A stretch of 63,315 bases of DNA, the filler included, from Octopus bimaculoides (taxonomy: Eukaryota): assembly GCF_001194135.2 (NCBI RefSeq). It is 9 parts of 9 records of this genome, joined end to end, with 100 filler letters (N's around TTAATTAATTAA, not from the genome) between each part and the next. Parts side by side here need not be neighbours in the genome. Positions count along the whole stretch, not along the records: positions 12,308 to 37,689 come from NC_068982.1; 8 more parts are not named here. One strand, given 5' to 3'. Position numbers and translations under genes: made by a program. A model generated the notes under the pieces. That model was not told where the DNA came from, did no database searches, and saw only the letters and a program-made list of their open reading frames with translations. Position 1 is the stretch's first letter; every line of letters begins with the position of its first letter. Shown here piece after piece: positions 1-63,315 of this stretch.

Positions 1-186
1 AAATTGGTTTTTATATCCTGGAAATGTGCCACACAGGGCAGATTTCCGTCGCAAAAAACTTGCACCAGAGAGTCTACAAGTTGTTATACAACTTTGTATA
101 TAAAATAAATTTTACAAACAAACTTTTTAAAACATGAAAAAGGCAAAACTTACAGAGCCGACACGTCTACCGTCCGTCCATAGAGA

Positions 187-220
<34 letters not shown>

Positions 221-1542
221 AACCGAGCGTCTTAGACAGACATACATACATACATACATACATACAGACAGACAGACAGACAGATAGCTAGCTAGCTAGA
301 TAGATAGAGAGATCCTTCACTCTGTCAGTGTTTCTTTGAGTTGGGATCAGAATTTATATTATGTGTCACGTTTAGAAAAGCAAAGACTGATCACGGTGCT
401 GATATGGTTTCTGTCTTTGAAGAATAAATCTTGTGTTTGGGGGGGTATAAGCTTGGAAGGAATCTATTTTCATGTTATAACCTCAGAAAGACTGGCCCTT
501 GTAACCACTTTAAAGACTATAGTCGTTGTAGTTATTGTTGTTTTACTCCAGCTCATCCCAAGCTGTGTAAACTTATGATCAAAGATCTTTCAGCTGAGGT
601 CAACCTGTATTTTTCCAATATACAAGGCCCCCGAGTTCGTATTATCAAATGTATAGTTTTCTAAGATGGTTACAAGAGATTTGGTTACTATTTCCAGCAA
701 GTCAAGCGTTCTTGCTGGAAATAGGTATTAGGTTGAATTTATGAAGTGGTTACAGTGGGGTGAGGCAATTATCCAAGACGATTTTCATGCCTCAAAAACA
801 GGGAGGACGATGCAGACGACGAGTAAACTCTACATCTGCAAGTGAAACGTGGGTGGGAAATGACCTCGGAATAGTTACTTGTAACAAGTCCCACTTCATT
901 TCTCACTGGTTGCTTTGTAACAGAACAGACTCTGCTAAAGACCCTCCAGTAAACAGGCGGTGGTGTTAAGCAGCGTGGTGTGCTAGCTGTGTAAAAGAGA
1001 GTGTATTGAAAACAAGAGTAGTGAAGGATGTTTAGTTTAATCCATTATTCTTATCGTTTGTTCAGTGAATGTGTATCTGAGTGCGAAATAGCTGAAAGGT
1101 GAAGGAGAAATCCTCATCATCTGATTGATAATTTCATTAGTTTTAGTGAATAATTCATGGATGTATTTAAATAACTTGTTAATGCAAATATTGATTAAGG
1201 CCATGTTTAATTAACTAAACAATTTCAAGACGATCTTGGCAAATAAAGCAACACATGTGCTTGGCTTAAGAGTTGACTGACTTTATCAATGTGTTTAAAC
1301 AGATATCCAACGACTAACGATACATTGTATACGAAGGACATCATTGAATATGCATTTGTTTCACTCATATCGCTGTAGAAGAAGCTCGGAACGAGAGAAC
1401 ACAATAATTTACCAATGACAAAGAGAGAGAGCAACTGCTTTTGATATTGGTGAACTTATTTCACGTTGTAATGAATATTCAGGCAACTAGAAGAGATGTG
1501 TGAATTAATAGATTTTAGTCCATCAATTTCTTTCCAACTTAG

Positions 1543-1679
1543 ATTACTCAACACAATTTCTCAAAACAATATTCCGGTGGATAAATTACTTTGCTGTATG
1601 GGATATGATCAGAGGTTCATATTACACGACATGTGTCATATTTCTGCTTTGTGCGGCGGTGGCGCCGATAATTGCCTAA
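1543..1679 (+). CDS. Candidate terminal coding exon of a membrane/GPI-type protein whose upstream exons are not identified: xYSTQFLKTIFRWINYFAVWDMIRGSYYTTCVIFLLCAAVAPIIA*
   Basis: Pyrimidine-rich acceptor tttctttccaacttag|AT; phase-1 frame open for 44 codons to TAA; hydrophobic C-terminal tail. No homology recognised. Confidence 0.4.
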
Positions 1680-1802
1680 ATGGAAGCGAATGTAACTTTA
1701 CTGAGGTGTAGAAAATCATCAAATTATGGAGAAGTAGCTGCTCTAATACAGAATTAAATTACGCGTATTTATGTGTGTATTTGTTGTGTATGTATTGTGT
1801 GT

Positions 1803-1864
<62 letters not shown>

Positions 1865-2359
1865 CCGGCGTGCGCGTGTGTTATATTAAATAATGCTAGT
1901 CAATGGTTTGTACTTTTATTTTGTACTTTCGTATTTTGGGTTAAGGACTCTTCTTCAGGAAATCTTCGGAGTAATGGTCAGCTCACATCACCATTTATCT
2001 GAAGATTCCCTGAAGAAGAGATCCTATGGAAAAAAGAATCCCTCAGCTATACAAACTTTTAGAATTAGAAATTAGAAATTTAAAGGATTATTGAATGAAA
2101 AAAAGTAAAAGACAGAAGCGATTGGTTCCTTATAGATTACGTCCCTTAATATTAATTATCTGTTGATAATGTATTTGTAGGGAATTGTGGGACCAGATTT
2201 ACATGTCTTGGTTAACAAGAATTTATTGACAATATTTTATCTACACTAATTCGTAGTTCACGTCACGTCAATCGAACATATACGAACGAGATTTTGTACG
2301 ACCATTATTACTTACTTGCAGTATAAATGATGATGTGAACACAAACATCACTTCACTTC

Positions 2360-2775
2360 ACTCATGCTCTTGGTTGATGAGGTTGGGGATCATCCCATGT
2401 TAGTGGTCCCATCATGCGCCATCGTACAAAAAGCCGACCAGGTCTAACTGTGCAAGACTCTCTGTGCTCTCCTGATTGGGGGGTATACAGGGGCCCGTTC
2501 CAATGTTGGGCCATCTCGTTTCCCCTGGTCGGTGTCGTAACAGGCTGAAGGTTTTTCTTGATCAGTTGTTGACCCTCAGCAGAATAATCAGGTGATGGCG
2601 CTGCCATGTTAGCAACGAGTCAACGCATCACAAGCCATCGTTAGTCTGGAACATCCTCTAGAGACCAGCTCACCTTGGGTGCACCGACCAGGAGCAAAGC
2701 TCCAGACGGTAACGCTCCCTCAGATCTATGGGATACACCGGCGACCCCCGCTTCGCCATGGTAATGCTAAACCTA
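2360..2775 (-). mobile_element. Probable non-autonomous retroelement relic (RTE-like 5' UTR and 3' end with short GTGAA-type tail)
   Basis: GC/CpG-rich island in AT-rich DNA; minus strand ends ...CAAGAGCATGAGTGAAGTGAAGTGA; no RT or endonuclease motifs seen. Confidence 0.35.
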
Positions 2776-3402
2776 GGAGTAGGGAATACATGTATGTATA
2801 ACTTTATATGTGTTTATCCCACTCATGTATATAATTATGGCCAGGGTAAAAAATTCACGTATTTTTATTGCAATACCTCTATATATATATTGACTTTTTT
2901 TTAGTCCATTCTATTTATTTAGAATAGTTGTTATCAGTGTAGGTTTATAGGGGGCCATTGAGGACATTTTGGTGAATTTTCTACAGAAATATATTCCTGA
3001 CTTATTTGACAAATATTTATTCAGAAAAATGCAAGTATACACACACACACACCTTCACACATACACACACACACACGCACCTTCACACACACACACACAC
3101 ANNNNNNNNNNNNNNNNNNNNNNNNNNNNNNNNNNNNNNNNNNNNNNNNNNNNNNNNNNNNNNNNNNNNNNNNNNNNNNNNNNNNNNNNNNNNNNNNNNN
3201 NNNNNNNNNNNNNNNNNNNNNNNNNNNNNNNNNNNNNNNNNNNNNNNNNNNNNNNNNNNNNNNNNNNNNNNNNNNNNNNNNNNNNNNNNNNNNNNNNNNN
3301 NNNNNNNNNNNNNNNNNNNNNNNNNNNNNNNNNNNNNNNNNNNNNNNNNNNNNNNNNNNNNNNNNNNNNNNNNNNNNNNNNNNNNNNNNNNNNNNNNNNN
3401 NN

Positions 3403-3443
<41 letters not shown>

Positions 3444-4349
3444 CATATATATATACACGTATATGTATATATGTATATATATAGATATACGTATATATAT
3501 ATATGTGTGTGTGTGTTTGTGTGTCTGTGTGTTTGTGTGTGTGTGTGTGTAACTATATATATATATGTATATATATATATATACACAATCACATACACAC
3601 AGACACAGACACAGACACAGACACACACACATAGACACACACACACACATGTATGTAGGTATGAATGTACATGATCCAACAAGCATATAATTTATTTCTA
3701 AAATCAATTCTACAGCAAACTTCTTTAAAAAAAACAATGCTTTGCAATTCGTTACGAGGAGTCAGTAAACAATTTTCTGTCAGAAATAGAATTAAACATT
3801 TTAATTATCGTTACCATAACAACATAGTATTGCGATATTGAATATACCTGAAGCACAGTGAATCTTTTCGTCTTTCTTTTCTTCATAACTCATCGAAAGT
3901 GCCAATAGATAACCAGTGAAATGTTTCATTAGTTGAAAACCATTAACAGTGTCTTTTTTTTTCTTTTTGTGTACATTTTTTCTTTCATTGCTATCATTTA
4001 TGCTGTGTCACAGCTAATGAATAGGTTCCCGTTGCGAGTAGTGTGTCGTTTTTTAATGTAAACATTTACCAATATGTCCTTCCTCATTTAAGAAGATATG
4101 GTCTGGTTACAAAAAAGTATGGCTGCTATGTTCAGCGAGTCGAATACTTATAATGTCTCTGTCTTAAAAAGTGTTATTGTATACGTATATATAAGGAATC
4201 TTTTTTTTTGTTATCTAGTTTGGGAACCGGAAATGTAAAACTCTTCTCCATCTCACACGAATATACACATATGTACGCACGTATTGTATGCATGTCTTTA
4301 CCTACCTACCTACCTACCTACCTACCTACCTACCTACTTACCTATCAAC

Positions 4350-4385
<36 letters not shown>

Positions 4386-4694
4386 GCATGTATATATANN
4401 NNNNNNNNNNNNNNNNNNNNNNNNNNNNNNNNNNNNNNNNNNNNNNNNNNNNNNNNNNNNNNNNNNNNNNNNNNNNNNNNNNNNNNNNNNNNNNNNNNNN
4501 NNNNNNNNNNNNNNNNNNNNNNNNNNNNNNNNNNNNNNNNNNNNNNNNNNNNNNNNNNNNNNNNNNNNNNNNNNNNNNNNNNNNNNNNNNNNNNNNNNNN
4601 NNNNNNNNNNNNNNNNNNNNNNNNNNNNNNNNNNNNNNNNNNNNNNNNNNNNNNNNNNNNNNNNNNNNTATATATATATGAGGTTGAGTAAAGA

Positions 4695-4835
4695 GTAAGT
4701 GGAGAGGGAAGGCCGGTATTCATGGGCGACTGTTGTTCTTCCATAAATAACCTTGCCCGGACTTGTATCCTGGAAGGGGAACTTCCTGGGTGCCATGGAA
4801 TGGTCAGTCATGACCGAAGGGGGTCTTTAACCTTT
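4695..4835 (-). mobile_element. Fragment of an interspersed repeat (RTE-associated UTR-like family)
   Basis: Minus strand GACCCCCTTCGGTCATGACTGACC...AAGTCCGGGCAAGGTTATTTATGGAAG resembles a common octopus repeat (from recall). Confidence 0.35.
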
Positions 4836-5505
4836 TACAGGATGACCATATATTACTTTTACAATTTGAAAAAGTCAGAATTAAAAAATGATGACTCAAC
4901 CGAGTTTGTGAAAATGTGTTGTTTCTAATAAAACTTTATTTGTTTGCCTATACTTTCCGATAAACTCTGTTCAGTTATCCTTCTTTTCCATTTGTATCAG
5001 AATCTATCAAATTGTAAAGGTAATTTATGGACACTCTGCATAATGTACAATAAAGCTGATAGTTTAACATACCAAAGAGGTACACAGGAACAAAATGTTA
5101 GGAGCTCCTATCCTTCACTACTAATTTCCAGCCAAAGGTTCAATCCCACATTGTAACTCGTTCATATCTATTAGTGAAGCAAATTATAATGTCAATTAGG
5201 CGCGAAGGGAATAGAGTAGAATATTCACATAATCAAAGTCATAATAATGATTATTTATAGAAACGTGTTAAAGGTGAAGAGTAAGACTGTGAGAGAAACT
5301 AAGATAATTATGAAGTAATTATAATCATATTTTATTAGCATATTTCAATTTCAATTAAATTGGTTGTTCATTTATTTCCAAAACCTTTAACATCTGTTAA
5401 ACAATTTAGATAAATAGTTCTTCACAGCGAATTTTAGCAGCGTCCAATCCTGAATGAAATGCGCAGCTCTGCAATCACTCAGTTTGTATGTAATTACATC
5501 AGTTT

Positions 5506-5544
<39 letters not shown>

Positions 5545-5718
5545 TTCTCTCTCGCTCTCGCTCCCCTCACTCTCTGTCTCTGTCTCTCTCTTTCTCCTCA
5601 CTCTCTCCCCATCTCTCTGTCTCTGTCTCTCGCTCTCTCCCACACTGTTTTACTCACCTGCTTCTCTCTTCACATACACACCCACGCATACACACAGATG
5701 TACATGTGTATATATATA

Positions 5719-5760
<42 letters not shown>

Positions 5761-5940
5761 NNNNNNNNNNNNNNNNNNNNNNNNNNNNNNNNNNNNNNNN
5801 NNNNNNNNNNNNNNNNNNNNNNNNNNNNNNNNNNNNNNNNNNNNNNNNNNNNNNNNNNNNNNNNNNNNNNNNNNNNNNNNNNNNNNNNNNNNNNNNNNNN
5901 NNNNNNNNNNNNNNNNNNNNNNNNNNNNNNNNNNNNNNCG

Positions 5941-5973
<33 letters not shown>

Positions 5974-7702
5974 GCATATACACACACAGACACACACATA
6001 GTCGCACACACACACGCACACATATATACAAATACCTCATTTAATATATTGCATTTGTGTTTAAGCACCGTAAACTTCAGCCATTTTATTTAAGAACTCA
6101 ATTCCTAACATCGTTTAAACTCCAATAAATTATTTCACTGCAATATTCTTAAGTGAATTAATGTATATATATATATGTGTGTGTGTGTGTGCGTGCGTGT
6201 GTGTGTGTGTGTGTGTGTGTGTACGTATATTTATACACATTGGTTAGAGGCATTAGAATAGTAAAGCAGCAAACATTTCTCGAATGATTCATGATTTAAT
6301 TCTAATCTACAGCTGTTTCAACGGTTAGTACACAAAATCATTACTCAATATAAGAAATTACTGATGACCTTCTTCAAGTGCAACCAAAGAGCCATCATAT
6401 TTGTTGGAATGTCTGACTGTCTGACTGTCTGACTGTCTGACTGTCTGTCTGTCTGTCTGTCTAGGACCGCTTAACCCCAAGTTTACTAAACTTCAACGCT
6501 TACCAATCCTCAACGCTTGCTTTGCAGGTGTATACCCATACCTATATATATATATNNNNNNNNNNNNNNNNNNNNNNNNNNNNNNNNNNNNNNNNNNNNN
6601 NNNNNNNNNNNNNNNNNNNNNNNNNNNNNNNNNNNNNNNNNNNNNNNNNNNNNNNNNNNNNNNNNNNNNNNNNNNNNNNNNNNNNNNNNNNNNNNNNNNN
6701 NNNNNNNNNNNNNNNNNNNNNNNNNNNNNNNNNNNNNNNNNNNNNNNNNNNNNNNNNNNNNNNNNNNNNNNNNNNNNNNNNNNNNNNNNNNNNNNNNNNN
6801 NNNNNNNNNNNNNNNNNNNNNNNNNNNNNNNNNNNNNNNNNNNNNNNNNNNNNNNNNNNNNNNNNNNNNNNNNNNNNNNNNNNNNNNNNNNNNNNNNNNN
6901 NNNNNNNNNNNNNNNNNNNNNNNNNNNNNNNNNNNNNNNNNNNNNNNNNNNNNNNNNNNNNNNNNNNNNNNNNNNNNNNNNNNNNNNNNNNNNNNNNNNN
7001 NNNNNNNAATAACTCGGGCTCCTTTTATTGAGCCTGATCTCAGTTTATTTTTTTTCATCTGGCGGTCGTCTTAGAGGTGCCCTGTGTCATAAAATATCAT
7101 TCGTAGCAGACGTTCTCTCGACATCGTTCACACGCGCCTGACTCGGGTTCAGAAGTTACATCCCGAATTGTTATCTATAATCGTAAAAATTAAAAGTTAT
7201 TCAAATTCAATGTTTTCTTCAAACAATAAATTTCTATAGAGATTAGGATTTAAATTCCAATCTATGGAAAGTTTCCGTTCTACGATATTCTTAAAGGAAC
7301 GAAAAATTATCCAGCAACTCGGGCTAATACGAACGAGCCTGGTAGACGTAAAAGGCGACATCTCTTGTCAAGAGGAAAGGCGACAGTCAGATCGTTGATG
7401 TTTGTTGGGCACTCTGCTGTTGTTATTTGATTGTTGTTATTCTGTGTGTCTGTGTGTAAAGATCAGTTGTGCTTTGCAGAGTTCCTTTATTTTTACCCTT
7501 AACTTAGAAATGAAGAAAGACATAGTGTTAGATAATTAAAAAAGCTATTTGGCGTTATAAATATTGCGGAAAAACGTGAAATTCTTCGAGCAGGAATGTG
7601 TCTTATGCGAAATCTGTGATGAGCCCGTTTGACGCTGATGACCCGGAGTCGCCTCTGANNNNNNNNNNNNNNNNNNNNNNNNNNNNNNNNNNNNNNNNNN
7701 NN

Positions 7703-7714
7703 TTAATTAATTAA
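7703..7714. other. Assembly spacer TTAATTAATTAA inside a 100-nt gap; also at 12252, 37734, 41354, 52641, 55999, 59950, 61918
   Basis: Identical palindromic 12-mer with stops in all six frames, embedded in N-runs eight times (44 N on each side where counted). Confidence 0.95.
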
Positions 7715-7758
7715 NNNNNNNNNNNNNNNNNNNNNNNNNNNNNNNNNNNNNNNNNNNN

Positions 7759-7809
<51 letters not shown>

Positions 7810-7844
7810 TATATACATATATATACATACATATATATGCATAC

Positions 7845-7876
<32 letters not shown>

Positions 7877-8094
7877 CATATAATTCACCCAACCCATTAG
7901 GGGCACATTATAGAATTTTATTGAAATTCAATTAGTTTACTGTTGAACTGAATGTTAGTGTAACATGTATGCAATGTTTGGTGAATATTGTTTCGCTGGT
8001 TTAGGCAGTAACATGGTAACAGACAGAAATTACCATTTATATATAAAATATATATATATATATATATACATGGGTTAAGTGTTCGAAATTAAAC

Positions 8095-8631
8095 ATGTGC
8101 CGAGCAAATTTTGAAGGAAGGAGGTTAATCAACACCATCGACCCCGGTATTTCGCTGGTATTTTACTTTAATGACCCCAAAATGGATGAAAGGCCTCTGC
8201 GGAATTTGAACATAAAGAGCCGGAAGAAATACTGCAGATATTTCTTTCGACCTTCGAACGACTATGTCAGCTCGCCCCCTTTTGATTTCAACGAAATAAT
8301 TATTTCTAATTTTGGTATAAAACAAGGAATTTTGAGAAGCGGGATAAGGTGAGTATATCGACTCCAGTGCTTAACTGGTACCTATAAAGTATTGGCGGCA
8401 TTTGAACTGACAGTTTAAACTTAATAATCCTTTCTACTATAAGCACAATACCTGAAATTCTAGAAAAAGTCAAGTACATCGACCCTAGTGTTTAAGTGAT
8501 ATTTGAGCACTAGGATCGATGAGCAATTTTTTGACCCCGAAAGGATGAAAAGTAAAGTCGACCTCGGCCGAATTTGAACTCAGTACGAAATGCCGCTAAG
8601 CATTTTATCCGACGTGCTAATGATTCTACCA
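8095..8631 (-). mobile_element. Cluster of decayed SINE family A copies
   Basis: Reverse complement of the GGCGAGCTGGCAGAA...GAGTTCAAATTCCGCCGAGGTCGACTTTGCCTTTCATCC family seen intact at 11405-11621. Confidence 0.75.
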
Positions 8632-9036
8632 NNNNNNNNNNNNNNNNNNNNNNNNNNNNNNNNNNNNNNNNNNNNNNNNNNNNNNNNNNNNNNNNNNNNN
8701 NNNNNNNNNNNNNNNNNNNNNNNNNNNNNNNNNNNNNNNNNNNNNNNNNNNNNNNNNNNNNNNNNNNNNNNNNNNNNNNNNNNNNNNNNNNNNNNNNNNN
8801 NNNNNNNNNNNNNNNNNNNNNNNNNNNNNNNNNNNNNNNNNNNNNNNNNNNNNNNNNNNNNNNNNNNNNNAACACAAACTTATTCCCTCTGATCTTCTTT
8901 CTCCTCCTCTTTCTCTCTTTACATCCTCCTTATTTTCTTACATTTATTTCCTTTCCGCTATCACCACATCCACACCTCAGACTACGGGTTATTTATTTAT
9001 TATCTATTATTTTTTTTAAGCCCTAGAACTCATAGT

Positions 9037-9250
9037 GGAGGAGCGTGGTGGTTACGGTGTTGGACTCGTGATCGTAAAATTGTGGCTTCGATTCCTCGAT
9101 CGTGCGACATGTTGTGGTTTTTAGCAAAACACTTCATTTCATATAGTTGCAGTTCAGTCGGCTAGCAAAAAAATGATGGACTGGGGACGAACCGGCGTCC
9201 CGTCCAGGAGGAGAATATATACGCCATGAGTCGGTATGACTCGTGAAGAA
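9037..9250 (+). mobile_element. tRNA-derived SINE relic
   Basis: A-box-like GGAGCGTGGTGGTTACGG and B-box-like GGCTTCGATTCC, followed by a GATGGACTGG..CGTCCCGTCCAGG central domain. Confidence 0.6.
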
Positions 9251-9277
9251 AGGAACTAGGACTCATATGCCAGTTAC

Positions 9278-9494
9278 TCGGTTTCCATGTGACCGAGATC
9301 ACAGCATTTCCGTTGACTGGGACAGCGTTCTGTAAACTATCGTTTTGCGTTTTGTGTTGTACATCACTTCTTCTGGGGTAGTCAGTTTCATGTTCGCTCC
9401 TTCCCTTTGCAATAAGATTTTTATATTTTTCGAGCTCGCCCGGGACGACTTGCATTGTGTCGCTAGTGACACCGGCCACGGACCCGTAGTTCAT
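9278..9494 (-). CDS. Candidate first coding exon: MNYGSVAGVTSDTMQVVPGELEKYKNLIAKGRSEHETDYPRRSDVQHKTQNDSLQNAVPVNGNAVISVTWKP
   Basis: AAAATGAAC start context, 72 open codons of protein-like composition, CpG retained, possible donor CGA|GTAACT just before a SINE. Donor weak; downstream exons not found. Confidence 0.45.
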
Positions 9495-11234
9495 TTTTCC
9501 ATTACCATTCTGTGTTTCTACGGTATGTTTTTCTCTTCCTTCGTTTGGCAAAATTGGAGGGAGAGTAACATTTGTTCGCACAATTCCTCCAAGAAGAAGT
9601 CTAGAATTACATACTGAGAGGCGTCAACTTACATGTTGTACTGATTCTGTAAAACATTTTCCACAAAGGAACACAATTCGCCCCTAAGCAAGGGGAACTC
9701 GCAGAAAAACCGAACCTGCTAGAGCAGGCAATGTGTCCAAAGGACACAGAGAACAAAATAAAAGTTGTATAACAGTTAAAAAAAAACAACGGTAATCCCA
9801 AAAGGGAAAACCTACAATTAAACGAGAGCAGCAGAAAAACACGTCCGTTCAGTAAAATGCACTGAAAGAGAATGATTCCATTTATCATTATATTAACGTC
9901 TATTTTGTAATAGGATTATATATTTTCACAGTGACTGTGAATCTATGACATGTAAGTCAGCTGCGGCACATCCCATGTTTACAGGTGACAAGTGATGGAA
10001 TCAGATTTTCAGCAGATTTTAGGGAGGGGATAAGTCGCTTACATCGATCTCAGTGCTCAAGGGCAAAGTAAAACCTCTGAAAGCAAGCATGGACGTTTAA
10101 GACAAAATTATGAAAATGTTTTGAACACGAAAACAATTAATAGACAATGCCACCGATTACTCCACTTCTTATTTGCCTGTTTTCTCATCCCCTTTTTTCC
10201 TGCCTCCTCTCTGTCATTGAACTCGTGTTCAACCTTACTACAACTGGAACCCTCGTCGTCGTAAGCGACGGAATGCCAACAACAACAACAATAGCTGTGA
10301 AAACAACAGGAAGATTGGGTATTTTACTCTTATAAGACGAAAACAAGTGGTCAGTAGGTGACTACGGGATTTGAACCCGTACCCCGCAACATTCTCTATC
10401 CGTTATTTCTCTCTCTTTGCTTCTCCCTCTTTATTACTGCTTCTTCCCTCTCACTACCGCCCATTTCTTGCTCTTTTAAATTCTCTCTGTTCTCCCCACC
10501 CCCAACATTCTCGCTTTACCTTCGCCTCCTACCACACACATACCAGTTCACTGTCCTGTTGCTTTCTCTTCTTCTCTCCCTCTCCTTTTTGTTACAACTT
10601 CTCATCACCGCCACCAATTCTCCCGCACTTACTCTCTATCTTCCCCTCTCTCAACCACTTTTCTCTGCACCCACCACCATAAATTCCCCCACAGCTTTTC
10701 TTTGTATTTCGTCCTTTCTCTTCTTCACCTGCACCACACTCTCTTCCTAAAAAAAAAAAAAAAAATACTAACAACTTTAAACTCAAACCTCCTTTCTCAA
10801 GGTAAGCTTATGTCTCTTTCTGCTATAATTTTTCTGTGAATGTAATTTTGTAGTTGAGATATGCTGTTCGAACAAGTCAGTCACATTTCGTTTTTTGTAC
10901 AGTTCAATGCCTTTCCCCCACCCCTTTATGTAATGTAAATTCTTCAACTGTGAAAGAACAACTAGTTCCTGTTTTCTAGTTTGTCTGGTTGAGCCAAATA
11001 GGCAGCCAAACAGTCTCGTGTGCATGTATTCCTCACGAATGCACAAGTGTGATTCCCATATCAATATTCGAACCTTTGACCTCTGGGCATTCAGCTTGAT
11101 ATGTTAACAATTCTACCAAATGTTATTCTATTCGGGAAATTGAAGTAAATAAATAAACATATAACTAAAAGACAGTGTAAGTGAAGTTATCTAAACATAC
11201 TTCATGTCTTGTAAAAGTTTCCTGTGTAAAGGTT

Positions 11235-11404
11235 TCTCGGCGCAGATATGGCTCCGTGGTTAAATTCATTCAGCAACCAACTCGTAGTTTCGAGTTCACT
11301 CCCACCTAAAGACACTTTAAAACAAGTGTCTTCTATTATAAACTCTGGTCGACCGAGGACTTCTGAGTAAAGTTTAGTAGCCAGCAACTGTGTGGAAGTT
11401 CGAA
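11235..11404 (+). mobile_element. Decayed CORE-type SINE (family C) head interrupted by a younger SINE
   Basis: GGCTCCGTGGTTAA...TTCGAGTTCACTCCC...CAAGTGTCTTCTATTATA matches the family intact at 61575-61873. Confidence 0.6.
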
Positions 11405-11621
11405 AGGCGGCGAGCTGGCAGAAACGTTAGCGGTATTTTGTCTGCCGTTACGTTCTGAGTTCAAATTCCGCCGAGGTCGACTTTGCCTTTCATCCTTTCG
11501 GGATCGATAAATTAAGTAACATTTACGCACTGGGGTCCATCTAATCGACTTAATCCCTTTGTCTGTCCTTGTTTGTCCCCTCTATGTTTAGCCCCTTGTG
11601 GGCAATAAAGAAATAAGAAAT
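11405..11621 (+). mobile_element. Young SINE family A copy with perfect 16-bp target-site duplication
   Basis: TGTGTGGAAGTTCGAA at 11389-11404 and 11622-11637; B-box GAGTTCAAATTCC; CpGs intact; A-rich tail. Confidence 0.9.
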
Positions 11622-11639
11622 TGTGTGGAAGTTCGAAGG

Positions 11640-11940
11640 GTAGTTTTCTGTTTTGTAGTAATAAACCTAATCCGTTGCTTAGATTAAATACTACACACAC
11701 CTGGCCCACGGTACCCTGTGGAAACCCCTTAGTGCAAAGTTTGGGACACCAGGTTTGTGGTATGCGAATAATTCCTAATTTTCCCCTTCTAACCAATGTC
11801 AGATGCCGTGCAAAGCGTTATTGGCGTCACCCGTTGTTATCTACTGCAAAATTCCTGCGTTTAATAAGAAGAAAACATGGATTCTATCGTTTCAATGTAG
11901 TTAAACATAAACCACAAAAATAGTAATGGTGTAGGTGAAA
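11640..11940. promoter_or_regulatory. Possible promoter-like unique CpG-retaining segment
   Basis: CCAAT 11793-11797 and inverted ATTGG 11820-11824 followed by CGTCA; lies just left of the CpG-decayed domain. Motifs are short and could be chance. Confidence 0.2.
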
Positions 11941-12022
11941 TGTCAATGTTCCCTGTTTTCTGCACTGTTGACTACTTTAATATTTAGTTTAGAACAAACG
12001 TTGGAGCAAAGAGGTATATATA

Positions 12023-12207
12023 TACAGGGTGTCCACAAAGATTGGGTACATGGAGTAAATAAAATCATAACATAAACAATTAAATATAAGAAATAATAAT
12101 TTCTTAAAGCATGTGTAAATCCCCATGTGGGTAAATAAAATCTTAACATAAACAATTAAATATAAGAAATGATAATTTCTTAAAGTATGTATTAATCCCC
12201 ATGTACC
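12023..12207 (+). mobile_element. Tc1/mariner-type MITE end with internal ~76-bp tandem duplication (runs into gap)
   Basis: TA|CAGGGTGTCCACAAAG terminus; 12055-12130 repeated at 12131-12207; GGGTACATGG inverted as CCATGTACC. Confidence 0.6.
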
Positions 12208-12308
12208 NNNNNNNNNNNNNNNNNNNNNNNNNNNNNNNNNNNNNNNNNNNNTTAATTAATTAANNNNNNNNNNNNNNNNNNNNNNNNNNNNNNNNNNNNN
12301 NNNNNNNA

Positions 12309-12725
12309 TACCCTTCTCCCCCAGGCCGGTCTACTTCTGGGCACCCATATTGCCTTGATCTCGAAGTCGCTAACTACTAATCTGTGTTGGGGTGTACATT
12401 CTTCGCTAGGGAGGGTTTTGGCATTTATAAGCCTCCCTCTTTCTCTAGTTCTGGCGAGGATGTAGTCAATTTGGTTAGAGTGTCTGCCGGATTGGTAGGT
12501 GACTAGGTGACAGGCAGGTTTCCTGAAGTTGGTATTGCAAACCATAAGATCGGTTGCATCACAGAACTCCAGCAGTCTGGTTCCCTCCTCGTTGCGGGAA
12601 CTGAAGCCATAGCCTCCATGTATGCCATGGAAGCCTCCAGCACGACGTCCAACATGACCATTGAAGTCACCAGCCACAAAGAGAAGGTCTCTGTATCTTG
12701 TCGACAAGGTAGTTTGCAAGAGGGC
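12309..12725 (-). mobile_element. RTE-clade LINE fragment, AP-endonuclease region
   Basis: LFVAGDFNGHVG...RNEEGTRLLEFCDATDLMVCNTNFRK...NQIDYILAR: canonical non-LTR endonuclease motifs. Confidence 0.9.
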
Positions 12726-12730
12726 TAATG

Positions 12731-13308
12731 GAGCTTCGTCGTGGGTTCTATTAGCATAGAGATTCCAGTACGAAATGGTGGTGGAGTTGGAAAGCGAGCT
12801 GGTTATATGTTTGGGATTCGCGCGCGAGTCGAAGAGGAAATGGTGGAAGAAGTGGTGATTCAGAGAGTGAGAGAGAGAGAGATAGAATACAATAGGGAGG
12901 GAGAGGGAGAACCGGCAGCAGTACATCATGCTGGTCAAATTCGTTAGGTTTTTAGGAAAAAGTTGAAAGAAACACAACCTGAGATTAAATGTTTAGATCG
13001 GTAACAGAAATGAGAGTAAAAAATCGTAATTTTTAAAGGGAGTTAGAGACAAATTTCAGTCAGGTTTGGGCTAAGGAGCAAAAACTTCAGCAAGTAGATG
13101 CAAAGACGATAGATCATGTGAGATAGAGAAAAAATACATAAATAATCATGAATTCAAGACATAAATGTATAGCTAGAGAGAACGAAGTGGGGTGATGGAT
13201 GGGGAGCGCATCAGAAGGGATAATATATGAAAAATAGGAATGACTTAGCTATTGTTCATGTCTTGGTGAGCTTCGTCGTGGGTTCTATTAGCATAGAGAT
13301 TCCAGAAC

Positions 13309-13313
<5 letters not shown>
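12731..13313 (-). mobile_element. Purine-rich segment bounded by 46-bp direct repeats; Penelope-like pseudo-LTR relic suspected
   Basis: 12731-12776 and 13268-13313 match 45/46; minus strand contains CATATAACC...CCACGACGAAGCTC. Confidence 0.35.
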
Positions 13314-13361
<48 letters not shown>

Positions 13362-13450
13362 TAAAGCTTTCATAAAATTTGTGGTTTTTTTGTCTGTGTT
13401 AGAAAATGTTATTTTATCTGAGAAGAGGAGTGGTACCTTGTTACCAATAA

Positions 13451-13544
13451 CTATTGGGAAGATTTTATGGAGTTGATCAACCTACTCAAAAGAGTAGCCA
13501 AATTTCTTTCATTAAATTTTATTCTATTTGGTGATGTCAAAAAT
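13451..13544 (-). CDS. Candidate terminal exon: xFLTSPNRIKFNERNLATLLSRLINSIKSSQ*
   Basis: Very strong acceptor ctctctcttttctcttgtcttccttcag|A; only the phase-2 frame is open (30 codons to TAG). Confidence 0.35.
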
Positions 13545-13989
13545 CTGAAGGAAGACAAGAGAAAAGAGAGAGCCACAGTGTATAAGAAGTGTATAAGATT
13601 GAAAAGAGATTTTTTTAAAGTTGGGGTCTGGACACACTGTTTTATATGCATTAAATATACAATGTATCTAATTTTTGTCTGAATATATGATCAAGGCTTT
13701 CACACAGCATTGACTCCTCTCCCTATTTATATATGGCAAGGAAAATTCATTACGAATGGGTAGTCACAGTTATTCTCCTATGGAGTTCTCTGACATGCTC
13801 TATAGAGAAGCTTTATATCTTTCATCAAACTTTCATTGATCAACAACATGTTATTTCCTTATTTTACCAACAAATGTAACATAAATGTATGTATGATATA
13901 CAATATATAACAGCAGATAAAATATTAGGACAGAAGAGGTGCAAACATAGAAATCACAAAGACAACGATTGAAGGAAACAATACTCTTT

Positions 13990-14392
13990 TAACTCTTTTA
14001 CTCTTTTACTTGTTTCAATCATTTGACTGTGGCCATGCTGGAGCACCGCCTTTAGTCGAGCAAGTCGACCCCAGAGCTTATTCTTTGTAAGTCTAGTACT
14101 TATTCTATCGGTCTCTCTTGCTGAACCGCTAATTTACAGAGACGTAAACACACCACCATCGGTTGTCAAGCGATGTTGGGGGACAAACACACAAACATAT
14201 ACACACACATACATATATACATATATACGACGGGTTTCTTTCAGTTTCCGTCTACCAAATCCACTCACAAGGCTTTGGTCGGCCTGAGGCTATAGTAGAA
14301 GACACTTGCCCAAGGTGCCACGCAGTGGGACTGAACCCGGAACCATGTGGTTTGTAAGCAAGCTACTTACCATACATCCACTCCTGCACCTA
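13990..14392 (-). mobile_element. Near full-length CORE-type SINE (family C)
   Basis: Reverse complement of GGAGTGGATGTATGGTAAG...GGTTCAGTCCCACTGCGTGGCACCTTGGGCAAGTGTCTTCTACTATAGCC; same family at 52910-53290 and 61575-61873. Confidence 0.9.
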
Positions 14393-16959
14393 TAAACATA
14401 AATATGTAATCTTTAAACATATAAATGTAATCTTTAAAATATATTTTAAAATATACATATGTAAATAAAATAGGGGCCAAAGTTCCTCCAAATCAAAGTA
14501 AAAGCATGTGTTTGCAATTACTCAGACAAGATCTTACTATTCCAAAACCTTGATTACCTTCTGGGGACAACATACTGCCAATTCTGCTAACAGTAGCCCA
14601 ATCCAATAATGATTTCTAACATAAGCAAAAGGCCAAAAATTTGGCAGGTAGGTAACAGTAAATTTCTAGTACTTAGTTTATGAACCTCAAAAGGATGGAA
14701 GCCCATTTCACTTTCCAAGAGTATATTTTAACAAACTCACTGGCTACTCATGACACCAGCACCTGTTCTGGCATTATTCTATATATATATCACTGGTGAG
14801 GACAGATCACAGCTACCTCTAGCAGTTGAGCATTCATCATTGACAAGACCAAGGAAGATTGAAATCATGTGATCTGGTAATCTTGGCACTGGAAGTGGCA
14901 GAGATTTGTCTCTCCACTAGCAATATAAAAAATGGCACTCCATTGGTTGTGATGATGAGGGTTCCAGTTGATCCAATCAACAGAAACACCTGCTCATGAA
15001 ATTAACATGAAAGTGGCTGAGTAGTCTACAGACACACGTACCCTTCATATAGTTCTAACAAAATCTTTAACTGTAACCGCTATAGGAAAGCTCTACTTAA
15101 ACTACCCATTTTTTCAGCTACATTCATATTCCATCTTTTGGTCTGGATATTTCCAGTTAGACTTTATTACAACCTACGTACTGTAAACAAATTGTGCCCC
15201 AGGGCTAAATTATGTTCTTCACACTCTTTCTTTTAAATATCCCTTGGTTAGTGTCTATGATTATAAGTAACAACAATCTTGCTGTAACTATTAACCATAC
15301 ACCCCCCTGCAGATATCTTCCATCAGACATTCATTACATCAATGAATAAAGATATAAATAACCTGAGGTGAGACATGTCTTATCCAACACTACCAATACA
15401 TTGTTACAACTCAGATCAAGATAGGACAGCCATAGCAATACAAATACTCTTTTGTGTAGTTTTTAGATGGTGAAGTATTCTGAAATTTTAGTTGTATGAA
15501 TAACAAGTGATTAAAACCTTCATGCTCATTTCAAATGATCAGGCCTTTTAGCTCTAACATTTTTTCATAGTTATCCCCGGTGAAGGTACATTGGCAAGTA
15601 TTTAAGGCATTGGGTTCACAGTGTGTCTTTGAGCAAGGTACCTTTGAGTATTGTGTCTTCATTTCATATTGCCCCAGTTTACTCAACTGAAAACGAATAC
15701 TAGCCTGGTGATGGTGCAAGCCTTTCTCCCTCAGACTGTCACATCCTTGATGTTTCCATGGGTCAAAGGGGCAGTGGGTAGAGAGATTATCTATGTATGC
15801 TTGCAACTATATAGGCACATAAAACACTTAACAACAGTATAGTACATTTACCCTAAACTGCATCCCAACAGATATTTTGGCTCTGACCTTTATGCTGATC
15901 CTTTACTACACCATAAGAATACTCTGCAGTAGGTTACTTCTTACATATCTAAGATAGTGCAGCAACAATGCACATAAACATAAAGCATATCCAATTGATA
16001 GAGAAGCCTTCATTTACCAACATGTTTCTTACCAACATGTCACTTACCAATATGTTACACCCATTAACTCAACAATACAGTTTAACCACTGTTCCTTCAT
16101 TAGCACAAAACCAAAAATAAGAGGCTTGCTTTATGGTTTTAATCTATGACTTAACTACACTGTGCTAGGAAGCTGTATGTGACACATATATCTGAGATAG
16201 ATATTAAAGTGTTTGTGAAGCAAAGAATTTCATCAATTCTACAATTGTTAACTTGTTCATCTAGAACTTCTGAAAAAGTGGGATAATATCTCACATTTTT
16301 ACTATTCAGCTGTTTGTGTTTAGAATTCATTTCTGAGTATTGTTTCTTCCCTCTGATTCTACAACAATCTCCATTTCTTCTAGCCTTTGATATTTGAGAC
16401 ATTAGGAGGTACTGGGCCACTAAGAGCAAAGTTCTTGTCATTGTTGACCACTCACTTTACTGAGGTGCCAGGTGGTGCCTGTGAGGGTGCTTGGCTGTTC
16501 CAGTGCCTCAGCCTTGCCATCATCAATGATAAGTGCATTGGTTTGCTTCAGTAGGTTCTGTTGAAACTTGTGGTGTGCAACCAATTGAAGCACTTGGTGT
16601 TGAATTGATGTTTCTTTTCTTTTTTCCCCTTTTTCCTCTTTTTTCTTTTTTCTTCTTTCTTTGCTCATGTTTATGTTTGGTTTGGGATTTGTATTTCAAT
16701 ATGGTTTTGTATTATATATCATATACATATGTGTATATGTGCTATATATGTAATAGAATTAATATTAATTAAAAAATTAGTTTCCATACTGTTTGGTGCT
16801 TCCAGTCAGTTATTCATTATTATCAAGCTATCAATACCTTCTGTAATGGACAGTTTCTGTAAGATGTCAATATCTAAATAAAAATATAACTTCAGTTATA
16901 ACAATGTTGGTAAAATTTCAATCAACTCCTCAGTACAGGAGCAGTGTGTTTACCCTCTT

Positions 16960-17270
16960 CCCTATGTCCCATCCAGAAGATGCCAAAACTTTCAAATAAT
17001 GCTTAGTTCACCAACTTCATGAAAAGGTAACAGTTCGCCTGACACAGCAAACATGATGATTCTCAATCCCACAGATGCAGATCATCCATTGAAAATTCTT
17101 TAGAAAGAATGCAGGGTACACATCTTCCACTCTGTGATGCAAGGAAGGAACAGAGACTGTATAGTGTGCAATAGCTCAACTAAGAGAGTACAGACATTCC
17201 TTTATTGAAATGGTTGCACAAACAAAACACACCTTCGCCCAAAACAATGCTTTATAAATATCATAATGAT
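16960..17270 (+). pseudogene. Decayed piggyBac transposase C-terminus (cysteine-rich domain)
   Basis: With frameshifts and stops: KTFK*CLVHQL...ERMQGTHLP / RDCIVCNSSTKRVQTFLY*NGCTNKTHL / PKQCF..YH, the CxxC...CxxC...LC...CF..YH pattern. Confidence 0.7.
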
Positions 17271-17928
17271 GTGGATATGTAAGGTTTTTGACACTAATCA
17301 TGTTGATGTACATAGACACAGTGGAATATATTTTAAGGATTTTTAAAAAATTTCATTATTTATATAAAACTTCGTGTAGATTCATGAAATGGGTCATTTT
17401 ACAGTGAAAAGCATCAAAATTTACAATTAGAAAGGATATGCAATTTGGATTTATTAGGAAAAAATTTTCACTACACCATAGAAGTGCAATACCACTAACA
17501 AATACAATATTTATATATATTTTCTGAAATTACATTTAATTATTTATAATTTAATATATAATAATATTCTAAGTCTCCTTCATAATTAGCCACATAAACA
17601 AAGAGATTTCAAAGCCTCCATGCACTTATAAATTTTAGTGAAGGAGAAAATCCCGGAGATAAAAAAAACAAAACAAACCCACCAGCAAACAAGCTCTGAT
17701 ACTCTTATCAAATCATTAAAATATCAATGTGAAAATGTTTAAAAATGGAGAAAAAGATGTTATGATAACATTATCACTAAGATCCTATTAAATCTTGATA
17801 AAAATGTAATATTAGTGAAAGTAAAAAACAACAACAGTATATGATTAAAATATAAACAGGTGTAGCTTCTCAGAAGATTGAACCTCTATCAATGTGTGTG
17901 TGTGTGTGCGTGTGAGTGCGTGTGTGTA

Positions 17929-17972
<44 letters not shown>

Positions 17973-18951
17973 AAACTTCTGTTTAGTCTAAACTGTTAAT
18001 TTGAACAGAATTTAGGTAAGAAAATAATCATTACACTTCTTATTGCTTTCATTTTTATGGGTTTCTACATGTAGAAACTCATTTACACACATCCATATAC
18101 ATCCATACATAAAGATTTCTCAAAATGGAATATGTTAAAAAGATCAGATATTTTAGACATGGCTCTTGATCTGAAGGATCTTATTTGAACTATTAGCTCT
18201 CTTCTCTTCCTCATAACAAACTAAATTCTTCTTCTTTGTGAACATTTTGAACTTACTATGTACTATATGTAGAATATGTGTGTGTGTGTATCTGTGTGTG
18301 CATGCATGTGTATGTGGGTGTGTGTGCATGTGTGTGTGTGAATGTGTATGTATGTGTGTGCATATATATATGTTCGTATGTGTGTATGTATGTGTATATG
18401 AATGAGTTATATGCATACATATACATACATACATATATACATATATACATATGTATATATATATATATACATACATATATATATACATACACATAAATAT
18501 ATACATATGTATATATGTGTATATATATATGTATATATATACATATATATACATATATNNNNNNNNNNNNNNNNNNNNNNNNNNNNNNNNNNNNNNNNNN
18601 NNNNNNNNNNNNNNNNNNNNNNNNNNNNNNNNNNNNNNNNNNNNNNNNNNNNNNNNNNNNNNNNNNNNNNNNNNNNNNNNNNNNNNNNNNNNNNNNNNNN
18701 NNNTATATATATATATATATATGAATATAAATATATATATATAAATATATACATATACATAAACTGTACATATACACTAAGTGTAAACTGTAAATACACT
18801 AACTGTAAACAACATGAAGTACGAAAACGAGTGAGTTAAATGTGCAAACAATGAGAGAAAAAAACTGGAAAACAGGAGAAGTAACACAAAAAATGGCACT
18901 TCATCAGTTGTTGGTTGTCTATCTATGCCTCACATATTTATATATATGTAC

Positions 18952-19338
18952 ATATGAAATTAAATAAAAGATAAAGGTATAGGAAATTATGTAATCAACT
19001 TCATTAGCTTAGAGCTGTTTCTGCTGTAGGATGCAGTGTACTCAGATCTCAGTGCTTGTGCTTCACCTTATAGCTTCCTTGGAGCTTCTAAAATGAAGTA
19101 CAATTCTATTTGTGAAGGCATTTTTTTTCATACTCCATTTCTTATGTATTTTTATATTTTTGAAGGTGATCTGTTCTATATATGTAAATGCTTTCCCAAA
19201 TAAACTTCCAAGGAAGCTATAAGCTTTTGCACAAGCACCCAGCTCTGAGTGCACTGCATCTTATAGCAGAAGCAGTTCTTGGTTAATGAATTTCATAACA
19301 TAATTTCCTGTTCCCTTGTCATTTATTTAATTTCATAT
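18952..19338. repeat. Fold-back: 132-nt inverted arms (18952-19083, 19207-19338), about 80% identical, 123-nt spacer
   Basis: ATATGAAATTAAATAAA...GATGCAGTGTACTCAGA...TTATAGCTTCCTTGGA is mirrored by TCCAAGGAAGCTATAA...TCTGAGTGCACTGCATC...TTTATTTAATTTCATAT. Confidence 0.9.
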
Positions 19339-19414
19339 CACACACTATATCTGACTCTTTATTCTGAAGCGTATGTACATTGAGTACTAGAAATAGATTA
19401 TTAATATCACTATG

Positions 19415-19883
19415 CCTGAAGGTGGCAAGGTGGCAGAATCATTAGCACGCTGGGCGAAATGCTTAGTGGTATTTTGTCTGCCACTATACTCTGAGTTCAA
19501 ATTCTGCCAAGGTCGGCATTGCCCTTCATACTTTTGGGGTTGATAAATTAAGTACCAGTTGTGTACTGGGGTCAATCTAAATGACTGTCCCCCTCGCCAA
19601 ATATTTTGTGCCTTGTGCCTAGAGTAGAAAAGAATATCACTATACCAGAGCAAAATATTAAAATACATACATGCATGCATACATACATACACGCATACAT
19701 ACATACATATATATTGGTTTCAAATTTTGGCACAAGTCCAGTAATTTCCAGGGAGGGTGTAAGTCGATTACATTGACACCAGTACTCAACTGGTACTTAT
19801 TTTATCGACTCTAAACCGGACGAAATATAAAATCAACCTCAGTGGAATTTAAACTCTGAACATTAAGACAAAGGAAATGCTGC

Positions 19884-19890
<7 letters not shown>
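19415..19890. mobile_element. Two CpG-decayed SINE family A copies (plus 19421-19632; minus about 19715-19885)
   Basis: GGTGGCAAGGTGGCAGAATCATTAGC...GAGTTCAAATTCTGCCAAGG, a CpG-to-TpG version of the 11405 copy. Confidence 0.8.
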
Positions 19891-19915
<25 letters not shown>

Positions 19916-20402
19916 NNNNNNNNNNNNNNNNNNNNNNNNNNNNNNNNNNNNNNNNNNNNNNNNNNNNNNNNNNNNNNNNNNNNNNNNNNNNNNNNNNNNN
20001 NNNNNNNNNNNNNNNNNNNNNNNNNNNNNNNNNNNNNNNNNNNNNNNNNNNNNNNNNNNNNNNNNNNNNNNNNNNNNNNNNNNNNNNNNNNNNNNNNNNN
20101 NNNNNNNNNNNNNNNNNNNNNNNNNNNNNNNNNNNNNNNNNNNNNNNNNNNNNATATGTGTGTGTGTGTATGTATGCATGTATACATGCACACACACACG
20201 CACACACACACACACACACATATACATATATTAATGTTTGTTTTTATGTTATAATAAAAACAATTTTACATTAATCTGATGGGTTACTTTATATTTTTAT
20301 AGAGTACAAATTTATTATTCTTAAACAAGAATCTTATTGACAGTGACTTTGAAGTTTTGGCTAGCTAAGAAGAGGAGTTGGACAAGGATGTGTTATGTTA
20401 TC

Positions 20403-22145
20403 AGTCAGTTTTTTAATTCCATATTCCTCTAATGCTTTTATCAACTCAATGACAATTCTGTCTGGCCCAACAGCTTTGTTTTTTCTCATCATTTTGTTGG
20501 TAGGATCTTTGGACCCTCATTAGAGTCAGAAAAACTTGGTAAGGTTTGTCTCTTATCATGAAATAAATCTCCTATATACTCTGTCCATCTATTCAAAATA
20601 TCGATCTTCTCAACCAGCTTAGTACCATCCTTTGCTCTGATACACCTGGTGTTTAAGCATTCTGTCTTTCTGTCAGAGATCTCATTTATCTTCTGATGTA
20701 CTTTGTTTCCTATTGGAAATTACCTTTCAATTTCTTCACACTGTCCATTCAGCTAGGTCTCTTTAGCCTCCCTACGCTTCCATTTAATCAATCTATCCAA
20801 CTCCCTATACTCTTTGGATTTCCTGTTCTTGATCTTCAGTCCTTTATTCATCATTGAAAGGATCTCCTCAGTCATCCATTTCTTTTTCATTTTATTCATT
20901 TTCTTTGGACAGATTTCCTGGGCTGTTCTACTAATGTGTTCTCATTACTTCCTGGGTATTCTCCTTGCCATTATCAATCAATTAATTAAATTTGTTCTCT
21001 ACGTTGATGAAATACTCCAGCTCTACCTCTAGCTTATTCAGCCACTCAATATCCAGTTTCTCTGCAGTGCTTCTCTCTCTTCAACTTCTCTAATTTACAT
21101 TGGAGTGTGCACACCAATGGTACATGGTCGCTTCCACAGTCTACTCCTGGATATGCTTTTGCATATTTCAGTGATCTTTTAAATCTGCCATTGATGGAGA
21201 TATAATCAATCTGGTTTCTTGAGCTGTCACCAGGGTCCCTCCATGTATAAATTCTTCTAGGGTGCTCCTTAAACCATGTATTTGTAATAATCATATTCTT
21301 TACCACACACTACTATATCCATCTCTCAGCTCACTCATCTTTCTCACCAATTCTATACTGACCAACTGCTTGCCATTCTGTCCATGCCCCACTTTTGCAC
21401 TCAGATCTCCCTTGATGATATTACTTTCATCTGACTTGCTCTTCCAAGGTCTCATAGAAGGCATCAGAATTCTCTTCAGTGCTATCTGCTGTGGGTGCAT
21501 AAGCAACTATGGTGGAGATATTAAATGGATGTCTATGCTGATTGACCAGCAGGACTCTTTCACTTACTATCCAGTAGTCAAGGATACACTCTTATTTCCT
21601 TACTGCCCACAAGGGGCTACACACAGAGGGGACAAACAAGGACAGACAAACGAATTAAGTCGATTATATCGACCCCAGTGCGTAACTGGTACTTATTTAA
21701 TCGACCCCGAAAGGATGAAAGGCAAAGTTGACCTTGGCGGAGTTTGAACTCAGAACGTAGCGGCAGACGAAATACCGCTAAGCATTTCGCTCGGCATGCT
21801 AACGTTTCTGCCAGCTCGCCACCTTTTTCTTTTTTTTTTTTTTTTTCAGAGAATGTAATCAGCACTAAAATAGGATACACTCTGTGTATCCTATTTTACA
21901 GAGTGTATCAAGGATACACTCTGCCATATCAGGATCTAAAAGTAGTCTTACTAATTTTTCATATTTGCTACCACATGTATACTTCATCTTGAAATCATTG
22001 ATGATGAAGTTACCATTATTCAGACACTTTGTTTTGTATATACCCAGGATGTTGATGTTTAGTCTTGTCATCTCTTGCTGAACATTTTCAAGCTTGCCAC
22101 TTTGATATAAAGTTGTCACATTCCAGGTTCCAACTCTGACAGTGC
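20403..22145 (-). mobile_element. Decayed RTE LINE ORF2 5' half (endonuclease to pre-RT linker), interrupted by a SINE
   Basis: TVRVGTWNVTTLYQSGKLENVQQEMTRLNINILGI; IITNTWFKEHPRRIYTWRDPG..RNQIDYI..GSDHVPL; ends at IKALEEYGIKKLT. Confidence 0.9.
21593..21822 (-). mobile_element. Young SINE family A copy inserted in the LINE, 15-bp duplication TCAAGGATACACTCT
   Basis: Duplication at 21578-21592 and 21908-21922; CpGs mostly intact. Confidence 0.9.
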
Positions 22146-22175
22146 TGCTGCTGCTGCTGTTGTTGTTGTTGTTAT

Positions 22176-22224
<49 letters not shown>

Positions 22225-22262
22225 CTTCAAGTAATTTCTGGGGAATTTTTTTTTTCAGAAAA

Positions 22263-22329
22263 ATGTATACTCAGATTTTCTTCTTTGTCTGCTGCCTTTC
22301 CAGTCTGTTGTGTTCCATCAGTGCAGGAG
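22263..22329 (+). CDS. Secreted Cys-rich protein, coding exon 1 (signal peptide MYTQIFFFVCCLSSLLCSISAG)
   Basis: Acceptor ttttttttcag| then AAAAATG; hydrophobic core and small-residue cleavage site; donor GAG|GTATGT, phase 1. Confidence 0.85.
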
Positions 22330-22613
22330 GTATGTTACTTTACTAAGTATTTACCAGTTCATTTTAAAGATGGTATGATGTGATTAAAGAAAAAAAAAAA
22401 AATAACTGGCTGCTATTTCTAGCTGGTCAAACCTCATTTGATTATTGATATTGTTAATATTATAGTTGTTGCTGCTGTTATTCCTTTTATTGTTGTTACT
22501 GCGGAAGTTTGCTATCCTGTTGTTATTATTGCTATGGTTATTGTTGGCATATTTGTGGTGACTTCTGTTTCTGTTGCTATTATTGTTGTTACTTCTGTAT
22601 ATGCTGTTGCCAT

Positions 22614-22998
22614 TGTGGAGGCGCAATGGCCCAGTAGTTAGGGCAGTGGAATTGCAGTCGCAGGATCGTGGTTTCAATTCCCAGATCGGGTGTTGTGAGT
22701 GTTTATTGAGCGAAAACACCTAAAGCTCCACGAGGCTCCGGTCAGGGGATGGTGGCGAACCCTGTTGTACTCTTCCACCACAACTTTCTCTCACTCTTAC
22801 TTCCTGTTTCTGTTGTGCCTGTAATTCAAAGGGTCAGCCTTGTCACACTGTGTCACGCTGAATATCCCTGAGAACTACGTTAAGGGTACACGTGTCTGTG
22901 GAGTGCTCAGCCACTTGCACGTTAATTTCACGAACAGGCTGTTCCGTTGATCAGATCAACTGGAACCCTCGTTGTCGTAAGCGACGGAGTGCCAACAA
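22614..22998 (+). mobile_element. Full-length tRNA-derived SINE family B with (CAA)n tail
   Basis: GGAGGCGCAATGGCCCAGTAGTTAGGGC A-box, GGTTTCAATTCCC B-box; same family at 35505-35893, 55285-55548, 60570-60885 and fragments at 10215 and 14930. Confidence 0.9.
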
Positions 22999-24939
22999 CA
23001 AAGCTGTTGCCATTACTGCTGCTACTGCTGTTGTTGCTGCTGCTACTGCTGCTGCAGTCATTGTTACAATTACTATTCACTGTTGGTGTCTATAGCCCTG
23101 TGTCAGCCCTGATCGAGCAATCCTATAATCAAAGGCATTTCAATCATATCCATCCAGTCATTTTAGGGTATCTAAGACTACATTATCAGATGTGTCCTTT
23201 CCTTATTAAGACTAATAATGTGGAATGTCATTTCAGGGAGATTTAGTTGCTGCTTCTAGCAGGTTGACTGACTACATAGAGGTTCCCTTGTTGGCTCACT
23301 ACAATAACAGAAGATATTGTTGTTGCTGTTATTGTTGCACCCTTGGAATTATTAAAATTATGGTCGGTTATAACTATAGTTTAACTCAATTGTGTCAAGC
23401 TGACTGCAAGCCAGATCTGTCCCATGGCAATATTTAATCAAGGTGCTGGTTCAATTTTATAAAAAAAAAATTTGAAAGCCTTATAAAAAATTTTTTTAAA
23501 TATTCTGTAAAATATATATCATTGGCATGGGCTCAGAATTAGAGCCTGACAGGAATTGGGATTAACATCTGTTCTGATCAAATCAATGCACCTTAACAAA
23601 TCATTCGTTATCTCAATCACTGAAAAAGAAGCTTATGAATCCATATATCAAAAGGAGTGAACTATTTCCCCTTAACTCTATCAATACATAAGAGATTGGG
23701 GGGGGGGGAGATTGTGCACATGTTCATTCGAATGGAGTCTAGTGATATTACATGAATGCTATTGAAAGGCTTTGTAACTGAAACTGTTAAGCATTAGTCT
23801 TCTTAAGAACTGTAGAACTGTACATATCCATCTTTGAGCAATTTCTATCTGTTGGCACATTCACAGGACTTAATAGGACTATATAAACACTATGTGGTGT
23901 ATATACACATTTCTGCAGACAAACTGTTCTAATATTTCATTCCTTACTTCCTTGATAAAGTTGTTATAGTGTATATTGACCTATTTAACTGTTTAGTTTT
24001 GCCTACATTATGATAGGGTTTCTAGAAATAATTGTTCCTATCTGGTTCACGAAATCTAGTTTATGCTTCAATGTAGCCCACAAAGCCAAACAAGTTTGAT
24101 ACCACTGGTTTAACTACTGCACACAAAATATCATCATCATCATCATCATCATCATTATCATTTAGCATTCATTTTCCATGCCTGCATGAGTTACATGATT
24201 TGAACAGATCTGGTGATGTCATAATATTTGAGGTATGATCTTTCTAAAGTATTGAAGAGTATTGAAAAGGTGTTTTATTGATCCATGAAAAAGAACAATG
24301 TTTTATATCTTATTTTTAATTTGTTTCAGTGATTGGGCAGTGGCCATTCTTGGTACCACCTTGAAAGGTTTAGTCAAACGAACTGACCCCAGTCGTTTAA
24401 GTCTGGTACTTATTCTATTTGGTCTCTTTTACCAAAATGCTAAGTTACAGGGATGTAAACAAACCAGTATGGAGGAATGGAGGGATGGATGCATTGAGGG
24501 GTTACATCGTGCTCCCTGTCAGCTTTGGCATGGTTTCTATGGCTGGATGTCCTTCACAATGCCAGTGCATTTTTTCATGCTACCAACACTAGTACAGTTG
24601 CCAAGTAACTTTCAAGACAGAAAAGAAGTGAAGGTAAAAAGGGGAAAAGGGAAAACCCTCTCGACTAAGTGGCAGCAGTATTTGAAAGAGTAAGAAAGTG
24701 ATTTAATGTCAGGTTCAAGGAGAGCTCCCTTGCTATAGAGAAGATACATAGTTACTCTGCATGTATGTAAAAGTGGGTGTATCTGGGAAAGCTAAGATGG
24801 TAGTGATGTGGTACCAGAGCAAAAACCTTGAATAGTTCCTGAAAATACTAGAGGTGACAGAGATGTTAGAACAAATATAACTCAATGAAATAAACATAAT
24901 TGTTCAGTTTGTATTCCTTTAGTACATGTATCAATAATA

Positions 24940-25155
24940 ATCCCTTCTACTATAGGCACAAAGCCTGAAATTTTGGGGGAGGTGGCTAGTTGATTACAAC
25001 AACTCCAGTGTTCCACTGGTACTTAATTTATCAACCCAAAAAAGATAAAAGGCAAAGTCGATCTCAGTGGAATTTGAATTCAGAATGTAAAAACAGATGA
25101 AATTCCACTAAGCATTTTTCCCAGCATGCTAACAATTCTGCCAGCTCGCCACCTT
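24940..25155 (-). mobile_element. CpG-decayed SINE family A copy
   Basis: Reverse complement of the family A head and body. Confidence 0.8.
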
Positions 25156-25447
25156 CATATATTAATAATAATAGTAATAAAATTAATTGATGTGGTAACT
25201 GTTGCTTGTTATTTCCCTTTACATTCTGAATTCAAGTTTCACCTGGACCCACTTTGAATCTTATCTTTCTGGGGTTCATAAATTAAGTTCCAGCCAAGTA
25301 CTGAAGCTGCTATAACTAATTATAACCTCCTGTGAAATGTGTTGCTCTGTCTCTATCTTAAAAAAATTGTTGTTTCTATTTTCTTTAAGGTTATATAGGG
25401 TTACATCGAAAGATTCTCTATAAGAAATAATTTCTCTTGGATTTTAG

Positions 25448-25558
25448 CTCCATCATCCTGTACACATAAAGGAGTCACTCATAAACATGGTGATGAATGG
25501 GGAGAGAAGTGTATCAAATTTGGCTGTCAGCAGGGTAAAGTTAAATTAATAAAAGCAG
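25448..25558 (+). CDS. Secreted Cys-rich protein, exon 2 (module 1: APSSCTHKGVTHKHGDEWGEKCIKFGCQQGKVKLIKA)
   Basis: attttag|CT ... CAG|GTAAGA; 111 nt, phase 1-1, open; C-x9-G-x2-W-x3-C-x4-C. Confidence 0.9.
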
Positions 25559-25818
25559 GTAAGACTTGTTGGCTATATTAATTTCATATAGGAATGTATG
25601 TGCTTTGTAAATTCTAGTTCCACAAATACAATGCAGTTGTAGAGAAGAAAGTGAACAGGCATGGTTGTGTGGGTAAGGAGCTTATTTTGCAACCATGGGG
25701 TTTCCGGCTTAGCCCCACTGTGTGGAACCTTGGGAAAGTGTCTTCTACTATAGCTCTGGGCCAACCAATGCCTTGTAAGTGAATTTGGTAAATGGAAACT
25801 GTAGAAGCTCATCATATA

Positions 25819-25852
<34 letters not shown>

Positions 25853-26945
25853 CAAACACACACACACACAAGATCTAGTGATCTAAGTGTAGGAAGTTCA
25901 TAAGCTTTAGGCTGTAAGCAGCCGGTATAGAGACCAAAAAGTGGTCAGTATACAATATGATACAATGACAATTTATTGGTATTGAGAGTTATACACTTTT
26001 TCCCATATTGAAGCTGCGAAGAAATTTGATAAGCTGTTAGATTCTATGTAGCTCACTATTAGCAACTAATGCTGCTAAAAATGTGAATAGAAATCCAAAT
26101 TGAGGGAGTGGAACAGGTAAAAATGTATGCTGAAGCTCATGATACAATTGTTATGTGGTGAAGTCTACTCAACATAGCTAATCATTGGATGAGATTACCT
26201 TAGCCACAACACAATCATGAGTTCAGTTCACACAGAAGACCAGCTCTATCCAATTTGCTACTTCATCAGAAACAGTTCTGGAGACAGGGATGTAGAGTGA
26301 GTGTGAACTAAAAACTGATCACACTGATTGGGCAATGCCTCATCATTGCTTAAACCAGTAAAAGTAAATAGCAACCCAAATGCTTTTAAATCAGATCCCA
26401 ATGCTGGATGTTCAAGAACCAAATGAAAGGCAGATTTTTCAATCCTGATTCCAAAAAAAAATATAATATGTCTATGGAGAGCAAATGTAGACTGAGATAC
26501 AGGGATCCCAGACAGACAGAATTTCATCATCATTATTATTTAACGCCTGTTGTCCATGCTGGCATGGGTTGGACAGTTTGATCAGGGCTGGCAAGCTGGA
26601 AGGCTGCACCAGACTTCAGTCTGATTTGGCATGGTTTCTATGGCTGGATGCCCTTCCTAACGCCAACCACTCCAAGAGTGTAATGGGTGCTTTTACGTGT
26701 CATGACACCAGTATCTGCCATGATTGCAATTTTGCTTGGCTTGATGGGTCTTCTTCTCAAGCATGACATATGCCAAAGGTCTCAATGGGTCTTCTCAAGC
26801 ATGTCACAAAGCTAAAGGTCTCCATCAGGCCCAACACTTGAAAGGAGTTCAGCCACTTTGCCTCCGTAGGACCCAAAATCACTTTTATTAATATAGATGT
26901 AATAGTTGTAAACTAAAAAATTTACTTTCTTTTTCTTTATTACAG

Positions 26946-27059
26946 CTTGTGACAGTGGTGCTATATGTAGAGCAATAGGTAGTCACTGGACAAATTATTG
27001 CATTGATTACACTTGCCTCCATAAAAATGGTAAATTAGTCGTTAAGAAACTTAACATGC
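26946..27059 (+). CDS. Secreted Cys-rich protein, exon 3 (module 2: ACDSGAICRAIGSHWTNYCIDYTCLHKNGKLVVKKLNM)
   Basis: tttttctttattacag|CT ... TGC|GTAAGT; 114 nt, phase 1-1, open. Confidence 0.9.
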
Positions 27060-27649
27060 GTAAGTTGAGTGAATTGCTTCAAATTATTAAATTATCTAAT
27101 TTTTTTTTCTTTCAAATGTTTATTCTTTTACATGTTTCAGCCCTAGGGTTGTGACCATGCTAGAGCACTGCCAATTCATTTATTTTAACCAAGACTAAAT
27201 GTTATAGATATCTATTCATGTAGATATCTAAATTCCTTGTCAGTATTTAACAGAAGTAAATAACTACATTTATTACATTTCAAGAACTGCAGCTAGCTGA
27301 ATCAAATGTCAATCAGTTGACTTAGGTATTAACACTTCATATCCAGTCTGTAGAGCTCTGTGACCATACTCAAAATACTTAACTCTCAAATAAACCAAAC
27401 ATCTAAAATGAAATTGGGACCATGGATGGTGCATCTTTCTGCATTGGAAAGCAAAAATATTCTTTATTAGCTTGCAGTACTGCAATGAAATCCTTCATTG
27501 AATATTGTTCAGAAAAGTGGATCATTTTTACAAATCTGCCTTTGCTTATTTTTTGCATGACAAAACCTACAGGTGGTGCTCTTATAATCCAATGTCTTAT
27601 GAGACACACATGTATCTATGCCAATGTTTAATTTAAATTTCATTTTAAA

Positions 27650-28620
27650 TCATTACCATCATCATCATTTAATGTCCATTCTATCATAGGTTGGATGGTT
27701 TGACCAGGGCTGTTAAGCTGGGGGGCTGCACCAGACTCTAGTCTGATTTGGCATGGCTGGATGCCCTTCCTAACACCAACCACTCCAAGAATGTAATGGG
27801 TGCTTTTGTGTGTCAGTTGCGTGACACCTGTATCTGCCATGACTACAAATTCACTTGGCTTGATGGATCTTCTTCTCAAGCACAGCATACTGCCAAAGGT
27901 CTTGGTCATTTGTCATTGCATCTGTGAGGCCCATTGTTCGATGATCATGCATCACCAGCTCATCCCAGGTTTCCCTCCACTTTTAGAGATCGGCACTTCT
28001 TCAAACAGCTGTCCACATTCATCCACATCACGACCAAATCAGTGCAGTTGTCTCTCTTGCACACATCTGATGCTCTTATATCCAACTTTTCTCTCAAGAT
28101 GCTTATATTGTCATACATGCACACTGACATTACACATCCAGCGAAGCATACTCACTTCTTTTCTTTCAAGCTTATGCATGTCCTTGACAGTCACAGCCCA
28201 TGTTTCACTGCCATGTAGCATGGCTGTTTGCACACAGGCATCATACAATCTACCTTTCACTCTGAGGGAGAAGCCCTTTGTTACCAACAGAAGTAAGAGC
28301 TCTCTGAACTTTGCCCATCCTATTCTTATTCTGGCAGCTATGCTCTCAGAGCATCCATCTCCACTATTGACTTGGTCACCTAGATAACGGAAGCTACCAA
28401 CTACTTCTAGCTTACCCCGCTGACATTTGATGGAGTCTATTTTCTGTACATTTGTAGTATTTATTGTACCTATGCACTGTCCACACACAAAAACTAGTTT
28501 CCCTGTTAACTTCCCTCTGATATTGCTGCACCTCTTACATGTCCATAGCTTACACTAGATACATCTTATGGAGTTTCTACCAACGCCTTTTCTACAGATT
28601 GAACAGGGCCATCTACCTGA
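27650..28620 (-). mobile_element. Decayed RTE LINE 3' portion with 3' UTR and (GAT)n tail
   Basis: FRYLGDQVNSGDGCSESIAARIRIGWAKFRELL...GRLYDACVQTAMLHGSETW; tail matches 46340-46515. Confidence 0.9.
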
Positions 28621-29619
28621 AAGGATTTGTGATTTGCCTGCTTTCCTACTTACTTAGACTTTGGTTTTTGCTACATTAATTTCTTCTCTAGTTCTGAAAC
28701 AGTGAAGGATTTGTTGCTGTTTAGTCCAAAGGCCACCTTGATCAAACAGATTTATGATCAAAGGCATTCCGGTTGTGACCATTACATCTTAATTTCTGAT
28801 ACATATTCCAATGTTTCCTTTCTATTTTTTAAAAGATGGTAGTGTAATTTGAAGAAAATTTGGCTGTTGTTTTTAGCAGGCTAAATGACTCTGTGGTGGC
28901 CCTCCTTATTGGCTGTATATATGACGAGTTCCTATTCCATTTCTCAAAACCAAAAGCTGTCAATATATAGTTATGTCAATTTAAATTATAGGCTCAAATT
29001 CCATCAAAGTGAACTGAACTCAAAAGTAATTAGATGAGATTAATTCAACTATACTTCTACCACAAAATGTTAAAAATCAATATTATCAAAAGAACTATTG
29101 TATGAAAATTTTTAAATTCTTGTTTCCCTTGCATTTCTTGATAAGCATTAATCAATAACTTCATCATCATCCTTTAATGGCTGTTTTCCATGCTGACATG
29201 GGCTGGACAGTTTGACCTGTGCTGGTAAACCAGAATGCTGCACTAGGTTCCAGTCCAATTTGGCTTAGTTTCTACGGTTGGATACTCTTCCTACTGCCAA
29301 CCAATTTACAGTGTGTGCTGGGTGCTGTTAACATGGTGCTGCCATGAGTGCTTTCTACATGGCACCAGTACAGGACTCTTGCAGGCCAATCCTCTTCACC
29401 AGGGGGAGTGGCCTCAATTAATTGAAACTTCTTGGTTCACTGTATTAACCATGTAAGCATATCATTTCCGATTTGTTTTTTATAAAGCGGCTGTCTCTTT
29501 TTATTATTATTCTACAATCATTCTTTCTTATTACTTGAAAAGCTTTGTTGCAATTTTTCATTCTCAATTCATTTGAAGGGGTAGAAAAATAAAGGGATTT
29601 TTCTTTAAACCTACTTCAG

Positions 29620-29745
29620 GATGTGAAGGACATGACCATAAATGTCACAAATTTGGCGAAACGTGGAATGATACCTTACATGGAAAATGTACAGTACGAA
29701 AATGTGTAAAAAAAGACCATTTTGCTGTAACAATTAAGGTATCTG
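29620..29745 (+). CDS. Secreted Cys-rich protein, exon 4 (module 3: RCEGHDHKCHKFGETWNDTLHGKCTVRKCVKKDHFAVTIKVS)
   Basis: cctacttcag|GA ... CTG|GTAAGT; 126 nt, phase 1-1, open; same Cys/G-x-x-W spacing as exons 2 and 3. Confidence 0.9.
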
Positions 29746-30211
29746 GTAAGTAAAGATTTTTTGTACTTTTTGTAAAGAACAATAATTAAAGGGGCTGAAA
29801 ATTATGCAATTTATATATTTCATTTCTCTGAATGTCAACAGTAAGACATTGGCAAATTGTCAACATTTAAAAAATTGTTTGTGGATGACAAGATTATTCT
29901 TAAAATGATCAAATTGTATCTAAAATAATTGGATAATATGGAAATACAAAAATTTCAAACAGTAGCATAATTTTTTTGGCTGTGGCGAAGAAGAGTCTAA
30001 CATTTCAAGCAGAACACTTTGCCAGATAGAGATTATAGGTAGCCTTCCAGCCGGAGATTTGACAACTTATACAAGAAAATTAGTCTCAATCTAAGACAAC
30101 AAACCCCCAGTATTCCAGTTCATATAGTTGTAAATAGGTACAATGTGAGGTGTTTTTTTTTATCATTTCTATAAACATGCTTTTTATACAGTTTTTATTT
30201 TCTTTTTTCAG

Positions 30212-30219
30212 ATTGTTAA
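30212..30219 (+). CDS. Secreted Cys-rich protein, terminal coding exon (D-C-stop) followed by 3' UTR
   Basis: tttttattttcttttttcag|AT TGT TAA; phase 1 matches; brings mature Cys to an even 12; AATAAA at 30336-30341 and 30428-30433. Confidence 0.7.
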
Positions 30220-31341
30220 ATACAGATTTAACATAAAATTGAACTTTCTTGCTGATGCAAACCATCATCAGTTTGCTGGGATTATACACATTTTATCTCA
30301 TGTACTGGTCTTTGCCTGTGATATTGTATCCAAGAAATAAATTTTATCCAAAATTTTGAGTTAAAGTTTTAGTTAATTGTAAAAATGTAACCAGTTTTAT
30401 TTGTGAGTATCTTTTTCTGAAAGAGGAAATAAAGGGATATAACATAAAATAAACTAGTCTGTCTCTATATTACAGTGATACATACACATTCTCTCTTTCA
30501 TACACACACACATACATATATAAATGCAGGTATGCCTGTGTAATTGAGAAGTTAGCTTTGCAACCTTGTGGCTTCAGGTTTAGTCCCACTGCATGAAACT
30601 TTGGGCAAGTGTCTTCTACTGTAGCTCTGGGCTGACCAAAGCCTTGTGAGCAGTGGATTTGGTAGAGGTAAGCTGAAAGATGCCCGTCTTGTGTGTACAT
30701 ATACATGTGTGTGTGTCCATACATGTTTGTGACTCCTTGTCTTGACATCATGCAATAGTTTCTAAATAAGCATCATTGTCATGTAAGTGATGTCCTTTAT
30801 TTCCAGTCTTCCACAGGCAAGTATTTTCTTGCTTGGAAACAGGTGGCAATTGGCAAGAGGAAGGGCATCCAGCTATAAGAAATCTTCCTTGACAAATTCT
30901 GTCAGACCCATGCAACATTAGTTAAGTGGACATTAAAATTATATTGAGACAAAGAGACATAAACATATACATGGCAGGCTTCTTTTAGGTTTTGTGCACC
31001 AAATCCATTCACAAGGTTTTGGTCAGCCCAAGACTATAGTAGAGGACACTTGCTCAGAGAATGTAATGTGATGTACCATTTTACAGTAGAAGACACTTGC
31101 CCAAAGTGACATGCACTGGAACTGGATCTAAACTATATTGTAGGAGCAAACCCAGAACCATACTATTAAGTTCCCTCCAAAAACATGCATGATTAAGATT
31201 AAAACATTTTTCAGTTTTAATGATAAAATAAACATATGTACATGAAACTTGAAGACAAAAACACACAGAAGTAAATTTTCGTATGACAAAATAAATTATA
31301 GAAACAGGTTAAAAATAACAATTTTAAAATCCTTTTTTTTA

Positions 31342-31551
31342 TTATTTTTTACTGCATCGAGGTTTCCTTGTCCTTTTAGTGATGTTATTTTCAGAACCAT
31401 TACTACTAATTAATTCTGGAAAGTCATTATCATTACAAATGTCTATCTCCTTTGAATTATCATTTTCTTCAACTTCATTAATACAGGTAATATTTAAGGT
31501 GTTGAATGAATTCTGATCAAAAATTATTGAGTCTTTCTTCTGATGTCTTGT
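31342..31551 (-). CDS. Terminal exon of an unidentified minus-strand gene: TRHQKKDSIIFDQNSFNTLNITCINEVEENDNSKEIDICNDNDFPELISSNGSENNITKRTRKPRCSKK*
   Basis: Acceptor tttcttcatccatttcag|ACA; 69 open codons, phase 0, matching the phase-0 end of exon 33867-34046. Confidence 0.65.
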   Translation of the reverse strand, partial: TRHQKKDSIIFDQNSFNTLNITCINEVEENDNSKEIDICNDNDFPELISSNGSENNITKRTRKPRCSKK

Positions 31552-31934
31552 CTGAAATGGATGAAGAAATAAATAATTAAGAAATTAAACATTAAAAGAT
31601 CAAGACAATAAGATAGATAAATTAAATATTGACGACTCCATGGGCTCTTGCGGTTTGTGAAAAGATTAACTTTCTTGATGACTGTTAATAACTTAAATCT
31701 CAAATTATTAGAAAATATACAAAAATAGAGAAATTTGATTAATTCTATATAACAATGTATTTCTGGTTTAACATCACTACCTGATCCACGAGAGCCTTTA
31801 GTGGAGTTATCATGCAAGCATTTAAACACCTGTTTCCATCCTGCAGATATTTAGGTTAACTCTTTTCTTATTATATTCCTATTGAGATACACTGCCTCAG
31901 TTTCAATAAAATTTTGCTGTTGTTTGGAACATAT

Positions 31935-32133
31935 ATTTCAGATTTTGGTACAGAGTCAGCTAAGTCACTTACATCGATCCCAGTGATCAACAGGTATTAA
32001 TTTTATCGATCCCAAAAGGATGAAAGACAAAGTCGACCTTGGTGGAATTTGAACTCAGAATGTAACGATGGATGAAATACTGTTAAGCATTTTGCCCAGC
32101 ATATTTACAATTCTGCCAGCTTGCCACCTTCGC
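31935..32133 (-). mobile_element. CpG-decayed SINE family A copy
   Basis: Reverse complement of family A. Confidence 0.8.
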
Positions 32134-32859
32134 TTGGAACATATATTAACATATATTAACATATATTAACATAAAATCATGATGGAAGGTTTTAATTTAG
32201 ATCACTATAAAACAGTAAGTTTGTATTAGAGAACCAGAGATATTCTCAAGTGGTTTGGTATCAAAATAGTTAATCATTAGTTATATGTATATCACGAAAT
32301 CTGGGAAGGTCTCCAAAAGTAAAACAAAAAACCCTGTGCCTTCTGACATTAAAAAAGAAAACCAAAAACCAAACAAAAAAAAAAAATGGTAGACTTGCTT
32401 TGAAACAATTCATCATTGAAGGAAATCTAATTCAGTCAGAAGATATGGTGAGAGATCAAGATATTTTAGAAAAAACCCAGCTTTACAATGTTACATCTTG
32501 TTGTTTAGTCATAAGTCATACCACAATTATGTAAACCTATGATCAAAGGACTTTTAGCCAAAACCAACCTGTTCTTTTATTAAGTAGTGTACATCCAGGA
32601 ACACATTCTCTAATGTGCTCATCCTCTTTTAAGACTGTAGAGTATGATTTGAGGGAGATATGGGTTGCTGCTTCAAGTATATTCAGCAACCACAAAGTAG
32701 TCCCTCTGTCAGCCTGATAGAATGTTATATAGGATTCACAGACTCTAAGGTGCATTATATAGTTTCTCTGCCTTTATTTTACTAAATTTTCACTACAAAA
32801 GGTATCTATTTTGAGTATTGATAAATGTATAAAGTCTGACTAAGTATTATAAGCAGTAG

Positions 32860-33500
32860 TACACAAGAGATGTAATGGAATTACAAGTAGGCTAAGAGAA
32901 AGGGTAGACCTCATATGCAGCAGATGCACAAGAGCACAAAGAGCACCCATGAAACAGATTCTCTCGAGATGCCCAGATGGTTCCCTAGAAATAGTGAATA
33001 GCTTTTGTTACCTAAGTGATCTAATTAATACCAGAAGTGCATGCTTTGAAAGTATAATTGTCAAATTAAGAAAAGGGTGGAAAAAATTTAAGGAACTACT
33101 ATCTCTCTACTCATAACAATAGAATTTTTCTCTCAGAGTGAAGGGCAGATTGTATGTTACCTGTGTACAAACTGCAATGCTGTAAGACATGGACATTGAA
33201 TGCAGAAGATTTGTGTAAGCTAGAAAGAAATGAAACTAGCATGTTCTGCAGGATGTGTAATGTTAGTATATATGAACAACGTAGCAGAAAACTGGAAGAA
33301 AAACTAAATATAAAAGGAACCAAGTGTAGAGTATGAAAGAGAAGACTATAATGGCACAAGCAGGTGATGCTTATGGAGGATGAGAGCAGCATAAAGAAGT
33401 GAAGGGTACTCAAAGTGGATGAAACCTGTGGAAAAGGGAAACTTATGAAGACATGGGATGAAGTGGCTAAAACTGATCTTAGGAATGCTGAATCTCTGTT
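32860..33500 (+). mobile_element. Old RTE LINE 3' fragment
   Basis: Decayed equivalents of GWKKFKELL, LSLRVKGRL, TWTLNAEDLCKLERNETSMFCRMCNVS and G.CGKGK..KTWDEV. Confidence 0.75.
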
Positions 33501-33866
33501 AGGAAAGGCCTCTAGCTGAGGAAATGATGCGAAGAATGAAACCTTTTGAGAGAGAGAAATGGTTTTTCAGTTCGTCTAAGAGGGCAGCAACTGAAAATAA
33601 GAACAGACTCAGACTTTGATGACCCATCCAACCATAGAAAACAGAAATAGAAGTGATAATGAAAGCTGAGAGAGCATGTGTGATTTTCATTGAATCAAAG
33701 CCATATGAGATCTTTGACTGACAGATCTTTATGTCAGTCCCTAACCCACCAAAAGAATAATCTAGGACCTACCACCAAATATTCTTGACAGTTAAAAAAA
33801 AAAAAATTTAAAAAATAAATGTGAAATAAAAAAAAACAAAAAAACATTCAAATAGTGACAACATAC

Positions 33867-34046
33867 AAGATTTTGAAGATTCTCTGATTTGGTGCAACGT
33901 AGTGGTTGATGACATTTTGTTTGTTGTTCATGCAAAACTTCATCTGATACTTTGTGTGATTGCTGGAATGAAAGTTGCCCTGGTTTCGCTACTGAGGGTA
34001 CTGTTGTTGAAGACTTTGACAGACCTCGGCCTATAGTTGAATTATT
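33867..34046 (-). CDS. Internal exon of the minus-strand gene: NNSTIGRGLSKSSTTVPSVAKPGQLSFQQSHKVSDEVLHEQQTKCHQPLRCTKSENLQNL
   Basis: tttcttgtattccag|AAT ... CTT|GTATGT; exactly 180 nt; only the phase 0-0 frame is open. Confidence 0.7.
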
Positions 34047-34348
34047 CTGGAATACAAGAAATATGAAACATAAATAAATACTCATAAATAAATTACTTGC
34101 AACTTCAATGTCCCAATACTTAAAAATTCTATTTGGTTTATTGACTTTTATTTGTTATTTGTATTATGGATGGGAACATTTTTGGAGTAAAATAAATGCA
34201 AAAAAACATTTCATTTCATTCCTGTAGGAACAAAATGTAAGCTTCTTTACTACTTCAGTAGCCTTAAGAGGTTGTCCTGATAAATATTAGCATGAATAAT
34301 AAATTTAGCTTGCAGGAGTTGGACCAGTATTTCAAAGTTCATTCTTAC

Positions 34349-34434
34349 AGATGAAATGACATTAAGATATGGATGAACCAAAGAGGCACTGAATGCCTTT
34401 CGTCATAGGCCTGCTTAGTGAAGTTAGAGCAAAG
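34349..34434 (-). other. Exon-like segment with strong splice sites, frame not reconciled with the next exon
   Basis: ttgttgttgtttag|CTT ... TCT|GTAAGA; the open frame (LCSNFTKQAYDERHSVPLWFIHILMSFH) ends in phase 2, incompatible with the phase-0 exon at 34046. Confidence 0.3.
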
Positions 34435-35504
34435 CTAAACAACAACAATAAAACAAGAGGAGTACAGGGTAAAGTTATGATGATAATGAAAAACATGTTT
34501 GCTAATAAAGATTTTGATAGGGTCTTGGACTGACTTCTTGAAGGTTTTCCAAGATTGGTGAAATTGATGTGATTGATGTCTGAACATCTGCTGAGCTGAA
34601 ACTGTTGTCTTATTTAAATGGCTTCCACAAAGTAACCCCTGCTAAAAATACTTAAGGTCCACATGGCAGTGTTAAACTGAAAATACATTGTTACAACAAA
34701 TTAATAAAATTTCCGTATAGTGTCTGAAATAATTTTTCTGAAAATTTAAATTTAACTAAAGGTGATGATGGAAGGTGGCTGAGGTTAAGGTGCTAGAACA
34801 ATCATTATCTTAATAACTCTTATCAAGAAAGGCAGGGGAGTTAACTGCCCTACTGAATTATTTGACTAAATTCATCATCATCATTATCATCATCATCATT
34901 ATCATCATCATTTAATGTCCATTTTCCATGCTGGCATAGGTGGACGGTTTGACAGGAGCTAGCAAGCTGGAGTGCTGCACCAGGCTCCATTGTCTGCTTT
35001 GGTATGGTTTCTATGGCTGGATACCCTTCCTAACACCAAATTATATCAATAAAAATGGAATAAGAGGAAGTTAAATCTGCTGATTTTTGGCAGAAATGTT
35101 TCATTATTGTTAGACCACTTTAGTGAAAAATAATTTAACTATTACTGCAGATCTTTAATGATTCAAGGTGTATATAGGAGATTTTTGTGAATGAACACAG
35201 TATAGTTTTATAACTTTAAAAAATGATTGGGATGGTGTGAGGGCAAATACCCAGGAACGCTTACTGCATATAAAAAACAATGAATGGATGTTAACATGGA
35301 TAATGTAATGAACAAAAGAATTTCTATAAACTTTAGCAGGAACACCTGCAAGTTAATATTTGATGGGAAAATATAGATACCAATGATCTTTCTGAGGACT
35401 GTGCTTGTTTAATGTAAGGACTGAAGTGGAAATGACTAAAAGATAAGGAGCAAGCACAACATACTAAGTACGTTTGAAGAAGATGGTACACAAGTATTTT
35501 TCTG

Positions 35505-35893
35505 ATGTTGTTGTTGGCACTCTGTCGCTTACGACATCGAGGGTTCCACTTGATCCGATCAACGGAACAGCCTGTTTGTGAAATTAACATGCAAGTGGCT
35601 GAGCACTCCACAGACACGTGTACCCTTAACGTAGTTCTTGGGGATATTCAGCATGACATAGTGTGACAAGGCTGACCCTTTGAATGACAGGTAGAACAGA
35701 AACAGGAAGTAAGAGTGAGAGAAAGTTGTGGTGAAAGAGTACAGCAGGGTTCGCCACCATCCCTTGCTGGAGCCTCGTGGAGCTTTAGGTGTTTTCGCTC
35801 AATAAACACTCACAACGCCCAGTCTGGGAATCAAAACTGTGATCCTATGACCGCGAGTCCGCTGCCCTAACCACTGGGCCATTGCGCCTCCAC
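35505..35893 (-). mobile_element. Full-length SINE family B copy
   Basis: Reverse complement of 22614-22998. Confidence 0.9.
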
Positions 35894-36891
35894 TATTTTT
35901 TTCTGATGGGTATAAGTTAAAAGAAATGGCTATAACTGCTTGGACTTATGTCTACCCTATAAAACTTGGCCAAGATATCTGATATTGTAATAAAAAGATG
36001 GGCTCAATTATTTCCAATGCCATCAACATTATAAATAATTGCAGTAGGGATAAATACAGTAATAGAGAAAGAATATTAAAAGGGTTTGAGAGATTGTGTA
36101 AATCTACAACCAAGAGCCTGGTCCAAATGTTTGTAGTAACCAGCTTACTATACTGAAATCCTTGTAAAAGTGCATGATGTGGCACTAAGAAATAAGGTTA
36201 ATTCATAATTTAATTCTAAAGGGGTGCTAACTGCATATCTAAGCAATAAAATGGTGGGGTTTGATGAGTTAAAATGTTTTCAACATCAAAAATAATTAAA
36301 GTAAGGTAATAAGATAAAATACATTTAGTTAGCAGTTGAGTAAGGAAGAGAGACAATTCCATCTTCACCTTTTTATAGTAATCTGTCTTGTCTAGGATTT
36401 ACCTGTACACTAGAATCTACCGAAGCTATCGAATGTTAAAAGAACTAATACTTAAAATGATAGAAAGGGTAGGGTGATGGACAAAAGGCTTTGATACTTA
36501 GCTATGTCCTTTGGATCAATTCAATCAATGATAACACTGCTAAAATCGTTGCAATTGATTAAATTGTGGGCAACTTTGCCGTTCATCCTTCCAGGGTCAA
36601 TAAAATAAAGTATCAGTCAAATTAATGGGTGGATGATCTTGACTAACTTCCCATCTATTCAAGATTGCTGACCTTGTGCCTAAATCTGAAACCATTGTTA
36701 AATTCATAAATAATAAAGAAATCATTTAAAAATCATTATTAGGTGTGGTAAGAAGCTTGCTTCCTAGTCATATGGTTCTAGGTTCAGTCCCACTGTTTGG
36801 CAGCTTGGGCAAGTCTCTTCTACTATAGTCTCGGGCTGAGCATAGCCTTGTAAGTGGATTTGGTAGATGGAAACTGAAGGAAACCTGTATG

Positions 36892-36926
<35 letters not shown>

Positions 36927-37212
36927 NNNNNNNNNNNNNNNNNNNNNNNNNNNNNNNNNNNNNNNNNNNNNNNNNNNNNNNNNNNNNNNNNNNNNNNNNN
37001 NNNNNNNNNNNNNNNNNNNNNNNNNNNNNNNNNNNNNNNNNNNNNNNNNNNNNNNNNNNNNNNNNNNNNNNNNNNNNNNNNNNNNNNNNNNNNNNNNNNN
37101 NNNNNNNNNNNNNNNNNNNNNNNNNNNNNNNNNNNNNNNNNNNNNNNNNNNNNNNNNNNNNNNNNNNNNNNNNNNNNNNNNNNNNNNNNNNNNNNNNNNN
37201 NNNNNNNNNNNN

Positions 37213-37256
<44 letters not shown>

Positions 37257-37924
37257 CATACACTTATCTAAATATATACAATATATAAATCTGCTCTAAC
37301 AAAAGGCGTAAGTCTAAATTTTTACACACTGCTGGCTTGAGAGATCTTTGTAAGTTGGGTGTCAAAAAAAATTAAAAATAGTAAAATGAGAGTACTATTC
37401 AAAGAATACAAAGGGTAAAGAAAAGACTTGCCTAACTAGATAGATAGGTAAACAAGAATGCAAGACATTCATTTGAAATGTAAAATAGGACAGAATATCG
37501 ATGGTTTAAAACAAAATGCAATAACTAAAATGTGGTATGTACCACTATCACAGAAAGACAAAATGGACTAAGCTGAACAAAACGAAACGTATGGGATATA
37601 CTATCTTCATTTCTTTCAAGCCTATGCATGTCAGCCTGGAAAATGGACGTTAAATGATGATGATATATATATATATATATATATATATANNNNNNNNNNN
37701 NNNNNNNNNNNNNNNNNNNNNNNNNNNNNNNNNTTAATTAATTAANNNNNNNNNNNNNNNNNNNNNNNNNNNNNNNNNNNNNNNNNNNNCACACACACAC
37801 ACACATACGTTTATAGATGTAACATTTGCTTGTGTGTGTATTGTAATAACAACATCAATAAAACTGCTCGCTTGTACTTTGGTCTTCTGTCTGTTGTTGG
37901 TATTTTACAGTGGCGACCTCTCAC

Positions 37925-37988
37925 CTATCATTCTGGCACTAATCAAATTTGGGTGGAAAAATATATTCAATAGTCAGCCATCATCAGC
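37925..37988 (-). other. Candidate 5' UTR/start exon of the minus-strand gene (ends ATG ATA G)
   Basis: ttgttttaccag|G ... TAG|GTGAGA; phase 1 would join a 23-nt micro-exon at 36403-36425 (ASVDSSVQ, donor CAG|GTAAAT). Speculative. Confidence 0.25.
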
Positions 37989-38129
37989 CTGGTAAAACAA
38001 TTAAAACCCAGAAGATATACATCTATGTATGTACGTATGTATGTATGTATGTATGTAGGTAGGTAGGTAGGTGGGTATGTATGTGGGTGCGTGTTTACAT
38101 GCTCACACATATGTGTGTGTATATGTATG

Positions 38130-38166
<37 letters not shown>

Positions 38167-41067
38167 GGACGGACGTATGTATGTACATATGTATGTGTGG
38201 ATGCGTGTATTCACATATTCAGACACATATGTGTATCTATTTATATATGTTTGTATATATATATNNNNNNNNNNNNNNNNNNNNNNNNNNNNNNNNNNNN
38301 NNNNNNNNNNNNNNNNNNNNNNNNNNNNNNNNNNNNNNNNNNNNNNNNNNNNNNNNNNNNNNNNNNNNNNNNNNNNNNNNNNNNNNNNNNNNNNNNNNNN
38401 NNNNNNNNNNNNNNNNNNNNNNNNNNNNNNNNNNNNNNNNNNNNNNNNNNNNNNNNNNNNNNNNNNNNNNNNNNNNNNNNNNNNNNNNNNNNNNNNNNNN
38501 NNNNNNNNNNNNNNNNNNNNNNNNNNNNNNNNNNNNNNNNNNNNNNNNNNNNNNNNNNNNNNNNNNNNNNNNNNNNNNNNNNNNNNNNNNNNNNNNNNNN
38601 NNNNNNNNNNNNNNNNNNNNNNNNNNNNNNNNNNNNNNNNNNNNNNNNNNNNNNNNNNNNNNNNNNNNNNNNNNNNNNNNNNNNNNNNNNNNNNNNNNNN
38701 NNNNNNNNNNNNNNNNNNNNNNNNNNNNNNNNNNNNNNNNNNNNNNAGAATGGGAAATAGAGAGAGTCGTGTGGAGAGTAAAATCTATAAATGCTTCTAA
38801 TAGGAAGGGACATTTTAGCTACACACACACACACATACAGATACACACACACACCGAGAAAGACATATATTTCGATGTGATTTGATTTATATTTCCACGT
38901 CTCCCTTCGTCTTAGTTGCACTATATTTTATTATTAGCTGTACTTATGCATTAACACGCAACATCTTATATTTTACTGAGCCCTCTCTTTCTCTTGTCGC
39001 TTCACATAAATAACATTTCCACTGTGTACCTATGAAATATTCATCCAAACAATCATTACAACTCATTTCCGTTAGCTAATTTTAAATTCTATTTTCATGC
39101 CGGTTTCAGCGACTCCTGATAGTTATCCACGTAGCTATTTATATGTATTTGTGCTCTTTATAAGTCAGCTTTTTTCTATACATCACTACTAGTCTCCGGA
39201 TGACTAAAATATCACACGTGAAAAAACAAGCAATCTTAAGTAACAATCTTAAGTAACAATCTTAAGTAACAGCAATGGATAAGATCGGTACGTATGTAGG
39301 AATACAACAAGTTATACTTTCATACAAGTGAGTCTGTATAAAATTGGGTCGGGTTTTTATACGTGTCACTAACCTATATACTAAGATTTATAAACAGAGC
39401 TAATGATGAACAACCTTGATCGATTTTTGAATCGTATTGGATTCTCTTCAGACGCGTCTACATCAATTTGACCAATTCCAGAGAAACAAGCGGCCTGTAT
39501 TCAACAATTATAGTAGCTACCGAAAACTGGAGGCTATTAATGCGCATACAATAAGTGTTAATCTTTTACTTTTTCACTCTTTTACTTGTTTCAGCCATTT
39601 GACTGCGGCCATGCTGGAGCACCGCCTTTTAGTCGAACAAATCGATCCCAGGGCTTATTCTTTGTAAGCATAGAACTTATTCTATCGGTTTTTGCCGAAC
39701 CGCTAAGCTACGAGGACGTAAATACACCAGCATCGGTTGTCAAGGGGGGAACAAACACAGACACACAAATACATACATACACACACANNNNNNNNNNNNN
39801 NNNNNNNNNNNNNNNNNNNNNNNNNNNNNNNNNNNNNNNNNNNNNNNNNNNNNNNNNNNNNNNNNNNNNNNNNNNNNNNNNNNNNNNNNNNNNNNNNNNN
39901 NNNNNNNNNNNNNNNNNNNNNNNNNNNNNNNNNNNNNNNNNNNNNNNNNNNNNNNNNNNNNNNNNNNNNNNNNNNNNNNNNNNNNNNNNNNNNNNNNNNN
40001 NNNNNNNNNNNNNNNNNNNNNNNNNNNNNNNNNNNNNNNNNNNNNNNNNNNNNNNNNNNNNNNNNNNNNNNNNNNNNNNNNNNNNNNNNNNNNNNNNNNN
40101 NNNNNNNNNNNNNNNNNNNNNNNNNNNNNNNNNNNNNNNNNNNNNNNNNNNNNNNNNNNNNNNNNNNNNNNNNNNNNNNNNNNNNNNNNNNNNNNNNNNN
40201 NNNNNNNNNNNNNNNNNNNNNNNNNNNNNNNNNNNNNNNNNNNNNNNNNNNNNNNNNNNNNNNNNNNNNNNNNNNNNNNNNNNNNNNNNNNNNNNNNNNN
40301 NNNNNNNNNNNNNNNNNNNNNNNNNNNNNNNNNNNNNNNNNNNNNNNNNNNNNNNNNNNNNNNNNNNNNNNNNNNNNNNNNNNNNNNNNNNNNNNNNNNN
40401 NNNNNNNNNNNNNNNNNNNNNNNNNNNNNNNNNNNNNNNNNNNNNNNNNNNNNNNNNNNNNNNNNNNNNNNNNNNNNNNNNNNNNNNNNNNNNNNNNNNN
40501 NNNNNNNNNNNNNNNNNNNNNNNNNNNNNNNNNNNNNNNNNNNNNNNNNNNNNNNNNNNNNNNNNNNNNNNNNNNNNNNNNNNNNNNNNNNNNNNNNNNN
40601 NNNNNNNNNNNNNNNNNNNNNNNNNNNNNNNNNNNNNNNGTGTGTGTGTGTGTGTGTGTGTGTGAGTGTGTGTAGGTACGTACGTATGGCATTATTCAGT
40701 TTATTTCAAGATTTCTTGCCAATAGAGAAAGAGCCGGGTTCTAACCGAGATCCAAAGCTCCTACATTGGAATTTCAACATCAACAGGATATTTTCGTTTG
40801 TTTGTATGTATGTATGTATGTATGTATGTATGTATGTATATGCGCAGATTTCTATGTTGTTTTATGTATGTATCCGCATGCATATAGTTACATATCTAGA
40901 CATGCTCATATATATTTAAACGACAAACTTCTGGAAAGCGGCGGCGGCGGCGGCGGAGGAGGAGGAGGTAGTGGTGGTCGGTTGTAGAGTTATATGCTAT
41001 TTGAGATAGTGGAAACAAAGGTTTGTTTGTACTCCGCACCGCGTTCGCCATATTTGCTGGCCAGCCC

Positions 41068-41161
<94 letters not shown>

Positions 41162-41447
41162 CATTTCTCCATCCTCCCTAAAACGACACCCGACCTCCAT
41201 TACACCGCCCCCATATACCTCAAGCCCCCCCCCAATTCCATCCACGCTTCCGTTCTCACCACGACCCCCTCAACACATCAGCACCACCTTCTAGTGAATT
41301 TTTTTATTGNNNNNNNNNNNNNNNNNNNNNNNNNNNNNNNNNNNNNNNNNNNNTTAATTAATTAANNNNNNNNNNNNNNNNNNNNNNNNNNNNNNNNNNN
41401 NNNNNNNNNTGTATGTATGTATGTATGTATGTATGTATGTATGTATG

Positions 41448-41483
<36 letters not shown>

Positions 41484-41485
<2 letters not shown>

Positions 41486-42078
41486 AACTAGACCACCCGT
41501 GACCCGTTGGGCCACTGACGATTCAGGTTATGAAACATTGAAACTGATTTCAACATTGCATTGAAATGAAAGTTAATTTTATGATGATTCAGTTAAATAT
41601 TTCAGTTCATTCGTGTCATCATAGATCTGTTTTACAAGTTCATGTTTAAGGTTTTATTGATTATTTACAACTTCTGGAATAAACTTGAACTCCAGTAACA
41701 GCATTTATTTATGGCATACGCGCACATTTCTACAAAAATGCATAAGGAACTGTTATATAACATAAACATAAAATTAATGGAAGCAATTTTCACAGTATTA
41801 TATATTACCATTTCAGGGTTATGTTACTTTCAGAGAATTTTCCCATTATGCGCCGTTTTGGCTATTTATGAAGGTACCTCAAAAACCGCATATCTTGGGA
41901 ATTCGTGGTCCGATACGCGAAACTTGTTTTATTCCGTTTGTATTCACATTTCAGGGGTCCCTTACTTTCAGAGTATTTTCCCATTATGTACTGGTTTGGC
42001 TGTATTAAATTAAAGACAAGCACACAATTAGTGTCGTTCCACGATTACATACGCATAATAACTGTTATACACACTGGA

Positions 42079-42085
<7 letters not shown>
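41484..42085 (+). mobile_element. Possible non-autonomous Helitron/Helentron-like element with internal ~60-bp direct repeat
   Basis: Starts AACTAGACCACCCGTGACCCG after a microsatellite, ends in (TA)n; CATTTCAGGG..TTACTTTCAGAG.ATTTTCCCATTATG at about 41806 and 41947. Confidence 0.3.
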
Positions 42086-42119
<34 letters not shown>

Positions 42120-42864
42120 NNNNNNNNNNNNNNNNNNNNNNNNNNNNNNNNNNNNNNNNNNNNNNNNNNNNNNNNNNNNNNNNNNNNNNNNNNNNNNNNN
42201 NNNNNNNNNNNNNNNNNNNNNNNNNNNNNNNNNNNNNNNNNACACACACACACACACACACATATAATAGAAATATGTTACAAAAACAAAATAGAAACTA
42301 CACGTGGAGATGTAAGGGGAAAGTAAGAAGAAAAATAAACGAAAATGCACATTGGAAATCACAAAAAGTAAAGGCTTTTTATGAAAAGTAACGATAGATA
42401 TATACAATTAGATGAACTGAGGTAGGAATAAAAGTAATAAAAGTCATTATTGTGAGTTGTTAAAGAGATTCAAAAGCATACCGGTTTCGTAATATTACTA
42501 ATCATTGCATTGAATGCACACTGAATACTGAACGGTGTCAGGTCTACTAGTCTCTGAGTAAAAAGATTATGTGTAAGGGAGGTAAGTAGTTCTGGATTTG
42601 GTGCAATTAGGGTAGATCTAGATCTGTAATGTGAATGGTGTATGGGATGTATGGGGGTTAGTAGTATTAAATGAAAGGTTAGCAGTATTCTATATTATGT
42701 TATGTGTTCATATTTAGTTGTGGAAGATATTTATCGATGAAAGTTGTCTCTTTATTCATTCTTTGTTGTGTTGAGGTCTTCTGTGAACATTGTTAGAAGG
42801 GAAAAATTAGGAAATTAGGATTAAGATTGCTCGCACACCTTTCTATGTCTCTCTCTCTCCCCCC

Positions 42865-42904
<40 letters not shown>

Positions 42905-43749
42905 GGTTTACTTGTGTGAGTGTGTGTGTGCGTGCACGCACACACATACACACACACATACGCACACACATATATATATAGAGAGAGAAAGAGAGATAGA
43001 TAGAAGTTGGAACTATGTTGGGCTCAGAAAAGTGAGACAAAAGAAAAAGTTAAAATGAATCGATTTGATTAGTGCCTATAGCCACCCATCACAGAAAGTG
43101 TTAGATTATCTCCCCTTTTCTTTATACCACACTTACGTCACCACACACGTTTTATGTCACAGACAGTAATAAAAAAAACCTTAAAAAAAGAGCTAAAGAG
43201 TTACAGTAACATATTTTTAGAAAGCTTGATCCATGCTCTTACAAAAATGAAAATAAAAAAGAAAACTGTGCGCATGAGACTAATCGATATTTGATTAAAG
43301 TGATTGAGCAGTACCGTAAAGAAACTCTCAAATGCTTTACTCATCACTTTACTTTATTGATGAAGACATAAAATTAATATATTCCACTTGGAGCGGCTCA
43401 AAGAGAGTTAGCTGTGTTTGATCTTGAACATAATAAGGTCATTGTTTTTTGATTTACCTTTTTTTTTTTAAAGCAAATTTTTAGATATTTATCTTTTTCT
43501 TTTTCTAGAAAATGTTTCAACGAGTTTATGTTCGCCATTTATTTGTTTAGAGAAAGAGAGAGGGAGAGGGCAGATAGAAATAGAGAGGGAGAGAGATAGA
43601 CGGAAAGAGGGAGAGAAACAAAGAGAAAGAGCAAAGGATGCTTATCTTATGTTGTGCATAAAAAAATAGAAAAACATGTCACAAAGTATCCATCCCTTTA
43701 TAGCTTCATGCTGTGAAACCATTAAACACTCGCCTATATATATATATGC

Positions 43750-43807
<58 letters not shown>

Positions 43808-44227
43808 NNNNNNNNNNNNNNNNNNNNNNNNNNNNNNNNNNNNNNNNNNNNNNNNNNNNNNNNNNNNNNNNNNNNNNNNNNNNNNNNNNNNNNNNNNNNN
43901 NNNNNNNNNNNNNNNNNNNNNNNNNNNNNNNNNNNNNNNNNNNNNNNNNNNNNNNNNNNNNNNNNNNNNNNNNNNNNNNNNNNNNNNNNNNNNNNNNNNN
44001 NNNNNNNNNNNNNNNNNNNNNNNNNNNNNNNNNNNNNNNNNNNNNNNNNNNNNNNNNNNNNNNNNNNNNNNNNNNNNNNNNNNNNNNNNNNNNNNNNNNN
44101 NNNNNNNNNNNNNNNNNNNNNNNNNNNNNNNNNNNNNNNNNNNNNNNNNNNNNNNNNNNNNNNNNNNNNNNNNNNNNNNNNNNNNNNNNNNNNNNNNNNN
44201 NNTATATATATAAAATTATCTAACACG

Positions 44228-44788
44228 CATACACAGTGTATGTGCTTTGCTTGTTCGCCGGTCGGCTGCGAATTGACGCGTTAGAGATGACTCTTTCGGA
44301 GCGTCGGTTGTTAAAGTACCTGAAAGTCACAGTTGTAGAGACAGCTCACCGCGAGACAGCTCACCGCGAGACAGCTCACCGCGAGACAGCTCACCGAGGG
44401 TCCCATTCAGGAGAAATGGACATCGATGTTTCACTATTTTTATGGCTTATCAACACTACTTACCTCAACTGAACCGGAGGCAAATTGAACCGCCTGTCCA
44501 TGACTGTATGTAAAATGATGTCAAAAACATCTCGTATGCCTGAAAGGTGCATACGTAAGAATAAGTTCAAATATGAATTAGAAGCAGTGCGATTGTTGTA
44601 AACATTATCGAGCAGACAAGCATGATGTAAGTGCTATGCTTGTTCGCCGACCGGCAGTGATCTGACTATAAGTTTCAGGTGTCTTATCACCTGGCGCTCT
44701 CAGGGAGTCATCTCCAACGCATCAAATCGCAGTCGACCGGCTAACAAGCAGAGCGCATACATTATGTATGTTCTATAATGTTTACAAC
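44228..44788. mobile_element. MITE-like element: three copies of a ~65-70-bp motif (two direct, one inverted) plus a 4x15-bp internal array
   Basis: TGCTTGTTCGCCG motif in 44228-44292 and 44595-44665, inverted in 44705-44788; GAGACAGCTCACCGC x4 at 44338-44396. Confidence 0.6.
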
Positions 44789-45299
44789 ATTCATATATAT
44801 ATATATATATATATATATCATACAGAATGGGACAAGAATGCAAAACATTAAGACAGTTAGGTGATACAAGAAAGGGACAAAACATTCAGATAGACGATAC
44901 AAAGAAAACACGAACAGGTCATTCGGAGTTTTCTCTCTTCAGTCGAGATCCAGATTATCTTTGCAATTTCGGCTGGTTATTCTCGATATTGCTCCAATCT
45001 GGCCAGCCCCAAGGAAAAACTAAGCTAAGAACATTAGATTCCTTGGAAGAAAGCAGCGAATGTATAGAAAAACAAGGACGGGAAAAAACGAACAATGTTA
45101 CACAAATACAGTAATACAAATACAGTAAGAATAATAACAGGACAAAACAACAGATGTCTTTCGACTAAGGACGAATAAAATTAATCTGGCGTATATGGAA
45201 ATAAGGCCTTACAGCCGGGATACAAGATTTCACAGGCACAAGGAGGAATATATATATATATAAAGAGAGAAAACGATAAAGAGAACAATGCCAGAGTTA

Positions 45300-46515
45300 G
45301 AAATATATTTTATGGATAAAGTCTTACAGCTGTTTCAGGAAAAATCCAATGTATCCCTTCATCGGAGACGGTAATAGTAGAGAAATGGATTATTACATCT
45401 ATAAGAGGAGATTTGTAGTAGGAAGTGAGAGTGATGCGCTGAAAAAAGAACAAAGAAGAAACAGTATTTGGAGTGTGCCCAGTGCAAGCTATGGACACAT
45501 AAGAGGTGCAGCAATATCAAAGGAAGGTTAACTAGGAAGTTAGTTTTTGTATGTAGCAGATGTTCAGGAGCAATAAACACTGAAAATGTGCAGAAAACAA
45601 CTCTGGCCACATTCCAGGGAGAAAAAAACTAGACTTAGTTGATAGCTTCCGCTATCTAGGTGATCAACTTAGTAGTGGGGGAGGATGCGCTGAAAGTGTA
45701 GCTGCTAGAATAAAAATAGCCTGGGTAAAGTTCAGAGAGCTCTTACCTCTGCTGGTGACAAGAGGCCTCTCACTTAGTAAAAGGCAGACTGTATGACGCA
45801 TGTGTACGAACAGCCATGCTTCGTGTCAGTGAAACATGGGCCGTGACTGCTGAGGACATGCGTAGGCTCGCAAGGAATGAAGCCAGTATGCTCCGATGGA
45901 TGTGTAATGTCAGTGTGCATACTAGACGGAGTGTAAGTACCTTGACAGAAAAATTGAACCTAAGAAGCATCAGTTGTGGTGTGCAAGAGAGACGATTGCG
46001 CTGGTATGGTCATGTGGCGAGAATGGATGAGGATAGCTGTGTGAAAAAGTGCCACACCCTAACAGTTGAGGGAACCTGTGGAAGAGGTAGGCCCAGGAAG
46101 ACCTGGGATGAGGTGGTGAGGCACGACCTTCGAACATTGGGCTTCACCGAGGCGATGACTTCTGACCGAGACCTTTGGAAATATGCTGTGCGTGAGAAGA
46201 CCCGGCAACCCATGTGAGACCTAAATCCAAGGCGTCTGCCAGGGGTGTAGCCAGCCCACTTATGCGTNNNNNNNNNNNNNNNNNNNNNNNNNNNNNNNNN
46301 NNNNNNNNNNNNNNNNNNNNNNNNNNNNNNNNNNNNNNNNNNACTACACTCTCGGAGTGGTTGGCGTTAGGAATGGAATCCAGCTGTAGAAACTCTGCCA
46401 GATCAGATTGGAGCCTGGTGCAGCCATCTCGTTCACCAGTCCTCAGTCAAATCGTCCAACCCATGCTAGCATGGAAAGCGGACGTTAAACGACGACGATG
46501 ATGATGATGATGATA
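45300..46515 (+). mobile_element. RTE LINE 3' part (post-RT C-terminus, 3' UTR, GAT tail)
   Basis: SETWAVTAEDMRRLARNEASMLRWMCNV...RRLRWYGHVARM...GRGRPRKTWDEVV...DRDLWKYAV*; UTR ends CCATGCTAGCATGGAAAGCGGACGTTAAACGACGACGATGATG. Confidence 0.92.
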
Positions 46516-47958
46516 TAAAAATATAACGGTATGTTTACACATGTATATATTCATATATATATATATGCATTTACATATCCATGTATAAACATACGTACAC
46601 GTAGATTTTCAAGTGTTCCTTGTTGTTTTGAGACCTCGGCTAAATCGCTTCGCGCAGAAGAAATATTTTTATAATTTTAATTGGGGGAATATTAATCGCT
46701 ATTGTTGTCTGGTATCTCTTGTAATCAGGATATAATTATGTGACGAAACTTAAAGAAACGTAAATCTATCCCAACTATCATTAATATCACCTTTGAACAT
46801 CAAAACTTCAGAGCAGCTTTATTTATTCACTACTAATGCGCCCCGAATTACTTATAACTAACTATAATAATATATGTTAAATTTTATATTTATATTTGTA
46901 TTGAATTTTTGTGAATCTCTGAAGAAACCTAGCGAATCATGCATGTACCCCCATTACATCATTTTCATCTGCTAATTACTCCGGCGCGCAGGAGCTCTAG
47001 GGATAGAATGGGGCATGACAACGCTAGGCCGAAACAGCTGTAAGTTTCTGTATATTCTCCAATTGCTAAATGTACTTTATATTTGTAACCTTAATTGTTA
47101 ATATGACATGGTATGTCATAAGCACCTGTATATTGTGGTTTTTGTCATTTTAGTTACATAATAAACAGATTAATTCAATGAAATACATTGTCTGCAAGTC
47201 GATGGATACCGCATATTCTCCTCCATTTTCTTATTGCTATATAAATTTAGGGTAAAATAACCCCCTTTTACCCGCATCCACTTATTACACTTGGTATAAC
47301 ACTAGTGTAACAATAATTGGGTACCCTCCCAGCAGTATATTGGATAGATACCATCCCTTAGTGGGTTGAATCCTTAACCCCTNNNNNNNNNNNNNNNNNN
47401 NNNNNNNNNNNNNNNNNNNNNNNNNNNNNNNNNNNNNNNNNNNNNNNNNNNNNNNNNNNNNNNNNNNNNNNNNNNNNNNNNNNNNNNNNNNNNNNNNNNN
47501 NNNNNNNNNNNNNNNNNNNNNNNNNNNNNNNNNNNNNNNNNNNNNNNNNNNNNNNNNNNNNNNNNNNNNNNNNNNNNNNNNNNNNNNNNNNNNNNNNNNN
47601 NNNNNNNNNNNNNNNNNNNNNNNNNNNNNNNNNNNNNNNNNNNNNNNNNNNNNNNNNNNNNNNNNNNNNNNNNNNNNNNNNNNNNNNNNNNNNNNNNNNN
47701 NNNNNNNNNNNNNNNNNNNNNNNNNNNNNNNNNNNNNNNNNNNNNNNNNNNNNNNNNNNNNNNNNNNNNNNNNNNNNNNNNNNNNNNNNNNNNNNNNNNN
47801 NNNNNNNNNNNNNNNNNNNNNNNNNNNNNNNNNNNNNNNNNNNNNNNNNNNNNNNNNNNNNNNNNNNNNNNNNNNNNNNNNNNNNNNNNNNNNNNNNNNN
47901 NNNNNNNNNNNNNNNNNNNNNNNNNATATGAATATCTATATGTATATATCTATATCTA

Positions 47959-47998
<40 letters not shown>

Positions 47999-48412
47999 CA
48001 TGCATACGTACATACATGCATATACACACACACACACACACATATATATAATTGCTATTTTTCGTAAGATATTTAAGAAGATATGTCTGTCTGATGAAAC
48101 CTCATTATATTTAAAACGTTAGTTTATTATTCTTAAAGAACCTGTGATTTCTAATGGTGTAGAAACAGCTGTAATTTACTAGATGTGTCATTTGTTTGTA
48201 TAAAATAATAAAATTGAATTGAATTTATCATTTAATTGTTCAATTTATTATTTTGGTTTCCATTTCGAATCCATGTACATATTTAGATATATATGTAATG
48301 TAAATGCTCAAACATAACTTTGGTTACAACAAAGGAGTAAAGAACGATGATTGATGCATCGATGAAACTAATGGTCAAACTGATTTCTTTTAATATTTAT
48401 CTAACACTTCAG

Positions 48413-48652
48413 GAAACTATATCAACGAATACGACAAGAAACCGGGCAAATCCATGGTCCTCAAGGGAGACAAACCAGTAGACGCTGTAAGCGAGATGGA
48501 TTGTGCCAAGCAGTGCACATTAAACAAAGACTTCTCCTGTCAAAGCTTTGAATATTGTCCTGATCTACAAGAATGTACTTTGAGTAAAGTCCATACCATG
48601 AATATTCCTGACGACCAAATATCTTTTACACCTGATTGTGATATCTATTCAC
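48413..48652 (+). CDS. PAN/apple-domain exon: xNYINEYDKKPGKSMVLKGDKPVDAVSEMDCAKQCTLNKDFSCQSFEYCPDLQECTLSKVHTMNIPDDQISFTPDCDIYS
   Basis: acacttcag|GA ... CAC|GTAAGT; 240 nt, phase 1-1; six Cys in the C-x3-C...C-x-S-F-x-Y-C-x5-C-x-L...C-D-x-Y pattern. Confidence 0.92.
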
Positions 48653-49144
48653 GTAAGTAAATTCCTGGATATTATATATGTATGTTTGTGTGTGTATTTA
48701 CATATTCATCATACATACATACATACATACATACATACATACATACATACATACATACATACATACATACATGCATACATACATACATACATACATCCAA
48801 GTGGTCACTCCGTCGGTCTTCGAAAAATACCAAGATCGCTCATCGATGAATATATTCGAGAGAAGTTACATAATATGGTTTAAGAATGATCAAACTAACA
48901 AACGACTGCCATAACTCGTGTGAAAGTAGAAAACTTCATACTCATCAAATACATTATGGATTTATGTTGAATACAATAACGAAAACAAAAAAAAAAACAC
49001 CAAAAACAATAACAATAAAGCGAAAAAATAAAACATATACAGCAATGTTCGATTTAGAAGCATATGTATATCCATTTGATGTGTATGAATCATTCATTAT
49101 CTTCACATGAAACTCCGAGTTATATCAATCGATTGTTAGTTTTG

Positions 49145-49207
<63 letters not shown>

Positions 49208-49608
49208 GTCTGTCTGTTATATAGACCTAAACTCTGGTGAATGAGTGGCTACGTGTTTTTTATTCCGTGACGCTGGTATTTCAAAATAAGAGATAATAAT
49301 GTTAGTTTGACTAGTATGATATTTCTAAGTGAAAATTCCTCTGATGATATCCGCACAACCTATTTCATGCAGTCCGTAGCGCAATCGGCCAGCAAACGAT
49401 AGGTACATGATTCAATTTGAATTAGTTTTGTTCATTTCCTACAGCGTAGATGTTATATATAACTTGTTGACCGACAGCATTAAATTTATCTAACACGTTG
49501 TTTGCGCATAGAACGTTAATAAATTAATTACACTGCCGACAATTTCACGGTATGCAAATCAGTATCGCCATTTCAATTACTTTTAATTTTTGTTTGATTT
49601 GAATGTGC

Positions 49609-49641
<33 letters not shown>

Positions 49642-49840
49642 AAACGTAGATAAATGTCATTGATATTCCTACGCTTTAATAATATAAACGTGTTTCAATA
49701 ACTGGCGGCTCTTTTCCTCGGGATGTCATCGAAAAAGTTTTTGCAAGCAATCGTAATAATTCAATATAAAATTATTTAGGCTTGGCTATTGTGTATTTAT
49801 TGGGGGAATGATTCGCAAAAATAATATTTGTCTGTTGCAG

Positions 49841-50080
49841 GAAGCTTTATATCAGAATTCCACGTCACAAGAAACACGACAGTGAAAATGGTTAACAACG
49901 AAATTTTTGGTGGAGTACAGTTAGCCGAATGTGCGAAGGCCTGCATGGAAATGGAACACTGGAGTTGTAATGACTTCGACTATTGCGCAAGCACTGAAGA
50001 ATGTCGTCTGGTTTACAAAGATGTTCAAAATAGTGGGCAAGTGTCTTTCGAGAAATCGACTGTTTGTGACCATTACAATC
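49841..50080 (+). CDS. Second PAN/apple-domain exon: RSFISEFHVTRNTTVKMVNNEIFGGVQLAECAKACMEMEHWSCNDFDYCASTEECRLVYKDVQNSGQVSFEKSTVCDHYN
   Basis: ttgtctgttgcag|GA ... ATC|GTAAGT; 240 nt, phase 1-1; same six-Cys spacing; NTT sequon. Confidence 0.92.
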
Positions 50081-50250
50081 GTAAGTTGAACTCATCGGGC
50101 GTTGATTTCTTTCTCTCTTTATTTTTTATTTTGTCTTTTATTAAACAGTAAGGGCGTTTGGTTGTGTGATTTTTCACATACCCACATATACATATATACA
50201 AACCGGTGCACACGTTCACAAATACTCGCATAATTAAATGCTATTCATAA

Positions 50251-50424
50251 TAAGGTAGCGAAAGCTGGAAGAAGAGTCTTTGAAAAGAGAAAAGATAAGT
50301 GAGAAGACAGATAGGAATGCGTCTGGACTGCACAACAAACTGAAGGAAAAGGAAGATGACCACGTGAGGAAAGGAAAGATGGACGATGGTCACGTGTGAG
50401 CAACGAGAGAAAGTAAAGGAAAAA

Positions 50425-50481
<57 letters not shown>

Positions 50482-63315: not shown

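Follow-up and report, generated by a model that had tools for sequence, protein, structure and literature searches.

We find that LOC106883997, one gene of an annotated tandem pair in Octopus bimaculoides, encodes a small protein whose mature part is predicted to consist of three tandem fibronectin-type-I (FnI)-like 'finger' modules, and which probably functions as an extracellular binding or adaptor protein. The gene lies in a 63,315-nt stretch of joined genomic DNA (the window), in which positions 22263-22329, 25448-25558, 26946-27059, 29620-29745 and 30212-30219 on the + strand together give 426 nt in frame and a 141-aa product. All four introns start with GT (donors gtatgt, gtaaga, gtaagt and gtaagt), end in a polypyrimidine tract followed by AG, and are in phase 1. 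The product is identical to XP_014790645.1 / A0A0L8I5G9 (100% identity over 100% of the length), labeled 'uncharacterized protein LOC106883997 [Octopus bimaculoides]', and the recorded CDS span, CM046602.1 92630319-92638275 (7,957 nt), corresponds to window positions 22263-30219. An earlier note on this DNA had proposed the same 141-aa product with canonical, uniformly phase-1 introns, and the identity with RefSeq bears this out. The note had also described the gene as hidden, which holds for the ORF track: no ORF of at least 100 aa overlaps the coding exons in frame, and the stop-to-stop frames around the five exons measure 40, 60, 80, 58 and 14 codons. It does not hold for the annotation, since RefSeq, UniProt and EukProt all carry exactly this model.

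Coding exon 1 (22263..22329, +) contains the start codon and the putative signal peptide (MYTQIFFFVCCLSSLLCSISAG) and ends in phase 1 at the donor gtatgt. Directly before the ATG, a polypyrimidine tract and CAG, then AAAA (22246..22262, +), form a putative 3' splice acceptor; this motif, ttttttttttcag followed by aaaaATG, sits 4 nt ahead of the start codon and is kept in O. sinensis and O. vulgaris. Because the acceptor motif is conserved while homology farther upstream disappears, the alignment suggests an extra non-coding 5' exon, and the five exons described for the gene are probably its five coding exons. Coding exon 2 (25448..25558, +) encodes module 1, which is of an N-cap type (C27...G-D-E-W...C44-x4-C49) and takes its closing Cys61 from the beginning of exon 3. 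Coding exon 3 (26946..27059, +) contributes module 2 (C61-x5-C67-x10-C78-x4-C83) with a β-strand tail, and coding exon 4 (29620..29745, +) the His-rich module 3 (C99-x6-C106-x14-C121-x4-C126, with EGHDHKCHK...LHGKC) and its tail. Each of these coding exons thus carries one module, and the closing Cys of each module falls at the start of the following exon, which is why the gene has an 8-nt last exon: coding exon 5 (30212..30219, +) completes Asp140 and encodes Cys141, the twelfth Cys that closes module 3, and the stop codon. Read-through past exon 4 would give '...VSGK' and a stop and would lower the number of mature Cys to 11. The ending 'DC' plus stop recurs in the ortholog, with 'KC' plus stop in the paralog and 'EC' plus stop in a related transcript (L005). 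The first AATAAA past the stop codon (30336..30341, +) is a candidate polyadenylation signal, and further AATAAA candidates follow at 30428 and 30448.

The splice sites, ortholog, paralog, exon conservation and spliced transcript of a relative together establish the gene model as real, beyond chance. A 141-aa ortholog with AG/GT at identical exon ends is present in O. sinensis and O. vulgaris, and between O. bimaculoides and O. sinensis the exons are 96.7% identical versus 91.6% for the aligned introns (Fisher p = 6.5e-5). The tandem paralog LOC106883995, 16.7 kb upstream, has an equal exon plan (67/108/114/126/8 nt versus 67/111/114/126/8 nt in LOC106883997). L005, a polyadenylated 1,092-nt read-assembly contig, encodes the relative P0006, which is 44% identical to the LOC106883997 product; it is spliced at the counterparts of junctions 2-3, 3-4 and 4-5 and terminates in '...EEC' and a stop. 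In LOC106883997 itself, unspliced read-through beyond any donor meets a stop within 2-31 codons. The two paralogs differ with pN 0.24 versus pS 0.77, the latter saturated. Between Octopus species every Cys, Gly and Trp landmark is retained, and 12 of the 14 coding differences between O. bimaculoides and O. sinensis are nonsynonymous, corresponding to an omega of about 1.1-1.5 from tiny counts.

A matrix adaptor would account for this nonsynonymous excess no better than a rapidly evolving protein of defence or reproduction would. With the Cys scaffold fixed and the gene duplicated in tandem, it is among the arguments for a humoral defence effector, i.e. a cationic, Cys-stabilised and His-rich protein that would bind microbial surfaces and kill or agglutinate microbes; we regard this as rather unlikely, and the dN/dS estimate in its favor is based on only 14 substitutions. 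Small size, secretion, disulfide richness, fast evolution and a tandem paralog are also general toxin-like hallmarks and might speak for a component of the saliva (venom) or of another exocrine secretion that acts on prey; the venom gland, like skin, mucus and an immune role, is among the candidates in the earlier note. A venom or exocrine role appears highly improbable: the paralogs are old, with saturated synonymous sites, and constrained, unlike a recent toxin-type expansion, homologs occur in grazing and filter-feeding genera without venom, among them Haliotis, Patella, Lottia, Mytilus and Pinctada, no toxin family was matched in Pfam, PDB or Foldseek searches, and none of five accession ids of LOC106883997 and its ortholog occurs in the searchable full-text literature.

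The extracellular adaptor function that we favor over these two roles builds on the architecture of the protein. Residues 4-18 form a hydrophobic core and AlphaFold2 places a helix at residues 5-18, albeit of low pLDDT; both support a signal peptide at the N terminus, and the predicted mature protein is basic (13.3 kDa, pI about 9.1). As had been claimed, it is Cys-rich, with 12 mature Cys and three C..G-x-x-W..C-x4-C units, each module being a β structure of about 40 aa with four Cys, which would presumably pair in two disulfides. The AlphaFold2 model is all β with a mean pLDDT of 88.7 (about 95 over residues 25-141 and also for module 2; 92.5 for module 3 modelled alone), and the strands of module 1 span residues 26-29, 32-35, 39-41, 45-50 and 53-63. 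The top PDB matches in Foldseek were the fibronectin tandems FnI7-9, 8-9, 2-3 and 4-5 (E 4.7e-5 to 5e-2, prob 0.95-1.0), with low global TM-scores of 0.25-0.31, followed by NEL/NELL2, CCN3 and the collagen IIA VWC. For the single-module model, the best full-length superpositions were again FnI modules (TMq 0.61-0.67, rmsd 1.8-3.1 Å), at Foldseek E-values above 0.7, which are not significant. A profile of the family aligned module 3, and only this module, to fibronectin 4F1-5F1 with marginal E-values of 0.02-0.035, and searching PDB sequences with the module profile gave no match. The Pfam scan of the octopus protein found nothing above threshold, including no Fn1_2 or fn1 match; its sole match was VWC with 18.1 bits (cutoff 27.6 bits), aligning residues 27-68 to model positions 1-42. 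The likeness to FnI and to the N-terminal half of VWC that had been recognised from the Cys spacing is thus seen in the Pfam alignment, the fold search and the profile alignment. A VWC domain identity was rejected, given the sub-threshold score and the absence of the VWC motifs and of subdomain 2.

The VWC match, the VWC proteins among the Foldseek results and a weak SVWC match in one relative could point to a degenerate VWC/chordin-like growth-factor antagonist that would bind BMP-type ligands via fingers resembling VWC subdomain 1. We consider this very doubtful, because the score is under the gathering threshold, the modules have 4 rather than 10 Cys, contain neither C-x2-C-x-C nor C-C-x2-C and have no equivalent of VWC subdomain 2, and FnI tandems rank above VWC in the fold search.

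In contrast to the earlier statement that the protein could not be placed in a named family, it belongs, judged by its sequence relatives, to an unnamed lophotrochozoan FnI-like repeat family related to Pfam Fn1_2 (PF23003). As the note had supposed, this family is uncharacterised and mainly molluscan: exhaustive HMMER searches of 1.84 billion representative sequences identified 31 proteins at E <= 1e-3, from gastropods and bivalves (Physella, Aplysia, Haliotis, Elysia, Patella, Lottia, Bradybaena, Biomphalaria, Bulinus, Mytilus, Mya, Pinctada and Ylistrum), and, outside molluscs, from the nemertean Tubulanus. Its members range from small single-unit proteins to long tandem arrays, and some of them also contain VWA or ApeC domains. 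With Fn1_2, relatives reach 15.6-26.0 bits and Mytilus members 30.0-30.4 bits, so that some Mytilus members pass the cutoff of 27 bits; their UniRef name is 'Abnormal cell migration protein 18-like fibronectin type I domain-containing protein', and hhalign connects the octopus-type unit to this Mytilus group (97% probability, E 1.1e-10). Twelve Cys are invariant among single-unit members except for the Lottia member (10 Cys). About 30 family proteins contain 190 C-x5/6-C-x10/12-C-x4-C modules, the commonest spacing being 5/10/4 as in octopus module 2, the canonical internal module. C-x4-C, which the earlier note had seen as a replacement of the C-x-C of VWC and FnI, is no peculiarity of the octopus protein but the rule for internal modules throughout the family; only the terminal module differs, with C-x-C in relatives and C-x4-C in the cephalopod copies. 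The cephalopod copies are basic and unusually His-rich: the mature protein, of about 118 residues, has a pI of 9.1-9.5 and contains 18 Lys and 10-12 His. This would suit a defence effector, as would the fusion of family modules to ApeC, for which peptidoglycan binding has been shown in proteins of molluscs and amphioxus (PMC9585378). However, some gastropod single-unit members are acidic (pI about 5), which means that the family as a whole is not cationic, and there is no similarity to known antimicrobial peptide families in Pfam or PDB.

LOC106883997 is a correct but fairly ordinary find, and the function we infer for its product, that of a small binding protein or adaptor in the extracellular space once secreted, can be outlined as follows. 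In each module, the edge strand of the three-stranded sheet would lie exposed, as in fibronectin FnI modules, and the tandem modules might jointly bind an extended peptide or a component of the matrix through β-strand addition. The cephalopod-specific His/Lys-rich surface could make this interaction respond to pH or metal ions. In analogy to MIG-18 and the VWA- or ApeC-fused members, the partner would most likely be a molecule of the extracellular matrix or one bound to a surface; MIG-18 itself is secreted, localises to basement membranes and serves as a cofactor of MIG-17/ADAMTS (PMC4856095).

The FnI modules of vertebrate fibronectin, tPA and factor XII resemble the octopus modules in length (about 40-45 residues), in having four Cys, in the succession of a small β-hairpin, a G-x-x-[WFY] turn and an antiparallel sheet of three strands, and in their tandem, beads-on-a-string arrangement. 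The vertebrate fibronectin gene has one FnI module per exon and phase-1 introns, a layout shared by the octopus gene. FnI modules have C-x-C where the octopus modules have C-x4-C; in the relatives of the octopus protein, the terminal module shows the classical C-x-C and can be aligned with 4F1-5F1. The octopus protein does not match the classical Pfam fn1 model, and its sequence similarity to FnI is marginal (E 0.02-0.035). The octopus protein comes from a protostome, whereas FN1 domains have been reported to be specific to chordates or largely restricted to them (PMC3308698). Fn1_2, the MIG-18-type FnI domain, likewise occurs in small secreted proteins with FnI-like Cys modules, and its model covers two consecutive modules of the family, members of which score 15.6-30.4 bits; the octopus protein lacks a reportable score and is linked through the Mytilus members. 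The link to C. elegans MIG-18 runs via Pfam Fn1_2; we do not claim orthology, and the role of MIG-18 in gonadal distal tip cell migration is not transferable to octopus. Subdomain 1 of VWC (PF00093) is FnI-like, and octopus module 1 shares its C-x(n)-G-x2-W...C spacing over model positions 1-42, whereas a complete VWC domain has ten Cys and a second subdomain instead of the four Cys of the octopus unit. Also close to the octopus protein are the other family members, e.g. Octopus LOC106883995, Physella LOC131937956, Lottia LOTGIDRAFT_230687/689/690 and Haliotis LOC124134368, and, with added domains, the VWA-repeat proteins of Pinctada and Ylistrum and the ApeC-repeat proteins of Mya and Ylistrum. 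They have in common a plan of signal peptide, N-cap module, a run of C-x5/6-C...C-x4-C and a terminal module, as well as tandem gene clusters, whereas the cephalopod copies stand out by their 10-12 His, compared with 0-3 in other members, and by stopping exactly at the last Cys.

The five segments 22263-22329, 25448-25558, 26946-27059, 29620-29745 and 30212-30219 on the plus strand of the window join in frame to 426 nt, and their translation is exactly the 141-aa precursor that the earlier note had proposed from the sequence alone. The four introns start with gtatgt, gtaaga, gtaagt and gtaagt, end with a pyrimidine-rich tract and AG, and are all in phase 1. From its first to its last residue, the product matches XP_014790645.1 / UniProt A0A0L8I5G9 ('uncharacterized protein LOC106883997 [Octopus bimaculoides]') with 100% identity, which bears out the five-exon GT-AG phase-1 model, and the CDS span on CM046602.1 (92630319-92638275, 7,957 nt) corresponds exactly to window 22263-30219. 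LOC106883997 is therefore an already annotated, uncharacterised gene, and its description as hidden holds only relative to the track of open reading frames (ORFs). In that respect the description was accurate: the stop-to-stop frames holding the five exons comprise 40, 60, 80, 58 and 14 codons, so that a prokaryote-style ORF list would miss the gene, and none of the ORFs of at least 100 aa listed for the piece that contains it (12,308-37,689) overlaps an exon in the same frame. The DNA of this piece is of animal type and AT-rich (34.6% GC), and it contains assembly gaps as well as microsatellites. A permissive tblastn search for paralogous exons inside it with the product as query matched only the exons of LOC106883997 itself, and nothing of relevance to this gene came from scanning the piece for Rfam families, tRNAs and tandem repeats.

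The ortholog in O. vulgaris and O. sinensis (P0002) has 141 aa with 91% identity and AG and GT at the matching exon ends, and between O. bimaculoides and O. sinensis the identity is 96.7% in the exons and 91.6% in the aligned introns (Fisher p = 6.5e-5). The paralog LOC106883995 (P0003; 140 aa, 57% identity) is located 16.7 kb upstream in the same orientation and has exon lengths of 67/108/114/126/8 nt, compared with 67/111/114/126/8 nt in LOC106883997. A further relative with 44% identity (P0006) is encoded by L005, a 1,092-nt polyadenylated contig from run SRR25158136, which is uninterrupted across the equivalents of junctions 2-3, 3-4 and 4-5 and terminates with '...EEC' and a stop; judging from its sequence, the 5' part of this contig looks like retained intron 1. 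Unspliced read-through beyond any donor of LOC106883997 runs into a stop within 2-31 codons, and beyond exon 4 it yields '...VSGK' and a stop with an odd number of Cys. On comparative grounds, the exon plan of the relatives and L005 thus disfavour read-through to other exons and agree with the proposed last exon encoding only Asp, Cys and the stop. The Cys register suggests that the closing Cys of the preceding module lies one residue past the exon boundary, so that the 8-nt last exon would supply the twelfth Cys.

Coding exon 1 is probably preceded by an unplaced non-coding 5' exon, since a candidate splice acceptor, ttttttttttcag (window 22246-22262 on the plus strand, with the aaaa that follows), ends 4 nt before the ATG and its motif is kept in O. 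sinensis and O. vulgaris, where homology farther upstream is lost at some 30 nt from the start codon. At the paralogous locus, 'tttgtttacag' is found about 38 nt before the ATG. A LINE-type endonuclease-like ORF ('...VGTWNVTTLYQSGKLENVQQEMTRLNINILG...') occupies the minus strand 30-400 nt upstream of the start codon (window 21865-22230), and a perfect (TGA)16 microsatellite lies within the same region (22176-22224). A Pfam scan of this ORF gave no supporting match. O. sinensis and O. vulgaris have neither feature at the orthologous site, and the two may represent a lineage-specific insertion adjoining the first coding exon. Two further retroelement-like ORFs were observed on the minus strand of the piece, one at 12308-12977 (Exo_endo_phos_2 with 22.5 bits, below the cutoff of 27.4) and one at 28111-28488 in intron 3, which has the look of a reverse-transcriptase tail and no Pfam match. 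The long 'ORFs' listed at the assembly gaps (N runs at 18559-18703, 19916-20153 and 36927-37212, with TA/TG-rich microsatellites at their flanks) are repeat or gap artefacts. A neighbouring gene on the minus strand has its stop at 31342 and extends from there past the end of the piece. Its product of 192 aa (189 aa in O. sinensis and O. vulgaris) has no Pfam match on record, and its last coding exon ends with '...KRTRKPRCSKK' and a stop; it was rejected as a family member, as it shows no similarity and has an unrelated C-terminal exon.

An exhaustive phmmer search of 1.84 billion representative proteins with the octopus protein as query yielded 31 proteins at E <= 1e-3 (3.5e-46 for the paralog, then 1e-32, 3.7e-31, 3.2e-25 and higher), with significant similarity to the family over the entire three-module unit. 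The nameable matches originate from gastropods (Physella, Aplysia, Haliotis, Elysia, Patella, Lottia, Bradybaena, Biomphalaria and Bulinus), bivalves (Mytilus, Mya, Pinctada and Ylistrum) and one nemertean (Tubulanus), and all are titled 'uncharacterized' or 'hypothetical', in agreement with the expectation of an uncharacterised, mollusc-centred family of secreted disulfide-rich proteins. The three matches P0010, P0020 and P0024, with E-values of 4e-10 to 6e-5, were rejected as members for lack of the Cys module pattern and are probably spurious; among them are, in no given order, a repetitive low-complexity protein, an ankyrin-kinase protein and a protein with a different repeat. In word-indexed searches of a 5.8-billion protein set, the profile of the octopus-type unit (A1) retrieved five proteins, all already seen or adjacent, and the module profile A3 retrieved nothing. 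Literature searches with the accession and LOC identifiers of LOC106883997 and six relatives, and with MIG-18-like names, returned no paper, and the repeats of this family are described neither in the mollusc ApeC paper nor in the limpet adhesive paper.

The family comprises secreted single-unit proteins of 140-185 aa with the same 12 Cys and long forms in which as many as 33 modules follow in tandem. A VWA domain stands ahead of the modules in Ylistrum P0007 and Pinctada P0017, and an ApeC domain amid them in Mya P0009 and Ylistrum P0016. A pattern search recovered 190 distinct C-x5/6-C-x10/12-C-x4-C modules in about 30 proteins, of which octopus exon 3, with a spacing of 5/10/4, encodes a textbook copy. 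C27, C44, C49, C61, C67, C78, C83, C99, C106 and C126 never vary among 12 single-unit members, in which G31 and G37 reach a conservation of at least 90%; the octopus protein shares with the family the putative signal peptide, the 12 Cys at invariant positions and the Gly before the aromatic turn. The family layout consists of an N-cap module and n internal C-x4-C modules, closed by a single terminal module that carries the C-x-C of classical FnI. The earlier remark that C-x4-C replaces C-x-C is correct for all three octopus modules, but internal C-x4-C is general in the family and only the terminal one is specific to cephalopods: nearly all other members have one C-x-C per unit, whereas the Octopus proteins and P0006 have C-x4-C at this place. 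As judged from these alignments, C-x4-C in the terminal module is a cephalopod variant. Four members from Lottia gigantea (P0027, P0031, P0012 and P0039, corresponding to LOTGIDRAFT_230690, 230687, 230689 and 230691) are located on one scaffold with neighbouring locus numbers, and tandem clustering is therefore not confined to Octopus. In LOTGIDRAFT_230691, two FnI-like modules run into a tyrosine-recombinase domain (PF00589), and this is probably a transposon-chimeric gene model. The 1,469-aa model P0004 of Bulinus truncatus (KAH9500480.1) combines four FnI-like units with several domains of Cys-loop ligand-gated ion channels, and merging during gene prediction is a likelier origin for it than a genuine architecture.

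The statement that the protein cannot be placed in a named family did not hold. The octopus protein itself gave no match at E <= 10 to Fn1_2 (PF23003), the gathering threshold of which is 27 bits, and relatives matched this model repeatedly over two consecutive modules with 15.6-26.0 bits. Only the Mytilus proteins P0045 and P0047, named 'Abnormal cell migration protein 18-like fibronectin type I domain-containing protein' in UniRef, exceed the cutoff with 30.0 and 30.4 bits. They belong to the same 90% cluster as P0029, which is found by phmmer from the octopus protein with an E-value of 3.2e-4, and hhalign aligned A1 with the profile of the Mytilus group (A4) with a probability of 97% (E 1.1e-10). 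Given the Mytilus matches to Fn1_2 and the hhalign link, the family can be placed, by profile comparison, as a divergent lophotrochozoan branch of the MIG-18-type FnI-like repeats, and on the same evidence the octopus protein belongs to it through transitive homology and not by direct model score. The sole Pfam report on the octopus protein was VWC (PF00093), with 18.1 bits against a threshold of 27.6 over model positions 1-42 of 57; this assignment was rejected because the score falls short of the cutoff and neither C-x2-C-x-C nor C-C-x2-C, the motifs of the ten-Cys VWC domain, occurs in the sequence. SVWC (PF15430), the eight-Cys single-domain VWC of arthropods, had no match on the octopus protein and was reported for the relative P0025 alone, with 17.5 bits against 27.

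The AlphaFold2 model has a low-confidence helix at residues 1-22, which contain a hydrophobic core, and such a signal-peptide-like N-terminus at least suggests secretion. The remaining 119 residues amount to 13.3 kDa with a pI of 9.1 and contain 12 Cys. With a 12-sequence family alignment, AlphaFold2 predicted an all-β structure with a mean pLDDT of 88.7, and of about 95 over residues 25-141. In a Foldseek search of the PDB, the top matches were FnI6-9 and FnI7-9 in a TG2-complex model (E 4.7e-5 and 1.5e-4), the crystal and NMR structures of FnI modules 3ejh, 3gxe, 2cg6, 2cku, 3cal and 2rl0 had probabilities of 0.95-1.0, and NEL/NELL2, VWF and mucin assemblies and the VWC modules of CCN3 and collagen IIA ranked below them. 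Global TM-scores of the three-module model were low (0.25-0.31), as expected from the rigid-body superposition of flexible chains of three beads, and module 3 was therefore modelled alone from an 84-module alignment (pLDDT 92.5). FnI modules once more gave the best full-length superpositions, with a TMq of 0.67 both for 3gxe_B (43 columns) and for 2cku (rmsd 1.8 Å), although at 43 residues none of the E-values was significant and generic three-stranded fragments scored nearly as high. Against PDB sequences, the last module of the family profile aligned with fibronectin 4F1-5F1 (E 0.022-0.035), the octopus protein alone had no match and the 84-module profile produced only a chance antibody match; a fold search of a viral structure library gave nothing at E <= 1e-3. 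The predicted structures provide good but not conclusive support for an FnI-like fold class. The resemblance noted before to FnI modules and to the N-terminal half of VWC holds up, with FnI tandems leading the Foldseek ranking, but the protein is no VWC domain, the model match being sub-threshold and the motifs absent.

In each module, two disulfides would follow the FnI 1-3/2-4 pattern, and by analogy the pairs are expected to be C27-C49, C44-C61, C67-C83, C78-C99, C106-C126 and C121-C141. Tandem modules would bind an extended ligand via β-strand addition, as FnI pairs do with collagen peptides and bacterial adhesin peptides; the PDB matches of the Foldseek search are complexes of this kind. 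The partner is probably an extracellular matrix or surface molecule, as suggested by the VWA and ApeC fusions in the family and by the role of MIG-18, a small secreted C. elegans protein that localises to the basement membrane and is a genetic cofactor of the ADAMTS protease MIG-17 (PMC4856095). The cephalopod copies (P0001-P0003, P0006 and P0034) contain 10-12 His (8-10%) and 17-18 Lys per approximately 118 residues and have a pI of 9.1-9.5; the gastropod single-unit members contain 0-3 His with a pI from 5 to 9.9. The cephalopod His residues cluster around module 3 (EGHDHKCHK...LHGKC) and might conceivably render binding pH- or metal-modulated.

Evolutionary rates give mixed signals when the paralogs are compared with the recent species pair. 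Between LOC106883997 and LOC106883995, pN is 0.24 against a saturated pS of 0.77, which at the level of sequence indicates an old paralog pair under long-term constraint. In the comparison of O. bimaculoides with O. sinensis, 12 of the differences are nonsynonymous and 2 synonymous, for an omega of about 1.1-1.5 on 14 substitutions, with all Cys, Gly and Trp landmarks intact. This recent nonsynonymous excess with intact landmarks keeps alive the reading of the protein as a defence effector, which we consider unlikely, and functions as a venom component or as a BMP antagonist each appear highly improbable. In a further, improbable reading, the cephalopod branch, which is His-rich (8-10% His), strongly basic and without C-x-C in its last module, would have taken on a new function, for example as a metal- or pH-switched extracellular binder acting in secretions that harden or adhere, or in the defence of barrier tissues. 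That a His-rich functional innovation in cephalopods and an ancient bilaterian origin of FnI fingers both apply is quite unlikely in our estimation; if true, FnI-type fingers would be an ancient bilaterian matrix module and not a chordate invention.

Overall, the earlier interpretation was partly supported and the observation itself confirmed. Raw sequence alone can suffice to reconstruct the multi-exon gene of a small secreted protein correctly, and absence from an ORF track does not mean that a gene is unannotated. LOC106883997 opens no long-standing question. It adds a cephalopod member, His-rich and without C-x-C, to a widespread lophotrochozoan family of FnI-like repeats that is without any studied member; its value is that 'uncharacterized' proteins receive a domain assignment and that its 13 kDa make the protein tractable for structural and binding work. 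The fold of classical FnI modules, a β-hairpin and a three-stranded sheet within about 45 aa, is also indicated for the octopus protein by Foldseek (TMq 0.61-0.67 for the single module, at non-significant E-values), and the classical disulfides 1-3 and 2-4 served as the template for the expected pairing. In contrast, the classical fn1 model of Pfam has no match on the octopus protein, in which C-x-C is absent and all three modules have C-x4-C. FN1 domains were called chordate-specific or largely confined to chordates by Hynes (PMC3308698). The lophotrochozoan family, like MIG-18, is at odds with this statement, to which the MIG-18-type Fn1_2 entry of Pfam is already an exception for nematodes.
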